Positions 1 to 64,000 of a stretch of 64,000 nt of DNA are shown piece after piece. How positions within the stretch are numbered: the first letter of the stretch is position 1; each line of letters starts with the position of its first letter. The DNA is from Chlorobiota bacterium (lineage in GTDB: Bacteria; Bacteroidota; Ignavibacteria; OLB7). The stretch is from contig JAGWAZ010000001.1 of assembly GCA_021296135.1 (NCBI GenBank), positions 1,908 through 65,907 on the forward strand, read 5' to 3'. A model generated the notes under the pieces. That model did no database searches, was not told the origin of the DNA, and was given only the letters and a program-made list of their open reading frames with translations. Both the position numbers and the translations under genes were made by a program.

Positions 1-726
1 GACTACCTGAGGCTTTCAGGTGCGCTCACCTACAGCTATATCGCTGTTCTACCGATCATCCTCCTCTACGAAATTGGAATTCGTCTCGTGAACAGTGGTA
101 GCCCGTATGGCATTCACATCAGCGCAGAGATTCTCATCAAGCGAGTGCTGAGCCTGATCGGACTCGGAGATACACTCTGGTTTGCGCTCCTGATACTGCT
201 GCTCGGAGCGGCCATTGTTTTCTACGAACGACGCCATAACTTGGAAATCCGTCCTCGTTACTTTGGATTCATGGCGGGTGAAAGCGCCATCTATGCGGTT
301 CTCCTCGGTTCAATCGTCTCAATGTTTGTAGGAACGCTCTTCGGAATGGCCTCTTCGCCGGTTGCGCTGCAGATACCTGGCGGAGGAGAGCCTTCCTTTA
401 TGACGCAAATTGTTCTTTCTCTGGGTGCAGGAGTCTACGAGGAGTTCATCTTTCGTCTTGTCCTCGTTACCGCACTCTACGGTCTGCTTTCCCTTTTCAA
501 CATGGATCTTCGGCTCCGGTATGTGATTGCGGCCGTTATCGGCGCCCTGATTTTCAGCGCAGTCCACTACACCGGGTCTCTTGGAGATGCCCTCACTCTC
601 TCAAGTTTTACGTTCCGCTTTCTGATGGGGCTTGCGCTGAACGCGCTCTTTCTGCTGAGAGGATTCGGCATAGCAGCAACCACACATGCCCTGTATGATA
701 TCTATGTGACGATTTTGCAGGCATAG
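1..726 (+). CDS. CPBP-family (CAAX/Rce1-like) intramembrane metalloprotease, 5' partial. The reading frame is open from base 1, so the gene probably starts upstream of the window.
   Basis: Frame 1 has no stop from position 1. Motifs EEFIFR, FSAVHYTG and HALYD match the CPBP signature (EExxxR / FxxxH / HxxxD). The protein is multi-pass hydrophobic. Confidence 0.6.
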   Translation, partial: DYLRLSGALTYSYIAVLPIILLYEIGIRLVNSGSPYGIHISAEILIKRVLSLIGLGDTLWFALLILLLGAAIVFYERRHNLEIRPRYFGFMAGESAIYAVLLGSIVSMFVGTLFGMASSPVALQIPGGGEPSFMTQIVLSLGAGVYEEFIFRLVLVTALYGLLSLFNMDLRLRYVIAAVIGALIFSAVHYTGSLGDALTLSSFTFRFLMGLALNALFLLRGFGIAATTHALYDIYVTILQA

Positions 727-882
727 AATGCGGCAGAATGGCCGGTAGCCGCGCGTCTTCAGCCTGTGCAGGGGCTATATCAACAAAAAGACAATTCATC
801 ATATTGGTGGCCTGTAGCCGCTTTGCACGAGAGAAACAGGCAAGATGGGTACGAACTTTAAAAAAACGGTACAATAACTGGT

Positions 883-912
883 AGAACGAAAAGTCCTCGA
901 AAATTTGTGCGA
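883..912 (-). terminator. Rho-independent terminator candidate downstream of tRNA-Arg / rpsT
   Basis: Inverted repeat gtcctcgaaaat..atttcgaggac, followed on the minus strand by ttttcgttct. Confidence 0.4.
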
Positions 913-927
913 TTTCGAGGACTCTTG

Positions 928-1001
928 TACACCCGAGAGGATTCGAACCCCTAACCTTCTGATCCGTAGTCAGATGCTCTATCCAGTTGAGCTACGGGTG
1001 C
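928..1001 (-). tRNA. tRNA-Arg (anticodon ACG)
   Basis: The reverse complement reads GCACCCGTAGCTCAACTGGATAGAGCATCTGACTACGGATCAGAAGGTTAGGGGTTCGAATCCTCTCGGGTGTA. It folds as a cloverleaf: 7-bp acceptor stem (G1-U72 wobble), D arm, anticodon loop CTACGGA with ACG central, and a GGTTCGAATCC T arm. CCA is not encoded. Confidence 0.85.
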
Positions 1002-1031
1002 AGGTTTTCAGCCTATATTGGATGGGACGGA

Positions 1032-1292
1032 TTATGCGTTGTCGAAGTTTGCGATCAACCGGGCGAACTGGCTCTTCCGGTTAGCGGCAAAGTTCTTGTG
1101 GATGATGCCCTTCGTGGCCAGACGATCAAGAATCTGCTGAGCCTCGCGACTCTTCGCAATAGCTTCCTCCTTGTTCTCTGCCTGACGCACAGCCTTGATG
1201 GCACGACGCATCTTGACTTTCTGGAATCCGTTGTAGGCCCGGCGCTTTGCCGACTGACGTACACGCTTCTCTGCTGACTTATGTTGAGGCAT
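1032..1292 (-). CDS. rpsT: 30S ribosomal protein S20
   Basis: 86-aa basic protein MPQHKSAEKRVRQSAKRRAYN..., a typical S20 N-terminus, matching by length and composition. Confidence 0.9.
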   Translation of the reverse strand: MPQHKSAEKRVRQSAKRRAYNGFQKVKMRRAIKAVRQAENKEEAIAKSREAQQILDRLATKGIIHKNFAANRKSQFARLIANFDNA

Positions 1293-1446
1293 AGATTCTC
1301 ACCGTTAATTGAAAAGAGCTATAAAATTACGCCAAGAAACCGGCTCAAACAACCGGTTTATTCATAAAAGGATGTATCACAGTTTTCTGTCTCCCCTTTT
1401 GATCGTAGCTTTATGGGCTATTCCGTAATCGGTCAATATAAGCTGC

Positions 1447-2109
1447 ATGGAAAAAACAGCCCGAACATATCGGTTTGTGAGCAAGCAAGTCATGAGGGCA
1501 AGGGGAGGACATATCCTCGTGCTCCTGATGTCTCTCGTGCTCTTTCCTGTTGACCTGTTCGGCAGACAGACGACAAATCTGGAACAGTTTCAACGTTGTG
1601 CTGAGGTCGTTGCGGACACTCTTTTTGCTCGAACCGGCGACCCTGATCAACTCTGCGTACGCATCGTCTCACACCAGGCTGACTGGATTCTCGACCAGGC
1701 CTGCAATGACGTAGCTGCTCTGAGAACGTTAAGCCTTGTTCAGTGTCAGGCACCCTATACAAACGAACTTCTGATTGCAATCACCGATATCGGCGTTCGG
1801 TACGTAGAACTCGAGGATGCGGATTTCTATTGGCGTGAAGTCACACTCGGAGTAAGCGCCTCGGTTCCCGTAATCGATGCATCCGCCCAAAAGAGATCGC
1901 GAGTAACCGAACGATTCGGTTATGCACTGAACGATACCGTTGATGCGTCGAGTATAGCTGAGATAGAGTCACCAGGATATGACTTTACCGTCGGTACCAC
2001 AATCAGGCTGAACAGATCAAGTTTCTGGAAAAGTGTTGCAGAGCCGGCAATTGTCATCGGAACATCGGTCGTCATGGTAATTCTTCTTTTCACGGCAAGG
2101 AGTCAGTAA
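1447..2109 (+). CDS. Hypothetical protein with hydrophobic N- and C-terminal segments. No family recognised. The start is uncertain (alternative Met at MSLVLF).
   Basis: 220-aa ORF divergent from rpsT, with coding-like composition and no recognisable motif. Confidence 0.35.
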   Translation: MEKTARTYRFVSKQVMRARGGHILVLLMSLVLFPVDLFGRQTTNLEQFQRCAEVVADTLFARTGDPDQLCVRIVSHQADWILDQACNDVAALRTLSLVQCQAPYTNELLIAITDIGVRYVELEDADFYWREVTLGVSASVPVIDASAQKRSRVTERFGYALNDTVDASSIAEIESPGYDFTVGTTIRLNRSSFWKSVAEPAIVIGTSVVMVILLFTARSQ

Positions 2110-2188
2110 TCCCCTTGATGCATTTTTTTCCAGATGTAGATTCAGCCATGACGTCAAGAACGTCGAATTCAGCATAAATTATTCGCTT

Positions 2189-2860
2189 ATGATAAAGTCG
2201 GTTGCAGCCCTCACACTTCTTCTCCCGGTGATAACTGGATGTGGTGAATCAAGGTCGTCAACAAAGGACCTTTCCACCGAAGAACGTTTCAGGCTGGGGA
2301 AAGAGGCGCTTGATAAGGGTAATCATCAGAAAGCACAAGAGTACTTTGAAGTTATTCTTTTGCAGGATCCGGCAAGCGAGTACGCCGACGATGCGCAATT
2401 CTACCTTGCCGAATCCTTTTATCAGACCGATGAATACAGGGTAGCTGCTTTTCATTACAGCAGAGTGCTCAACGATTTTCCCGGCAGCCCCTTCTACAAA
2501 CAAGCGCTCTATATGACCGGCAAGTGTTACTACAACGTATCACCACAATACGAACGGGATCAGCGGCAGACGGATAACGCCATTCGTCAGTACAAGGCCT
2601 TTGTCCAGTTCTACCCCACCGATTCGCTTTCAAAGCATGCTCGTGAGCGGATCCTGGAGCTTCGTTCGCGCCTGGCACAACGAGATTATTCGGTTGCGCA
2701 ACACTATCTTGATCGTGGAGAATACAAGGCCGCGGAGATTTATTTCAAACGGGTCATCGATCGATATCCAGATACGAAGTACTATGCTCTTGCTCAGAAA
2801 GGAATGGAAGAGGCTTCGAGGGAGATCACAACAATTGAAGCAAAGGATAAAGGAAGTTAA
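2189..2860 (+). CDS. bamD: Outer membrane protein assembly factor BamD-like TPR lipoprotein
   Basis: Lipoprotein signal ...LLLPVITGC. TPR-like repeats rich in Y/F/A (EYFEVILLQDP..., YKAAEIYFKRVIDRYPDT). Confidence 0.65.
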   Translation: MIKSVAALTLLLPVITGCGESRSSTKDLSTEERFRLGKEALDKGNHQKAQEYFEVILLQDPASEYADDAQFYLAESFYQTDEYRVAAFHYSRVLNDFPGSPFYKQALYMTGKCYYNVSPQYERDQRQTDNAIRQYKAFVQFYPTDSLSKHARERILELRSRLAQRDYSVAQHYLDRGEYKAAEIYFKRVIDRYPDTKYYALAQKGMEEASREITTIEAKDKGS

Positions 2861-2863
2861 CAT

Positions 2864-3397
2864 ATGACCGACAGGATAGACGTTCAGAAGCGCGTAAGTG
2901 ATTCCCAGGTGGAGATGACCGAGTTGGTCCTGCCGAACGATACGAACCAGCTCGGGAACCTTCTTGGCGGACGCCTGATGCACTGGATTGATGTAGCTGC
3001 TGCGCTCGCGGCAATGCGCCATACCGGTGAGGTCTGTGTTACTGCAGCTATCGATAACATGAGTTTCCACGCGCCAATAAACCTTGGATCGATGGTAATC
3101 CTGAAGGCCTCGGTAAATCGTGCGTTCAGTACATCAATGGAAGTGGGAGTCCGTGTTGAAGTTGAGAACCCGAAAGATGGCACGAGCTTCCACGCCAACA
3201 CCACCTATCTGACGTTTGTTGGCATTGACGATCACAATAAACCCTTGCCTGCCCCTCCTATTATCCCTGAATCGCAAGAAGAACTTCGTCGTTTTGAATC
3301 GGCAGGTGTTCGCAGACAGATTCGTCTTGAGGAGCGGAATCGACTTAACAGCCTTCATTCTTCCCGCTATACATCCAACAAAGAGGTAGAATCATGA
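2864..3397 (+). CDS. Acyl-CoA thioesterase (hotdog fold, YciA-like)
   Basis: Motif ...LVLPNDTNQLGNLLGGRLMHWIDVAAALAA... is typical of YciA/acyl-CoA hydrolases. The 3' end overlaps the next gene by 4 bp. Confidence 0.75.
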   Translation: MTDRIDVQKRVSDSQVEMTELVLPNDTNQLGNLLGGRLMHWIDVAAALAAMRHTGEVCVTAAIDNMSFHAPINLGSMVILKASVNRAFSTSMEVGVRVEVENPKDGTSFHANTTYLTFVGIDDHNKPLPAPPIIPESQEELRRFESAGVRRQIRLEERNRLNSLHSSRYTSNKEVES

Positions 3398-5103
3398 AAT
3401 CGGTGCGATGTCCCTGGATAGTCCCAATCGTTCTTCTGATCTCCGGCAGTTTCCAGGCATTCGGTCAGGCTCACGGTGAGCACGACGACCATCTTCACTC
3501 TCTGATCGATGGTGATTATCCTGTCTGTGGGACACATCTCATGTGGCAACTTCAAGTAAACGAGGAGAAACTTGATGATAAGGGAAGGGAATTGCTGCGC
3601 CAGTATCGCGTAACCGATCAGCCGACCATGCAGCGCAACATCGTCAGCTATGACGGGCACTTCAGAATCCACTACGACATTGATGGCAAACATGCTCCAA
3701 GCCCTGTTGATCAGGATAGCAACGGTATTCCCGATTATATCGACTCGGTCGATTTCTATATGGAACTGGCCTGGAAGAAGGAGATTGAGGAATGTGGATT
3801 TGCTCCTCCACCCCCGGATAACATCCGTCCCGGTGTGGGTGGAATAGATGGTCTCGTCGATGTCTTTGTACAGGCACTCTCCAACAGTATCTACGGTTTT
3901 GCTCTACCGGAACCGGGCGGAGAGATTGGTTCAAGAAGCGTTGGCTACCTTATTCTTGACAACGATTATGTCGGATATCCGACTCCCGGTATCGCCGGAC
4001 TGCGCGTTACGAGCGCACATGAATTTCATCATATTGTGCAGTTCGGTGCATATATCAACGACTATTCACAGGGAGCAATTTTCGAAGCGACGTCGACATG
4101 GATGGAATTCAAAGTACATCCCGATCTGACCGATTATCGCCTCTATTTCAATAGATTCCTCAAGCAACCACATGCCTTCTCGTTCGCTACCAACGACGTA
4201 AGCGATGGCATCACAGGATATGCTCATATGCACTACCTGCAATCTCTCGTTCAACAGCTTGACCCCAAGATTGTCAGGGAAATATGGGATCAGTTCAAAA
4301 GCAGTGGAAAGGCCTTTGATGCAATCGATGCCACACTTCGAGCCCGGAATGCCGGAATCAACCTGACCAACAGCTTTTGCACGTTTGCACGATGGAGCTA
4401 CTTCACTGGTTCAAACGCAGTCGATACAATGTTCTTCGCAAAAGCTGATCTCTATCCAACTATCAGATCAGTCTCAACCTTGATTCTCGACGAAGACCTG
4501 GAGAAAGTGATTCCGAACTCCCTCTCCCCACTTTCATTTGGCTTGTGGAGACTCGTTGTGCCTCGTTCCGATCAGTTCGACCCGGACACAGTTGATTTCC
4601 TGATAACAAACGCTCGATCAATGCTCGGGACCGGCGGCCCTTCGGTCAGTAGACCGGAAGACTTCACACTCTTTGTCAGTCAGTCGCCTCGGGGTGGCTA
4701 CACACCAATACTCTACCGTAACGACACACTCTACTATCGACTCGATGCTCCTCACCAGGACTTTTGCGTTGAGACATTCTTCAACGGTAGCCGCGGCATT
4801 CTGGTTACTGTCAACCCTTTGCCTCAACCCTTTGTGAATGATGGAGCCGACCAGATGGTGTTCGCTGTAGACCTGAGCGGTATCGCCATCACGAGAGTGG
4901 AGCTTGACATCTATTCGGCATCAATGACAAAAGTTGCCCGAGTTGAGAGAAATGGCCTTGAGACTCGGGAGAATGTTCAAGGCGTTATCTGGGATGGCAG
5001 GACATCTTCGGGAGAATTTGCCCCAAGTGGTGTCTATATCTATACGCTTGCGATCAATGGCAGCGCACCATCGGTCGGGAAATTTGCTGTTGTCAGGAAA
5101 TGA
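3394..5103 (+). CDS. Secreted HExxH zinc metallopeptidase-like protein with a T9SS C-terminal sorting domain. Family unassigned.
   Basis: N-terminal signal peptide. SAHEFHHIVQFGAY carries HExxH. The C-terminal ~80 aa (...GVIWDGRTSSGEFAPSGVYIYTLAINGSAPSVGKFAVVRK) matches the Por_Secre_tail pattern. Confidence 0.55.
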   Translation: MKSVRCPWIVPIVLLISGSFQAFGQAHGEHDDHLHSLIDGDYPVCGTHLMWQLQVNEEKLDDKGRELLRQYRVTDQPTMQRNIVSYDGHFRIHYDIDGKHAPSPVDQDSNGIPDYIDSVDFYMELAWKKEIEECGFAPPPPDNIRPGVGGIDGLVDVFVQALSNSIYGFALPEPGGEIGSRSVGYLILDNDYVGYPTPGIAGLRVTSAHEFHHIVQFGAYINDYSQGAIFEATSTWMEFKVHPDLTDYRLYFNRFLKQPHAFSFATNDVSDGITGYAHMHYLQSLVQQLDPKIVREIWDQFKSSGKAFDAIDATLRARNAGINLTNSFCTFARWSYFTGSNAVDTMFFAKADLYPTIRSVSTLILDEDLEKVIPNSLSPLSFGLWRLVVPRSDQFDPDTVDFLITNARSMLGTGGPSVSRPEDFTLFVSQSPRGGYTPILYRNDTLYYRLDAPHQDFCVETFFNGSRGILVTVNPLPQPFVNDGADQMVFAVDLSGIAITRVELDIYSASMTKVARVERNGLETRENVQGVIWDGRTSSGEFAPSGVYIYTLAINGSAPSVGKFAVVRK

Positions 5104-5744
5104 ACAAGGGGCGGACCAATGGAGTAAAAACTCTGCAAATCATCTCCGATAAGGTATGCAAAGCATACGATCTGCGTCCTGTTCTGACCGATATCTCTCT
5201 TACCATTGAACGTGGAACCACACTCGGAATAACCGGTCGCAACGGCTCTGGAAAATCGACGCTGCTAAAGATCCTTGCAAACGTTCTTGAAAAGACCTCA
5301 GGAAGCGTTGAGTGGATGATTGGCAATGAGCGTATCAAGGAAGAAACGTTGCCCAGACACCTCGGCTATGTAGCTCCCTATCTCGAACTCTACTTGGAGT
5401 TCTCCATCGTTGAGCTGCTTAAAATTCTTGGCCGGATTCGTGGAGTGTCACCCGATATGGACTATGTCTCTCATCTCCTTGAACGCTTTGAGCTCGCCGA
5501 CAGAACCAAAGAGAGGATTGAGTCGTTCAGTTCCGGAATGCGGCAGCGCGTAAAGTATATTCTTGCGCTTTCACACCACCCGGACTTCCTGATGCTCGAC
5601 GAGCCAATGACAAATCTGGACGAGGACGGACAGGCTATTGTCCGGAAAACGATCTCACGTGAAGCGTTCGAAAGAATTACTGTGATTGCAACGAACGAAA
5701 AGGAAGACCTAAGTCTCTGCACACACCGGATTTCGCTTGATTGA
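5100..5744 (+). CDS. ABC transporter ATP-binding protein with no adjacent permease
   Basis: Walker A GRNGSGKST, signature FSSGMRQR, Walker B FLMLDE. Overlaps the preceding gene by 4 bp. Confidence 0.75.
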   Translation: MNKGRTNGVKTLQIISDKVCKAYDLRPVLTDISLTIERGTTLGITGRNGSGKSTLLKILANVLEKTSGSVEWMIGNERIKEETLPRHLGYVAPYLELYLEFSIVELLKILGRIRGVSPDMDYVSHLLERFELADRTKERIESFSSGMRQRVKYILALSHHPDFLMLDEPMTNLDEDGQAIVRKTISREAFERITVIATNEKEDLSLCTHRISLD

Positions 5745-5796
5745 GATTCGAGAGGTGGGTGTGAGATATGAGTAATGAGCAAACGTAGTATAGGAC

Positions 5797-5877
5797 TATC
5801 AGCTTTCAGCTTTGACTCTCGACCGCTTGACTCTTAGACTCACGACTCACGACGCTTCGACCCTCGACTCCTACAGC
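5797..5877. repeat. CGACTC-rich dispersed repeat, copy 1
   Basis: Sequence cagctttgactctcgaccgcttgactcttagactcacgactcacgacgcttcgaccctcgactcc. It shares CCCTCGACTC/GACTCTT cores with the copies at 13566, 23960 and 59238. Confidence 0.6.
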
Positions 5878-6066
5878 ATCGCACGTACGAAGTACAGCCG
5901 AGACATTGTGTGGATCGTGGACATCTTCGAGGAGAAGATGGAGATCAAACTGGTGTTGTTCCAGAACGCGCCGCAATCGCTCTACGCGACGGACAGTACG
6001 GTTTGTCTTCGCATCAATCGCAACCGATTCATCGAAGCCGAGCCGGTCGTTAGGCTTCTTCACCAC
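5806..6066 (-). pseudogene. trmH: Truncated N-terminal stub of a SpoU/TrmH-family tRNA/rRNA 2'-O-methyltransferase. Only ~60 conserved residues remain; the stub ends inside the repeat.
   Basis: ...RLRRVLEQHQFDLHLLLEDVHDPHNVSAVLRTCDAVGVEG matches the TrmH N-terminal motif (RQPDL..VHKPHNVSAIIRTADAVGV). The ORF stops after 86 aa, whereas full-length TrmH is ~220 aa. The remaining sequence is repeat followed by an opposing gene. Confidence 0.55.
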
Positions 6067-6069
6067 TCT

Positions 6070-8415
6070 CTACTGCTCCTCTTCAACACGTTCCTGATCA
6101 TATCTCTCGACATGATCGACGTTCGGAATCTTCTTCAACCGCTCTATCAAGCGCCCGAGATGGTCGGTATGACGAACAAGAACGGTGACAATCCCCTCAA
6201 AGAGTGAATCTTGCGATTCGATGTTAACGCTTCGGATGTTCGTGTTTCGGTATGAGACGATGGCGTGGGTTATGTCGTTCAGCATGCCGGGTCGATCTTC
6301 CCCACTCACTCTGAGAGCTGTTATGAACTCAGAGCCATCATCTTTCCCGGCCCAATCAACATCAAGAACACGACCACGATTGCTCTGCTGTTCCAGCATA
6401 TTGATTGCATTCGGGCAGGAAGTTCGATGAATAGTTACTCCTTTTCCGGCTTTGATAAATCCAATAACCTGATCTCCCGGAATCGGGTTGCAACAGCGTG
6501 CATAATGGTACTTCATCCCGGTCAACCCGCCATCGACAACAATCCCATCGGCATTGGTCTTGCGAGCTTCGTCAACAAAACGATTATAGATCACCTTACC
6601 GCTTACCCCGCCAGGATCATCTTTCTGCGTTGGTTGCGACTGATAGTTCAGCACCATGGCCACGGCCTGTTCCGGAGTGAACTTTCCGAACCCTATGTCA
6701 TAGAAAAGATCGCTCCGGTTTTCGTATTTTAGTACGTGTGCAACCCGCTCCAACTCATCATCGTTGATATGGACTTTCTCCTTCTTGATTCGTTTCTGCC
6801 ACACCTCTTTTCCCTGCTGAATCATTGAACGACGCTGTTCGTTCAACCAACGACGAATCCCGCTCCGGGCCTTGTGGGTAACAGCAAACTTCTCCCAATC
6901 AAGGCTTGGCGTCTGATTTTTCGACGTAAGAATTTCGATCTGATCACCGGAACGGAGTACCGTGTCGAGCGGCACAATCTTGCCGTTGACCTTTGCCCCG
7001 ATACAATGGAACCCAACTTCGGAGTGGATATCATAGGCAAAGTCAATAGGTGTGGAGTTCTTTGGAAGAATTCGCAACTCCCCTTTAGGCGTAAAGACGT
7101 AAATCTCATCCTGGAAGAGATTTAGACGGAAGCTCTCCATGACCTCATGAGGAGCCTCTTCAGCTTCAGCACGCTCAAAGACATCCCGTATCCATTCCGC
7201 CCACTCCTCGAGTTGTCGATCTTCCTTCCAGATATTGAGCGACTGTTCCTTGTAAATGAAATGTGCGGCAACACCCTTCTCTGCTATCTCGTGCATTCCC
7301 CTTGTTCGTATCTGTACCTCAATCCGTCTACCATCCGGACCAATCACGGTTGTATGGATAGATTGATAGCCGTTCTTTTTAGGAACCGAGATATAATTCT
7401 TGAAACGCTCGGGAACGGGAGTATAGATTTCCGATATGATGCCGTAGACCGTAAAGCAATCGTTCGGATTATTGGTATCGAGTATGATACGGATGGCGAC
7501 AAGATCATGAATTTCATCGACTGACTTGTTCTGCACCCGCATCTTGTTATAGATGGAATAGAGATGTTTGGCTCTCCCAACTATCTCGAACCCTATGTTC
7601 TCACTTTCCAACCGCCCACGAATCGGTCTGATCGTCTGCTCTATGTATGTTTCCCGTTCCTTGCGTTTCGTCTTGAGGACACGTTTCAATTGGCTGTATG
7701 CCTCAGGGTTCAGGTATTTGAAGGAAAGGTCTTCCAGTTCCCACTTCAGATTTCCGAGTCCGAAGCGGTGGGCAAACGGAGCATAGATGTCAAGCGTCTC
7801 ACGAGCCATTCGCTTCTGCTTCCGAGAGGTAAGGAACTTCAACGTCCGCATGTTGTGGAGTCGATCGGCAAACTTCACCAGAATGACACGGACATCATTC
7901 ACCATTGAAAGGAGAAGCTTTCGATAGCTTGCAGCCTGAGTTACCTCGTGGCTGTTAAAGACCCCGGTGATTTTGGTAACACCATCTACAATTTCCGCAA
8001 CAGCAGGCCTGAACTCTGCACGAATATCGTCGAGAGTGTATTGAGTATCCTCGACCACATCATGGAGAAGAGCCGCCGCAATCGAGATGTCATCAAGCGG
8101 AATTTCACGCGCAAGAATCAACGCAACTTCGTGTGGATGCGTGTAGTACGGCTCGCCCGAAGCCCTTGCTGTATTCTTGTGCGCATCGTAGCAGATATAG
8201 AGAGCACGGGTAATCAGAGATTCATCCCAAGTACGCAGGTTACCACGGCAGGCCTCAATCAATGCTGCCAATCGCGTCTTGAACTCCTCTCGGTGATCGA
8301 GATGAATCGACTCGGCCTTTGTATCAACGTTTGGACGCCGGCTGTTCACTCCCTTATAGGAGCCATTACGTCGTGTTGACTTTGCAGTGTTCGTATGTTT
8401 TTTGGTCTCTTTCAC
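6070..8415 (-). CDS. rel: Bifunctional (p)ppGpp synthetase/hydrolase (RelA/SpoT family)
   Basis: 781 aa. HD motif HDVVEDT, RelA/SpoT synthetase region, and TGS and ACT-like C-terminal domains. Confidence 0.9.
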   Translation of the reverse strand: MKETKKHTNTAKSTRRNGSYKGVNSRRPNVDTKAESIHLDHREEFKTRLAALIEACRGNLRTWDESLITRALYICYDAHKNTARASGEPYYTHPHEVALILAREIPLDDISIAAALLHDVVEDTQYTLDDIRAEFRPAVAEIVDGVTKITGVFNSHEVTQAASYRKLLLSMVNDVRVILVKFADRLHNMRTLKFLTSRKQKRMARETLDIYAPFAHRFGLGNLKWELEDLSFKYLNPEAYSQLKRVLKTKRKERETYIEQTIRPIRGRLESENIGFEIVGRAKHLYSIYNKMRVQNKSVDEIHDLVAIRIILDTNNPNDCFTVYGIISEIYTPVPERFKNYISVPKKNGYQSIHTTVIGPDGRRIEVQIRTRGMHEIAEKGVAAHFIYKEQSLNIWKEDRQLEEWAEWIRDVFERAEAEEAPHEVMESFRLNLFQDEIYVFTPKGELRILPKNSTPIDFAYDIHSEVGFHCIGAKVNGKIVPLDTVLRSGDQIEILTSKNQTPSLDWEKFAVTHKARSGIRRWLNEQRRSMIQQGKEVWQKRIKKEKVHINDDELERVAHVLKYENRSDLFYDIGFGKFTPEQAVAMVLNYQSQPTQKDDPGGVSGKVIYNRFVDEARKTNADGIVVDGGLTGMKYHYARCCNPIPGDQVIGFIKAGKGVTIHRTSCPNAINMLEQQSNRGRVLDVDWAGKDDGSEFITALRVSGEDRPGMLNDITHAIVSYRNTNIRSVNIESQDSLFEGIVTVLVRHTDHLGRLIERLKKIPNVDHVERYDQERVEEEQ

Positions 8416-8462
8416 TCAACTTCAAATGTGGGGTTGACACCTATCTACCTTGACTCCGAGCT

Positions 8463-9986
8463 TTACGTCTGATTGTAATAGACCTGATTTATTTTCTTTT
8501 CGATGTAGGTTAGGAAGGCCCCTTCGCTTAATGGTTCACCACATATTTCATTTGTTAGTTCAGCCGGACTTTTCGCTTTTCCCCAGCGATGAACCTTCTC
8601 ACGCAGCCATGACAACAGATCCCCGAACTCCCCACGTTCTATCTGTTTATGGTGCTCGGGAAGATCTTTCAGCATGGCTTGGTAGAACATCGCCGCATAC
8701 AGTTTGCCAAGAGAGTAGCTTGGGAAATATCCATGACCACCGAACGACCAGTGTACGTCCTGAAGACATCCCTCAGCATCATTTGCGGGAGTAATCCCCA
8801 GGTACTCCTCCATTTTTGTATTCCAGGCTTCCGGTATATCGTCAACGTTCATCCGCCCGTTGATCAGATCATCCTCGATCTCAAATCTCAGAATGATATG
8901 CAGGTTGTAGGTCAACTCATCGGCCTCAACCCGTATCATACTCGATTTCATTACGTTGACGATTCTGAAGAAACTGTCGGCTGAGATATCGGAAAGTCGT
9001 TCAGGGAACTGCGATTGCAAGGATGGATAGGCCCACTTCCAGAACTCCAGACTCCGCCCTACCATGTTTTCCCAGAAGAGGGACTGTGATTCGTGAATAC
9101 CCATCGATGTTCCATCGGCCAGAGGAGTGCGGGAGTATGCTTTGTCGATACCCTGCTCATACATGCCATGGCCCGCTTCGTGGATCAGACCAAAGAGGCA
9201 GCTCCGAAGATCGTCCCTGTATACTCTCGTTGTTAAACGAACATCACGGATTCCGAATGACGCACAGAACGGATGGGTAGAGAGATCGACCCGACCATCG
9301 GTAAAGTTAAATCCGAGTTTCTTTATGACCTCACGTGCAAACGAAAGCTGCGCGCTGGGATCAAAATCCGTAAAGAGGACTGCATCGGAGATGTCTGCTC
9401 CAGACTGATCTATTTTGTCGAGGAGTCGTGCCGTTCCCTCTTGCAATCGTTCAAAGACCGGACGCAACTGTTCTACCTTCATCCCCGGTTCATACAGATC
9501 AATCAGTGCATCGTACGGATTCTCTTTGTATCCAAGGTATTGAGCGTGTCTCCTCTTGATATCAATGATCTTTGCAAGGTTATCCCGAAAGATCGAGAAG
9601 TCACTTTTGCTTCGCGCCTTTTTCCAGGATTGCTGTGCAAGTGAAGTGACCTTTGACATCTCCCGAACAAATTCATCCGGCAACTTTACTGCTTGCTCAC
9701 GTTCCCGGGAGAACTCACGCAGAGCCGCTATCTGCCACTCTGAAAGATCTGCCGCACTGCCATTTGATACCAACTCTTCAACAAGTTTGCCCGCTTTATC
9801 CGAGGTCATCATCTGGTGAATCAAGGCATTAAGCGTTGCAATCTGCTCGGCCCGTTCTTCGGCCGCTCCATCGGGCATGTACGTCTCCTGATCCCAGCCC
9901 AACACAGAAGAAGCAGCAGTAAGATCGCTGATTGTTCTGGTCGTTGACAGAAATTCATCAAAAGTCTGATTTGTCGTTGATCCCAT
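8463..9986 (-). CDS. M32 carboxypeptidase (Taq-like metallocarboxypeptidase)
   Basis: 507 aa. HEAGHGMYEQG (HExxH), HESQS and DIR-type M32 motifs. Confidence 0.8.
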   Translation of the reverse strand: MGSTTNQTFDEFLSTTRTISDLTAASSVLGWDQETYMPDGAAEERAEQIATLNALIHQMMTSDKAGKLVEELVSNGSAADLSEWQIAALREFSREREQAVKLPDEFVREMSKVTSLAQQSWKKARSKSDFSIFRDNLAKIIDIKRRHAQYLGYKENPYDALIDLYEPGMKVEQLRPVFERLQEGTARLLDKIDQSGADISDAVLFTDFDPSAQLSFAREVIKKLGFNFTDGRVDLSTHPFCASFGIRDVRLTTRVYRDDLRSCLFGLIHEAGHGMYEQGIDKAYSRTPLADGTSMGIHESQSLFWENMVGRSLEFWKWAYPSLQSQFPERLSDISADSFFRIVNVMKSSMIRVEADELTYNLHIILRFEIEDDLINGRMNVDDIPEAWNTKMEEYLGITPANDAEGCLQDVHWSFGGHGYFPSYSLGKLYAAMFYQAMLKDLPEHHKQIERGEFGDLLSWLREKVHRWGKAKSPAELTNEICGEPLSEGAFLTYIEKKINQVYYNQT

Positions 9987-10147
9987 AACGTTTGATAATG
10001 ATTATATCTAATAAGAAAACTTCGGAATAATAATCAAATCGGCATCAGGAAAGAAGAGGAGAACGAAAAAGAGCGCAGTACACAAAGATTCAGCATTAAC
10101 CTGAAAGCCCACTACTTTCTTACCTTACACTTTTACCTTTCTACCTT

Positions 10148-11395
10148 TTAATTTCTAACTTTCTCTGCCACCATTGAGATCCCCGTTTTGTCTGGCAACA
10201 AATACCTTTGCTGATACTCAATAGCCCCTTGCTGCAAAAAAGCTCCCTCGAACTGACCTCCATCTAAGTACTGTTTCTCTACCTGTCGAATCGCTCTATT
10301 GGAACTGAGCGAAGGGGCGGCACGATAGCATTGACATGTCCCTTGAATCAACATGCTGTCATTCATAACCACACCCTCTGCCAGCAGAACAGGCAACAGT
10401 GCATTGATAATGATATCGCTTGCTCGGGATGTTCCGATCAACGATTTTGAGCCAAAGCGAACAAGAAAAAGACCTCTGATCTCTTTGTACGGGCAATTTG
10501 ATGCGATTAACCGTGCGGCGTTTGTAAGTAGATCGTCGTTGTAAAGATCATAGACCAACTTTCCGCCAGCCCATATTCGTCGCTCCGGAGTGTTTGCAGG
10601 CCGCACTCTAAAATTCCACTCTGGGTCGACCGGATGGTCAGCTTCGGAGGGCAATATACTTCGCAAACGCGACTCGGATACGAATCTGGAAGCGACCGCC
10701 GTCAGGCGTTCAACCGGCAGACCGGATTGCGAAAAAAGATGAGAAAGGATCTCGTCAAACGTTGCCCCGATCAGTCTGTGACGGCCTGCAAAAAGCCTCT
10801 CGGCCACGCGTTTCATTGGTCCACGATTTGCGCTGAATCCAAGAGCATCGAATAGCCGGTACAGGAATTCGCGTTCTATTTGTAAGTCGTTGGTCAAACG
10901 CGGCTCTCTGCGGATAGCCTCGATTGCCCGGCACAGAAGTCGGCTCCAGGCCAACTCAACAAGGGGTTGTAGTGATAACTTCTTCTCCCCAAAGCTGAAA
11001 TCACTCGTCTCTTCTTTCTTCTCGTTTGAATCACGCCTGAGTACAATCGTTGGAATATCTAACCGAAGTCGTGCCTCATCAGGTGCCTGGGCCAATACGT
11101 GCAGAATAACATTGGAATATACGGGGTCTTCATGATGTTTGTGTGTGAACCAGTCCGATTCCCTCATGTGCATTTCAACCGGTCCGACAAACATGTTGCC
11201 GTCGATAAGAAGGATCCCGTTGAGGAAGTCGGGACCATCGGATTTGTTCCTCACACCGGGTGATAACAGACTAATTCTCTCTCCAGTAAGAGCATGAAAT
11301 GTGGTTCCGGGAACCGGAAGTTTCTGCCAGATAGTAAGCAGGTCATCTTCACAACCGATGGTGCGACCACAATCGATGGGTCCGGATGATTTCAT
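10148..11395 (-). CDS. DUF2851-family protein
   Basis: N-terminus ...LSPGVRNKSDGPDFLNGILLIDGNMFVGPVEMHMRESDWFTHKHHEDPVYSNVILHV is characteristic of Bacteroidota DUF2851. Confidence 0.55.
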   Translation of the reverse strand: MKSSGPIDCGRTIGCEDDLLTIWQKLPVPGTTFHALTGERISLLSPGVRNKSDGPDFLNGILLIDGNMFVGPVEMHMRESDWFTHKHHEDPVYSNVILHVLAQAPDEARLRLDIPTIVLRRDSNEKKEETSDFSFGEKKLSLQPLVELAWSRLLCRAIEAIRREPRLTNDLQIEREFLYRLFDALGFSANRGPMKRVAERLFAGRHRLIGATFDEILSHLFSQSGLPVERLTAVASRFVSESRLRSILPSEADHPVDPEWNFRVRPANTPERRIWAGGKLVYDLYNDDLLTNAARLIASNCPYKEIRGLFLVRFGSKSLIGTSRASDIIINALLPVLLAEGVVMNDSMLIQGTCQCYRAAPSLSSNRAIRQVEKQYLDGGQFEGAFLQQGAIEYQQRYLLPDKTGISMVAEKVRN

Positions 11396-11562
11396 GATGA
11401 TCTTGTGCTGAGGTTTGTTACAGGTAATATCTCTTTGCGGTTATAGTACGTTTCAGCCCGATTTCTTCTTTGCGCTCCTTGGAGACCTTTGCGGTTTTCT
11501 TCATTGGGAAGAGAAACCGCGAAGAATGCGAAGGGAGGCAAAGAATATCTATAAGGAGAAGA

Positions 11563-12402
11563 TTATAGAGCTGCCTCGGCCATTCTGACCCGCGCATCAG
11601 GATCTTCCTTCGCTAACTGAGCCACAAAATCGAGAGTGGCTTCGCGAGCTTTCTGTACAAAATCTTCACCGGAGCCTGCCTTGCTAATTCCACGAGAGAC
11701 ATTGACGAAGGCAACTCCTCCATCGTTTGCCTTGACCGTTCCCCCAGCATCTCCCCCTTGCGTTCCAACACCTGGAATCAGCAGAGGTATATTGGGGCCA
11801 ACACGACTCCGCACCTTCCCCAATTTATTCGGATGTGTTGCTCCAACAACAAATCCGAGTTGATCTCGAACACCGAACTCCTCAAGGCACCGGTCGATAA
11901 CGTTTACGTAGAGTGGTTTTCCGTCGGTCGTTATCCGCTGGAACTGCGCAGATCCAGGATTCGATGTCAGGGCGAGAACAAAGATGCACTTTCCTTCATA
12001 CCGGAAGTAGGTCTCAAGCGTATCGGTTCCCATGTAAGGATTGACCGTCAGCCCATCGAACCCCCAGAACTCGAACATTGCCTGAGCATAGTGATCAGCG
12101 GTATTTCCTATGTCACCTCTTTTGGCGTCTCCTATCGTGATGATATGCTCGGGAATAGCCTCCAGAGTTCCCTGTAGCGCCTCCATTCCCTTCATCCCGG
12201 CACTCTCGTAGAATGCGAGGTTCATCTTATAGGCAGAGCATAAATCGCTTGTCGCTTCGATAATGGCTTTGTTAAAGGCAAGAATCGGATTCGATTCCGC
12301 CTGAAGGTGATCGGGTATCCAGGCAAGATCGGTGTCGAGTCCAACGCAAAGGCGGGTTCCGTTCGTTTCGAGAAGGTTACTGTAGCGTTTGTTAAATGTC
12401 AT
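11563..12402 (-). CDS. pyrF: Orotidine 5'-phosphate decarboxylase (type 2, long form)
   Basis: DAKRGDIGNTA catalytic motif, 279 aa. Confidence 0.85.
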   Translation of the reverse strand: MTFNKRYSNLLETNGTRLCVGLDTDLAWIPDHLQAESNPILAFNKAIIEATSDLCSAYKMNLAFYESAGMKGMEALQGTLEAIPEHIITIGDAKRGDIGNTADHYAQAMFEFWGFDGLTVNPYMGTDTLETYFRYEGKCIFVLALTSNPGSAQFQRITTDGKPLYVNVIDRCLEEFGVRDQLGFVVGATHPNKLGKVRSRVGPNIPLLIPGVGTQGGDAGGTVKANDGGVAFVNVSRGISKAGSGEDFVQKAREATLDFVAQLAKEDPDARVRMAEAAL

Positions 12403-12416
12403 CTATAGCTTGTTGC

Positions 12417-12720
12417 TTACACCCTTATGTTACGACCGATTGATCTCTGGAATGTATGAAACATCCCGAAGAAAATAATGATCCGATACTCTTTGCATAC
12501 CTCTGCGCCGTAACGAACGATTTCATTGACCATGTTCTGAAGGTAGCTCCGAATCTGTTCGTTCTGATAGATCGGGTACTCTTTGGGATTGTTTCGAATT
12601 TCCGCGTCAATATCTGCGCCAAGCTGAGCATCCTGTTATACTGTGAACAGATTTGCTCCGCACGCCATACCAATGACTGCAATGCAAAGGTAGACTGAAT
12701 TGAGAATGTGATTTCTCATA
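12417..12720 (-). pseudogene. Degraded secreted-protein remnant. A signal-peptide-like ORF (MRNHILNSVYLCIAVIGMACGANLFTV) is followed by an in-frame TAA and a further 70 codons, ending 15 nt upstream of pyrF.
   Basis: One reading frame reads MRNHILNSVYLCIAVIGMACGANLFTV*QDAQLGADIDAEIRNNPKEYPIYQNEQIRSYLQNMVNEIVRYGAEV.... There is weak resemblance to the N-terminus of M48/BepA-like peptidases but no HExxH. At ~100 aa it is too short for an intact member. Confidence 0.3.
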
Positions 12721-12800
12721 GTTTTTGTGGTTGGTTGCCGTAGGTACTTGGCCCGAATGGTACGCAAGAGAGCGTAAGTGAACAAGAAAAAGTCACGTTA

Positions 12801-13562
12801 TCAGTACAAAGGTTGAAAGGCCGAGTTCTCATAATCGACATGGATCAGCGATAATCCCGTTGTCGGAGCCGCAACGCTTTGTCGCGACCTATCCTTTGAT
12901 TTCAATATTTCAGGCACTTCCTCTGCCCCACGAGCTCCCCTACCCACATCATACTGAACTCCTACCAGCAACCGCACCATTCCATAGAGAAACCTGTTTG
13001 CAGTAATGTGGAAGTCAAGGTGGATCCCACCATCATGCCATTGAGCGGAATAGACCTCACAAACTGCGTCCGGAGTGTCGGGATTGTGCTTGGAGAGGGC
13101 TGTATAATCATGCGTTCCCCTGAAGTACAAAGCGACATCGTTCATTGTGTTTACGTCGAGTTCAAAAGGGAGATACCAGGCATAGCGTGCTAAGAAAGGA
13201 TCCGGCTTTCTGATGATTCGGTAGCGGTAACTCCGCCTGCGGGCTGAATAGCGAGCATGGAATTCATCATCGACCGTTGAGAGGTTGGCTATTACGAGGT
13301 CGGAAGGAGACATACGCTGGAGGGCCTTGAGCAACTGGTCGTCGTCATAGCGTGTGCCCAGGTCTGCATGAGCAACCTGACCGTAAGCGTGTACGCCTGA
13401 GTCTGTCCTGCCCGCTCCCACTATCGTGATAGATCTATCGCCGCAGAGCCTTGATAACATTGTCTCAATGACCTCTTGCACAGTCCGGCCGCTTCCCTGT
13501 CGCTGCCAGCCAAGGAAATCAGTTCCGTCATACATGATCTGCATTGCAACTCTGCGCATCAT
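12801..13562 (-). CDS. truA: tRNA pseudouridine(38-40) synthase
   Basis: IMYDGTDFLGWQRQ and GAGRTDSGVHA motifs. The N-terminus is intact. Confidence 0.9.
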   Translation of the reverse strand: MMRRVAMQIMYDGTDFLGWQRQGSGRTVQEVIETMLSRLCGDRSITIVGAGRTDSGVHAYGQVAHADLGTRYDDDQLLKALQRMSPSDLVIANLSTVDDEFHARYSARRRSYRYRIIRKPDPFLARYAWYLPFELDVNTMNDVALYFRGTHDYTALSKHNPDTPDAVCEVYSAQWHDGGIHLDFHITANRFLYGMVRLLVGVQYDVGRGARGAEEVPEILKSKDRSRQSVAAPTTGLSLIHVDYENSAFQPLY

Positions 13563-13565
13563 AAC

Positions 13566-13632
13566 GTCAGCTCTTTGACCCCCGACTCTTCAACCCTCGA
13601 CTCTTTGACCCCCGACTCTTCGACTTCAACCC
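13566..13632. repeat. CGACTC-rich dispersed repeat, copy 2. It is internally a ~31-bp direct repeat, placed immediately upstream of the truA start.
   Basis: Sequence tcagctctttgacccccgactcttcaaccctcgactctttgacccccgactcttcgacttcaaccc. Confidence 0.6.
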
Positions 13633-13633
13633 A

Positions 13634-13666
13634 CAAAAAAACGCAGTCTACAGAGGAGACTGCGCC
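13634..13666 (-). terminator. Rho-independent terminator of rpmF
   Basis: Minus strand reads CGCAGTCTcctctgtAGACTGCG (8-bp perfect stem, 7-nt loop) followed by TTTTTTTG, 25 nt after the rpmF stop. Confidence 0.7.
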
Positions 13667-13690
13667 ATTAAATAATCTGCTTTTGACATG

Positions 13691-13876
13691 CTATGTCGAG
13701 ATTGTCTTGGTGAGAATAACTCGACCGTTGTAGTAACCACAGCTTCGACAAGCGGTGTGGTGCCTCTTGGTCTCACCACAATTCGGACACTTACCAATCG
13801 CCGGTTCCGACAATTTATAGTGAGTTCTCCTTTTATCTCTTCTTGACTTCGAAATTTTTCGTTTGGGATGTGCCAT
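13691..13876 (-). CDS. rpmF: 50S ribosomal protein L32
   Basis: MAHPKRKISKSRRDKRRTHYKL...CPNCGE...CRSCGYY, with the zinc-ribbon L32 pattern. Confidence 0.9.
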   Translation of the reverse strand: MAHPKRKISKSRRDKRRTHYKLSEPAIGKCPNCGETKRHHTACRSCGYYNGRVILTKTIST

Positions 13877-13915
13877 AAGCCTACCTCGTCCCTTTATGTT
13901 TCTGTTTATAGAGTT

Positions 13916-14491
13916 TTAGTTCAAGCTCGTTCCATCAGGAAAAAGTCCCTTCAGATTTGCCCACCGAGGATCGATCGTCTCGCCGTCACATTCACATGCT
14001 TCCTGGTTCAAGTTTGTTCCGCACATACTGCAAAGCCCTTTGCAATCTTCACCACAAAGATTTTTCATCGGGATCCCGAGTTGCAGTGTCTCCACCACCT
14101 CCTTATCGAGCGTAATCGCATGTTCATCGGCTTTGAGCGTGTATATCCCCCCAACGCCGTCATCCTTATCATGATTGTATTCTTCCGGCGATTCCCCAAC
14201 TACCCGGTAATAGAGTGAGAACTCCGCCTTAAAGTCTTGTTCTGTCTTGCATAAACATCGGTCGCATTCTCCCGTTTGAGTGGCAGAAACATCACTATGA
14301 ACATGATACTGCCCCCCAACCCTCGAAATAGTTCCGCTTACTCGTACAGTTCCGGAGTATGCATCCTCAACGCCCAATCCCTTGACGTCAGAATTGAAAG
14401 CGAACTGATATTCTTTCTCTTCAAGTCCGACAATCGGAATCACCAGAAGAGCCGAAGAATTATGCCTCTCCTTTCCCGGTTGTGGATTCAT
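13916..14491 (-). CDS. yceD: YceD/DUF177 family protein (large-subunit accumulation protein), in the conserved position upstream of rpmF
   Basis: 191 aa, CxxC...CxxC motifs. The yceD-rpmF gene order is conserved. Confidence 0.7.
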   Translation of the reverse strand: MNPQPGKERHNSSALLVIPIVGLEEKEYQFAFNSDVKGLGVEDAYSGTVRVSGTISRVGGQYHVHSDVSATQTGECDRCLCKTEQDFKAEFSLYYRVVGESPEEYNHDKDDGVGGIYTLKADEHAITLDKEVVETLQLGIPMKNLCGEDCKGLCSMCGTNLNQEACECDGETIDPRWANLKGLFPDGTSLN

Positions 14492-14634
14492 CGCAAAGCC
14501 CTCTCTCCTGCTCTTATCCAGATAGCAAATTATAAAGATACACCGAGGGGGTTCTGTGATACAAAAATTGTCTGAAACGAACTGTAGTCTCCGTATGCTG
14601 GTTACGGTGCCTGACAGGCTATTATTACCAGGCT

Positions 14635-17600
14635 TTAGGGCACAATCGCAATTTTCTTCAGACGAGAGTCGATTTCGGAACCATCAGTTGTCTTGAGAGC
14701 AACACGATAAAGATAGATCCCGGCCGGTAAAGGCTTTCCTCTACTGTCCTTACCATCCCACCTCGCTCCACCACCATGCCCCCGATTGACTTCAATCTCA
14801 CGGAGAAAAAGACCCGCCTGAGTATAGATCTTGATTAGAGCGATCTTTGGAAGCCCGGCAAAGGTCACAAATTCATCTTTGCTGAGAGAAAAAGGGTGTG
14901 GATAAACAAAAAGATTATCAAGATTATCCGAAGAGATCGTGAATCCGACAACACTTCCAGCCCCTTGATTCAGCAGATTGCCTGTGCTTGAACGGACACC
15001 TTTTATTGTGATGGTATAATCAAACCCAAACGGTCCAAGAAGATAATCCTCTTCCATTTGAAGAATCACTTTTCTGCTATTCTCGGAGTCAAACTCAATA
15101 GCAAGGATGGTCCCCGGAGGATCAACATGATAGTTATCAATAAGCCCTGCGCTCTTTTCTTCTACACTCTGATTGAAGGTGATAACAATCCGCTTTCCTT
15201 GCATCGGTTCGGCCTTGCCTGCAATAAAGATCTCGCCCGGCGCAGGATCAAGCATCTTCACACTCAGAACCTGACTGGTATCGGCCGGAGAGCCATAGAG
15301 ATCGCGAAGTAGTGACGTAAACCTGATCATCAATCTCTCACCAGAGTGATCCTCTAGTAGCGTCAGAAGCAGCGTGCGACCTCCTTGATATTGAATCGTC
15401 GAGACCCGGGCACCCTCGCTATCCTCTTCTCTGATAAGGGTTATCACTCCAGTTCGATAAAGTCCCTCGCGCAATTCCTCCGACGTTCTGATAACGATTT
15501 GCGTTCCGTTAATAGCCTCGGCTCCAATCGGTTTGACAGGATTATGAGTGAAGAGCCTGATCGCCTCACTGCCATTACTCTCGGAATCCAGAGCTTCGGT
15601 GTCCATAGCTGTGACGATATACCCGTAGTTGGCCTCAGCATCAAGACGTCCTGTGGAGGTACCAAGACCGGTATCAACAAACTGAGTCTGGTCAGTTTCA
15701 ACGATAAGCGAAAATGTGACCTGATTCTCAGGAACATCCAGGAATGCTCTGTAGACTCGATACTGTTCCGCTCCCTGAACACTATCCCATCGCAGGAAGG
15801 CAGTCGAATCGCTCAATGCCCAGCCATCAAGTCCTGCAGGAGGAGCCGGGCCATCAAAGGTTGGGTCGATCTGGTAGAAGCTGATACGGGTCCCGTCACC
15901 GGCACCGAGTTCATTCGTCCCGTCTTTATCAAAGTCGCGAATAATCGGTTGATTGATAATTGATCTCCCTCTCCACCAGAATGGTTTCAAGCGACCAAGT
16001 CCGGAATCCCACCGAAAGAGGTAGAGACTTGGAAAAATCGAGAGAGCGATTTCATCACCCGGCTTGCCATCAAGTTCCCCAGTCCTTATGCCTGTTCTGA
16101 AGTCTGTCGCTCCACGAACCCAGGCAACTCCCTCACGGGCCATTTCAAGAGCATCACCCCCTTCACTGAATCGCAGCGCCCTGATCGTCCAGAGAGGAGG
16201 TTCGTATTCTTTATCCTCATTGCGGAACAATGGTGCACGGTAGGCAAGCAGAAGTTCATCCCTGCCATTATTGTCGATGTCTCCGGCCGCAAACATATTT
16301 CTGTTATCCCCTTCTCGACCATCATTCTCCTCGAACCAGAGCAACGCAAACTGGTCTTCCCCCCGGTATTCGTACAGGACAAAGTCATCGTCAGTGTCAC
16401 TGAAAAGGATCTCCATCTTGCCATTGCCGTTCACATCACAGATTGCAATGTCACTTGCTCCGAGGATGTTCACCGCGGACCCATCCTCAGGAGATGTGGG
16501 GTTCTCAAGTCGGGCAATCTCCGAATAGGCCGACCCGTTCCACCTGCTGACAACATAGTATTGCTCATGCGTTCGACTATCCTCTCTATATCCGATTAAC
16601 TCATCCCGGCCATCGCCATCAAAGTCAAACAGTCCACTGAAATAAAAACTATTTGCCTCGGTCTCAGAAAACTTGACGCTCGCAAAAGGTTTTCCAGAAG
16701 GAGCTTCCTGTTCATAGAGAATACCAGTACCACTCGATTGACCAAGAATTTCGTAGAGCTTGTTTCCATCGGTGTCACCCACTCCCCGTGGAAGCCAGCT
16801 ATCAGTTGAGTCAGCCGGCACAAATGAGATACCATCGAACTGATAAAGAATAAGGGGCCCGAAAGCAAAATCATCAAGCCGGTTCATCAGGAGTTCCGGA
16901 GTCTCAGGATCGATAACTGAGGGTTGATCCGGAAGGACATAACCGTATGGTGCACTCCACGCACGTTTGCTCATACTTGTCAACGGGAACGACTCTGCCG
17001 GCACAGTTACGGAACGAGGTGATTCAGGCGATCCGATCGTTGAGACTAAACCAGCAGGGTTGCTTAGAGTGATGTACATATCATATGGAATTCCGGGCTC
17101 AATCTCTTCGTGCGTGATAAACCAGAAATGCGTGCGTGTCAACCCCGTTCGCTCCGCTTCCAACTCGTAAGGAAGATACGGAGCGTCTCCGCCAGATGGA
17201 CGAAGCCAGAGACGTGCATGAGTTCTGTCATCTGTTTTCAACCTCACACCAAGCACACGTCGGTCGTAGAGCCAGAGATTTTGGATAGTTTCGCTGAGAG
17301 GAACCGGAGGTGTTCGATCAACATAAAAGCGAATGCGTCGTTCATACCAACGGCCTTTTGTCAGGAGGAGCTGTAACCTGATTGTATAGATCGTATCATT
17401 CAGGGCCGATGTTGAGAACTCGGCAAGGGAGGAATTCAGAACGCCTTCATTACCACTCCCAATTGTTATCCAATCTGACGGGACTTCCCCCACTCCGTAA
17501 TCGAGACTCCAAGACTCGAGAAACGGAGTGACAACCGACCCAACGACATCTATAGTTGTATCGGCCGCAGCACCTTGGTCAATGCGTGGAGAGATAATCT

Positions 17601-19020
17601 CGAGAACTGCCGGTCCGGGCCATAACAAGGCCGCTTCCGCGTCAAGAATTCCAGCGCCGTAGTTTTCATCCCACCCTTTCGTTCCCAGATCGCTGGCCGA
17701 GAGCTCTAACGCTCCCTGTACTTCCTCAGGCTTCCATCCGGGATGGAGCGTGCGCAGCAGACCGGCTACACCGGCAACATAGGAGGAAGAGAATGACGTT
17801 CCGGTCACGGTACGATACTTTCCGTCGAGATCGGTTGTCAGGACATCCTGACCCGGAGCAACAAGCGACAATTGTGAACCGAAAGTGCTGAAGATGGTGA
17901 GTAGATCCTGATCGGTTGTCGCGCCAACAGAGATAACCTCTTCGAAGCCTGATGGATAGTGAGGATCAGGCACCCCATCGTTGCCACTGGAGGCAACCAA
18001 CACAACCCCACGCGCATACGCGTATCGTACAGCATCTTGAAGTAGGGGTGATCGATAGGTATCACCGAAACTCATGTTTATCACATCAACACCAATATTG
18101 GCAGCATAGATTATTGCCGCAGCAATGTCATCATCCTGTCCATCTCCTGTCGCATCAAAGGCTCGGATTGGAACGATGCGACATCCGGGGGCTATGCCTG
18201 CGATGCCGATTCCGTTGTTACGCGTCGCCCCTATCACTCCTGCCACATTCGTTCCATGCCCCTGTTCATCAAGCGGAACTCCATCCCGACCACTCCAATC
18301 CCCAAAGTTCGGGATGTTCTGGTCGACCATATCAAATCCTATTACGTCGTCAGCATAACCGTTTCCATCCTGATCTATTCCATCCAGATCACCCGCTACC
18401 CCCTCACGAACCTCATCAAGGGGCCAGGGATCAAATTGTCCGTTGCCGTTACGATCCTCGAGATGGTTAACCCAGACTGCGTCATGCAAATCAGGGTGTT
18501 TCCATTCAATCCCGGTATCGATAACACCAATGAGCACTGTGGTGTCTCCAGTCGTAATGTCCCAGGCTTCAACTCCTTTTATGCGTTGCAACGCCCACTG
18601 CTCGCCAAAAAGTACATCATTCGGTTCATCCACTTCAATACGATAGGTGTAGTTAGGAAAGAGTGCCATAACGCCTGGAACAGAATGCAGAGATCGAACA
18701 AAACTCTGATCGCAATCAAGAACCAAATATCTATCAAGCGTTCGGCTAGCAAGGAAAGCTCGACTCGGGTTGACCTCCAGCACAACAGTACTGAGATTGA
18801 CGGGAGTGCCGAGATCGGCAGCTCTTTGTAGAAGCCCTTCACTGAATTCCTTTACTTCGATCCCTGCATTGAGTTGAATGATCCATGAGCCGGACTCGGA
18901 TCCCTGAGCCAACAGAATTGCGCTTTTAAGGAAGAGGCTTACACATGCGAGGAGACAACACAGATACCTACATCGTGGCAAAGAACCTTGTCTCCTATGG
19001 AACGTTATCTCGATCATCAA
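14635..19020 (-). CDS. Very large secreted S8 (subtilisin-family) serine peptidase with a T9SS C-terminal sorting domain
   Basis: 1461 aa. Catalytic triad contexts VIDTGIEWKHPDL (Asp), HGTNVAGVIGA (His) and GTSFSSSYVAGVAGLL (Ser). The C-terminus ...GIYLYRVALKTTDGSEIDSRLKKIAIVP is a T9SS CTD. The N-terminus has a signal peptide. Confidence 0.8.
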   Translation of the reverse strand: MMIEITFHRRQGSLPRCRYLCCLLACVSLFLKSAILLAQGSESGSWIIQLNAGIEVKEFSEGLLQRAADLGTPVNLSTVVLEVNPSRAFLASRTLDRYLVLDCDQSFVRSLHSVPGVMALFPNYTYRIEVDEPNDVLFGEQWALQRIKGVEAWDITTGDTTVLIGVIDTGIEWKHPDLHDAVWVNHLEDRNGNGQFDPWPLDEVREGVAGDLDGIDQDGNGYADDVIGFDMVDQNIPNFGDWSGRDGVPLDEQGHGTNVAGVIGATRNNGIGIAGIAPGCRIVPIRAFDATGDGQDDDIAAAIIYAANIGVDVINMSFGDTYRSPLLQDAVRYAYARGVVLVASSGNDGVPDPHYPSGFEEVISVGATTDQDLLTIFSTFGSQLSLVAPGQDVLTTDLDGKYRTVTGTSFSSSYVAGVAGLLRTLHPGWKPEEVQGALELSASDLGTKGWDENYGAGILDAEAALLWPGPAVLEIISPRIDQGAAADTTIDVVGSVVTPFLESWSLDYGVGEVPSDWITIGSGNEGVLNSSLAEFSTSALNDTIYTIRLQLLLTKGRWYERRIRFYVDRTPPVPLSETIQNLWLYDRRVLGVRLKTDDRTHARLWLRPSGGDAPYLPYELEAERTGLTRTHFWFITHEEIEPGIPYDMYITLSNPAGLVSTIGSPESPRSVTVPAESFPLTSMSKRAWSAPYGYVLPDQPSVIDPETPELLMNRLDDFAFGPLILYQFDGISFVPADSTDSWLPRGVGDTDGNKLYEILGQSSGTGILYEQEAPSGKPFASVKFSETEANSFYFSGLFDFDGDGRDELIGYREDSRTHEQYYVVSRWNGSAYSEIARLENPTSPEDGSAVNILGASDIAICDVNGNGKMEILFSDTDDDFVLYEYRGEDQFALLWFEENDGREGDNRNMFAAGDIDNNGRDELLLAYRAPLFRNEDKEYEPPLWTIRALRFSEGGDALEMAREGVAWVRGATDFRTGIRTGELDGKPGDEIALSIFPSLYLFRWDSGLGRLKPFWWRGRSIINQPIIRDFDKDGTNELGAGDGTRISFYQIDPTFDGPAPPAGLDGWALSDSTAFLRWDSVQGAEQYRVYRAFLDVPENQVTFSLIVETDQTQFVDTGLGTSTGRLDAEANYGYIVTAMDTEALDSESNGSEAIRLFTHNPVKPIGAEAINGTQIVIRTSEELREGLYRTGVITLIREEDSEGARVSTIQYQGGRTLLLTLLEDHSGERLMIRFTSLLRDLYGSPADTSQVLSVKMLDPAPGEIFIAGKAEPMQGKRIVITFNQSVEEKSAGLIDNYHVDPPGTILAIEFDSENSRKVILQMEEDYLLGPFGFDYTITIKGVRSSTGNLLNQGAGSVVGFTISSDNLDNLFVYPHPFSLSKDEFVTFAGLPKIALIKIYTQAGLFLREIEVNRGHGGGARWDGKDSRGKPLPAGIYLYRVALKTTDGSEIDSRLKKIAIVP

Positions 19021-19104
19021 AAATTTCTTACAGACTGACAGAGTCAGAACATTGTTGCGCTTCGTCTATTTTCCCTGAACAATCATACTCAGGTACAAGT
19101 ATTC

Positions 19105-19854
19105 TTACAATGAAATTGTGGTTCCATCTTCAGCACAGAGCCATTCTACTGGCCCCTGGTGTTCAAGATGTTGAAAATCATCTTCTCGATAAGGAGGGAT
19201 ATGGGTAAAAATGACGCGAGAGATACTCGCTCTCTCTGCACTAATCAGTACCTGTGAAAGATCGACGTGGGCTGACTCGCAGATCAGAATGTCTGTTCCC
19301 GACAACTCTGCCCCAAGATCAACTTCAGATGCAATGTCTTGACTGAAGAGAATCTTTCCCTCTCCTGACTCTACAACAAAACCGAATGATGGGAATGGGA
19401 TACTGATTTGAGATGCTTCATCTGCATGTCTATCGAGATGGGATGTCCGAAAAGGACGGAGGCGCCACTGATCCGGCAACTCTATCGGTCCCATCTGCTT
19501 CATAGCCAACTCAAACGGACGTCGGGATTCAAGCAACCATGATTGCCTGAGAACATAAGCAAAGAAATCGAGTGAGCCGGGCGGAAGGATCAGAGTAGCT
19601 GGCTCGACCCTTTGATTCAGTATCCATCCCATTACCAGGTTTGGAAGTCCTGTCCAGTGATCGGCATGAGTATGGCTGATAACTACGTGAGTCACGTTGT
19701 TTAGAGGCACTTCGTCTCGCAACATCGCACGAGAGCACCCCTCACCGGCATCGATAAGAATTGAATTTCCGTCCGAAAAGAGAAGGCTCGTCGCACTGGC
19801 TCCCCGACTTGCTGATGGATGACCGGCCCCGGTACCATGCAAGATGATCTTCAT
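19105..19854 (-). CDS. MBL-fold metallo-hydrolase
   Basis: VISHTHADHWTGLP (HxHxDH). The start is chosen at MKIILHGTGAG, giving a 4-bp overlap with the upstream gene. Confidence 0.7.
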   Translation of the reverse strand: MKIILHGTGAGHPSASRGASATSLLFSDGNSILIDAGEGCSRAMLRDEVPLNNVTHVVISHTHADHWTGLPNLVMGWILNQRVEPATLILPPGSLDFFAYVLRQSWLLESRRPFELAMKQMGPIELPDQWRLRPFRTSHLDRHADEASQISIPFPSFGFVVESGEGKILFSQDIASEVDLGAELSGTDILICESAHVDLSQVLISAERASISRVIFTHIPPYREDDFQHLEHQGPVEWLCAEDGTTISL

Positions 19855-20627
19855 TCTACAAGTACTGTGAACGCGCCACACTCACATGCTTTGGTTACTC
19901 CCTCCCTTGCCTTTGAAGCCTCTTCACGTGATTCGTATGGCCCGACAACAAGTGCGTATTGGGTTTTGCCATTTACGTCTTTCGGAAAAATTTCAGGCTG
20001 AAGCGACCTGGCACGCAATTGAGCGAGGCGCCGTTCTGCTGCTTCTTTCGTTGGAAACAGACCAACCTGCAACGCATATCCTCTGAATTCCTCTTCATCT
20101 TCCTTTGCCTCTCCCTCTTCTTTTGTGCCTGCATCTTCCGATTTACTACTCTCGCTCTCACTAACCCTCTCATCTTCGGTCTCAAACTGCCAGGAGGCGA
20201 CCCCCTCAAGCACCGAAAAAGCCCTGGCCTTATAGGGAGATTGCGGATAATTTGTTGTAAGCATTGAATACCAGGTCCAGGAAGCCATGGAATCCCGCTT
20301 GTCAATATACCTTCGTACAAGCTGATAGGCTGCCTCGTCTGCCCACGGCCCGGTCGGTTCAAGAGCAATCACCTCACGATAGAGGTTCAAAGCCCGATCA
20401 TCCGGTGTCATTTGTGCTCTGACGTAAAGAGCAGCAGGGACAAAGCGAGCATTCCGTTTTAACGGCTCGATAAGCCAGTATGCTGTATCGGTCTGACCTT
20501 CTTCATACAGCTTGAGGATATCCAATGCCTGCTCTTCGTAACTCTGTCCCGATAGCTGAACAGCACTGCATAGTATAACACAGGCTGCTCCAAGAATATA
20601 TCGTCTCATTTTTTGCGTTCTCTCCAT
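19851..20627 (-). CDS. TPR-like protein with a C-terminal SPOR (peptidoglycan-binding) domain
   Basis: Signal peptide. An acidic E/D-rich linker is followed by RGYALQVGLFPTKEAAERRLAQLRA...YALVVGPYESREEASKA, which is SPOR-like. Confidence 0.55.
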   Translation of the reverse strand: MERTQKMRRYILGAACVILCSAVQLSGQSYEEQALDILKLYEEGQTDTAYWLIEPLKRNARFVPAALYVRAQMTPDDRALNLYREVIALEPTGPWADEAAYQLVRRYIDKRDSMASWTWYSMLTTNYPQSPYKARAFSVLEGVASWQFETEDERVSESESSKSEDAGTKEEGEAKEDEEEFRGYALQVGLFPTKEAAERRLAQLRARSLQPEIFPKDVNGKTQYALVVGPYESREEASKAREGVTKACECGAFTVLVE

Positions 20628-20671
20628 GCTTTTGTCTCTTTGCGGTGAATCTCTGACCAGGAGTAAGCTTT

Positions 20672-22039
20672 TTATCGGATCGCCAATTCCAATGGAATGA
20701 CTTTCGGCTTCCCGGTCTCATCGACTTGCGAACCAAAGAGCGTTGCCGAGGTGGCTCGGCCAATGTTAACGTGAATATACTCCCCCACATCGACGTCTCC
20801 TTTCGGAAAGATTACCGTATGGTTTTCTCTTGTTCTTCCCTTCCACTCTGCAGGATCACGTTTGCTCGGTCCTTCTACCAATACCTCGGACGTCTTCCCG
20901 ACTTGCTCTGTATTCTTTTCAAGCGAGATACGATTCTGCTGCTCAATAATCTCCTGAAGGCGTCGTGTCTTTACCTTTTCCGGCACGCTATCCCCCATTG
21001 CCCACGCTTTAGTCCGTTCACGCGGTGAATACTTGAACATGTAGGCGCCGTCATATCGAACCTCACACATAACTTGAAGGGTCTTCTGATGATCTTCTTC
21101 CGTCTCGGTTGGAAAACCGGCTATAATGTCCGTAGACAATGCAACTCCCGGTATCAACTCACGAATCTTGTCAATCCGTTCCAGATAATGTTCTACTGTA
21201 TACGTTCTGTTCATCAACTCAAGAACGCGGTTCGACCCTGACTGGACGGGCAGATGAATGTAGTCACAGATATTTTCCCACTCAACCATCGTTTCAATCA
21301 GCTTGTCTGACATATCCTGCGGATGCGATGTGGTGTATCGAATCCGCATCATGGGATCAACCGCTGCAGAGGCTGCCAGGAGATCGGCAAAATCCCTTTC
21401 TTCCCATCGGTAGCTGTTGACGTTCTGTCCAAGCAACGTCACCTCACGAAATCCGTGATCGCTTAAATACTTCACCTCATCAACAATTGAAAGCAACGAC
21501 CGACTCCGCTCCCTTCCTCGCGTAAAAGGAACTACGCAGAACGTGCAAAACTTATCGCACCCTCTCATTACGGAGATCCAGGCCGATATTCCCTCAGTCC
21601 GAAGCGGTGTGATATCATCATACGTCTCCACGCGTGAAAGCTTTACGGCCAATCCCCTTTCACCATACTGTGCCTCACTCACAAGCTCCGGTAAGAGGCG
21701 ATACTGATCTGGACCGACAACAATGTCAACTATTGATTCCTCGGTCAAAAGATCTTTCCGCATCCGCTCGGCCATACAACCGAGCAATCCTACGACAAGC
21801 TCTGGTTTGCGCTTCTTGTGGTGAGCAATGTTGGCAAGCCTGTGATGAATACGCTGCTCGGCATTATCCCGTATAGAGCATGTGTTCAGAAGAATCAGGT
21901 CAGCCCCTTCAATCTGCTCGGTTGGTGAGAAACCCTCTTTATCCAGAACCGAAAGGACAATCTCGGTATCGGCCACATTCATCTGACAGCCGTACGTTTC
22001 CACATAAACACGTTTGTTCGTATTCGTTGTCATTCTCAT
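20672..22039 (-). CDS. miaB: tRNA-2-methylthio-N6-dimethylallyladenosine synthase
   Basis: N-terminal UPF0004 domain VYVETYGCQMN. Radical-SAM CxxxCxxC (CDKFCTFC). TRAM C-terminus. Confidence 0.85.
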   Translation of the reverse strand: MRMTTNTNKRVYVETYGCQMNVADTEIVLSVLDKEGFSPTEQIEGADLILLNTCSIRDNAEQRIHHRLANIAHHKKRKPELVVGLLGCMAERMRKDLLTEESIVDIVVGPDQYRLLPELVSEAQYGERGLAVKLSRVETYDDITPLRTEGISAWISVMRGCDKFCTFCVVPFTRGRERSRSLLSIVDEVKYLSDHGFREVTLLGQNVNSYRWEERDFADLLAASAAVDPMMRIRYTTSHPQDMSDKLIETMVEWENICDYIHLPVQSGSNRVLELMNRTYTVEHYLERIDKIRELIPGVALSTDIIAGFPTETEEDHQKTLQVMCEVRYDGAYMFKYSPRERTKAWAMGDSVPEKVKTRRLQEIIEQQNRISLEKNTEQVGKTSEVLVEGPSKRDPAEWKGRTRENHTVIFPKGDVDVGEYIHVNIGRATSATLFGSQVDETGKPKVIPLELAIR

Positions 22040-22109
22040 CTTGGTAAGGGTATCGTATCAATCGTTCGCTTATCATTCATGCAGGCAAGATGTCCGCGCT
22101 CTGCATTTC

Positions 22110-22802
22110 TCATCCCTCATTCCTCATCCCTTCAATCTCCTCCCATCCATCCAGTCGTTCACGAGGAGGCAATGCTTGCAAGAGATTGACAATCAACTCA
22201 GTATTCGTTTGCAATTCTTCAAGATTCCCGTTGTTTTTGATGACAACGTCAGCACGCCTTACTTTTTCTTCAGCAGGGATTTGCATCGCGTCCCGCTTAC
22301 GAATCTCTTCTACATCAACTCCGTCTCGCTCGGCAGCCCGCCTGAAGCGGAGATCAACGTCTGCATCAACAACAACGATATAATCGAACCGTTCCTCGCC
22401 CCCTGACTCATAAATCAGGGCTGCTTCACAAACAACAATCGAGGCCCCGTTGTCAATTACTTCTTTCGCTCTGATCCCTTGCTCGGCAATTGTTCGCGGG
22501 TGAACAATTTCGCTCAGCTTCTGAAGGCGTTCACGATCATTGAAGACCAATTCAGCAAGACGTTTACGATCGAGCCTCCCATCGGAGTAAACACTCTTGC
22601 CAAACTCACGGAGAATTGCATCCTTCATCGAAGGATCATTCTGCATAAGCTCTTTGGCAATAGCATCCGCACTCAAGACCGGGATGCCCGCTTTCCGAAA
22701 CAGATCGGCCACTTGTGACTTTCCGGCACCAATTGATCCGGTAAGGCCAATCAGCAGATACTCTCCATCCCCCTGATTCTTTTGCATACTCATCGGACGC
22801 AA
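22110..22802 (-). CDS. coaE: Dephospho-CoA kinase
   Basis: LIGLTGSIGAGKSQV P-loop with CoaE-like length. Confidence 0.8.
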   Translation of the reverse strand: MRPMSMQKNQGDGEYLLIGLTGSIGAGKSQVADLFRKAGIPVLSADAIAKELMQNDPSMKDAILREFGKSVYSDGRLDRKRLAELVFNDRERLQKLSEIVHPRTIAEQGIRAKEVIDNGASIVVCEAALIYESGGEERFDYIVVVDADVDLRFRRAAERDGVDVEEIRKRDAMQIPAEEKVRRADVVIKNNGNLEELQTNTELIVNLLQALPPRERLDGWEEIEGMRNEG

Positions 22803-23011
22803 AAATAGCGATCTGAACCGGGATCCGTATTTTTTCTGTCACGAAACGTGTTACGCACAACAGAAGGAGACAGGATTCGTCACCTTGTTCGGTCTCATGC
22901 AAATATAGCGTCCAACCGGTGTGTTAGAGTAGTTGTAGTGCAATATGAGACATCTTTGCAGATAAGAATTATGCATACACAAATTATAGAATAAATACGG
23001 AGAGACTGGCA

Positions 23012-23386
23012 ATGGCAGAAATGCTTGTTGATCAGAGCAACGATACAACGTTTGAGACTCCGTTGAACGTTTCGGAAAAGGCGTTGAAGGAGATACGGAA
23101 GATCCGGGAAAGCAACGATATACCGCAAGAGTACGGTCTGCGAGTCGGGGTCAAAGGGGGTGGTTGTTCCGGACTAACCTACTCGCTTGCCTTTGATGGA
23201 GAGAAACGTGATGGAGACAAAGTTCTTGGGTTTGAGGATGTCTTCCTCTATGTTGATAAGAAGAGCCTTTTCTACCTGATGGGATGTGAAATCGATTTTT
23301 CTGATGGATTGAATGGACGTGGCTTTACCTTCAACAATCCGAATGCCACTCGCACATGTGGATGCGGATCGAGTTTTGGGGTATAA
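23012..23386 (+). CDS. erpA: Iron-sulfur cluster insertion protein (IscA/HesB/ErpA family)
   Basis: 124 aa. GGGCSGLTYSL...CGCGSSF conserved cysteines. Confidence 0.8.
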   Translation: MAEMLVDQSNDTTFETPLNVSEKALKEIRKIRESNDIPQEYGLRVGVKGGGCSGLTYSLAFDGEKRDGDKVLGFEDVFLYVDKKSLFYLMGCEIDFSDGLNGRGFTFNNPNATRTCGCGSSFGV

Positions 23387-23759
23387 GCGACTACCCCATG
23401 CTTCCGCATGGGGCTACCAACTGAGCGTCGCTATGCGACTGATTTTCATACGCTCCCTTAATCCCATCGAAGAAGCTATGACCATATATCCAGCCCCAGT
23501 CGAGCGTCAGACCATCTTTCAGCGTGTCAACGTTGCCGGCAGATCACAGCCGATCTGGAATGTGGAGTCATGTCCCTGCTAGACCGGATACATCCAAGTC
23601 GGCTGACCCCAGAGAAGAAGGGAACAAGAAGTGCAAGCTTTGTTCGTCATGTCATTATTATCACCTATTGTTTTATAATGAGTGATAGGTTATGGCGGAG
23701 GAGCCACTTGGTCTTGTCGGACGGGCTCCTTCGCCGTTTTTATGGATTCTGTTCATAGT

Positions 23760-23975
23760 TTATCGTGCAATAGTCACCTGTACCTGTACTGATTCTGATC
23801 TGTCTCCGAGGCTCACTTGAACCAGATAGGCGCCGGATTCCGTAGCCCGCCCAACGAACCGTCCGTGGTCAACGAGCACCTCGGTTGAAAGAACCTCCTG
23901 TCCGAGAACATCGGTGATCTGAAGGCTCACCTCCTCTCCCGCTCTGTCCGTCCCCCGATGCCGGATCCGGCACAA
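23760..23975 (-). pseudogene. Orphan T9SS C-terminal sorting domain: a ~70-aa remnant with no upstream cargo domain
   Basis: ...VSLQITDVLGQEVLSTEVLVDHGRFVGRATESGAYLVQVSLGDRSESVQVQVTI matches the Por_Secre_tail pattern (I.D..G..V...SG.Y.V.V...K). Only ~40 bp lie between it and the next gene, and a CGACTC-type repeat fragment sits directly upstream. Confidence 0.5.
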
Positions 23976-24005
23976 CTTTCACTCTTAGACTCCATGACTC
24001 TCCAC
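23960..24005. repeat. CGACTC-family repeat fragment, copy 4
   Basis: Sequence cacaactttcactcttagactccatgactctccacc. It shares the gactcttagactc core with copy 1. Confidence 0.4.
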
Positions 24006-24015
24006 CCAAATCAAC

Positions 24016-24873
24016 TCACATTTGAATAACGCTCGCCCGATACAATCTCTGAAGCTCAATTGTCAATTTACCTGGTACTTTCCCTTTGATTTTTTCTCCC
24101 TCAACGCTCTTGACCGGTAGAATCTCACGTACCGAGTTTGTGATGAAAACTTCGTCTGCGTCCTTTAATGTTTGCAGTGGAAATCGTTCTTCGTAGATGT
24201 CGATCTCCTGTGCAACTCCAATCTCAAGAATACGTTCCCTGGCAATGCCGGGCAAAATCCCAAGATCAAGCGGAGGCGTTAACAGCCGACCATGATTGTT
24301 ACAGAAAATATTGCTCATCCCCCCTTCTGCAACATATCCATCATTTGTTAAAAAGACTCCTTCAGTAGCTCCTTTGGCCTGCGCAGCATCAAGACTAAGA
24401 ATCTCTACCAGATAGTTCAGTGATTTTAGTCGTGTCTGAAAAGGTGAAGGCTGATGTGTGTATAGTGTTGTTTTAAGGTTGATAGGTTTTGGTTGGACTT
24501 CATTTTGCAATAACGGTCTACCATAGATAAAAATCGTACTCTCTACTCTTCTACACAACGTATCTCTGTGATCAATTCCTCGCGAAACAGTTAAACGAAG
24601 CCGTGCATCGCTCCATTGATTTGCTTCGATAACCGCATAAATCATCTCCTCAAGGCACTTTCGTTCAGGTAACTCAAGCTTGATACGTGCAGCCGAAGCA
24701 TAAAGCCTCCTCAGGTGTCTGTCGAGTAAACATGGAATAGCCCTGTAGAGCCTCATGGTCTCAAACAAACCATCTCCATAGAGGAATCCCCGATCAAACG
24801 GAGATATTCTGGCTTCACTTGCGTTGACAAGTGCATCGTTCAACCATACAATACCTTCTGCCCCTTCTATCAT
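24016..24873 (-). CDS. Class IV aminotransferase: aminodeoxychorismate lyase (PabC)-like or branched-chain aminotransferase family
   Basis: Fold-type IV PLP enzyme pattern (...FLYGDGLFETMR..., ...EVFITNSVREILPV). Lies downstream of pabA/pabB. Confidence 0.65.
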   Translation of the reverse strand: MIEGAEGIVWLNDALVNASEARISPFDRGFLYGDGLFETMRLYRAIPCLLDRHLRRLYASAARIKLELPERKCLEEMIYAVIEANQWSDARLRLTVSRGIDHRDTLCRRVESTIFIYGRPLLQNEVQPKPINLKTTLYTHQPSPFQTRLKSLNYLVEILSLDAAQAKGATEGVFLTNDGYVAEGGMSNIFCNNHGRLLTPPLDLGILPGIARERILEIGVAQEIDIYEERFPLQTLKDADEVFITNSVREILPVKSVEGEKIKGKVPGKLTIELQRLYRASVIQM

Positions 24874-25046
24874 AAACGATCTGTTGTGATGATATGATGC
24901 TCTGAATTCACCGAGATAACATGACGATCATATGAATGTCTTGAATCCTTGTTTTATAATAAAAATAGATGGATCGCACCGATGGCCCTTGGATATGGCG
25001 GGTCGCTACGCGACTTTGTATCGAGTAACTCCGCCAGGGAGTGTGG

Positions 25047-25613
25047 TTATAGGGCGTTAAGAAAATTTGAGAGCAACTTCTTTCCCCCTTCCGTCATGAT
25101 GGATTCAGGATGATATTGCACACCAAAGATCGACATTTCCCGATGTTCAATTCCCATTATTGCTTCATCGTCACTCCAGGCTGTTATGGCAAGTGATGGA
25201 GGGAACGATGCACGCTCGAGAACAAGCGAATGATAACGTGTGGCAGTAAATGGGTTGGGTAGGCCTTTATGAATTGATCGCTCGTCATGAAAGACAGGTG
25301 ATGTCTTGCCATGCTTTACCTTTTTTGCACGAACAACCTTCCCTCCAAAAGCCTGGCCGATTGCTTGCAGCCCAAGACAGACTCCCAGGGTAGGAATTCT
25401 TCCGGCTGCAAGGGATATCAAATCCAGAGAGACCCCTGCCTCGTTCGGTGTGCAAGGACCGGGTGAGATTACGATGTGGGATGGAGCCATTGCCAGGGCC
25501 TCAACAGCAGACATTGCGTCGTTACGGATAACCTTTACCTCTACGCCAAGTTCGCCGAGATATTGCACAAGGTTGTATGTGAACGAATCGTAGTTGTCGA
25601 TAACAAGAATCAC
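25047..25613 (-). CDS. pabA: Glutamine amidotransferase component II of aminodeoxychorismate/anthranilate synthase
   Basis: [26 protein letters not shown] catalytic Cys, HPES. Overlaps pabB by 4 bp. Confidence 0.8.
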
Positions 25614-27103
25614 ACTGGTTCGGTCTCCCGCAATGCTTTGAGCATCGCCTCTGCCTTGCGTATTGATTCCTTGTATTCATACTCCGGCACCGAATCAGCA
25701 ACAATGCCAGAGCCAGCTTGAGCATATGCTGTCCCATCCTTCACCAAAAGTGTGCGAATAGCGATATTCAATTCAGTATCCCCATTGAATCCAACCCATC
25801 CGATTGAACCGGTGTAAAGTCCTCTGGAATGCGGTTCCAGTTCCTCGATAATCTCCATCGCTCTTGCTTTGGGAGCTCCAGTAATTGTCCCTCCAGGGAA
25901 AACGGCTCGTATTGCATCGAAGGTGTCCTTTCCACGCCCAAGCTTCCCACGAACATTCGAGACGATGTGGATCACATGGGAATACTTCTCGACGGACATG
26001 AACTCATCTACGTGAACAGAACCATACTCCGAAACTCGTCCGAGATCGTTTCGCTCCAGATCAACCAGCATCAAGTGTTCCGCCCTCTCCTTCTCATTGC
26101 CAATCAACTCATTGACCTTTGCCATATCCTCTTTATCACTCCCTCCACGTTTCCTTGTTCCAGCTATGGGGCGTGTGGAGAGTTCTCTTCCCTCCACTTT
26201 CAACAGAAGCTCGGGAGATGAACTGACAACTGCATATGATTTAAAGTCCAGGAATGCCATGTACGGGGCAGGATTTATCTGCCGAAGCGCTCTGTACAGG
26301 GTAATTGGATCAGAACTGAACCGCCTGGAAAAACGAACGGAGAGATTAACCTGGAACAGATCACCGGCATAGATATAGTCGATCGCCTTTGAGACTAGCC
26401 GTTCAAACTCATCGGAAGTAAGATTTGCCTCATCAGGGCTTGTGCCTAATGGCTCGCCTTCGTTTATCGATGGTTCCGGATAAGAAGCCGATTCAAGAGC
26501 CACCTCAAGGGCTTTCTCCACACTATCAAGCTGAGCACACAACGTTTGAAATGACTCGGCATCATAAGCATTGGAATCGGACAAAGCGATGAGGTGGGTC
26601 TTGTTCTTTTCGTGATCAAGCTCTACAAAGAAGGTCGGCACAATAAGGTCAATCACCGGAAGTTTCAAATCATCCTCTGTCTCCTCAGGAATCTTCTCGA
26701 CAAATCGGGCCAGATCGTACGAAAAGAGACCAATGCCCCCCCCGGAAAAGTTGTTTAGTGAAGGATGGGAGTATAGCCGGTATCGACCGAAAAAATCACG
26801 TAGCAGCTCAAATGGATCTCTCCCCTGTCCGGAAATTTTTGCTTCTCCAACGCTGATTTCGTAGGTACCATCACGACGAAAGAGGAAGCGCATGGCCTCG
26901 CCGCAGCCAACATAAGAATACCTTCCCCCCTTGCCACTCTCAAGGACAAATCCCTTGTCTTCAGTGCAAAGGATTTCATACAATCTGAACGGGTCGGGAA
27001 GAGAGTCAAGCGTTCTGACGACAGGAATCAGATTGAACTCAGCCAACAATTGATAAAAGCTCTCTTCAGAAGGGACTGTACGAGTTGACTTTTCGCTGGA
27101 CAC
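25610..27103 (-). CDS. pabB: Aminodeoxychorismate synthase / anthranilate synthase component I
   Basis: Chorismate-binding domain motifs (...IAGTRKRG..., [10 protein letters not shown]...). Confidence 0.8.
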
Positions 27104-27108
27104 GTGTG

Positions 27109-27402
27109 CTAATGTGCTTGCAGTTTTTCTGACTTAGGAATGAAAAACAGAAATGCAAGATAGAGAAATGGAACGAGTAGAAAGGTAAAGAAAGCGAGAA
27201 AGAGCGTTACCACACGGAGAATAGAGCACCAATGCTCAGGCCTCTGCGAAGAACATATCGGTTGGCCGGATCGGGCGGAGTCAGCATCCAGAAAAAGAGA
27301 TAAAGGGGTAGTCCCGGCCCCTATGAAGAGCAACGCGAGAAAGATTATGCGAAGAAGAAGTTTTGGAACGCCAAGATAAGACCGAGAGCCCGGCCACAAC
27401 AT
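27109..27402 (-). CDS. Small hydrophobic hypothetical ORF immediately upstream of pabB. Possibly spurious.
   Basis: 97-aa ORF with two hydrophobic stretches and no homology recognised. Confidence 0.2.
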   Translation of the reverse strand: MLWPGSRSYLGVPKLLLRIIFLALLFIGAGTTPLSLFLDADSARSGQPICSSQRPEHWCSILRVVTLFLAFFTFLLVPFLYLAFLFFIPKSEKLQAH

Positions 27403-27523
27403 CGGCGATCATCCTCTCATCTGATCTGTAGAGTTTCTTTGCAGGTACGATTGGGAAATATCATCACATCAACAATTGGGATATGGAATCTTCGAAAGCT
27501 ACGAAGCATAGGTGATGCATGTT

Positions 27524-28093
27524 TCAACTTGGTGTGATAAAGCGTGACTCAGTCACAATACCGTCGAGAGTGATATCGAGGTGATCGACTGGAATGGAAG
27601 GAAAAATCTGGAGATCAAAGGCAACACCAATTGTAGGGCGAGGATTTTGGGTCAGGAATTGGTCGTAATACCCCTTCCCATACCCAATCCGATTACAGTT
27701 TTCATCTGCAGCTACAAGGGGAACAAAGACGAGATCACATTGATCCATGTCAAAGCGTTCTGCATTGACCGGTTCGGGAATTCCACGTGATCCGGTCATA
27801 TACTCTGTATCTTCGGTTATCTCAAATTGATGACTTCCACTATCAGGCTGTACTCTCATGAGGCCCACTTTCTTGCCCATTCCCCAAGCCAGAGAGATCA
27901 ATGGTTTGAGATCGACTTCTGACTGAACCGGTAAATAGACATGGATCCCTCGCGCGTCAAGGAATCGGTCATCTTCGGATAACGTCTCGCAGATATAACG
28001 ACTCTTTTCCGTCCGTTCCTCAGGTGTGAGCTGATCCCTCTGCTTCAGCGCTATCGCCCGAATTTCGGCTTTCGTTGTGGGAGTAGTATTCAT
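27524..28093 (-). CDS. 5-formyltetrahydrofolate cyclo-ligase
   Basis: 189 aa, MTHFS-like pattern (..IRAIALKQRDQLTPEER.., GYGKGYYD). Confidence 0.7.
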   Translation of the reverse strand: MNTTPTTKAEIRAIALKQRDQLTPEERTEKSRYICETLSEDDRFLDARGIHVYLPVQSEVDLKPLISLAWGMGKKVGLMRVQPDSGSHQFEITEDTEYMTGSRGIPEPVNAERFDMDQCDLVFVPLVAADENCNRIGYGKGYYDQFLTQNPRPTIGVAFDLQIFPSIPVDHLDITLDGIVTESRFITPS

Positions 28094-28105
28094 ATCAAAG
28101 CATGG

Positions 28106-29446
28106 TTATGCAAAATCAGTGCATTGCGCTCCGGAAGCATCCCCAATCTGCTTTGCAAACTCCGGATGTGTGGCAAGCTCACCAACTGCATTAATAAGGG
28201 CATGCATATCACTTTCATTGTTAAAGATGCCTATAGTTGCTCGCACCGCACCCGGTTTAGGAGCATCGGGATTTTCCAATATTGCCTGGAGGACTACTTC
28301 AGGATTGTCACAATCAAGGAGTTTCGAAACATATGGATGAGCACAGAAACAGCCGTTCCTTGTAGCTATGCCGTAAGTGTCATTCAGTAGAGAAGAGACA
28401 CCCTCGTCGAAGTAGCCATCTATGTTAAAAGAGAGTACGGCAAGACGCTCATCCGGCGGGATATTCCCCAACATTTTCACTCCCGGGATGTTTTCAAGAC
28501 GTTCCTTGGTCATTCGAAGCAACCCCAGTTCATGCTCACGTATCCAATCCATTCCGATTTCATCGAGCCATTCCAGCGTCTTACCAAAAGCAACCACCCC
28601 AGGGATATTTGGAGTCCCCGCAAGGTGACGATCCTGACCTTCGGCCCAGATGACATTGTTGTTGGTCACAAACTGCACAGTGCCGCCGCCAGGTATATAA
28701 GGCGTTGTCGCATCACATGTTTTCCGGGGAGCAACGAGAAATGCGGCTCCAAACGGAGCATAAGCCTTGTGACCAGCCGCCGCAAAGAAATCGATATGTT
28801 CGTCGTTATCACACGACTTTATATCGACCTTTTTGTGCGCAAGGAGCTGGGCACCATCGACAAGAATTTTTGCTCCATGCTCGTGAGCAAGTCGAGCGAT
28901 TGCGTGAATATCCGGAAGATACCCGGTCACATTGCTTGCTCCGGTCACAGCAACCAGTTTTACTCGATGAGACTTGATCTTCTTTTGCAGGTCATTGTAA
29001 TCGAGTTTTCCATCGCTATCAACCAGAACCTTAACCACCTCCCCTCTTCTTCTATGAGGAAGGTCGTTTGAGTGATGCTCCATTTCGGTAACGAGTGTGG
29101 CCCCCTCCACATCCTGCATGATATAGCTTGCAATATCAATGGCTGTTGTCGTGTTGAGAGTAAAGATCACCTGGTTCCGATCGTGCTCGCCGCCAATAAA
29201 TCTCAAAATCGTGTCGGTGACGCTATCAAAGAGTTCCGAGGCCTTTTGTGAGAGATAATGATTTCCACGGTGGATGTTTGCATAGTAGTGTTGGAGAAAG
29301 TCACGATAAAAATCGAGGATATTGGACGGAGGATGCGTGCTGGCCCCGTGATCGAGGTAGATAATCCTGCGCGAGTTGCCGACAGGAGAGATGAATTCCT
29401 GGTCTGTAACAGGAAACAAATTCCTCATTGATTCGAGCTTCTGCAT
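28106..29446 (-). CDS. Class V aminotransferase-fold PLP enzyme (cysteine desulfurase / SufS-CsdA-like)
   Basis: IYLDHGASTHPP, PLP-lysine region ...FFAAAGHKAYAPFGAAFLV..., 446 aa. Confidence 0.7.
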   Translation of the reverse strand: MQKLESMRNLFPVTDQEFISPVGNSRRIIYLDHGASTHPPSNILDFYRDFLQHYYANIHRGNHYLSQKASELFDSVTDTILRFIGGEHDRNQVIFTLNTTTAIDIASYIMQDVEGATLVTEMEHHSNDLPHRRRGEVVKVLVDSDGKLDYNDLQKKIKSHRVKLVAVTGASNVTGYLPDIHAIARLAHEHGAKILVDGAQLLAHKKVDIKSCDNDEHIDFFAAAGHKAYAPFGAAFLVAPRKTCDATTPYIPGGGTVQFVTNNNVIWAEGQDRHLAGTPNIPGVVAFGKTLEWLDEIGMDWIREHELGLLRMTKERLENIPGVKMLGNIPPDERLAVLSFNIDGYFDEGVSSLLNDTYGIATRNGCFCAHPYVSKLLDCDNPEVVLQAILENPDAPKPGAVRATIGIFNNESDMHALINAVGELATHPEFAKQIGDASGAQCTDFA

Positions 29447-29669
29447 ACGCTGGAAACAAGCTATTGAACATGAGAATTATCTACCAACAGGAAAGATACT
29501 CAGTCGCCCCAAATCAGCAATTATGCGCCAGAACGTATCAGGAGTAATGTTTCACTTGTAAGCAACGTTAAGGATGGCGAACTTCACGCAGTCTATATGC
29601 TGACCGAGCCATTTTGAATTGGCCTAAGAGTCTAAGCCTTGAGCCTTTCCGTCAAAGAGTAATTCTCAC

Positions 29670-30449
29670 ATGAGCCAAGAAACCGGAATCCTCAAAAAGT
29701 CCCTCGTTGAGTTTGGACGTTATGCCCATTTCATCGGCACCTATTTCAAAACAGCATTGAAGCCTCCCTATGAGTGGAGACAAGTGTTCAGACATATTGA
29801 CGAATTGGGGACGTATTCTACGCCATTGGTAATGGTGACAAATTTCCTGATTGGAGCTATTCTTGCCTTTCAAGCCCGCCCGACAATGGAGGAGTTCGGA
29901 GCAGCAGGTTACCTTCCTGCCCTTGTCACACGATCACTGGTTATCGAGCTTTCACCGGTTATCACAGCACTAATTGTCGCCGGTCGCGTCTCATCCGGTA
30001 TTGGTGCCGAGCTCGGTTCAATGAAAGTAACTGAACAGCTTGAAGCGATGGAATGTTCCGGAGTCGATCCATATAACTACCTGGTAACAACAAGAATTAA
30101 CGCTCTGATCCTGCTGATGCCGATTCTCACAATGATTGCCGACTTTGTCGGAATTTTTGGAGCATATGTCGCAGAGTGGATTGCAACGGGTGCAACAATG
30201 GAACTTTTTTATCAGCAAGTACAGGAGTTCCTCTATTTCTGGGATATTGTACCAGGAGTGTTTAAAACAACGTTCTTTGGATTCATAATAGCCTTGATAG
30301 GTGCATACAAAGGATTTAACGCAACATCCGGAACTCAGGGCGTGGGAAGAGCGACAACATCGGCCGTTGTGGTAGCTTCCCTCTGGATATTAATCATAGA
30401 TCTGATATTGGTCAAGATAGTGGTTGATTACCGCCCTGATCTCTACTAA
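29670..30449 (+). CDS. mlaE: Mla-type ABC transporter permease
   Basis: 259-aa polytopic protein with an MlaE-like signature, followed by MlaF and MlaD homologs. Confidence 0.8.
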   Translation: MSQETGILKKSLVEFGRYAHFIGTYFKTALKPPYEWRQVFRHIDELGTYSTPLVMVTNFLIGAILAFQARPTMEEFGAAGYLPALVTRSLVIELSPVITALIVAGRVSSGIGAELGSMKVTEQLEAMECSGVDPYNYLVTTRINALILLMPILTMIADFVGIFGAYVAEWIATGATMELFYQQVQEFLYFWDIVPGVFKTTFFGFIIALIGAYKGFNATSGTQGVGRATTSAVVVASLWILIIDLILVKIVVDYRPDLY

Positions 30450-30485
30450 GCAAGAAGTCGATAGCGAGCTTGGTACTAACGTTCA

Positions 30486-31211
30486 ATGATTGTTATACGC
30501 GATCTATATAAAGCCTTTTCCGAGACATTACGACCTCTACAGGGAGTCCATCTCGTTGCTGAAGAGAAAACAAATACGGTCCTTATCGGTAAGTCTGGTT
30601 CTGGGAAATCGGTCTTACTCAAGAGCATAGTCGGACTACTGGAGCCGGACAAGGGAAGCATTCTTGTGGACGAAGTCGAGGTTGTTGATTCAAGACAAGA
30701 TACGCTTCAGAAAATTCGCCATAATGTCGGTTACGTCTTTCAGAGCGGTGCGCTCTATGATTCGCTGACAGTCGGTGAGAATCTTGCCTTTCCACTTGAG
30801 AAGACGAGGGACTTATCTCGCGGAGAAATCAATGACCGCGTAGCATATTATCTTGAACAGGTGGGATTACCCGAAAAAATTGGCCGGATGCCCTCGGAGC
30901 TTTCGGGCGGTCAACGGAAAAGAATCGGTGTGGCCCGGACAATCGTTACAGAGCCGAAATACCTTCTCTATGATGAACCGACAACAGGACTTGATCCGTT
31001 AACGACAAAGGAGATTGCTGAATTTATAGTGAAGTTACGAGATGACCTTGACATTACCGGTATTGCCGTGACGCATGATCCTTACTGCCTCCAAATCGTT
31101 GCAGATACTGTTGCCTACATTGATGAAGGGATCATCAAGTTTAGCGGACATACAGATGAGGCACGTCAGACGGCTGATCCCTTTCTGAAAGCGTTTTTCC
31201 AAACAGTATAA
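30486..31211 (+). CDS. mlaF: Mla-type ABC transporter ATP-binding protein
   Basis: Walker A GKSGSGKS, signature LSGGQRKR, Walker B LLYDEP. Confidence 0.8.
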   Translation: MIVIRDLYKAFSETLRPLQGVHLVAEEKTNTVLIGKSGSGKSVLLKSIVGLLEPDKGSILVDEVEVVDSRQDTLQKIRHNVGYVFQSGALYDSLTVGENLAFPLEKTRDLSRGEINDRVAYYLEQVGLPEKIGRMPSELSGGQRKRIGVARTIVTEPKYLLYDEPTTGLDPLTTKEIAEFIVKLRDDLDITGIAVTHDPYCLQIVADTVAYIDEGIIKFSGHTDEARQTADPFLKAFFQTV

Positions 31212-31248
31212 TTGATGAGAATCAAGCGTTAACTATTATTGAATTTGT

Positions 31249-32316
31249 ATGAATACTCAAGAAACACAACAAGGTTCTTCGGTCATAGAAGAGAGTCCAT
31301 TTCAGGGCAAGCGACGTAGACGGATCAATCGTTCGTTACGGGTAGGGCTCTTCTTCCTGATTGCACTGGTTCTGTTAGTCCTGCTCGTCTTTGTCCTCGG
31401 TGACCGTCGGAACCTGTTTGGTAATACGTTCAATATTACTGCACAGTTCGAGAACGTTGAGGGACTCCGCTCGGGAGCCGCAGTCTTCATCAGCGGGATT
31501 CGTGTTGGAAGTGTTGATGCGGTCAACCTTGTTGCAGACACTACCCTGAAAGTTCGTGTGAAGATGACGATCGAAAAGAAGTATCATGAGTTGATTACAA
31601 CCTCCTCAGTTGCCGCAGTCGGCCAGATCGGTCTGGTTGGGGACAAACATGTGGAGATATCAACACCCGATGTCTCCGCCCCGATAGTGGCCAAAGGTTC
31701 GGAGATCAAAACAAACTCTCCCCTTGCCTATACCGATATTCTTGAAGAAGCAAACCAGGCGGTTGCAAACACAGAAAGCATCACTGCTTCTCTTGATACG
31801 CTCTTTTTCAGATTTCGCAGGGGTGAAGGCACGCTCGGAAAGTTTCTGACCGATGATGCTGCCTACAATGAACTGGTCGGCGTCGGAGCTTCGGCACAAG
31901 AGCTTTTCGATGAGACAACACGTCGGTTTGCACAGCTCGCCGTAATCCTCCGTGCAACAGCCAAGAACGTTGACAACATAACACGAGAAAGCGAACAGTT
32001 GATTCAGGATCTTGGTGAAGGGAAAGGAACGGTCGGTGCTTTGCTCTATGACCGCTCTCTCTACGACTCGCTTGAATCATTGGTAGAAACCCTGAACCGG
32101 ACTGCGGACAACGCTGGAATGGCTGCGCGCGAATTCGGAACAAACATGCGTGGCCTCAGAGATAACTGGCTGCTCGGCGGTCTCTTCAGTGGCAGCGAAG
32201 CTGATGAAAGAGACCTTGAACTCATGCAGAATGAAATTAATATTCAGAAAGAGGAGCTGCGCAGACAGGAAGAGCTCTTGAAGCAGAGGGAAAGAGAGCT
32301 TCTTACAAATCCGTAA
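31249..32316 (+). CDS. mlaD: MlaD/MCE-domain protein with a C-terminal coiled coil
   Basis: N-terminal TM segment, MCE domain (..LRSGAAVFISGIRVGSV..), C-terminal E/Q/R-rich coiled coil. Confidence 0.75.
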   Translation: MNTQETQQGSSVIEESPFQGKRRRRINRSLRVGLFFLIALVLLVLLVFVLGDRRNLFGNTFNITAQFENVEGLRSGAAVFISGIRVGSVDAVNLVADTTLKVRVKMTIEKKYHELITTSSVAAVGQIGLVGDKHVEISTPDVSAPIVAKGSEIKTNSPLAYTDILEEANQAVANTESITASLDTLFFRFRRGEGTLGKFLTDDAAYNELVGVGASAQELFDETTRRFAQLAVILRATAKNVDNITRESEQLIQDLGEGKGTVGALLYDRSLYDSLESLVETLNRTADNAGMAAREFGTNMRGLRDNWLLGGLFSGSEADERDLELMQNEINIQKEELRRQEELLKQRERELLTNP

Positions 32317-32492
32317 CGCTGCGTACAAGCAGGAGAGGATGGTTGCTCGGTTTCCCCATTTTCTCCCTATCTTTAAGGATTCAAAATCGGAACGCCTGTC
32401 GTACTGGCTAACCACAACTGATGAGGGAAGATATCCGACCATGAGCTATAACCGACAGGCAAACGCTCATGGTCTTTTCGTTTATAGCCTTA

Positions 32493-34507
32493 TGGAAAAC
32501 ATTAAGATCACGCTTCCCGATGGGAAGTCACTGGAATTTGAAAGGGGTATCACGGGCTTGGAGATTGCCCGTTCGATATCTGGAGGCCTGGCACGAGCAG
32601 CCGTGGGAATTATTGTTAACAATGAACCCTATGACTTGTCCCGTCCAATCAACGAGGCGGCTCACATCAACATCTTGAAGTTTGATGATAAAGAGGGGAA
32701 GGCTATCTACTGGCATTCCTCGGCTCATCTGATGGCCGAAGCGGTTGAAGCTCTGTATCCCGGAACCAAGTTCGGCATAGGCCCTCCCGTCGAGAATGGT
32801 TTTTACTACGACATGGACATTCCAGATTATCAATTAAGTACTGAGGATCTGGAGCGGGTCGAAAAGAAGATGATCGAGCTTGCTAAACAGGACAATCAGT
32901 TTGAGCGAATTCCGATCTCGTGGGGTGATGCCATTGCCTACTTCAAGGAGAAAGGGGATGAGTATAAACTTGAACTTCTCGATGAGTTCAAGGATCGAGA
33001 GATCACGTTCTATCGACAGGGGAACTTTACCGATCTCTGCCGTGGCACTCATGTTCGGTCAACCGGAATGATAAAGGCTATAAAGCTAACCTCGATTTCG
33101 AGCGCCTATTGGCGTGGTGATCAGTCCCGTCAACAACTTCAGCGTGTATATGGCATCAGCTTTCCAAAGAAGAAGATGCTTGATGAGCACATGGTGATGT
33201 TGGAAGAGGCGAAGAAACGGGATCATCGCAAGCTTGGGCGTGAGCTTGAACTCTTTCACATCACACCGGAGGTTGGTGTTGGCCTCCCACTCTGGCTTCC
33301 AAAGGGAACAATGTTGCGCGAGACGCTTGAGAATTTTCTCCGCGGGGAACAGAAACGCCTTGGCTACCAGCCTGTGGTAACGCCACATATTGGCAATCTG
33401 GAATTATACAAGACGAGTGGACACTACCCTTACTATGCCGATAGCCAGTTCTCACCCATTGAACTCGATGAAGACGAGAGCTATCTGCTGAAACCAATGA
33501 ACTGTCCACACCACTGCCATATATACAAGAGCAAACCGAGGAGCTATCGCGATCTCCCTCTTCGACTTGCAGAGTTTGGCACTGTCTATCGTTATGAAAA
33601 ATCGGGTCAGCTTAACGGCCTTACGCGAGTTCGTGGCTTTACTGTTGACGATTCACATATTTTCGCCGGACCCGACCAGGTTAAAGAGGAAGTGAACAAA
33701 GTGCTTGAGTTGATCAAGTTTGTGATGAACTCCCTCCAATTCCAAGACTTCTCTATTCGACTCTCATTCAGCGATCCGGAGAATCGAGAGAAGTATGTTG
33801 GATCAAAGGAATTGTGGGATCAGGCGGAGCGCGAACTACTTGAGGTTGCTGAGTCGAACGGCCTTGACTACCAGATCGATCCGGGCGAAGCAGCCTTCTA
33901 CGGGCCAAAGATCGACTTCATGGTAAGGGATGCCATCGGCAGAGAGTGGCAGCTTGGCACTGTGCAGCTTGACTACAACCTGCCGGAACGCTTTGATCTT
34001 GAATACACGGGTCAGGATGGAGAGCGCCATCGTCCCGTTATGGTGCATCGTGCTCCTTTCGGTTCTATGGAGCGCTTTATTGGAGTACTTATCGAACACT
34101 TTGCCGGGAATTTCCCGTTCTGGCTTGCACCGGTTCAGGCAATGGTCCTTCCGATCTCAGAACACTATCTCGATTATGGAGAACATGTTCGTGACATCTT
34201 ATCGAACGCAGGCTACCGTGTTGAGATCAACGAACGTGGTGAGAAAATCGGATATAAAATTCGAGAGGCGGAAGTGCAGAAGATTCCGTATATGCTGATC
34301 GTCGGCGAGAAAGAGAAGGAGGCTAACTCTGTTGCGGTCCGCATTCATGGACAGGGAGATCAGGGATCATCAACGGTTGAAGAGTTACTGGCCGAGTTCT
34401 CTCATCTGAACAGACCGGAGTCGATCAGGTCACAACCAGTGGAGGAGACTGCTATTGAAATCCATCACCATGAAGCAATTGAGCATGTTGCGCCGGATAC
34501 GAGATAG
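32493..34507 (+). CDS. thrS: Threonine--tRNA ligase
   Basis: Start chosen at MENIKITLPDGK (cf. E. coli MPVITLPDGS). HSCAHLL editing motif as SSAHLM. Class II motifs. Anticodon-binding domain at the C-terminus. Confidence 0.9.
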
Positions 34508-34688
34508 GTGCTGGTGAACGGATCTTAGGTTGAGAAACAGAGAGCCATACTGTCGACTATAGTGGCATGATGTCACCTATAGGAAGCGTTCAGTAATACA
34601 AACATCCTCCGACTCTGTCGGTTCCAGGATCAGCTTCTGTTGCAGGTTAAGGCGTTCAATCTTGATCCTCGTTTGGCTTGCAAGCGAA

Positions 34689-35270
34689 CTAAGACCGACT
34701 CGCATATTCGGCAATCCGTTCTTTCAAGGACAGAATCACGTAGTGGAAGATCACCGAGTGGATGCTCTCGCACGTACACATATCGTTCAACGGCACATGA
34801 ACTCCTTCCTGGGCTACCTTCTTTACTTTTCCCCCATCAAAACCTGTAATTCCAATGGTCTTCATTCGGCTCTCGTTAGCGTAGTCGATTGCGTTCAATA
34901 GATTTGGACTGTTGCCTGAACCTGAAATGGCAACAAGCAGATCACCCTCGCTACCATATGTACGTAGTTGCTGAAGAAAAACCTGGTCGTATCCTTCGTC
35001 GTTAGCAAGGGCGGAGAAGAAGGGCAGATTATCAGTCAGCGAAAGTGCACGAAGTCTCTTTTGCTGATCCGGGTTGGCCAACGTTCCCTTGGCAAGGTCC
35101 TGGGCAAAATGACTTGCGTTAGCAGCAGAGCCGCCGTTACCGATCACAAAGACCGTTGCCCCACATTCAAACGCATCGTAGAGGGCTTCAACAAGCCCTT
35201 GTACCTCATCCATACTAACCGACTGGAGCGCTTCGAGCGTGTATGCTCTGTAATCCCTGAAGTTCATCAT
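34689..35270 (-). CDS. gmhA: SIS-domain phosphoheptose isomerase (GmhA/DiaA-like)
   Basis: VFVIGNGGSAANASHFAQDL SIS motif, 193 aa. Overlaps the purL stop by 4 bp. Confidence 0.7.
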   Translation of the reverse strand: MMNFRDYRAYTLEALQSVSMDEVQGLVEALYDAFECGATVFVIGNGGSAANASHFAQDLAKGTLANPDQQKRLRALSLTDNLPFFSALANDEGYDQVFLQQLRTYGSEGDLLVAISGSGNSPNLLNAIDYANESRMKTIGITGFDGGKVKKVAQEGVHVPLNDMCTCESIHSVIFHYVILSLKERIAEYASRS

Positions 35271-37513
35271 GCCATTACGTTCTTAAATCCTAATCGCCGC
35301 TCAATTGCCGTATTGTATCGTTCGGCCATCTCAGAAACGTTTGTTGATATGTAGGAGCCAATACGAAAATCCCCATCTGTTACCAGACCAAGAGGAGAAT
35401 ACGGAACAGAATGTGTTTGGGCAATGGCTTTTATCTTCTCTTCGTTTTCAAGAGAGAAGCTGATGACAACTCGTGATTGTGATTCTCCGAAAAGGGCTGA
35501 TATCGGATCTTCAGTCTCAAAGCCAACATCGGCTCCAAGAGTTTGCTCTTTACTGTTGATACTACTCTCTGCCAACGCTATAGCAAGACCACCCTCAGAA
35601 CAATCATGAGCAGAAGAGATGTATCCATTCTGAATAGCTGTAAGGAGAGTTAGATGAAGTCTTTTCTCTACCTCAAGATCTATCGCCGGTGCATCACCTG
35701 CAACTTTTTCAGTCAGGGTTGAAAGAAGCTCACTTCCTCCAAGTTCGTTCCCGACTTCTCCAAGCAACGCAATCAGATCACCTTTGTTCTGAAAACCAGC
35801 AGGAGTAATGTGGTTGAGATCTTCAATCAGACCGAGCATTCCAATCGTTGGTGTAGGATAGACCGCCTTCTCTTGTGATTCATTATGGAACGAGACGTTT
35901 CCTCCGGTCACCGGCGTATCAAAGGAGCGACAAGCATCTCCAATGCCTCGAACTGCTTTTGCAAACTGCCAGTATACTTCAGGGTTATAGGGATTGCCGA
36001 AGTTCAGACAGTTCGTGATTGCAAGCGGAGTAGCACCTGAGCAGACAACGTTCCGTGCTGCTTCCGCCACTGCTATAGCTCCTCCACGATATGGATTCAG
36101 GTAGACATATCGACTATTGCAATCGGTCGCTACGGCAAGTCCTTTTCCGGGGACTTCTTTCAGTCGAAGCACGGCTGCGTCGGAATCAAATGATTGTACG
36201 GTATTGGAACGGACCATCGAATCATACTGATCGTAGACCCATCGTTTGCTCGCGATATTTGGCGATTCCAGCAGTTGGTTAAAGGCGTCGGACGGCGTGA
36301 TACTTCCAATCAACTCGCGAGGGTTGGCCGCCAGGGTTTCATTCAGATATACCGGTTCTTGTTGTTCTCTGATATAGACAGGAGCACCACCACCAAGCAC
36401 AAGGCTCTCAACCGGAATATTTGCAACCCTCTCACCGTTATGATGGAGCTGGATAAAACCATTATCCGTCGTTGTTCCTATGCGTGCAATCGGTACATCC
36501 CATTTCTCGCAGATCGCCTCGGCCTGCGCTATATCCTGCTCTTCGATAACGAGCAACATTCGCTCCTGTGATTCACTGAGCATGATCTCATAGGCTGACA
36601 TATCAGCCTCCCGCAAAGGAACAAGATCGAGGTTGATATTCATTCCCGTTCTTCCCTTCTGGCTCATCTCTGAGGTTGAGCAACTTATTCCAGCCGCTCC
36701 CATATCCTGCATACCAATCACAATACCCGAAGCAATCAACTCAAGGCTTGCCTCCAGAAGCATCTTCTCATAGAATGGATCACCAACCTGAACAGTCGGG
36801 CGCATGTCTTCTGTCTTCTCGTCAAACTCACGCGAGGCGAGGAGAGAAGCGCCGTGAATACCATCCCGACCAGTTCGAGCGCCAAGGATCATTACGGCTT
36901 TTTTCGGAGCGCCACTGGTTGCCGAAGCAGTCTGATCAGCCTTGAGGATACCGACTGCCATCACGTTAACAAGAGGGTTGTCACAATAGCAATCCTCAAA
37001 GAAGACCTCTCCGCCAACGGTTGGAACGCCGAATGAGTTTCCATAGTTACTAATTCCTTTTACAACACCCTCAAAGAGAAATCTTGTTCGCTGATTGTCG
37101 AGTCGTCCGAATCGAAGTGAGTCGAGAGCTGCAATTGGCCGTGCACCCATTGTAAATATATCGCGCAGGATGCCACCAACACCGGTCGCAGCCCCTTGAT
37201 ATGGCTCAACAGCTGAGGGATGATTATGACTTTCAATCTTGAAGGCAACGGCATAGCCATCCTCAATATCAACAAGACCGGCGTTCTCCTCTCCGGCCTC
37301 AACCAAAAGCCTACTGCCGCTTCGAGGGAGTGTCTTAAGTTGTGCGATAGAATTCTTATAGCTGCAATGCTCACTCCACATCACGGAGTAAACGCCAAGT
37401 TCAGTATAGTTCGGAACGCGATCAAGCAATTCGCAGATGCTCTCATACTCCTGCTCGGTCAACCCAAGATTCTTTGCGTCCTCGACAGTAGTTGTATGTG
37501 TGTCAGGATTCAT
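35267..37513 (-). CDS. purL: Phosphoribosylformylglycinamidine synthase subunit II
   Basis: Start chosen at MNPDTHTTTVEDAKNLGLTEQEYE. AIR-synthase-related repeated domains (..GAATGVGGILRDI.. and ..ATDCNSRYV..). Confidence 0.9.
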   Translation of the reverse strand: MNPDTHTTTVEDAKNLGLTEQEYESICELLDRVPNYTELGVYSVMWSEHCSYKNSIAQLKTLPRSGSRLLVEAGEENAGLVDIEDGYAVAFKIESHNHPSAVEPYQGAATGVGGILRDIFTMGARPIAALDSLRFGRLDNQRTRFLFEGVVKGISNYGNSFGVPTVGGEVFFEDCYCDNPLVNVMAVGILKADQTASATSGAPKKAVMILGARTGRDGIHGASLLASREFDEKTEDMRPTVQVGDPFYEKMLLEASLELIASGIVIGMQDMGAAGISCSTSEMSQKGRTGMNINLDLVPLREADMSAYEIMLSESQERMLLVIEEQDIAQAEAICEKWDVPIARIGTTTDNGFIQLHHNGERVANIPVESLVLGGGAPVYIREQQEPVYLNETLAANPRELIGSITPSDAFNQLLESPNIASKRWVYDQYDSMVRSNTVQSFDSDAAVLRLKEVPGKGLAVATDCNSRYVYLNPYRGGAIAVAEAARNVVCSGATPLAITNCLNFGNPYNPEVYWQFAKAVRGIGDACRSFDTPVTGGNVSFHNESQEKAVYPTPTIGMLGLIEDLNHITPAGFQNKGDLIALLGEVGNELGGSELLSTLTEKVAGDAPAIDLEVEKRLHLTLLTAIQNGYISSAHDCSEGGLAIALAESSINSKEQTLGADVGFETEDPISALFGESQSRVVISFSLENEEKIKAIAQTHSVPYSPLGLVTDGDFRIGSYISTNVSEMAERYNTAIERRLGFKNVMA

Positions 37514-37559
37514 TCTGAATGAATACGATTCAATTTTGCTAAATAATAGTTTTGACTTT

Positions 37560-38027
37560 TCACCATGAGATACCAAGTAACACAAGAGGAACTGCAGGAC
37601 TGCCACGACCTTGCCTAAGGAGATTGTATAGTTCCCCCTCGTAGTACGCTACTCCCGAAGACATTTGGGACTGCAATTCTTTCATCGGGAGAATTTCGAC
37701 TCCAACGTCAATGACATCGCCAACAAAGAAGGCCATGTGCTTGACGAAAAGGTCATATGCAACAAATGAGTACTTGCCGAACTGCACTTCAACAGCAACT
37801 CTGTCCTTAACAAAATCAGTCTGGTTGTATGAATAGATCGGCTCTAATCCGGCTTCAAGGATTTCACTTTTTTGTTTCTCTATTGGCATTGTCAATATTT
37901 TGCGGATTAGGCGATGATCAGAAGTAACCCAGTATGAAGTACGAGATTCATGCCATTCATTTTTCTCGAGCTTATCCTTGAATAGACGATTGAGTGCAAT
38001 AGGACTATAAAGGAGTTTTCCTCTCAT
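37560..38027 (-). CDS. Putative Type II restriction endonuclease (BglII/BamHI-like fold). Start uncertain (alternative 38072).
   Basis: Small (~155-170 aa) protein directly downstream of the MTase on the same strand. Segment TDFVKDRVAVEVQFGKYSFVAYDLFVKH resembles the BamHI active-site region (D..EFETGN) and the BglII D/E/Q catalytic arrangement as I recall them. This is not verified. The gene is low-GC. Confidence 0.45.
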   Translation of the reverse strand: MRGKLLYSPIALNRLFKDKLEKNEWHESRTSYWVTSDHRLIRKILTMPIEKQKSEILEAGLEPIYSYNQTDFVKDRVAVEVQFGKYSFVAYDLFVKHMAFFVGDVIDVGVEILPMKELQSQMSSGVAYYEGELYNLLRQGRGSPAVPLVLLGISW

Positions 38028-38171
38028 TGTCTTTTCCTTCGACACTTTTGTACGACGATTTCTCTGCATCAATGTTCTGAATAACGGCTAGAATTTCCTG
38101 CCAAATTTGTGGTTTATGAACGAGTATATGTTCTCGACCATTGAGGTGTGAATATTGCTCGACTATTCGCA

Positions 38172-39062
38172 TTAGTAGCCTCCGTTCGGCAATGTAGGGT
38201 TGTAGACCGGTTTGTTGATGGGACGTGTTTTCAGAGCCCCGTTTTTTAATGCTGTTACACGCTCTTCGGCTATTTTGATATACTCTAACTCAACATCACA
38301 GCCATATCCAATTCGCCGATGTTTCATAGCAGCTATGATCGATGAACCGACTCCCATATATGGGTCCAGCACTCCATCCCCTTGTTGAGTCATAGATAGA
38401 ACCAGACGTTCAACAAGCTCAACAGGGAACTGACAAGGATGAATTGTTTTCTCAACGTGATTAGACTTTACGTTGGGAATTTCCCAAACATCGCTCGGAT
38501 TTTTACCCAAGGGATTTCCAGACAATTGCCCTTGCTTCGGGCCTTTGAAATGTTTTTTCTTAGGATATTTCGATTGTACTCTGACAGGATCGACGTCAAA
38601 GAAATAGTCGTCAGATTTAGTGAACCAGAGTATTGTTTCGTGCCGTCCTGAAAACCGATGAGTACAGTGGAGACCGTGTCCGAAATGCCATATAATCCTA
38701 TTCCTCAACTTAAGGTCAAGTTTTTTGAATAAAGGATAGAGCACGATATCAAGAGGAAAGAGCTCTTTATCGTTAGCAATATGGTTTCCTACTTGCCAAC
38801 AAAGTGAACCACTTGGATGTAAAACCCTTACACATTCTTGAATAACCTGAGACTGTTCATTTAAATAGTCACCCAAATTTGTTCGCTCTTCATACGATTT
38901 GCCGATGTTGTACGGAGGAGATGTAACAATCAACATCATACTATCATCCTGAATCCGTGGCATAAACTCGAGGTTGCTCTCACACGCGATTACAGGTTCA
39001 GGATAATCATATAGATCAATCCCTAATTGTTCATGATTTTGAGATGTATCGTTCATATTCAA
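38172..39062 (-). CDS. DNA methyltransferase of the N4-cytosine/N6-adenine family (pfam01555-like, beta-class). The SPPY motif favours an N4-cytosine enzyme.
   Basis: Motif IV LIVTSPPYNIG near the N-terminus and motif I VLDPYMGVGSSIIAA near the C-terminus (beta permutation). AT-rich relative to the flanking genes. Confidence 0.8.
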   Translation of the reverse strand: MNMNDTSQNHEQLGIDLYDYPEPVIACESNLEFMPRIQDDSMMLIVTSPPYNIGKSYEERTNLGDYLNEQSQVIQECVRVLHPSGSLCWQVGNHIANDKELFPLDIVLYPLFKKLDLKLRNRIIWHFGHGLHCTHRFSGRHETILWFTKSDDYFFDVDPVRVQSKYPKKKHFKGPKQGQLSGNPLGKNPSDVWEIPNVKSNHVEKTIHPCQFPVELVERLVLSMTQQGDGVLDPYMGVGSSIIAAMKHRRIGYGCDVELEYIKIAEERVTALKNGALKTRPINKPVYNPTLPNGGY

Positions 39063-39118
39063 TACCTCATAGAGAATATACCGCCACCGAGCTCTTGATA
39101 GAAAATGATAATATTCCT

Positions 39119-40546
39119 TTAATTTTGCCTCTCCCTAACTCTCTGCTCCGTTCTAATCGCAGCAGCAACGGCAACTCTCATTACCTCCTCATCAATCACT
39201 TGTTCTGGCTCCGTCCAGTGCTTCTTGAGGTAACCCGTAGAAAAATTACCAACGCGGAACTCTTCGTTTCTTAAGACTGCTCGGCAGAATGGAATAGTTG
39301 TTGCGACTCCTGCAATGTAGTATTGATCCAGAGCTGAAAGAGTACGTTCAATTGCTTCGTTGCGGTCTGATCCCCAACAGATAAGCTTTGCAATCATCGG
39401 ATCGTAGTATAGTGAGATCTCCATGCCAGGGTAGATAGAGGAATCGACCCGAATATGCTCTCCTTCAGGTTCATGTATATCAAAAATTGTTCCAATGCTC
39501 GGCAGGAAGTTGTCGTAGGAATCTTCTGCACAAACCCGACACTCTATTGCATGACCATTGAATTGAATATCCGAATTCTTCAACGGCAACTCTTCTCCCC
39601 TCGCAACGCGGATCTGCAACTCTACCAGATCAAGTCCCGTCACCATCTCGGTGACCGGGTGCTCAACCTGGAGTCGCGTGTTTACTTCGAGGAAGTAATA
39701 GTTACCGGATGAATCGAGCAGGAATTCGAGCGTTCCTGCGTTTGTATAGTTGGCAGCAGCGACAAGCTTCCTGGCACTGGCAAACATTCGAGCACGGAGA
39801 TCAGCATTGAGGGCAACCGAGGGAGATTCCTCAATCACTTTCTGATGACGCCTTTGGATCGAACATTCACGTTCTCCAAGGACAAGCACATTCCCATGAT
39901 TGTCGGCGACAACCTGGATTTCGATGTGACGAGGCTCTTCAATGTACTTCTCAAGAAAAACCTCATCATCGCCAAACGCAGTCATTGCTTCACCTTGAGC
40001 CGCTCGTAAACCACTTTCAAGTTCTGAAGTTTCCCGAACGACTCTCATTCCTTTACCGCCTCCACCAGCAGCAGCTTTCAGCAGTACGGGATAGCCGATC
40101 TCCTCTGCGGTCCCATAAGCCTTATCAATAGAAGAGACTCCGGATGTTGTTCCCGGTATCACTGAAACCCCTGACTCGATAGCCAGGCGACGGGCGTTTG
40201 TTTTGCTTCCAAAGCCCTTAATTGCCTCGGGTGCCGGCCCAATGAATGTGATGCCTGTATCATTGCATCTCTTGGCAAAATCGGTGTTCTCACTCAAAAA
40301 GCCATACCCGGGGTGAAGCGCATCGGCCCCAGATTTCCTGGCTATTTCGAATACCAAATCCATATCAAGATAGGTCTCACCGGGGGTTAATCCGGGTAAC
40401 CGATAGGCTTCCGTTGCCTCACCAACATATGGTGCTGGCGTATCGACATCGGAGTATATCGCAACTGTCTCAATTCCCATACGATGAGCCGTCCGAATAA
40501 CTCGGTGCGCAATTTCACCTCGATTTGCTATGAGGATTTTTTTCAT
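39119..40546 (-). CDS. accC: Biotin carboxylase (acetyl-CoA carboxylase subunit)
   Basis: MKKILIANRGEIA, ATP-grasp motifs, 475 aa. Confidence 0.85.
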   Translation of the reverse strand: MKKILIANRGEIAHRVIRTAHRMGIETVAIYSDVDTPAPYVGEATEAYRLPGLTPGETYLDMDLVFEIARKSGADALHPGYGFLSENTDFAKRCNDTGITFIGPAPEAIKGFGSKTNARRLAIESGVSVIPGTTSGVSSIDKAYGTAEEIGYPVLLKAAAGGGGKGMRVVRETSELESGLRAAQGEAMTAFGDDEVFLEKYIEEPRHIEIQVVADNHGNVLVLGERECSIQRRHQKVIEESPSVALNADLRARMFASARKLVAAANYTNAGTLEFLLDSSGNYYFLEVNTRLQVEHPVTEMVTGLDLVELQIRVARGEELPLKNSDIQFNGHAIECRVCAEDSYDNFLPSIGTIFDIHEPEGEHIRVDSSIYPGMEISLYYDPMIAKLICWGSDRNEAIERTLSALDQYYIAGVATTIPFCRAVLRNEEFRVGNFSTGYLKKHWTEPEQVIDEEVMRVAVAAAIRTEQRVRERQN

Positions 40547-40730
40547 CGATTGTTCTCTAACTCAATAACCCTCTATTTCCATAAATACTGGCTAACCCTC
40601 GTTCTTTCTATTTGGAATCTTTCTTCATCGTTGCATTGTTAGGAGCTTCTCCATCTAACGCATGGAAAAAACCGCCAAGGGCACAAAGGAAGGCTAAAGA
40701 TTGTTGAGATGAGCGTTGCTATACGGTCCC

Positions 40731-43091
40731 CTATTCCAACTCAACAATAGTAACCCCCGCACCTCCTTCTGTCAATGTTCCAAGGCGGTACGATAGAACA
40801 TGAGGATGATCCTTCAACAGCTCATGCGTCCGTTGTCTTAAAACCCCAGTTCCTTTACCGTGAATTATTTCCAGACGGTTAAGCCCTCTGCTCAACGCCG
40901 CAGTCAACGCATGATCAATTTCTACAGAAGCTTCTTCTGAGTACATTCCACGCAAGTCAATTCGTTTGCTTGCTTCGTCAGCGTTTACAATGGCTTCGCG
41001 CGAGGAACTTTCAGTCCGGCGTTTCTCTGATCGGGTCATTTTTTCAAGATCAGATACATGGGATCGCATCCGCAAAGGACCGAACTGCACCACGACGTTC
41101 CCATTCTCATCCGGCTCAACATCAATCTCGCCAATCTCCTGTCCATCTATCAACCTAACAGCATCTCCTTTATAGAAACTCTCCGAATCGCTTACCCCAG
41201 CCTGCTTTTCGGTTTGCACCTCAATCCCTCTCCGCGCCTCCTCGATTGTGCGTCGCATCTCTCTGACATTCTCCTTTGAGGCGCCAGAACGAATCTCTCT
41301 CAGTGTATTCTCGATCAACCCGTTTGCATTCGCCAGGATCTCACGTGCCTCAGATCTGGCAGCAGTGACTATCTCCTCCCGTTTTGACCGTAACCGCTCT
41401 CGCTCTTCACGTAATTGATCACGCACCGCCTTCGATTCTCCAAGTGCTTTTTGATGCTCGGTCTCAAGGGATCTGCTCTCATGTAACGATACTTCAAGCT
41501 GTTCAATCAACCCAGTCATATCATTACGATCCTGTCCCAGATTTGTGCGGGCGGCCTCGATGATTTCATGATCAAAGCCGAATCGAGCTAATAACTCAAA
41601 AGCATAGCTATTGCCAGGTACGCCAACAAGGAGTCGGTAGGTTGGCAAAAGCGTCTCTGTATCGAACTCCATTCCAGCATTCTCAACACCTTCATTCTCA
41701 TAGGCATAGACTTTCAACGCGCTATGGTGCGTTGTTGCCAGAACAATCACTCCTCTCTTGAGAAGCCGATGAAGGATTGCAGCAGCCACCGCTGCACCTT
41801 CATCCGGATCAGTTCCGGTGCCAAGTTCGTCGAGAAGTACGATGTCCCCTTCTTTTGCGCTCTGCATAATCTCCTGCACTCGGATCATGTGAGCACTAAA
41901 AGTCGACAAATCATTCTCAACAGACTGATGATCACCAATATCGCTGAAAAGTAATGCCGGATGAACAAGAGCTTTGTTTGCCGGAGGATGGATGCCTGTT
42001 AACGACATCATGGTAATCAACCCTAACGTTTTGATCGCTATGGTCTTGCCACCAGCATTAGGACCCGATATGATCACACAACGCTTTGTGTTGTTGAATT
42101 CAATCGACATCGGCACAACATGCTCAAGGTGAAGTTGTAGCAAAGGGTGGACTGCATTCTCCATCACAATGGTATGCCCCTCGGAAATCTCTGGCTCAAC
42201 ACAACCATACTCTTCTGCATACCGTGCACGGGCAGCAACCGAATCAATCAATTGAACACACCAGACTGATTCGCGGAATTCTTCAGCTTCGGCTCCGATC
42301 TCCTCGGTCAATGTTCTCAGAATACGTTCGACTTCTCTCCGCTCGGCAAATGTCAATTCTGCGATTTGATTGTTCATATCGAATATCTCTGCGGGCTCAA
42401 GATAGACCGTGGCACCGGTATTCGATTCCCCATGAATGATACCCGGAATCTTTCTTTTATACTCGACGCGCACAGGTAAGACAAGCCTTCCCTCCCGCAG
42501 AGTGATGTATTCCTCGGTCAGCAACTCATCATCGGCAACTCTCCTCAGAATCTTTCCAAGCCGCTCGCGTAGAGCACCCGACTTGGCAATGATGTCTCTT
42601 CGAATGGTGAAAAGCTCTCGAGAAGCCGCATCCTTTACCTCGCCGTTATCACCTATCGCATCGGAAATATGCTTTTCGAGAAGCTTATTTGTGTGAATAC
42701 CCGATGCCAGTCCACTCAGTAGTGGTGCCACATCAGAGCGCGAAGAAAAGAAGCTTCTCACCCGCCGAAAGCCCTGGATTGTTGTATAAATTGCCCCGAG
42801 GTCTTCACCGGCAAGCCATGCTCCTGAGGTTTGTGACAGGGTTAACGCTTGTCGGATATCATAAATTCCGTTAACGGGAATCTGTTTATCCTTTTGGAGA
42901 ATTGATCGCGCCTCTCCAACCATCCTAATTTCACGACGAACTGTCTGGTGATCGTTCAGCGGTTGAGCTTCAAGGATATGCTCCACACCCAAGGACGAAG
43001 AGGCATACCCTGAGATATGCTCAAGGATGCGTCCGTATTCAAGCAGCTCAAGACTCGACTCGATTAATCTGTTTCGGGTCTCTTCGCTCAC
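40731..43091 (-). CDS. mutS2: Endonuclease MutS2
   Basis: 786 aa. Walker A GPNAGGKT, C-terminal Smr domain. Confidence 0.85.
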   Translation of the reverse strand: MSEETRNRLIESSLELLEYGRILEHISGYASSSLGVEHILEAQPLNDHQTVRREIRMVGEARSILQKDKQIPVNGIYDIRQALTLSQTSGAWLAGEDLGAIYTTIQGFRRVRSFFSSRSDVAPLLSGLASGIHTNKLLEKHISDAIGDNGEVKDAASRELFTIRRDIIAKSGALRERLGKILRRVADDELLTEEYITLREGRLVLPVRVEYKRKIPGIIHGESNTGATVYLEPAEIFDMNNQIAELTFAERREVERILRTLTEEIGAEAEEFRESVWCVQLIDSVAARARYAEEYGCVEPEISEGHTIVMENAVHPLLQLHLEHVVPMSIEFNNTKRCVIISGPNAGGKTIAIKTLGLITMMSLTGIHPPANKALVHPALLFSDIGDHQSVENDLSTFSAHMIRVQEIMQSAKEGDIVLLDELGTGTDPDEGAAVAAAILHRLLKRGVIVLATTHHSALKVYAYENEGVENAGMEFDTETLLPTYRLLVGVPGNSYAFELLARFGFDHEIIEAARTNLGQDRNDMTGLIEQLEVSLHESRSLETEHQKALGESKAVRDQLREERERLRSKREEIVTAARSEAREILANANGLIENTLREIRSGASKENVREMRRTIEEARRGIEVQTEKQAGVSDSESFYKGDAVRLIDGQEIGEIDVEPDENGNVVVQFGPLRMRSHVSDLEKMTRSEKRRTESSSREAIVNADEASKRIDLRGMYSEEASVEIDHALTAALSRGLNRLEIIHGKGTGVLRQRTHELLKDHPHVLSYRLGTLTEGGAGVTIVELE

Positions 43092-43540
43092 AATCCCTCT
43101 CCAGCAAGAATCTCACGTACAATTCCTTGAACGCGACCTCCGTCAGCACGCCCACGCACCTCAGCCATCGCTTTCGGCATCAGATGTTTGAAGTCTTCCA
43201 TTCCCTTTGCTCCGACTTCATCTGCGATTTTCGAGACGACCTCTCGAATCTCTTCATCGCTTAGCTGTTCTGGAAGATACTCTTTGAACACCAGGAGTTC
43301 TGCCTGTTCTTTCTCTGCAAGATCGGTCCTTCCCGCCTGCGAAAACTGCTCTATTGCATCCTTGCTCATTTTCGCCTGTTTCTGAACCGTTTTCAATTCA
43401 GCCTCCTCGGTAACCTCTTCACCAGATTTCTGCAATTGAAGCAACGCTGCACGCAACGTTCTGAGGGCAGCAACTCTCGTTGTGTTCCCCTCTTTCATTG
43501 CAGCCTTCATATCTTCAATTATCTTTTCGGAGATTGTCAT
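43088..43540 (-). CDS. GatB/YqeY domain protein
   Basis: 150 aa, with the typical YqeY pattern ...KEGNTTRVAALRTLRAAL.... Overlaps mutS2 by 4 bp. Confidence 0.8.
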   Translation of the reverse strand: MTISEKIIEDMKAAMKEGNTTRVAALRTLRAALLQLQKSGEEVTEEAELKTVQKQAKMSKDAIEQFSQAGRTDLAEKEQAELLVFKEYLPEQLSDEEIREVVSKIADEVGAKGMEDFKHLMPKAMAEVRGRADGGRVQGIVREILAGEGL

Positions 43541-43696
43541 TTGTTCTATCCTTTAGGGATTCAATTCTATTTTCAACGTAGCAAGAATATAGAAGGTAGT
43601 AGGTAGCATAGAGGAAGAAATAAACTATCCTATGCTACATTTCACCTTCTATTTCCTACCTTCTTTCCGAATGTTGAAATTACCAATTACAGACCG

Positions 43697-44614
43697 ATGA
43701 AGCGCGTTCTCTCGCTGTTACCAAGCACAACAGAAATCATGTATGCACTTGGTGCGGAAGATGCTCTTGTCGGAGTGACCCATGAATGTGATTTTCCGAG
43801 AGGGACCGCTTCTAAACCAGATGTAACCTCAGCTGAAATCCATCCTGAACTTGAGAGTCAGGAAATTGACCGACTTGTGCGTCAGCAGCTCGAAGACTCA
43901 GGAAGCCTTTACGGGCTTGACATGGATCTAGTTCGCGAATTGCGGCCCGAGATTGTTCTGACTCAACAACTCTGCACAGTCTGTGCTGTCGGTTTTGAGA
44001 CTGTTCAAAAGGCAATGGCTTCACTCTCTGAACCTCCGGAGGTCATCAACATAGAACCAAAGAACATGAACGACGTTTTCAAGTCAATCCGGGATATCGC
44101 TCAGCTGACTCAACACGAAGAAGCAGGGGCTGTTCTGATTGATAAACTTCGTTCTTCATTGGAGAACATTGAGAAGGCTAATGGGCCACGCCTTCTTTTT
44201 CTTGAATGGCTTATCCCTCCATTTTCAGCCGGGGACTGGATACCTGAGATAATCGAAGCTGCTGGCGCCCTTCCTGTTCTTGCAAACCCTGGTTCGCACT
44301 CACGCCAACTCTCGTGGGAGAAAATTGAGCAAGCAGAGTTTGATGTCATTGTCGTATCATGTTGTGGCCTCGAGGTTGACCGAGCGATCCGGGACATAGG
44401 GCAATCTCAGGAACTACAGTGGCTTCTGAACAAACGCAACGATCCTCCTCTTTTCCTATTCGATGGCAATCATTTTTTCAGCCGACCTGGCCCACGCCTC
44501 GTGGAAAGCGCTCAGTTGCTGGCAAAGGCTCTCAATGGCGAAAGTTCAGATAATCTCCGTGCGTCTATCTGCAAGCCGTTCATTTACCTACAAAAAAGGG
44601 AAGACATCGCATGA
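43697..44614 (+). CDS. BtuF/FhuD-like (Peripla_BP_2) cobalamin/siderophore-type binding protein without an obvious signal peptide
   Basis: MKRVLSLLPSTTEIMYALGAEDALVGVTHECDFP matches the class III SBP N-terminus. Confidence 0.55.
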   Translation: MKRVLSLLPSTTEIMYALGAEDALVGVTHECDFPRGTASKPDVTSAEIHPELESQEIDRLVRQQLEDSGSLYGLDMDLVRELRPEIVLTQQLCTVCAVGFETVQKAMASLSEPPEVINIEPKNMNDVFKSIRDIAQLTQHEEAGAVLIDKLRSSLENIEKANGPRLLFLEWLIPPFSAGDWIPEIIEAAGALPVLANPGSHSRQLSWEKIEQAEFDVIVVSCCGLEVDRAIRDIGQSQELQWLLNKRNDPPLFLFDGNHFFSRPGPRLVESAQLLAKALNGESSDNLRASICKPFIYLQKREDIA

Positions 44615-44653
44615 TGCCTTCCCTGACACAGTCGGTACAATTGGAACTCTATT

Positions 44654-45544
44654 CTATCCTTCCAACGCATTAGCACCAGAGACAATCTCAAGAATTTCTG
44701 TTGTAATTGCTGCCTGACGAGCCTTGTTATATTCAAGCTTCAAATCACGCGCAAGGTCTTTTGCATTCCTTGTCGCGTTGTCCATGGCTGTCATCCGTGC
44801 TCCATGCTCTGCTGCATTTGACTCCAGCAGACCGTTCCACATCTGAGTATTGAGATGTTTTGGAATCAATGCGTTCAATAACTCAACAGAGGATGGCTCA
44901 AAAATATACTCGATGTTATAGCCAGAAGCGGTCTTGGCACGTTCTCCGCTAACAATTGGTTCAACAGGAAGGAACTGATTAACGGCAATTTTCTGCCTGA
45001 TAACCGAACGGAATTCATTGTGTATCAACTCAACCTTATCGTAATGCCCCTCCAGGAACTTGTCCTGAATTTCGCCAACGATCTTCTGAGCAACTGCAAA
45101 GTTCAGATCGTTGAAGATACCCGGATATTTATTGACAACGTTATAGCCACGCTTATCAAAGAAATCGACAGATCGTTTACCAACGCAGATCAGCTCTACA
45201 GCTCCAGCCTTATTCACCTCTCCATAGGTATTGCGAACTCGGTGCTGAGCCGCTTTCAGAACGTTGCTGTTGAAAGGACCACAGAGACCACGATCAGCCG
45301 TAACAACTACAATTCCAACTCGGTGGGTCTCACGCTGTTGAAAGTATGGGCTGATAGCCGTCTCCATTGACTCGGCCAGGTGTCCGAGAATCTCCCGGAG
45401 CTTCCCTGCATAGGGTCGTGCCTGAATGATTGCATCCTGCGCACGCCGCAATTTCGCAGCGGCAACCATCTTCATTGCCTGCGTAATCTTGGCCGTGTTT
45501 TGAACACCACGGATACGAGTCCGGATTTTTCTGTACTGTCCCAT
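44654..45544 (-). CDS. atpG: ATP synthase F1 gamma subunit
   Basis: MGQYRKIRTRIRGVQNTAKITQAMKMVAAAKLRRAQ... Confidence 0.9.
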   Translation of the reverse strand: MGQYRKIRTRIRGVQNTAKITQAMKMVAAAKLRRAQDAIIQARPYAGKLREILGHLAESMETAISPYFQQRETHRVGIVVVTADRGLCGPFNSNVLKAAQHRVRNTYGEVNKAGAVELICVGKRSVDFFDKRGYNVVNKYPGIFNDLNFAVAQKIVGEIQDKFLEGHYDKVELIHNEFRSVIRQKIAVNQFLPVEPIVSGERAKTASGYNIEYIFEPSSVELLNALIPKHLNTQMWNGLLESNAAEHGARMTAMDNATRNAKDLARDLKLEYNKARQAAITTEILEIVSGANALEG

Positions 45545-45545
45545 T

Positions 45546-47117
45546 CTATGCTACTGTCGCCATTTCTTGTTCGGTGACAGTAAAGCCGGCAGAGAAATCG
45601 TTGAGTGTGCTGTTCAAAAGATTTGTGACCTCTTCGTTAAGCACTTTTTCCTTTGCAATTTTCGGAAGCAACTCAGGCTGCTTCATCTTGACATACTCAA
45701 GATATTCTTTTTCAAAACGCTTTACGTCCTCAAGGGGAACCTTATCCAAGTATCCACTGGTTCCGGCATAAATGACCGCTATCTGCTCTTCGACAGGCAT
45801 AGGCACATACTGCCTCTGCTTCAGGAGCTCCACAAGACGCGAACCGCGAAGGAGTAACTGCTGGGTCGATTTATCGAGATCGGAACCGAATTTGGCAAAG
45901 GCCTCAAGCTCACGATACTGCGCAAGATCGAGCTTCAACGTACCTGCAATCTTCTTCATCGCTTTGATCTGGGCGTTTCCTCCTACGCGAGATACCGAGA
46001 TACCAACATCGATAGCAGGACGAACACCGGCGTTGAAGAGACCGGGCAAGAGATAGATTTGACCATCAGTGATTGAAATCACATTTGTCGGAATGTAGGC
46101 CGATGGATCGCTTTCCTGAGTTTCGATAACAGGCAAGGCAGTTAATGAACCACCGCCATACTCAGCGTCGAGCTTAGCAGCACGTTCGAGAAGACGTGAG
46201 TGAAGATAGAAGACATCACCCGGATAGGCTTCGCGTCCCGGAGGACGACGGAGTAGCAGGGAAATCTGACGATAGGCGGCCGCCTGCTTCGTCAAATCAT
46301 CATATACAGCCAATGCATGGCGACCCGAATCACGGAAGTACTCTCCCATAGCGGCACCGGAGTATGGTGCAATAAACTGAAGCGGAGCCGGGTCAGAGGC
46401 GTTTGCAACAACGACGGTCGTGTAGTCAAGCGCACCGTTGTTCTTTAACGTCTCAACAACGTTGGCAACTGTCGATGCTTTCTGACCAATGTTGACGTAG
46501 ATGCAATAGACCGGATCGATACCAAGTTCTTTTGCCTCCTCCGTGTGCGTAAACCTCTGATTGATAATCGTATCGATCGCGACCGCCGTCTTTCCTGTCT
46601 GGCGGTCACCGATAATCAACTCACGTTGCCCGCGACCGATCGGAATCATTGCGTCGATGGCTTTCAAACCGGTCTGCAACGGTTCATTCACAGGATATCG
46701 CGTGATGACGCCTGGAGCTTTCCGCTCGATAGCAAGGACATGGGGTGTATCAATCGGACCGTGTCCATCAAGTGGGGCGCCAAGCGGATTGACCACACGC
46801 CCCAGAAGGGCCTCACCAACCGGGACCTGTGCGACCTTACCGGTACGCTTGACTGTGTCTCCTTCCTTGACAAGCTTGTCACCTCCAAAGAGAATCACAC
46901 CGACGTTATCCTCTTCAAGGTTCAATGCCATTCCCATGACGCCGTTTGGAAACTCTACAAGCTCTGAGGCAAGCACATTTGATAATCCGTAGAGACGAGC
47001 AACACCATCACCTACCTCAAGGACGGTGCCAACATCAAAGAGATCGACTTCGCTGTCGAATCCACTTAACTGTTTCCGGAGAATCGCCGATACTTCATCG
47101 GGACGGACTTCTACCAT
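45546..47117 (-). CDS. atpA: ATP synthase F1 alpha subunit
   Basis: [19 protein letters not shown]-loop, 523 aa. Confidence 0.95.
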
Positions 47118-47167
47118 TATTCTTCAGCCGTTATCGTTAATGTCTAATTGAATATTGTTCTATGCCA

Positions 47168-47731
47168 TTACAATGTCGGAGTCCAGGAACTTGCTTCTGC
47201 AGCAAGCGTTTCGTGGAGCCGTTCAAGTTGTCTGCTGACAGAGGCATCAATCATCAGATCATCGATTCGAGCAGTGAAACCACCGATCAAATCCCTGTCA
47301 AGATGATAATCTGCTTGTATACTCTGCCCGGTTAGCTCAGTAAGTCGTTGCTCGATTTGACTTTTAATCTTATGGTTCAACTCAGTAGCACTCGTGATTT
47401 TTGCGGGGGAGATGCCCCGCTCTTTCTCCAGCTGTTTGCGAAATGAGAGGAGAACGCCCGGTATAATCGCAGCTCTTCCTTTCTTCGTCATCAGTTCAAG
47501 AAAACTGAGAACCAGGTTGCTCACCTTATCCTGAAAGATATCAGCAATCAGCTTTGCCTTCGTTTCAACGGGAATTGTTGGTTTGGCAAGAAGATTCTGG
47601 AGATCACGGGAACCTTCTATTGCATAGTCAAGCGTCTTGAAGTCCTCAACTACCGTCTCAAGGTTTCCTTGCTCGTGTGCGACCTCCAGTACCGCCTTTG
47701 CATATCGGTGTGAAGCTCTTGTTTCAATCAT
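47168..47731 (-). CDS. atpH: ATP synthase F1 delta subunit (OSCP)
   Basis: 187 aa, positioned between atpF and atpA, with an OSCP-like N-terminus. Confidence 0.8.
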   Translation of the reverse strand: MIETRASHRYAKAVLEVAHEQGNLETVVEDFKTLDYAIEGSRDLQNLLAKPTIPVETKAKLIADIFQDKVSNLVLSFLELMTKKGRAAIIPGVLLSFRKQLEKERGISPAKITSATELNHKIKSQIEQRLTELTGQSIQADYHLDRDLIGGFTARIDDLMIDASVSRQLERLHETLAAEASSWTPTL

Positions 47732-47755
47732 AATCTCCTTTCTGCTTCTACAGGC

Positions 47756-48244
47756 TTAGTTCGTCACTTCAGTTGCTTCATTCAGATATGCTTCGACGAG
47801 TCGCTGACCACGTTCCTGGTCGATCGATTCTTTGAGTATTTTTTCCGAAGCACTGACAGCTAAGGCTGCAACTTCAGAGCGCAGCTGATTCAGTGCTTCT
47901 TTCTTGCTACGATCAATTTCAACCCTGGCACGATCTATCAACTCTCGTGCCTCCTCATCGGCCTTGCCCATTGCCTCATCACGAACTTTCTGGGCATATT
48001 CTCTACTTTCGCGGAGCAATTCCTGAGCTTCCGCTTCAGCCCGGGCCATTGCCCGGCGATTATCAGCAATGAGCTGTTTTGCCTCTTCTCTGGCCTTTTT
48101 AGCCTGTTCAATCGCATCATTGATTGTACTCTCTCTCTTTTCAAGAGCTTGAGTAATAGGCTTCCATCCCAGCTTGGCGAGGACAAAAAGAAGGATCAAA
48201 AAGTTGATGATGGTCCAGATTATGGGACCGATGTTAATATCAAC
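47756..48244 (-). CDS. atpF: ATP synthase Fo subunit b. Start uncertain: alternatives at 48298 and 48367.
   Basis: Start chosen at MFVDINIGPIIWTIINFLILLFVL. Single N-terminal TM segment followed by an A/E/R-rich coiled coil. Confidence 0.7.
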   Translation of the reverse strand, partial: VDINIGPIIWTIINFLILLFVLAKLGWKPITQALEKRESTINDAIEQAKKAREEAKQLIADNRRAMARAEAEAQELLRESREYAQKVRDEAMGKADEEARELIDRARVEIDRSKKEALNQLRSEVAALAVSASEKILKESIDQERGQRLVEAYLNEATEVTN

Positions 48245-48392
48245 AAACATGAGTTCGGTCTGAATAGTGACAAGATTTAACCCCACCTCATCAGCCATAC
48301 CTGAAGTATTCAGTGAATGACTGATGTGAATAAGCGGTCTGCCAGAACCCTCTAACAGGCCGCTCAATCAGGCTGTAAACAGGACTGCTCTC

Positions 48393-48626
48393 TTATGTAA
48401 CGAAAACCAGAAGAACGCAGATAACCAACGCAAAGAGGGCAATACCCTCGATAAGAGCGGCAGCGATAATCATTGTTGTACGGATATCACCAATAGCCTC
48501 CGGTTGACGTCCCTGCGCTTCAAGAGCAGCAGCAGCAAGACGGCCGATACCAAGACCCGGGCCAAAGACTGTGAGTGCTGCGCCAAGACCCGCAGCGAGA
48601 TAGGCCAATCCTTTTACTTCCATCAA
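48393..48626 (-). CDS. atpE: ATP synthase Fo subunit c
   Basis: 77-aa hairpin proteolipid with GLGAAL...GRQPE...IIAAALIEGIALFALV. Confidence 0.85.
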   Translation of the reverse strand: MMEVKGLAYLAAGLGAALTVFGPGLGIGRLAAAALEAQGRQPEAIGDIRTTMIIAAALIEGIALFALVICVLLVFVT

Positions 48627-48814
48627 AACCTCCGACAGATATGAAGATGTGTTCTGAAAATGACATCAATGTTAAAGACTTATAAAGTTACGGATGATCG
48701 TTCGTTTGCCGAACGGAGCATACTTTCAAAAAGGTTTCATTACGTGAACCATGACGAGCCAATTAAAGCCGATCTAATGGGCTGTTGCATGTTTCTCCTC
48801 CTCAATGGTATTTG

Positions 48815-49300
48815 AAATCACAAGCGGTATCATCCCAAACTTTGAACAAGATACGGATACGCCCGTTTTCAAGTTTATAGGCATACTGAAACTTCGCCGA
48901 ACGATATTTATGCTTTACTTTGGACCTTGGAGATTTAATGCGTCGGCCTTTCTTACCATTTTTCATCCAGTCAAAGAATCTTTAGTAAGCAAGGTGAATA
49001 CGGAATAATCACAGCATCAAGGGTGTCGTGTGTATCCATGCCCAGTACTTCTTTGTGTGTTTGAGCAATTTAGTAAGGTGAGGCTTAAGGCGATACCTGC
49101 CCGCATATTTTCCGAATATGCGATAATACCGCTTCTCCAAACGCAGAAAGTGGTTGTGGACATCCGCAAGTTCGTCGAGCATATTTGCCCAAACGTTTGT
49201 TCTTGGGATGACTGCGTATCTGATGTTTGTCGGTTCGCATCGTATACTCCAGCACCGTTCCTGATACCACTCGATTGGGCAGAACGCCCTGGGGCCTTTA
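48815..49300 (-). pseudogene. Degraded ORF of ~160 codons in a single frame, interrupted by two in-frame stops. It may be a remnant of a mobile element or intron-associated gene. Identity unknown.
   Basis: The minus-strand frame reads ...PIEWYQERCWSIRCEPTNIRYAVIPRTNVWANMLDELADVHNHFLRLEKRYYRIFGKYAGRYRLKPHLTKLLKHTKKYWAWIHTTPLML*LFRIHLAY*RFFDWMKNGKKGRRIKSPRSKVKHKYRSAKFQYAYKLENGRIRILFKVWDDTACDFKYH*. It is basic and W/Y/R/K-rich, as nucleic-acid-binding mobile-element proteins are. No intact ORF remains. Confidence 0.3.
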
Positions 49301-49369
49301 AACGGAAGAACCCGTCATCAGTGAGTGGCTGATGACGAGGCTCCCGTTATGTTCATCCAACACTGTGGA

Positions 49370-50515
49370 TTACTCAAAGAGTTGAAGTTCCCCGTCCTTG
49401 ACAATAAGTACAACCGGGTCATACATTGCCTCTCCGTTAGAATCGAAAGAGAAGTCACCTAAAATCGTGGGAAAATCCATAGTCTGCGCGAGTGCGTCCC
49501 GAATCGCGGTTGACTCTGTCGATTGCGCTTTCCCAATTGCATCAGCGAGAATATAGAGGGTTGCATACGATTGCGCTGCCCATAGTTCAGCCTCAATACC
49601 GTATTTCGCCCGATAATTCTGAATGAAGGCTTGGTTTCCCGGTGTGTCAGACATACTGGACCACCCGCTGAAAGATATCGCCCCCTCGGCAGCATCTCCC
49701 GCTTTTTGTACTTCGTCTCTGCTCAACTCGGGAACAATAAAGTGAACAGATTCGGGGATACCGATCTCGCGCCCTTGAATGAGAATCTGCCTCACCTCTG
49801 GTCCCAGTGCAGAGATGAAGAGTGCGTCAGGCTCCATGTCCATTATCTTGGTTAATTGCTCAGAAAAATCGGTATCGCCGGTTTGGAAGGTTTCGACCGT
49901 CAGAATCTCGACTCCATTCTCCTTTAGTGCTTCCCCGATTTCCTTGTTGCTACTTGTAGAGTAGACATCAATGCTATCATATATCGCCGCCACTTTTTTA
50001 TAGCCGAGTTTCTCCCGCGTCGCCATCACACCATTGGGAATCAGTATATCTGTGGCGAGAGGCGCACGGAAGATAAAATCTCCAATCCCGCTCAAACCAG
50101 CAGCAGAGGAGACCGAGCTAAAAGCTACCACCCCATTCTCTTGGGCAATCGGAAAAGCATCTTTGAGCTGAGTTGAGATAGCTATTCCGACGATGGCAGG
50201 TACGCCGCGATCGACCAATTGCTGCACAGCTTCCTTCGCTCCCGCTACGGTGCTCTGATCGTCAACGATGTCGAACGTGATGTTCAGGTTCGCATCACTG
50301 AGCATGTTAATCTCCTCTCGTGCTAACTCAAAGCCGCGTCGCATTGGGAAGCCATACGATTCGTTTTGCCCTGTCAACGGTACGACAACACCGATCGAAA
50401 TCTCTTCAACAGTAGTCACCGGAGGCATTTCCTCCCCTTCACAACCGGAAACCCCCACAGCCAAAGCAACAATTGCCAATACAGATGCGAATGCTATAAG
50501 TCCTTTTGTCTTCAT
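49370..50515 (-). CDS. LivJ/LivK-like (Peripla_BP_6) branched-chain amino acid ABC substrate-binding lipoprotein, with no cognate permease/ATPase nearby
   Basis: Lipoprotein signal ...LAVGVSGCEGEE. Type I SBP fold pattern. Sits inside the atp operon. Confidence 0.7.
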   Translation of the reverse strand: MKTKGLIAFASVLAIVALAVGVSGCEGEEMPPVTTVEEISIGVVVPLTGQNESYGFPMRRGFELAREEINMLSDANLNITFDIVDDQSTVAGAKEAVQQLVDRGVPAIVGIAISTQLKDAFPIAQENGVVAFSSVSSAAGLSGIGDFIFRAPLATDILIPNGVMATREKLGYKKVAAIYDSIDVYSTSSNKEIGEALKENGVEILTVETFQTGDTDFSEQLTKIMDMEPDALFISALGPEVRQILIQGREIGIPESVHFIVPELSRDEVQKAGDAAEGAISFSGWSSMSDTPGNQAFIQNYRAKYGIEAELWAAQSYATLYILADAIGKAQSTESTAIRDALAQTMDFPTILGDFSFDSNGEAMYDPVVLIVKDGELQLFE

Positions 50516-50693
50516 GTTGTATCTCCTTTGTTATTATAATGAAGGGTCAGGCAGTGCCCATCAAGAAAAACATCACCGCCCTCAACCAGATTCCGTTATC
50601 GTCAGAAAAAACGAGTTTTTGTTATGAAGCCACTTAATATACTCCAAAAATCGCTTTGAAGCCAAGTATTCCAACTTAATCGGCGTGAAAAAC

Positions 50694-51767
50694 TTAACCG
50701 TAGTCATGGGAGTGCATACCCATGCTTGCAAAGACTGCAACGAGAATCGTGAAAATGTAAGCCTGAATAAAGGCTATAAGTATTTCAAGCAGGTTAATGA
50801 AGAGCGAAAACGCGACGGAGACCGGGGCAAATTCAAGGCCGAGAACAAAAATCAACCCGATCAATGAAAGAAGAACAACGTGCCCACCCGTCATGTTCGC
50901 AAAGAGTCGAACGCAAAGAGCAAAAGGTTTTGCAAAAAGACCCAGGATTTCGACCGGAACCATAATCAGCCACATAGCTATAGGTGTTCCTCCAGTCAAG
51001 TGTTTGAACCAAGCCATTATTCCAGCATCCCGAATCGCCGCATATTGGATGACAAAGAAGGCGACAATTGCAAGACCAGCAGTAACACTCAAACTTCCTG
51101 TTGCAGAGTGCCCTCCGGGAATCAGTCCGAGAAGGTTCATCACGAGGATAAACGTAAAGAAGGTGAACAGGATCGGAGTAAGCGACCTTCCGACTTTTCC
51201 ACTTCCCACGTTCGGAATCACCAGATTGTCTCTGAGATATTCTATCAACCCCTCCATTGCGTTGAAGAACCCTTTATGAGCACGACCTCCCAGCTTTTTA
51301 GCTTTGCGTCCCATCGGAATAAAGATGGCAAGCAGAACCAGCATTGCGAGCCACTGAAATGCAACGAGACTGGTGATCGATATATCGAGCGCTGGAGTTT
51401 GATGATCTGAGACGCGCACAATCGTCTTGTGATCTTCCCTTTCTCTATTCGTCCAGTCCTTCTTGACTTCTTCTGGCAAATGATACTTCAGAATATACTC
51501 CCCCTCTTGTTCCATTGCATCCACGTTCGCATAGAAATGGAATCCATCATCAATGAGGATAACCGGCAAATCGACAATGTGAAGAGGGCCGACCTCGATC
51601 TCGCGGTGATCCCCAAGAGTACCGATCAGTGCCTGAAACGGCCCCTCTTCCTTACCATGTCCCTCATCTGAATGCTGATCAGTATTGTGTCCAGGCTCAT
51701 TCTCTGCCAGAAGCTCATCAGCCTGGGCAATCAGTTCATGGTTGACGTCAAGTTTCGGATCGTTCAT
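50694..51767 (-). CDS. atpB: ATP synthase Fo subunit a with a ~130-aa hydrophilic N-terminal extension
   Basis: C-terminal half carries the a-subunit helices (...LCVRLFANMTGGHVVL... conserved Arg). The N-terminal acidic extension is common in Bacteroidota/Chlorobi atpB. Confidence 0.85.
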   Translation of the reverse strand: MNDPKLDVNHELIAQADELLAENEPGHNTDQHSDEGHGKEEGPFQALIGTLGDHREIEVGPLHIVDLPVILIDDGFHFYANVDAMEQEGEYILKYHLPEEVKKDWTNREREDHKTIVRVSDHQTPALDISITSLVAFQWLAMLVLLAIFIPMGRKAKKLGGRAHKGFFNAMEGLIEYLRDNLVIPNVGSGKVGRSLTPILFTFFTFILVMNLLGLIPGGHSATGSLSVTAGLAIVAFFVIQYAAIRDAGIMAWFKHLTGGTPIAMWLIMVPVEILGLFAKPFALCVRLFANMTGGHVVLLSLIGLIFVLGLEFAPVSVAFSLFINLLEILIAFIQAYIFTILVAVFASMGMHSHDYG

Positions 51768-51871
51768 GTATCCCTGATATGAATAAAGTATGTTAGTACC
51801 TTCTCTCCTGCGAGGATCACCCGGATCACTGTGCTAAAGCAGGGCGCTAACTTGTAGAGTTCTCTACGCTT

Positions 51872-51927
51872 ACTTTGCACTTCTAACTTCCTACTTCCAA
51901 CTTCTAACTTCCTACTTCTAACTTCCA
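51872..51927. repeat. Heptamer tandem repeat (ACTTCNA/ACTTCCT) x7-8. On the atp coding strand it reads GGAAGTAGAAGTTAGAAGTTGGAAGTAGGAAGTTAGAAGT.
   Basis: Plus strand reads acttcta acttcct acttcca acttcta acttcct acttcta acttcca. It lies ~110 nt upstream of the atpB start and overlaps the last codons of the atpI-like gene. Confidence 0.7.
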
Positions 51928-52295
51928 ACGTGTTTGGACATGACCTTGACAAGAAAGACAATTTCCTGAATCAGAAAGACGAAATAGAATCCCAACAGGA
52001 AGAAGGTCAATGTCTGCGGATCAAATCCCTCGGTCAATAAATAGGCAAAGACCAGCAGCATTATCAACACCCGTGCTCCCATCCCCCCGAAGTATGCAGC
52101 CATGAAGACGAAGTTCTCTTTATCTATCGACCACTCAATAATCCACAACCCGACAACAGCATTGATAAAGGCCATAGCGCCGGCAGCATATATGGCGCTT
52201 CGAGTATCATCGAACCAAGCAATAACCGGGTACGCAAGTAAGGCTGCCAGAATACCGGCCAGTATCAGAACCGGTTTCGGGAAACGGAATCTCAT
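51918..52295 (-). CDS. atpI: ATP synthase protein I-like small membrane protein
   Basis: 125-aa, 4-TM hydrophobic protein immediately upstream of atpB. Confidence 0.45.
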   Translation of the reverse strand: MRFRFPKPVLILAGILAALLAYPVIAWFDDTRSAIYAAGAMAFINAVVGLWIIEWSIDKENFVFMAAYFGGMGARVLIMLLVFAYLLTEGFDPQTLTFFLLGFYFVFLIQEIVFLVKVMSKHVGS

Positions 52296-52306
52296 GCGGT
52301 GCGTAG

Positions 52307-52597
52307 TTAATCCTCTAACCCTTTGGCTGACGCGTCCATCTGATCGTTACTTCGTTTATCCACCGACTTCTGTTTTGACGTTCCAATATTCAGAGCAGTT
52401 CTGATAAAACTCATCATCCCACCAGTTGCACCGAAAACAAGACCGGCAAGCAATAACCACGGTTGCGTCTCAAACTTTGTATCCAACCACCACCCTAAAG
52501 CCGCAAAAGCTAAAATGGTAGCAGTTAACTGGATCCCTATGCCAAGAAGCGAACTGACTTTCCTTACGTCGTTGCCTGCACCAAATGACTTCATCAA
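52307..52597 (-). CDS. AtpZ/AtpI-family small membrane protein (F1Fo-associated)
   Basis: 96-aa, two-TM protein with ...LGIGIQLTATILAFAALGWWLD..., at the head of the atp cluster. Confidence 0.45.
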   Translation of the reverse strand: MMKSFGAGNDVRKVSSLLGIGIQLTATILAFAALGWWLDTKFETQPWLLLAGLVFGATGGMMSFIRTALNIGTSKQKSVDKRSNDQMDASAKGLED

Positions 52598-52901
52598 AGC
52601 TCACCGTGAACGTTGTGAACTCATGACTCCTGACTCCTCGTATCCTGAAAGGGACAAAACTACGGAAGGGAGACTCTTCATCGAACCCTTTTCTCCCAAC
52701 ACTTTGTATCCTGAGCTGAAAACGAGGGTAAAAGTTGAAAGCGTTACTGAGAGCAATGTTTCCTCTTCTTTACATGTAATCCCTTTCACAGCTGTGGTAA
52801 CACTTGCAATTTACACTTTGTTTGTACCAACCTAAATAGCTATAATGTATTCTAATAGTACCAGCCTTAGTTATCCAACAGTTGCACAAAATCCACTGCT
52901 C

Positions 52902-53612
52902 ATGGCATTTTCCGTCTTGGTTATTGATGATGAAGAGGATATCATACGACTTCTTCGTTATAATCTTGAAAAAGAGGGGTATTCGGTCGATACCGCACCA
53001 AACGGGATTGATGCTCTGAAAAAGGCCGGAACCAACTCTTATGACCTGATTATTCTCGATATCATGATGCCTGGGATGGACGGCTATGACGTTTGCAAGA
53101 AACTGCGCACACATCCAACTCACTTACAAACCCCGATTATCTTCCTTACCGCCCGTGTTGGAGAACTTGATGAAATCCTCGGTCTTGAGCTTGGTGCAGA
53201 CGATTATATCCAGAAACCGATCTCTCCTCGTGTCCTCCTCGCCCGCGTGAAGCGAATTCTTCGTCGGAAGGATGAACTTGTGAAGACCGAAACGGTGGTT
53301 GCACCGGAAATTCTGCGGATTAACGGACTTGTGATCAATCGGCAGAACTATACGGTCAACGTTGAGGGGATTGAGAAGTTTTTTCCGAAAAAAGAGTTTG
53401 AGCTTCTCGCCTTCCTTGCGGCGAACCCCGGAAGAGTCTTTTCGCGAGACGAGCTTCTTAGTCGTATATGGGGTGAAAGCGTTCAGGTTGTAGAACGAAC
53501 AGTAGATGTTCACGTATCAAAAATACGTGACAAACTCGGTACGCTAAGCGATCATATCGAGACTGTCAAGGGAGTCGGCTATCGATATCAGATTATAACT
53601 TCAAGGACGTAG
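52902..53612 (+). CDS. OmpR/PhoB-family response regulator
   Basis: Receiver domain VLVIDDEEDI...DLIILDIMMPGMDG, winged-helix C-terminus ...RVFSRDELLSRIWG.... Confidence 0.85.
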   Translation: MAFSVLVIDDEEDIIRLLRYNLEKEGYSVDTAPNGIDALKKAGTNSYDLIILDIMMPGMDGYDVCKKLRTHPTHLQTPIIFLTARVGELDEILGLELGADDYIQKPISPRVLLARVKRILRRKDELVKTETVVAPEILRINGLVINRQNYTVNVEGIEKFFPKKEFELLAFLAANPGRVFSRDELLSRIWGESVQVVERTVDVHVSKIRDKLGTLSDHIETVKGVGYRYQIITSRT

Positions 53613-53680
53613 AAGGAGAGTAGCCTACACACGCACACATTATGGCACCGTTAAAATTTGCTGAATTATAGATAGTCCTG

Positions 53681-54871
53681 TTGCCCATTCAACGATTCTT
53701 GCGTAACATAGTTGACAAATTACCTGGAAACACCCTCATATTGCAGCAGACACCTGTCGTCAACCAAGAGCCATCTGACTCGAAACGCGGAATCGTCATG
53801 CAACGCTCTCTCCTTCAATGGCGACGCCAAATCACAATGGTTCTCACCATAAGCTTCTGTGCGGTGGTGAGCCTGATTTTTGTCCTCCTGATAACAACCG
53901 GCCTCTCTGGAGCAATAACATCAATCTGGTTTTGGTCAAGCCTGTGTCTGTTATCATTGCTTCTTTTTCTGCATTTCACCTTTCGATCTTTTCTGTCAGG
54001 ACTGCGCAACGACATTGTGGCGCTGACCTCAAAAGCGCTATCACATAACGAACAGATCAAGCACTCCGAGTTTAGGAACAGAATCTTATCATTAGTCGAT
54101 CTTGAGCGATTGTCCGATGCAATTGAGAGCATTGCGGAGAAAGCAACAAAGGACATTTCCGAACTGAAACGACTTGAACAGGTACGAAGTGAATTTCTGG
54201 GAAACGTTTCGCATGAACTCCGTACTCCGATTTTTTCTATACAGGGATACCTTGAAACGTTAATCGATGGTGCAATTGATGACCCGGAGGTGCGGGATGA
54301 ATTTCTTGAGAAGGCGCATAACAACATGCTCCGGCTCCATTCACTTCTGAACGATCTGATTGAAGTCTCGAGAATTGAATCGGGGGCCATGAAAATGAGC
54401 TTCCGTTATTTTGATTTGTTGGCACTCGCCACAGGAGTAGTCTCTGCAATGGAATCGACTGCTAACATGGCTGAGATCACCTTTTATTTGGAGGCAAAAG
54501 GAAAGGATCGTGACGGAAAGATCATGGCGCTTGGGGATAGAAAGCATATAGAACAGGCATTGGTCAATCTTGTTGATAACGCCATAAAATACAACCGGCG
54601 TGGTGGCGAGGTCAGAGTTGCCCTTGCTTCTATCGATTCAACAGTCCACGTAAGCGTAAGTGATACTGGCATCGGAATTCCGCCGGAGCATCTCAACAGA
54701 ATCTTTGAGCGTTTTTACAGAGTCGATAAAGGCCGATCACGTGATGTGGGAGGTAGCGGCCTCGGTCTTGCAATTGTAAAACATATCATCGAAGCACACG
54801 GCTCTCAAATTGCCGTTCAATCCCTTCCTGAAACAGGGACTTCCTTTAACTTCGCTCTTTCTCGTGACTAA
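53681..54871 (+). CDS. Sensor histidine kinase. Start uncertain: alternative Met at 53798.
   Basis: TM segments, H-box LGNVSHELRTP, N-box LVDNAIKYN, G-boxes DTGIGIP and GGSGLGLAIVK. Confidence 0.8.
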   Translation: MPIQRFLRNIVDKLPGNTLILQQTPVVNQEPSDSKRGIVMQRSLLQWRRQITMVLTISFCAVVSLIFVLLITTGLSGAITSIWFWSSLCLLSLLLFLHFTFRSFLSGLRNDIVALTSKALSHNEQIKHSEFRNRILSLVDLERLSDAIESIAEKATKDISELKRLEQVRSEFLGNVSHELRTPIFSIQGYLETLIDGAIDDPEVRDEFLEKAHNNMLRLHSLLNDLIEVSRIESGAMKMSFRYFDLLALATGVVSAMESTANMAEITFYLEAKGKDRDGKIMALGDRKHIEQALVNLVDNAIKYNRRGGEVRVALASIDSTVHVSVSDTGIGIPPEHLNRIFERFYRVDKGRSRDVGGSGLGLAIVKHIIEAHGSQIAVQSLPETGTSFNFALSRD

Positions 54872-54984
54872 CCAAGCTCCTCCACATACCCTTCGTAACC
54901 GTTGCTATTCTATGTAGCCGCTGTATATTTATTAGTTTGTAATTGATTCTAAGAGTATTCACCAACGATATAAAACGAAGACCT

Positions 54985-57135
54985 ATGGCCTTCATGGAAA
55001 AACTCCGGCGCAATGTGTTTGGAGTAATTGGTACAATATTCCTGTTTGTTATTCTCATCGTCATGGTATGGGGTGATGCCTCGCAGGGTGGCGGTGGCTA
55101 CTTTGATCCGTCAGCAAACGTTGCCGGGACTGTCAATGGAGAGAAGATAACCTATAGTGAGCTTTCCAGCTTAACTGAGCTCTATACGAACTTTGAGCAG
55201 CAGATAAAAGGTCAGACTGAAGTCGACCGTGATCAGATGCAGGAGCAAGCATGGAACTTTCTTGAGCTTGAGCAACTATATATCCAAGTTGCGGACCAGA
55301 ATGGAGTAACTGTTTCTGATAAGCAACTGCAGGACCATATGTTTCTTTTTCCCTCGCAAAGATTGCAAGCTATTACTCGTGATAGCACGGGTAACTTTAA
55401 CCAAGCACTATATTGGGAATTCCTATCGGACCCTGAAAGGCTACTTGTTTCAAACCCACCTGAGCAAATCGTTTTCTTTAAAAGCTTGATTCAGCTTGCT
55501 GAACGAGAAGCCCGACTTCAAATTATCCGGTTACAACTAACTGGTTTAATCGGCTCTCTTTATCCACGCTCTCCGGTTCTGCTCAGGGACGAGTATGATA
55601 TGCAGAATACCCAGGCAAGGGGCAGCTTCGTTCTGTTTGGCTCAAATATGATCCCCGATGCTCAAATTGAAGTAACAGAGGAGGAGGCCAAGGCATATTA
55701 TGACGGTCATGTTGCTCAATACAAGCAGGAGGCATCCCGTGTTGTTCGCTACGTCATGTTGCGTCTTGGACCATCAGATAAAGACAGTTTAAAGGTTCAG
55801 AAAAAGTTTACCAAGTACATAAATGCAATGGAAGGGGCAACCACTCCTGAGCAACAGGATTCGGTTTTTGGCCAGTTGGCAGCTTCATCAGACTTCACAA
55901 CGCAGAAGTTTACCGGAGTCGGCTTTGTTCATGCAAAAGAGCTCCCGATTGAAATCCGTGACACAATCATGAAGTTGACAGCTCCGGCCGTCATTGGTCC
56001 TGTTGTGGTCGGACGAAAAAGGTATTACATCAACCTGATGGAGACCACCGAGACCGAGGCAAAGAACAATGTCCGAGCACAGCATATTCTTTTGAAATCA
56101 GCCGAAGAGAACGACAGTATCAAGTCAATTGCCGATGACCTGGCCGAACGGGCACGGAACGGAGCCGACTTTGCTGCGCTGGCAAGGGAGCATAGCGAGG
56201 ATTCGGCCTCCGCAGTAGAAGGTGGAGATGTCGGTTGGATTATGGACACAACACAATTTGCTGTCGAGTTCAAAGATGCAGCCCTCAAGGCATCAAAGGG
56301 AGACATTGTCGGTCCGGTGCGTACGGTCTTTGGGTATCATGTCATAAAAATCACAGATCAGGATCGGCGCGGCTACAAGCTTCGGGCCTTTAACTTTGAT
56401 GTGGCAATTTCGAGCGCCACACGGAATAAACTCGCTCGTCAGGCAAGCCAGATCAGAAAGAGTCTCGAGGAAGGGGAAAATTTTGATTCCGTTGCAGCAA
56501 GAAACAGAATGAGAGTTATTGACAGCTCGCCACTGACCTCACCGAACAATCCCGTTGCAGGCTCCTGGAAGTTGGCTGCATTTACCTTCAGGGGCGATCT
56601 GGACGAAGTAAGTGAAGTGATTACCACAGATGACGACGCACGAATCGTTGCTCAAATTTCAAAAATCACTTCTGCCGGCCCAATCCCTTTTGAGGAGAAG
56701 AAGGAAGAGATTATTGCCTATCTCAAGAACAGGAAGAAAGTCGATATGTTGAAAGGGCAAGCAGAGAAGGTTCGTGCCGGACTTTCGACCGGCGATGACC
56801 TGGCAAAAGCATTGACAATTGACTCGACGGCATCACTGCGTGAATTCACGAACGTTTCGCCGACCGGAACGTTCCCTGATGTTGGTCAGGATCCAATACT
56901 GGCAGCAAAAGTCTTTGGTATGAAGCCAGGCGAGATCTCAAACGCAATTAAAGGGGCGCGAGGTTACTATATTGTCAAACTCGACAGTCTTTCATTGCCA
57001 GACGATGCAAAGTACGATGCAGAGAAAGGAGAGTTCGTAAAGCAAACGATAACACAAAAGCGTCAGAACCTCGTAACTAGGTGGTTCATTGACTCCCACA
57101 ACAAGTCAACGATTACTCGGAATTGGAGTAATTAG
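54985..57135 (+). CDS. PpiD/SurA-like periplasmic chaperone with a parvulin-type PPIase domain
   Basis: N-terminal TM anchor. SurA_N-like region. Parvulin motif ...GGDVGWI....FGYHVIKI. Confidence 0.7.
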   Translation: MAFMEKLRRNVFGVIGTIFLFVILIVMVWGDASQGGGGYFDPSANVAGTVNGEKITYSELSSLTELYTNFEQQIKGQTEVDRDQMQEQAWNFLELEQLYIQVADQNGVTVSDKQLQDHMFLFPSQRLQAITRDSTGNFNQALYWEFLSDPERLLVSNPPEQIVFFKSLIQLAEREARLQIIRLQLTGLIGSLYPRSPVLLRDEYDMQNTQARGSFVLFGSNMIPDAQIEVTEEEAKAYYDGHVAQYKQEASRVVRYVMLRLGPSDKDSLKVQKKFTKYINAMEGATTPEQQDSVFGQLAASSDFTTQKFTGVGFVHAKELPIEIRDTIMKLTAPAVIGPVVVGRKRYYINLMETTETEAKNNVRAQHILLKSAEENDSIKSIADDLAERARNGADFAALAREHSEDSASAVEGGDVGWIMDTTQFAVEFKDAALKASKGDIVGPVRTVFGYHVIKITDQDRRGYKLRAFNFDVAISSATRNKLARQASQIRKSLEEGENFDSVAARNRMRVIDSSPLTSPNNPVAGSWKLAAFTFRGDLDEVSEVITTDDDARIVAQISKITSAGPIPFEEKKEEIIAYLKNRKKVDMLKGQAEKVRAGLSTGDDLAKALTIDSTASLREFTNVSPTGTFPDVGQDPILAAKVFGMKPGEISNAIKGARGYYIVKLDSLSLPDDAKYDAEKGEFVKQTITQKRQNLVTRWFIDSHNKSTITRNWSN

Positions 57136-57281
57136 TCGTCCCTTAAAAATTAACATTCAAGTTCTATATGGTTCTATTTGTGCAGAGCTCCTTGCGCAGT
57201 AATACAGACAAAACGATATATTGCTTTTTGAACCAAGACAAGCATCGTCAGACTACGTTAAGCCTGTCAACTGAGACCAAA

Positions 57282-57320
57282 AGAAGCGGGAGTGCCTGAT
57301 CGCACTCCCGCTTCTTTTCT
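57282..57320. terminator. Bidirectional rho-independent terminator between convergent genes
   Basis: agaagcgggagtgc-ctgatc-gcactcccgcttct, a perfect 14-bp stem flanked by T runs on both strands. Confidence 0.7.
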
Positions 57321-57363
57321 GATCTGGAAAAACTTGGCTGCCTACCTTCTACCAACTGCACCC

Positions 57364-57987
57364 TCAATTCGTAAAACTCGCGTTCACAATCGTCAACTCA
57401 TCGGGATAAGTCACATCCCTAAACGGCATGTCTACCGTTACTCTTGCAGTTAGTTTCAGTCGTGAGCTTGATCCTGATACGCCACCAATGGCAAAGGCAA
57501 GGTTAAAAAGATCATCATAACCCTTATCGGCAAAGAATTGAAGCAAATCGAGATTCATTATGAGCTGGTTGGTAACGGTCTCACCCGTTCCCGGGATCTT
57601 CCACCCTGAAGCAACACCATTGATTGTCATTTTATCATCGATGTAGAGATTCCATTCCAACCTTTTGATGATAAGATCGGTACCTTCGTTCGTCGAAGTA
57701 CCAGTGTTGGGATTCTTCGTGAGAACATCAAGTGCAAACGACACAGGAAATTTTTTGCTGTTATAAGCATTCAAGACCTTTAGTCCGTCGATTACACTCA
57801 AGTTTGAAGGGGACGAAAGTTTTGAGATGTCAATGCCCCCTGCCTGAAAGTTATGGACATCACCGAGCTTGAACTGCAGTTGTTTCAGTGAGTTCAATGC
57901 GTTGGCTGCATCCCTGATTGTCTGACATCCGGGAAGAATGATTATGCCGGTTACAATGGCAATGATGATTGCTTTCGTACTTCTCAT
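57364..57987 (-). CDS. Hypothetical lipoprotein
   Basis: Start chosen at MRSTKAIIIAIVTGIIILPGC (lipobox LPGC). ~200 aa with a beta-rich composition. Confidence 0.45.
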   Translation of the reverse strand: MRSTKAIIIAIVTGIIILPGCQTIRDAANALNSLKQLQFKLGDVHNFQAGGIDISKLSSPSNLSVIDGLKVLNAYNSKKFPVSFALDVLTKNPNTGTSTNEGTDLIIKRLEWNLYIDDKMTINGVASGWKIPGTGETVTNQLIMNLDLLQFFADKGYDDLFNLAFAIGGVSGSSSRLKLTARVTVDMPFRDVTYPDELTIVNASFTN

Positions 57988-58060
57988 ACTCCTTTCGCTG
58001 TTGTTCGTGAACAGATTGCGGGAAGATACAAAACGGAAAGACTCATGAAACGGTAAAGTC

Positions 58061-59014
58061 TTATCGATTAAGCAACACATAGTTGTGAAACCCACCAATC
58101 TGTCTCCCACCAAGCACCCCTTGTTCCAGGGCTGTCAGCAGCCTGTACTTCAACCGCTCATGTTTCTGTTTAGAACGATTTGTCTGTCTGTCCCGCTTTC
58201 CATAGTTCAACTCTCCTCCCCAATCAAAATCGGCGATCCGTTCGTTCATTACCCCAGGATGAGTCCCCTCAAACCGGGTTAAGAGCCCAAGTGGGCCGTA
58301 GTCAAACTGTTTCTCACGGTCGCGATAGAGTTCCTCGGCCTGTGCCTTCCCTTTGTGAATTGTATCGAGCGCACGGTTTTTATTCTGCATTGTGTACGGA
58401 GGACGGACCCAGCCGTAATGAAAGATCCGTGCATCGACTGAAGCAACACTGAGTTTGTACGTTCCCTCCTGTTGACGATAGTTACGCCCGTCAAAGCCAG
58501 GTATACGTCGGAACGACTGAGCCGATTCCCAAGAGTGAATATCAGGGTCGTTCCGCACAATCCGAATTTCGTGTGGATACCATCCGTGAGAGCGATGGTA
58601 ATGATAATAATCACCCCAGAAGTGTAGATATCTAAACAGAAGACCCTCTACCTCACGATCCTCCAGCAACTCTCTGCATCGTGATTCGATGATATGCACA
58701 TCATCTTCATGCACTACCTCATCAGCTTGCAGATAAAAGAGCCAATCACCACTACAGGCGGCTTTTGCTACATCGGTCTGATGGGCATTCTCAGTGCCAT
58801 TCGGGTAACGCTCAAGATCCCAAACAGTATTGATCACTCGGATTTTATTCGACCCGATGGCATCAATCTCCTCTTGCGTTCTGTCATCCAAATCACAATC
58901 TCCCAACGCAACCACAAACTCATCAACAATCGGAAGTATTGAACGGATAGACTGACCTATTGGATAATAGAGTTTTAAGGCGTTCCTCACCATTGTGAAG
59001 CCACTGATTTTCAT
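58061..59014 (-). CDS. Glycosyltransferase family 2-like protein
   Basis: N-terminal FTMVRNALK...VDEFVVALGDCD...WLFYLQADEV pattern is typical of the small GT2-like proteins annotated in Bacteroidota. Confidence 0.5.
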   Translation of the reverse strand: MKISGFTMVRNALKLYYPIGQSIRSILPIVDEFVVALGDCDLDDRTQEEIDAIGSNKIRVINTVWDLERYPNGTENAHQTDVAKAACSGDWLFYLQADEVVHEDDVHIIESRCRELLEDREVEGLLFRYLHFWGDYYHYHRSHGWYPHEIRIVRNDPDIHSWESAQSFRRIPGFDGRNYRQQEGTYKLSVASVDARIFHYGWVRPPYTMQNKNRALDTIHKGKAQAEELYRDREKQFDYGPLGLLTRFEGTHPGVMNERIADFDWGGELNYGKRDRQTNRSKQKHERLKYRLLTALEQGVLGGRQIGGFHNYVLLNR

Positions 59015-59074
59015 ACGCTCAGACTTGTTTCTGGTTTTGATATTGCTATCATGCTTCCTTCATCGTATGCGTGT

Positions 59075-59770
59075 TTAGAAGTAACGCTCAGTTATCATCC
59101 CGGCAGTAATTTTTCCAGAAAGGATAACCAGCGGGATCCCACCTCCAGGATGAACACTCCCTCCAACCATGTAGAAGTTCTCTAACTCCTTACGATGGTT
59201 TCCCTGACGGAAGAAAGCCGAGAGCATAGAACTTTCAGCCATCAGCTTTCGATCCCCGACTCTTAACCCTCGACTCATACTTTCAACTCTCAGTTATGAG
59301 CTTTCAGCTCTCGATCCCCGACTCTCGACCCTCGACTCATGTTTGACGAAGCCCCATAGATTGCTCCGTCGACGGCATGATAACGCTCTTGAAGTTCATA
59401 AAATGTTATCAACGATTGCGACAGGATGCAAGGTTGAACTCCAAACTGTGCGAGACGATCCCAGACTAACCTTGCCGATTCGCTTTTGTACTCTTCATTC
59501 TCGAAAAGATCGGCTCGCGATGGAGCATTCACCAGAAGGTACCAGTTCTTTTCCGGCTCCCTTGCAAGAGATTCATCGCTGTGCGATGAGATCGAACGAT
59601 AGATTATCATCTCTTGAGGTAAACCCGAGCTTACCGAGCATGGGCAAAAGCTTGGCATTGCGAAATGAGAATACCTGATGTACTCCCCGGAACGGACTGA
59701 ATAGGAAACAAAACACCCATCCCCTAACTTTCTACTTCCTATATTCTATTCCGTCAAACTCACTTTATCG
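59075..59770 (-). pseudogene. Remnant of a phytoene desaturase (CrtI)-family FAD oxidoreductase. Only the C-terminal ~200 aa survive. It carries a frameshift and is interrupted by a tandem CGACTC-family repeat. The N-terminal ~300 aa are absent.
   Basis: Segments ...NWYLLVNAPS...LITFYELQERYHAVDGAIYGASSNM | [repeat] | ...SSMLSAFFRQGNHRKELENFYMVGGSVHPGGGIPLVILSGKITAGMI align to the CrtI C-terminus (...YYVLAPVP...FRDQLNAYHGSAFSVEPVLTQSAWFRPHNRDKTITNLYLVGAGTHPGAGIPGVIGSAKATAGLM). The repeat replaces the region between them. oppB starts 100 bp beyond on the opposite strand. Confidence 0.55.
59238..59340. repeat. CGACTC-rich dispersed repeat, copy 3: two tandem ~59-bp units inside the crtI-like remnant
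   Basis: Sequence cagctttcgatccccgactcttaaccctcgactcatac ... cagctctcgatccccgactctcgaccctcgactcatg. Confidence 0.65.
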
Positions 59771-59872
59771 AGAAGGGGTCTTATGATACTTGCATAGAGA
59801 GCCATCCCCTCACTATCTTCGTTTTGTTCGGGGGAAAAGGAAGATACCCCGATTTGTTTTTGATCACGACCT

Positions 59873-60811
59873 ATGACCACATATATCATTCGGCAGAGCA
59901 TTTACGCGGTCTTTATTATTCTGGGAGTGCTGACTGTCACGTTTTGCATTATCCGGATACTCCCCGGTGATCCGACTCGACTTGCACAGGGACAGCGTGC
60001 GGACCTCCAGTCGATGGAAGCGCTTAAGAAGGAATGGAAGCTTGATAAGCCGATTTACGTTCAGTATGTATACTTCCTCTCGAATGCCATTCAAGGCGAT
60101 TTCGGTCGAAGCTACTCAACAAATCGTCCGGTTACAGAATCGATTCTCGAACGGATTCCACGAACTGCACTCCTGGCCGTCAGTGCAATGGTTCTTGCAA
60201 CGATCATCGGCGTCCTCATCGGTATTCTATCAGCCTGGAAACCCTATACGCTCTTCGACAACGCAGCAATGGTCTTTGCGTTGCTCGGCATTTCGGTCCC
60301 GGTCTTTGTGCTCGGCGCCCTCTTCGTTCTTTTCTTCACTGAAAAGATGCACTTGATTGGGGGGACGGGATATATCACCGAGTTAAACAGAGTACAACTC
60401 GATCGTTTGATTCTCCCGATGGCTGCTCTGGCTGCACGTCCCCTTTCCATCTTTGCCCGCATTACCCGGAGTTCCATGCTCGACACAATGAGCATGGACT
60501 ACATCCGAACGGCCCGTGCAAAAGGGGTCTCGGAGCAGAAGACGATTCTGACTCATGCACTTAGGAATGCCCTGAACCCTGTTGTTACAACGATATCGGC
60601 TTGGCTTGCAGCAACTCTTGCTGGCACATTCTTTATCGAACAGATTTTTAACTGGCCCGGTGTCGGGCTGTTGGCATTCAACGCAGTCACACAGTATGAC
60701 TTCCCTATAATCCAGGGAGTCGTCATCTTTACAGCAATCATTTTTGTCGTTGTCAACCTCATCGTCGACATCATATACTCGTTCCTCGATCCACGAGTTC
60801 GACTTGGATAA
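59873..60811 (+). CDS. oppB: Oligopeptide/dipeptide ABC transporter permease (OppB/DppB family)
   Basis: 312 aa. BPD_transp_1 EAA-like motif ...IRTARAKG.... Confidence 0.8.
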   Translation: MTTYIIRQSIYAVFIILGVLTVTFCIIRILPGDPTRLAQGQRADLQSMEALKKEWKLDKPIYVQYVYFLSNAIQGDFGRSYSTNRPVTESILERIPRTALLAVSAMVLATIIGVLIGILSAWKPYTLFDNAAMVFALLGISVPVFVLGALFVLFFTEKMHLIGGTGYITELNRVQLDRLILPMAALAARPLSIFARITRSSMLDTMSMDYIRTARAKGVSEQKTILTHALRNALNPVVTTISAWLAATLAGTFFIEQIFNWPGVGLLAFNAVTQYDFPIIQGVVIFTAIIFVVVNLIVDIIYSFLDPRVRLG

Positions 60812-60884
60812 ACAGTAAGACCGAAGATAGAGCGACTCGCAGTTCCAAACACCATGGTCAACAGCCTAGAAGAATCAACACCGC

Positions 60885-61958
60885 ATGTTCTCACGAACAA
60901 TACCGATGCCTGAGGCGGTTCCACAAAAACCAAGCCAATCTCTCCGGTGTCTTGCCTGGAAGAGATTGAAACGGAACAAGCTGGCAATGACCGGAATGTG
61001 GATCATCGTCGTGATGGCCCTTACTGCCATCTTCGCCGACATAATTGCGCCACACTCCCCCTACCGTCAGATTGTCGATTACTCGAATCAGAATGAAGGC
61101 TTTACCGGAAGTGTCCTTATTAAGCAATCGACCGGTGGCTATGATGAGGAATATATCCCGGTCAAATCGTGGTCTCTCTCAGGCGATACAGTTCACTACG
61201 TCGATTCGTTTAACCGTGAACAATCAATTGCTACAGCCGGTCTCGTCGGCGAAAATCAGGACGACTGGTATTGGAAGCCCTTATTTTTGCTTGGAACTGA
61301 CAAGTTTGGACGTGACCTGCTGACACGATTAATTTATGGCACACGAATTTCTCTTGGCATTGGTTTCCTTGCTGAATTAATTGCTCTTACGATCGGGGTT
61401 ACGTTCGGGGCGTTTGCCGGCTACTTTCGTGGTGGGATTGACTCGGCTATTATGTATGTAGCCAACGTCGTCTGGAGTTTTCCATACATTCTTCTGGTAA
61501 TTGCTCTCTCCCTTGCAATCGGTGTGGGTTTTGTTCCAACGTTTGTTGCCATCGGCGTTGCCTCCTGGGTAGATATGTGTCGTATTGTGCGGGGTCAGTT
61601 CTTCTCCCTACGTGAGACAGAATATGTCGAGGCAACTCGTGCACTCGGTTTCAAGGCAGGCCGAACGATTTTTCGTCATATCTTACCTAACTCACTCGGG
61701 CCGATAACGGTCATTGCAACGGCCGGCTTCGCAATGGCAATTATCGCCGAAGCATCCCTTGCTTATATTGGCATTGGCATACAAAAACCTCAACCAAGTT
61801 GGGGATCAATGATATTTGAGGGACGAATAAATGTTTCAGCCGGCATAAACATCGGGCAGATGATCTACCCTTGCATCTGCCTCGCTTTAGCGGTCTTTGG
61901 TTTCAACCTGTTTGGGGACGGATTGCGTGATGCTCTCGATCCCAAACTTCAGAAATAG
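60885..61958 (+). CDS. oppC: Oligopeptide/dipeptide ABC transporter permease (OppC/DppC family)
   Basis: 357-aa polytopic protein with OppC-like N-terminus ...LRCLAWKRLKRNKLAMTGMWIIVV.... Confidence 0.8.
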   Translation: MFSRTIPMPEAVPQKPSQSLRCLAWKRLKRNKLAMTGMWIIVVMALTAIFADIIAPHSPYRQIVDYSNQNEGFTGSVLIKQSTGGYDEEYIPVKSWSLSGDTVHYVDSFNREQSIATAGLVGENQDDWYWKPLFLLGTDKFGRDLLTRLIYGTRISLGIGFLAELIALTIGVTFGAFAGYFRGGIDSAIMYVANVVWSFPYILLVIALSLAIGVGFVPTFVAIGVASWVDMCRIVRGQFFSLRETEYVEATRALGFKAGRTIFRHILPNSLGPITVIATAGFAMAIIAEASLAYIGIGIQKPQPSWGSMIFEGRINVSAGINIGQMIYPCICLALAVFGFNLFGDGLRDALDPKLQK

Positions 61959-61995
61959 TCGATAGAACTCGGTACATCACGATACGTTAACGTAT

Positions 61996-63012
61996 ATGGC
62001 AAAGCTCCTTGAAGTCGATAACCTTCGAACCTATTTCCATACCGATGACGGAATAGCCCGCTCGGTTGATGGCGTACGATTCTCAGTTGATCGGGGTGAA
62101 ACCCTCGGTATTGTCGGTGAATCCGGATGTGGGAAATCCGTTACCGCTCTTTCAATCATGGGACTTGTCCCTAACCCACCCGGAAAAATCGAAGGGGGTG
62201 TAATTTTATTCGATGGAGAGAACCTCCTGGAGTTTACTGAACACCAGATGCGCCATGTACGTGGTAATGATATTTCGATGATCTTCCAGGAACCGATGAC
62301 ATCCCTGAACCCTGTCTTCACAATCGGGCATCAGATTGATGAGGCCGTTATCCTACACCAGAACGTCAGCAAGCATGAAGCTAAGAAACGTTCCATTGAT
62401 ATGCTCCATCTGGTTGGAATCCCTGCTCCCGAACAGCGGTACGGTGAATACCCCCATCAGCTCTCAGGTGGGATGCGCCAACGAGTAATGATTGCAATGG
62501 CCCTCTCCTGCAATCCTAAACTCCTTATTGCTGACGAACCGACAACAGCGCTCGATGTGACTGTCCAGGCTCAAATCTTGGAGCTTATAACAAAGCTCCA
62601 GGACGAAATGGGAATGGGTTTAATTATCATCACACATGATCTTGGGGTTATAGCTGAAGTCTGTGATCGCGTCGCAGTGATGTATGCCGGAAAGGTTGTC
62701 GAATATGCCAATGTCGATACCATTTTCCATCGTCCGCGCCATCCATACACAATTGGGTTGTTGAACTCCATTCCACGTTTAGGCGAAGTTGTTGAGGAGT
62801 TGGCAACGATTGAAGGGATCGTTCCCCCTCCAACTCAATGGCCTATCGGTTGCCATTTCTGTACTCGATGTCAATGGGCGGATGATCTTTGCTGGAACGA
62901 TGAGCCTCAACTCGTTGAGATTGAAACGGGTCACCAGGTTGCCTGCTGGTACATGGACAAGGTAATGGCTGAGGCAGCCCTTCCGACTGAGGACAAGGCT
63001 ACAGAAGAATAG
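61996..63012 (+). CDS. oppD: Oligopeptide/dipeptide ABC transporter ATP-binding protein (OppD/DppD)
   Basis: Walker A GESGCGKS, signature LSGGMRQR, Walker [14 protein letters not shown]-terminal oligopeptide-transporter extension. Confidence 0.85.
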
Positions 63013-63118
63013 AAGTTGCTATGATCTTCAATGCTGAACGACGTGGGGTATAAAATACGCCTGCCATGTAGTCGTTTTTGAAGAGACCTGTTTGTAGTAA
63101 TACAAAGTCTTCTCGAGC

Positions 63119-63850
63119 ATGATTGTACGACATTTTTTTTTCATAGTCTCTCTCTTACTTTCGGGTACTCTCCTTTATGGACAAGTACCCGGTGTACCTT
63201 CGACCGTCCCTGATTTACCGGAAGCAACCCCTGCAGACGACTCCCTCTATATTTTTACGCCGGCACGGCCGTTGATCAACACCGATGGTCTGCGGACTTC
63301 GCTGCCAAGTGCTTTTGGATTGAATGCCCTATTCAGCAACAGTGGCTACGGACTTGGAGTATTTTATGAACGGAAGTTCTCCCCATCCTTTTCAGGTTTT
63401 CTCGACATTGGAGTTACCGGTGCACGGAAAGGTGATGAATTCCAGGTCTTTAACAGAAATCCAAACAGCGTTCACTTCCAGACCTACTTTGTTCCGAACA
63501 AGGTGAACCGTATATGGCAGGCTCCCATTATGCTTGGAGTGAAGCAACACGTCTTCACACACGTTTTCTTCGACAATTTTCGGCCATTTGTGAATGGAGG
63601 TGCAGGTGGTTCGGTGATTCTGACAACCCCGTACGATCAGGAGTTCTTCGGTGCTTTCGGCGATGCCCAACTTCATGTAGCCCCGGGCGGATTTATTGGA
63701 ATCGGCACAGAGTTTACAGAAAAAAGCCCCGGTCCCTCCTTCAACGCTCGTTATTACTATCTACCGGTAAAGTCTGGCATTGAAAGTCTGGTTGATGAAC
63801 CAATTACCGACTTTGGCGGATTGTTTCTGACGGTGAACCTGCCGCTTTGA
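63119..63850 (+). CDS. Putative outer-membrane beta-barrel protein
   Basis: Signal peptide, alternating hydrophobic pattern, aromatic-rich C-terminus ending ...LFLTVNLPL. Confidence 0.45.
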   Translation: MIVRHFFFIVSLLLSGTLLYGQVPGVPSTVPDLPEATPADDSLYIFTPARPLINTDGLRTSLPSAFGLNALFSNSGYGLGVFYERKFSPSFSGFLDIGVTGARKGDEFQVFNRNPNSVHFQTYFVPNKVNRIWQAPIMLGVKQHVFTHVFFDNFRPFVNGGAGGSVILTTPYDQEFFGAFGDAQLHVAPGGFIGIGTEFTEKSPGPSFNARYYYLPVKSGIESLVDEPITDFGGLFLTVNLPL

Positions 63851-64000
63851 GCAAGATGTCCGCCACCACCTCCGTTAGCAATTCTTTTCTTTTTCGTAAT
63901 AATCGCAACGCTTTGAGTAAGGGAATAGAAGGTGAGTTCCGAATATTCTTTCTTCAAACCCTAACAGCCCGTTGAAAAAGTTGGGAAGTAAGGAAAGAAT

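What the first reader, a model, noticed from the sequence alone, without database searches (positions are those of the whole stretch)
59075..59770. CrtI-like phytoene-desaturase-family gene reduced to a C-terminal remnant with a tandem repeat inserted
Two ORF fragments align colinearly to the C-terminal third of CrtI-type FAD oxidoreductases, including the conserved ...LYLVGAGTHPGAGIPGV... region, here FYMVGGSVHPGGGIPLV. They are separated by two tandem units of the CGACTC repeat, which translate as junk (SRGSRVGDRELKAHN).

Further upstream there is a frame change. The N-terminal FAD-binding half is missing because oppB begins 100 bp away.

The repeat sits in place of the SAWFRPHNRDK segment. 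The flanking codons (..ASSNM | repeat | ..SSMLSAFF) look partially duplicated, which may reflect a degraded target-site duplication.
Basis: partly seen in the sequence, partly recalled or inferred. Interest (0 to 1): 0.5.

Follow-up and report, generated by a model that had tools for sequence, protein, structure and literature searches.

The report
Dead carotenoid desaturase gene with repeat insertion
This is the decayed leftover of a carotenoid-desaturase (CrtD/CrtI-family) gene in an uncultured Chlorobi/Kapabacteria-like bacterium seen in metagenomes that appear to come from sponges: two deletions and a 110-base insertion of short 7-base repeats destroyed it, which is an ordinary kind of gene loss.

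Summary
The locus is a real, non-functional remnant of a phytoene-desaturase-family (CrtD-like) gene on the minus strand. Relatives (e.g. Candidatus Kapaibacterium sp.) carry an intact 464-490 aa gene in exactly this slot, between oppB and a conserved GT-like gene.

Only about 36% of the gene survives here:
- Codons ~139-169 (59710-59618).
- Codons ~347-439 (59622-59341).
- Codons ~440-489 plus the native stop (59230-59075).

There are three lesions:
- A 5' deletion removes codons 1-138, which include the FAD-binding fold.
- A ~539-nt internal deletion has a junction compatible with 7-8 nt of microhomology.
- A 110-nt insertion (59340-59231) sits exactly between N439 and S440.

The insertion is about 16 degenerate heptads (AGTCGAG-like), organised as a 62-nt and a 48-nt unit. 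It has no target-site duplication, no inverted ends and no significant fold. It belongs to a class of heptad arrays that fills intergenic DNA in this genome.

Ten independent metagenomic contigs show the same indel structure, so it is not a sequencing artefact. SNP density is about 3 times that of the flanking genes, and one SNP changes G to E in the HPGGG motif.

The claimed TSD, the "repeat replaces SAWFRPHNRDK" statement and the simple upstream "frame change" are wrong.

The parts
59873..60811 (+). oppB-like permease gene (intact), the divergent neighbour of the dead gene
   Evidence: ORF of 312 aa. Pfam BPD_transp_1_N/BPD_transp_1 in all contigs. 73-87% identical to the relatives' oppB. 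0 SNPs among 9 contigs.
59737..59872 (-). Native oppB-crtD intergenic region, with a conserved hairpin and a conserved block next to oppB
   Evidence: 78% identical over 137 nt to the L013 spacer. Aligns with L010, L012 and L014.
59711..59736 (-). Breakpoint zone of the 5' deletion. It lies within a purine-rich heptad-like stretch (59708-59749).
   Evidence: Homology to L013 ends at 59737. Homology to the orthologs' codon 139 starts at 59710. Period-7 signal at 59708-59749.
59618..59710 (-). Remnant fragment 1: codons ~139-169 of the ancestral gene (FLFSPFRGVHQVFSFRNAKLLPMLGKLGFT)
   Evidence: tblastn gives 65-71% identity to L010 aa 139-169, L012 aa 138-169 and L014 aa 112-143, E 2e-9 to 4e-9.
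59615..59622 (-). Junction of the ~539-nt internal deletion (codons ~170-346 lost). The 8 nt TTACCTCA read as ortholog-matching residues in both frames, which suggests microhomology.
   Evidence: The two tblastn HSPs overlap here. Codon comparison with L010, L012 and L014.
59341..59622 (-). Remnant fragment 2: codons ~347-439 (LPQEMIIY...GAIYGASSN), with no internal stop
   Evidence: tblastn gives 47-51% identity to ortholog aa 346/347-439. NCBIfam CrtD/CrtID profile positions 342-437.
59231..59340 (-). 110-nt insertion of ~16 degenerate heptads (AGTCGAG-like on the minus strand, CTCGACT on the plus strand). Unit A is 59279-59340 (62 nt) and unit B is 59231-59278 (48 nt).
   Evidence: The core occurs twice against 0 expected. 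TRF finds period 14/7 and there is a period-7 signal. The units are 34/37 identical over their first 37 nt (read from the sequences printed). The orthologs show an uninterrupted N-S-(M/I) at this site. 110 mod 3 = 2, which explains the frame change.
59075..59230 (-). Remnant fragment 3: codons ~440-489 (SMLSAFFRQGNHRKELENFYMVGGSVHPGGGIPLV...ERYF) plus the native stop at 59075-59077
   Evidence: tblastn gives 64-67% identity to ortholog aa 437-489. NCBIfam CrtD profile 440-485, E 2e-15.
59015..59074 (-). Native spacer between the dead gene and the GT-like gene
   Evidence: Sequence. The orthologous spacers are 70-160 nt.
58061..59014 (-). Intact, highly conserved GT-like gene (317 aa), the downstream same-strand neighbour in all relatives
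   Evidence: 73-78% identical to the relatives' copy. Only a weak Glyco_tranf_2_4 Pfam hit. 1 synonymous SNP.
13566..13635 (-). Related array of the same GAGTCGAGGGT...AGAGTCGGGG subfamily, ending a few nt before the first ATG of ORF 12801-13562
   Evidence: Reciprocal weak nhmmer hits. Matches the pattern used, and L037 is this site. Sequence.
5789..5873 (-). Related array of the same subfamily between two convergent genes
   Evidence: Reciprocal weak nhmmer hits. Sequence.

Best explanation
The locus is a unitary pseudogene. Its ancestor was a ~1.47-kb gene for a CrtD-like member of the phytoene-desaturase (CrtI) family. That gene sat between oppB and a conserved GT-like gene, on the same strand as the latter.

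In this lineage the gene suffered three lesions:
- (1) A deletion running from the upstream intergenic region into codon ~138, which removed the start codon and the FAD-binding Rossmann fold.
- (2) A ~539-nt internal deletion of codons ~170-346. This is most simply explained by slipped mispairing or illegitimate recombination between two copies of a 7-8 nt sequence (TTACCTC).
- (3) A 110-nt insertion of a degenerate heptanucleotide array exactly between codons 439 and 440.

The result cannot encode an enzyme. The two short ORFs that gene callers report (106/122 aa and 67 aa) are by-products.

The inserted array is not a transposon. It is one of many short-period arrays that occupy non-coding DNA in this genome and change length by whole heptads. 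I infer that it arose by non-homologous or template-switch copying from such an array and/or local slippage, followed by a block duplication that produced units A and B.

Shown: the family assignment, synteny, the anatomy of the lesions, fixation across populations, and elevated polymorphism. Inferred: the deletion mechanism, the origin of the array, the order of the events, and lack of expression.
For: Family:
- The reconstructed C-terminal 145 aa matches NF042421 CrtD (E 8.5e-26) and TIGR02734 crtI_fam (E 1.3e-19) at profile positions 345-490, and PDB 4REP and 4DGK.

Synteny:
- L010 (Ca. Kapaibacterium sp.), L011, L012 and L014 have an intact 464-490 aa Amino_oxidase/DAO gene between oppB and the GT-like gene.
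- The L010 protein scores 360.8 bits on TIGR02734, above the cut-off of 238.1.

Anatomy:
- Three tblastn HSPs fall at ortholog aa 139-169, 347-439 and 440-489, in frames -1, -2 and -1.
- A protein alignment and a codon-level comparison place the insertion at N|SM.

Not an artefact:
- The window and 8 contigs from different samples and assemblers are identical in length over the 858-nt spacer.
- A further GenBank metagenome contig, L043, carries the repeat region.

Relaxed constraint:
- 8 SNPs fall in the 858-nt spacer against 28 in the other 9,543 nt (binomial P = 0.008).
- Within the fragments there are 3 nonsynonymous and 2 synonymous SNPs, including G to E in HPGGG. The flanking genes have 9 nonsynonymous and 16 synonymous.

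Array class:
- Periods 7, 14 and 15 are enriched about 7-fold or more over shuffles, at several intergenic sites.
- The atpB-upstream array differs by exactly 35 nt (5 heptads) between strains.
- The only non-self nhmmer hits of the insertion in ~130 kb are two other arrays on the same strand.
Against: - The surviving fragments have no internal stop codons. They are as similar to the orthologs (56-60%) as the intact L010 gene is to L012 and L014 (59-61%). Decay is therefore recent, and sequence alone does not show long neutral drift.
- The SNP counts are small.
- I could not scan the rest of the 3.4-Mb genome. I cannot say whether an intact paralog exists, whether the carotenoid pathway as a whole is lost, or how many copies of the array family exist.
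- The similarity of the insertion to the other two arrays is weak (nhmmer E 0.06-1.4).
- The array in the pseudogene shows no length polymorphism.
- Transcription was not tested.
Confidence: 0.88

Rival explanations
1. The 110-nt block is a miniature mobile element (MITE-like or IS-derived) that transposed into the gene and left a degraded target-site duplication.
For: - The insertion is precise: no codon was lost at the site.
- Related sequence occurs at two other places in the window, all in the same orientation.
- The trinucleotide ATG occurs at the start of both units and just after the block (read).
Against: - There are no terminal inverted repeats, and the fold is not significant (z = -0.6).
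- The proposed TSD matches at 6 of 15 positions, and its parts are either repeat-internal or native codons.
- The other copies are only loosely similar and differ in length and heptad content (nhmmer E 0.06-1.4).
- The block is internally a degenerate period-7 array like many unrelated-sequence arrays in the genome.
- The exact-pattern scans found no further copies outside this organism's own two loci.
Confidence: 0.08
2. The remnant is retained because it now serves the downstream GT-like gene. Transcription from the surviving native promoter region reads through the dead gene, so the remnant acts as a long 5' leader. The purine-rich heptad array, on the sense strand 217 nt upstream of the GT start, acts like the arrays found upstream of other genes, for example as a binding platform for S1, Csp or another RNA- or DNA-binding factor.
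For: - The dead gene and the GT-like gene are adjacent on the same strand in every relative, 70-160 nt apart.
- The native upstream region (59737-59872) survives and contains a weak sigma-70-like match on the minus strand at 59771-59743.
- Five of seven other arrays in the window are purine-rich on the sense strand, a few to ~130 nt upstream of an ORF start.
- MacGregor 2015 (PMC4679880) reports heptamer arrays in 'forward' orientation upstream of start codons in Beggiatoaceae, Cyanobacteria and Bacteroidetes and proposes post-transcriptional regulation.
Against: - There is no expression data.
- The closest relative, L013, keeps the GT-like gene with a different 597-nt spacer and no remnant or array, so neither is required.
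- SNP density in the spacer is elevated, which argues against strong constraint.
- The promoter scan is only a consensus match and does not cover FCB-type promoters. No TAnnTTTG motif lies near the locus.
Confidence: 0.15
3. The short ORFs are real genes. The insertion created a new start (ATG at 59278), so that a 67-aa protein carrying the C-terminal CrtI segment, or the 106-aa piece, is made and has a new function.
For: - Both ORFs are called by gene finders in most contigs, and NCBI annotates the 106-aa one as a hypothetical protein.
- The fragments have no internal stops.
Against: - The 51 native residues are a closing segment of the FAD-binding fold and have no known independent function (my knowledge of the CrtI fold; 4DGK).
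- A G to E change in the invariant HPGGG motif and an M/V change segregate in the population. Overall there are 3 nonsynonymous to 2 synonymous SNPs, at 3-fold elevated density.
- The N-terminal 16 residues are translated repeat.
- The closest relative, L013, has none of it.
Confidence: 0.03
4. The frame breaks are sequencing or assembly errors, and a continuous gene exists.
For: None found.
Against: - The window and 8 contigs from HiFi, Illumina, JGI and Logan assemblies of different samples have the same 858-nt spacer with no indels. A further GenBank contig, L043, carries the repeat region.
- About 950 nt of the gene are simply absent, which is not a matter of single-base errors.
Confidence: 0.01

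Closest known systems
CrtD-type 1-hydroxycarotenoid 3,4-desaturase / phytoene desaturase family (TIGR02734; structures 4REP and 4DGK)
   Same: The surviving pieces align colinearly to profile positions ~139-169 and 345-490, including the C-terminal ...VGGxxHPGxGxPxV... motif. Syntenic orthologs in relatives are full members (TIGR02734, 360.8 bits).
   Different: About 64% of the gene is missing, including the GxGxxG FAD-binding fold and the central substrate-binding part. The reading frame is broken twice. The remnant scores 70 bits against a cut-off of 238. Even the intact orthologs fall below the CrtD equivalog cut-offs (379 against 500), so the exact reaction is unknown.
Unitary pseudogenes produced by relaxed selection
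   Same: Multiple independent lesions, an intact ortholog at the same position in relatives, complete loss in a sister lineage (L013), elevated polymorphism, and mis-annotation as small hypothetical proteins.
   Different: The host association is only inferred from sample names that appear to be sponge metagenomes (JGI contig prefix 'PetF'), and Kapabacteria MAGs are reported from Petrosia ficiformis in PMC12648040. Loss of the wider carotenoid pathway was not tested.
Intergenic heptamer direct-repeat arrays: TAACTGA repeats of Beggiatoaceae, Cyanobacteria and Bacteroidetes (MacGregor 2015, PMC4679880), and cyanobacterial STRR heptamers (from memory: Mazel et al. 1990)
   Same: Period 7. Arrays of a few to ~16 units. 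Mostly intergenic and often in 'forward' orientation just upstream of start codons. Relatives have the same gene neighbourhood without the array. No known mechanism of spread. One heptad of unit A is literally TAACTGA.
   Different: The units here are degenerate (GAGTCGA, GGGTCGA, GAGCTGA, GAGTTGA and others) rather than exact. Different arrays in the genome use different heptads (for example TGGAAGT at atpB). This array lies inside a dead coding sequence, which gives an exact empty-site comparison.
MITEs and REP-like dispersed repeats
   Same: Short, non-coding and dispersed, with copies at several intergenic sites.
   Different: No inverted termini, no target-site duplication, no stable hairpin, and the copies are not near-identical.

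Membership tests
Phytoene desaturase (CrtI/CrtD) family, TIGR02734 | Whole-protein score above the curated cut-off (238.1 bits) | tested here: not met
   The reconstructed C-terminal 145 aa scores 70.3 bits. The intact syntenic ortholog in L010 scores 360.8 bits.
Phytoene desaturase (CrtI/CrtD) family, TIGR02734 | N-terminal dinucleotide-binding (GxGxxG) FAD fold | tested here: not met
   tblastn with three full-length orthologs finds nothing for aa 1-138 in the locus or anywhere in the 64-kb window.
Phytoene desaturase (CrtI/CrtD) family, TIGR02734 | Conserved C-terminal FAD-contact motif (..VGGxxHPGxGxPxV..SG..) | tested here: met
   FYMVGGSVHPGGGIPLVILSGK aligns to 4REP and 4DGK and to profile positions 440-485. 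A G/E polymorphism sits in the motif.
Phytoene desaturase (CrtI/CrtD) family, TIGR02734 | Descent from a family member (orthology by conserved gene order) | tested here: met
   oppDCB | crtD-like | GT-like | 207-aa gene | ppiD order in L010, with the intact gene in the same slot in L011, L012 and L014. 56-60% identity over the surviving columns.
Pseudogene | Disrupted reading frame and loss of essential domains | tested here: met
   Three fragments in two frames, about 950 nt missing and 110 nt foreign.
Pseudogene | Relaxed selective constraint relative to neighbours | tested here: met
   SNP density 9.3 per kb against 2.9 per kb, P = 0.008. 3 nonsynonymous to 2 synonymous, against 9 to 16 in the flanking genes. 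The counts are small.
Pseudogene | No functional product (transcript or protein) | not testable with these tools
   No expression data are available.
MITE / transposon insertion | Target-site duplication flanking the insert | tested here: not met
The insert boundaries are fixed by colinearity with the orthologs (N439|S440).
MITE / transposon insertion | Terminal inverted repeats or a stable hairpin | tested here: not met
   The fold of 59225-59346 (minus strand) gives z = -0.6. The whole block is purine-rich on one strand.
MITE / transposon insertion | Many near-identical copies in the genome | tested here: inconclusive
   Only two loosely related arrays in 64 kb. The organism is absent from genome contigs, and the metagenome scan returned only its two known loci. 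The whole genome was not available.
Heptamer direct-repeat arrays (TAACTGA/STRR type) | Tandem units of 7 nt | tested here: met
   TRF finds periods 7 and 14 at 59308-59338. Period-7 autocorrelation at 59278-59351, at a threshold where shuffles give 0.3 hits.
Heptamer direct-repeat arrays (TAACTGA/STRR type) | Predominantly intergenic, oriented with the downstream gene | tested here: met
   True for the other arrays in the window. This one lies in dead coding DNA, on the sense strand upstream of the GT-like gene.
Heptamer direct-repeat arrays (TAACTGA/STRR type) | Length variation in whole units between strains | tested here: inconclusive
   The atpB-upstream array differs by 35 nt = 5 units between contigs. 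The array in the pseudogene shows only 2 SNPs and no length change in 9 contigs.

The most novel reading that the evidence does not exclude
The pseudogene gives an exact before-and-after view of how the lineage's heptad arrays arise. A ~16-unit array appeared at a single phosphodiester bond inside formerly coding DNA, with no duplication or loss of target bases. This would imply an active, templated mechanism that seeds such arrays in any DNA released from selection. Candidates are template switching or repair synthesis copying from another array, or an unknown enzyme with a 7-nt register. The arrays might also be recruited as 5'-leader elements for the next gene downstream.
Probability: 0.2. 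Interest if true: 0.5.

Novelty: new member of a known kind. Interest (0 to 1): 0.25.

Why it matters
The practical consequences are modest:
- Two 'hypothetical proteins' annotated at this locus (the 106-aa J4G05_00290 and a 67-aa ORF) are pieces of one dead gene and should be flagged as a pseudogene.
- This lineage, and independently or further its closest sampled relative, has lost a CrtD-like carotenoid desaturase that related Kapaibacteria keep. That would fit relaxed selection on pigments, but it needs a pathway-wide check.
- The more general interest is the inserted DNA. Degenerate heptanucleotide arrays are abundant in this clade's intergenic regions and change length by whole units. 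Here one of them has a cleanly defined insertion site, which is rare evidence about how such arrays, long known but unexplained in cyanobacteria, Beggiatoaceae and Bacteroidetes, get to new places.

Tried and rejected
- **Pfam on the raw ORF fragments:** no hits even at E = 10. PF01593 covers the C-terminus poorly, so this is not evidence against the family. NCBIfam and PDB searches succeeded.
- **My first guess about the upstream piece:** I took GVHQVFSFRN... to be the HHxxFF segment just before codon 347, making the break a simple frameshift. tblastn rejected this and placed the piece at ortholog aa 139-169.
- **Genome-contig scan with the repeat core:** it returned only unrelated bacteria, mostly Zoogloea. 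The organism is not among the GTDB representatives, so no genome-wide copy number could be obtained.
- **Metagenome-contig scan:** it returned only this organism's two known sites plus unrelated high-GC bacteria.
- **RNA explanations:** no Rfam match in 58900-60000 at E <= 1. There is no significant fold of the insertion (z = -0.6) or of the 5738-5878 array (z = -0.2).
- **Promoter and terminator scan:** uninformative. No Bacteroidetes-type TAnnTTTG motif lies near the locus.
- **Residual crtD homology in the L013 spacer:** none found by tblastn or sensitive blastn.
- **Test for an intact paralog elsewhere in the genome:** not possible. No second CrtI-family match with E below 0.2 exists in the 64-kb window.
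- **Third protein database search:** not run, because a distant paralog would not appear among the 120 best hits.
Full report
**What is in the sequence**

On the minus strand, between the GT-like gene (58061-59014) and the divergently transcribed oppB (59873-60811), lie two ORFs in different frames: 59290-59658 (122 aa) and 59075-59278 (67 aa). Between and overlapping them are two copies of a CGACTC-containing unit. The 27-nt core CGATCCCCGACTCTNRACCCTCGACTC occurs at 59250 and 59312, with none expected by chance. Pfam finds nothing in the raw ORFs.

With the repeat-derived residues removed, the joined sequence matches two solved structures:
- Gamma-carotene desaturase 4REP, residues 342-485 of 495 (E 2e-18).
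- CrtI 4DGK, residues 340-489 of 501 (E 1e-10).

The two pieces also match the NCBIfam CrtD and crtI_fam profiles at positions 345-437 and 440-485. The family assignment and the colinearity are therefore confirmed.

**Where it comes from, and whether it is an artefact**

The neighbouring GT-like protein is found, residue for residue, on 18 contigs from ENA, NCBI, JGI and Logan assemblies. One of them is a 3.4-Mb contig, and NCBI names the organism 'Chlorobi bacterium' (locus tags J4G05_). One sample has the JGI contig prefix 'PetF', which suggests the sponge Petrosia ficiformis. Kapabacteria MAGs are reported from that sponge (PMC12648040). The host link is an inference.

Eight of these contigs and the window have the same 858-nt spacer, with 8 substitutions and no indel. 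A further GenBank metagenome contig (L043) carries the repeat region. Sequencing error is excluded.

**Synteny**

Relatives whose GT-like protein is 73-78% identical keep the same gene order. They carry an intact 464-490 aa Amino_oxidase/DAO-domain gene in exactly this slot, on the GT strand:
- L010, Candidatus Kapaibacterium sp. GCA_050248595.1
- L011
- L012
- L014

The L010 protein scores 360.8 bits on TIGR02734 (crtI_fam), above the cut-off of 238.1. It is nearest to the CrtD equivalogs but below their cut-offs.

The relative closest by oppB (L013, 87% identical) has a 597-nt spacer with no trace of the gene. Only the 136 nt next to oppB align with the window.

**Anatomy of the remnant**

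tblastn with the three full-length orthologs gives three pieces:

| Piece | Window coordinates | Ortholog residues | Identity |
|---|---|---|---|
| 1 | 59710-59618 | 139-169 | 65-71% (E about 2e-9) |
| 2 | 59622-59341 | 347-439 | 47-51% |
| 3 | 59230-59078 | 440-489 | 64-67% |

The native stop follows piece 3 at 59075-59077.

The 8 nt at the junction (TTACCTCA, 59622-59615) read as ortholog-matching residues in both frames..F-T-S and L-P-Q... This is what a deletion between two short direct repeats would leave. That reading is an inference, because the ancestral sequence is unknown.

Codons 1-138 are absent from the locus and from the window. Homology to the L013 intergenic region ends at 59737, so the left breakpoint of the 5' deletion lies in 59711-59736.

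The orthologs read ..GAIYG-SSN-S(M/I)-FSAF.. and the window reads ..GAIYGASSN-[110 nt]-SM-LSAFF... The insertion is therefore 59340-59231, with no codon lost or gained. It does not replace the SAWFRPHNRDK segment, whose counterpart SAFFRQGNHRK follows it. Its length (110 mod 3 = 2) accounts for the second frame change.

It mixes repeat-internal bases (GCTGAAAGT) with native codons (TCT ATG). There is no target-site duplication.

**State of decay**

The fragments contain no internal stops. Their identity to the orthologs (56-60%) equals that of the intact L010 gene to L012 and L014 over the same columns (59-61%). The lesions are therefore evolutionarily recent.

Polymorphism points to relaxed constraint:
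- 8 of the 36 SNP positions in a 10.4-kb population alignment fall in the 858-nt spacer (9.3 per kb against 2.9 per kb; binomial P = 0.008).
- Within the fragments there are 3 nonsynonymous and 2 synonymous SNPs. One turns the invariant HPGGG into HPEGG in five of nine sequences.
- The flanking genes show 9 nonsynonymous and 16 synonymous SNPs.

The counts are small, but together with the loss of the FAD-binding fold they make a functional product very unlikely.

**The inserted DNA**

On the minus strand the block reads as about 16 degenerate heptads: AGTCGAG GGTCGAG AGTCGGG GATCGAG AGCTGAA AGCTCAT AACTGAG AGTTGAA ... These are arranged as a 62-nt unit and a 48-nt unit. The two units are 34/37 identical over their first 37 nt and differ by 14 nt, which is two heptads (read from the sequences printed; TRF period 14/7).

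The block has no inverted ends, no significant fold (z = -0.6) and no Rfam match.

Its only other nhmmer matches in about 130 kb of this genome and its relatives are two arrays in the window, at 5795-5868 and 13566-13605. Both are on the same strand, the scores are weak, and the hits are reciprocal (sequences).

More generally, periods 7, 14 and 15 are enriched about 7-fold or more over shuffles in the window. Arrays with different heptads lie at 10113-10171, 22085-22160, 43564-43625, 51854-51945 and 59708-59749. They are mostly purine-rich on the sense strand, a few to about 130 nt upstream of an ORF start. The relative L010 has its own arrays.

The atpB-upstream array is exactly 35 nt (five heptads) shorter in two contigs. 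An octamer array just beyond the window end differs by 8 and 24 nt between contigs. These arrays are therefore dynamic, consistent with slippage.

The literature describes comparable unexplained heptamer arrays, often just upstream of start codons. In some of those cases the relatives have the same neighbourhood without the array. They occur in Beggiatoaceae, Cyanobacteria and Bacteroidetes (MacGregor 2015, PMC4679880). Cyanobacterial STRR heptamers are a further parallel (from my memory, not checked here).

**Searches that did not extend the picture**

The organism is not in the genome-contig collection. The metagenome scan found only its two known sites, plus unrelated high-GC bacteria. In those bacteria GAGTCGA-type heptads form the arms of a long hairpin right after a stop codon (fold z = -4.2). 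I regard that as a separate phenomenon.

I could not count the array family genome-wide, and I could not test for an intact paralog outside the 64-kb window.

**Verdict**

This is a genuine, recently decayed and population-fixed pseudogene of a CrtD-like phytoene-desaturase-family gene. It was broken by two deletions and by the insertion of a heptad array.

Several details are not: the replaced segment, the TSD, the simple frameshift, and the missed third fragment with its internal deletion.

As a gene-loss event it is ordinary. The one point of wider interest is the cleanly resolved insertion site of a heptanucleotide array, a class of repeat whose mode of origin is unknown.

Noticed in passing
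window 5740-5873, 10113-10171, 13555-13638, 22085-22160, 43564-43625, 51854-51945, 59708-59749: Degenerate heptanucleotide arrays, each with its own heptad, occupy many intergenic regions. They are mostly purine-rich on the sense strand, a few to ~130 nt upstream of an ORF start. The array at 13566-13635 ends a few nt before the first ATG of ORF 12801-13562, whose N-terminus looks TruA-like to me. Periods 7, 14 and 15 are enriched about 7-fold or more over shuffles.
   Followed up: partly
window 51879-51929 (= L002 17088-17122): The TGGAAGT/TAGAAGT array upstream of the ATP-synthase A-subunit gene is exactly 35 nt (5 heptads) shorter in contigs L005 and L006 than in L001-L004. This is a copy-number polymorphism in whole units.
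   Followed up: partly
L002 2219-2430, ~3990-4060 and 4800-4858 (beyond the window's 3' end): A long octamer array (CCTTGTCT/CCCTGTCC, ~240 nt) lies near Por_Secre_tail genes. It differs by 24 and 8 nt between L001 and L002, and shorter copies lie nearby. L004, L005 and L006 lack several kb here.
   Followed up: no
window 59783-59860: The region just upstream of oppB holds a hairpin (CGGGG..loop..CCCCCG) and the block CGAAGATAGTGAGGGGATGG. Both are conserved in L010 and L013 and partly in L012 and L014. This may be a leader or regulatory element of the opp operon. No Rfam match.
   Followed up: no
L030, L033, L034, L036, L038-L040, L042 (also L032): Unrelated high-GC bacteria carry GAGTCGA-type heptads as two inverted arms around a small GC hairpin, directly after a stop codon. 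The L034 region folds with z = -4.2. This looks like a heptad-built terminator-like or REP-like element.
   Followed up: partly
L013 5229-5825: The closest sampled relative (oppB 87% identical) has lost the crtD-like gene completely. Its 597-nt spacer aligns with the window only over the 136 nt next to oppB. The spacer contains the motif GCTAAAGCAGGGTGCTAA, which also occurs at window 51833-51850.
   Followed up: partly
window 59290-59607 and 59075-59278 (minus strand): Gene callers report the remnant as two small proteins of 106 aa and 67 aa. NCBI annotates the 106-aa one (J4G05_00290) as a hypothetical protein rather than part of a pseudogene.
   Followed up: yes
window 58061-59014 (minus strand): The GT-like neighbour is 64-78% identical across many Bacteroidota, Kapaibacteria, Cloacimonadota and other MAGs. 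It has no NCBIfam match and only a sub-threshold Pfam hit to Glyco_tranf_2_4. It is a very conserved protein of unknown function that stays next to the crtD-like gene in this clade.
   Followed up: no
proteins P0012, P0025, P0037, P0060, P0074, P0083 and P0105: Many of the best database matches to the C-terminal remnant are 130-230 aa proteins on long contigs (96 kb to 725 kb). They are therefore not cut by contig ends. C-terminal fragments of CrtI-family genes may be common as remnants or mis-calls in other genomes.
   Followed up: no
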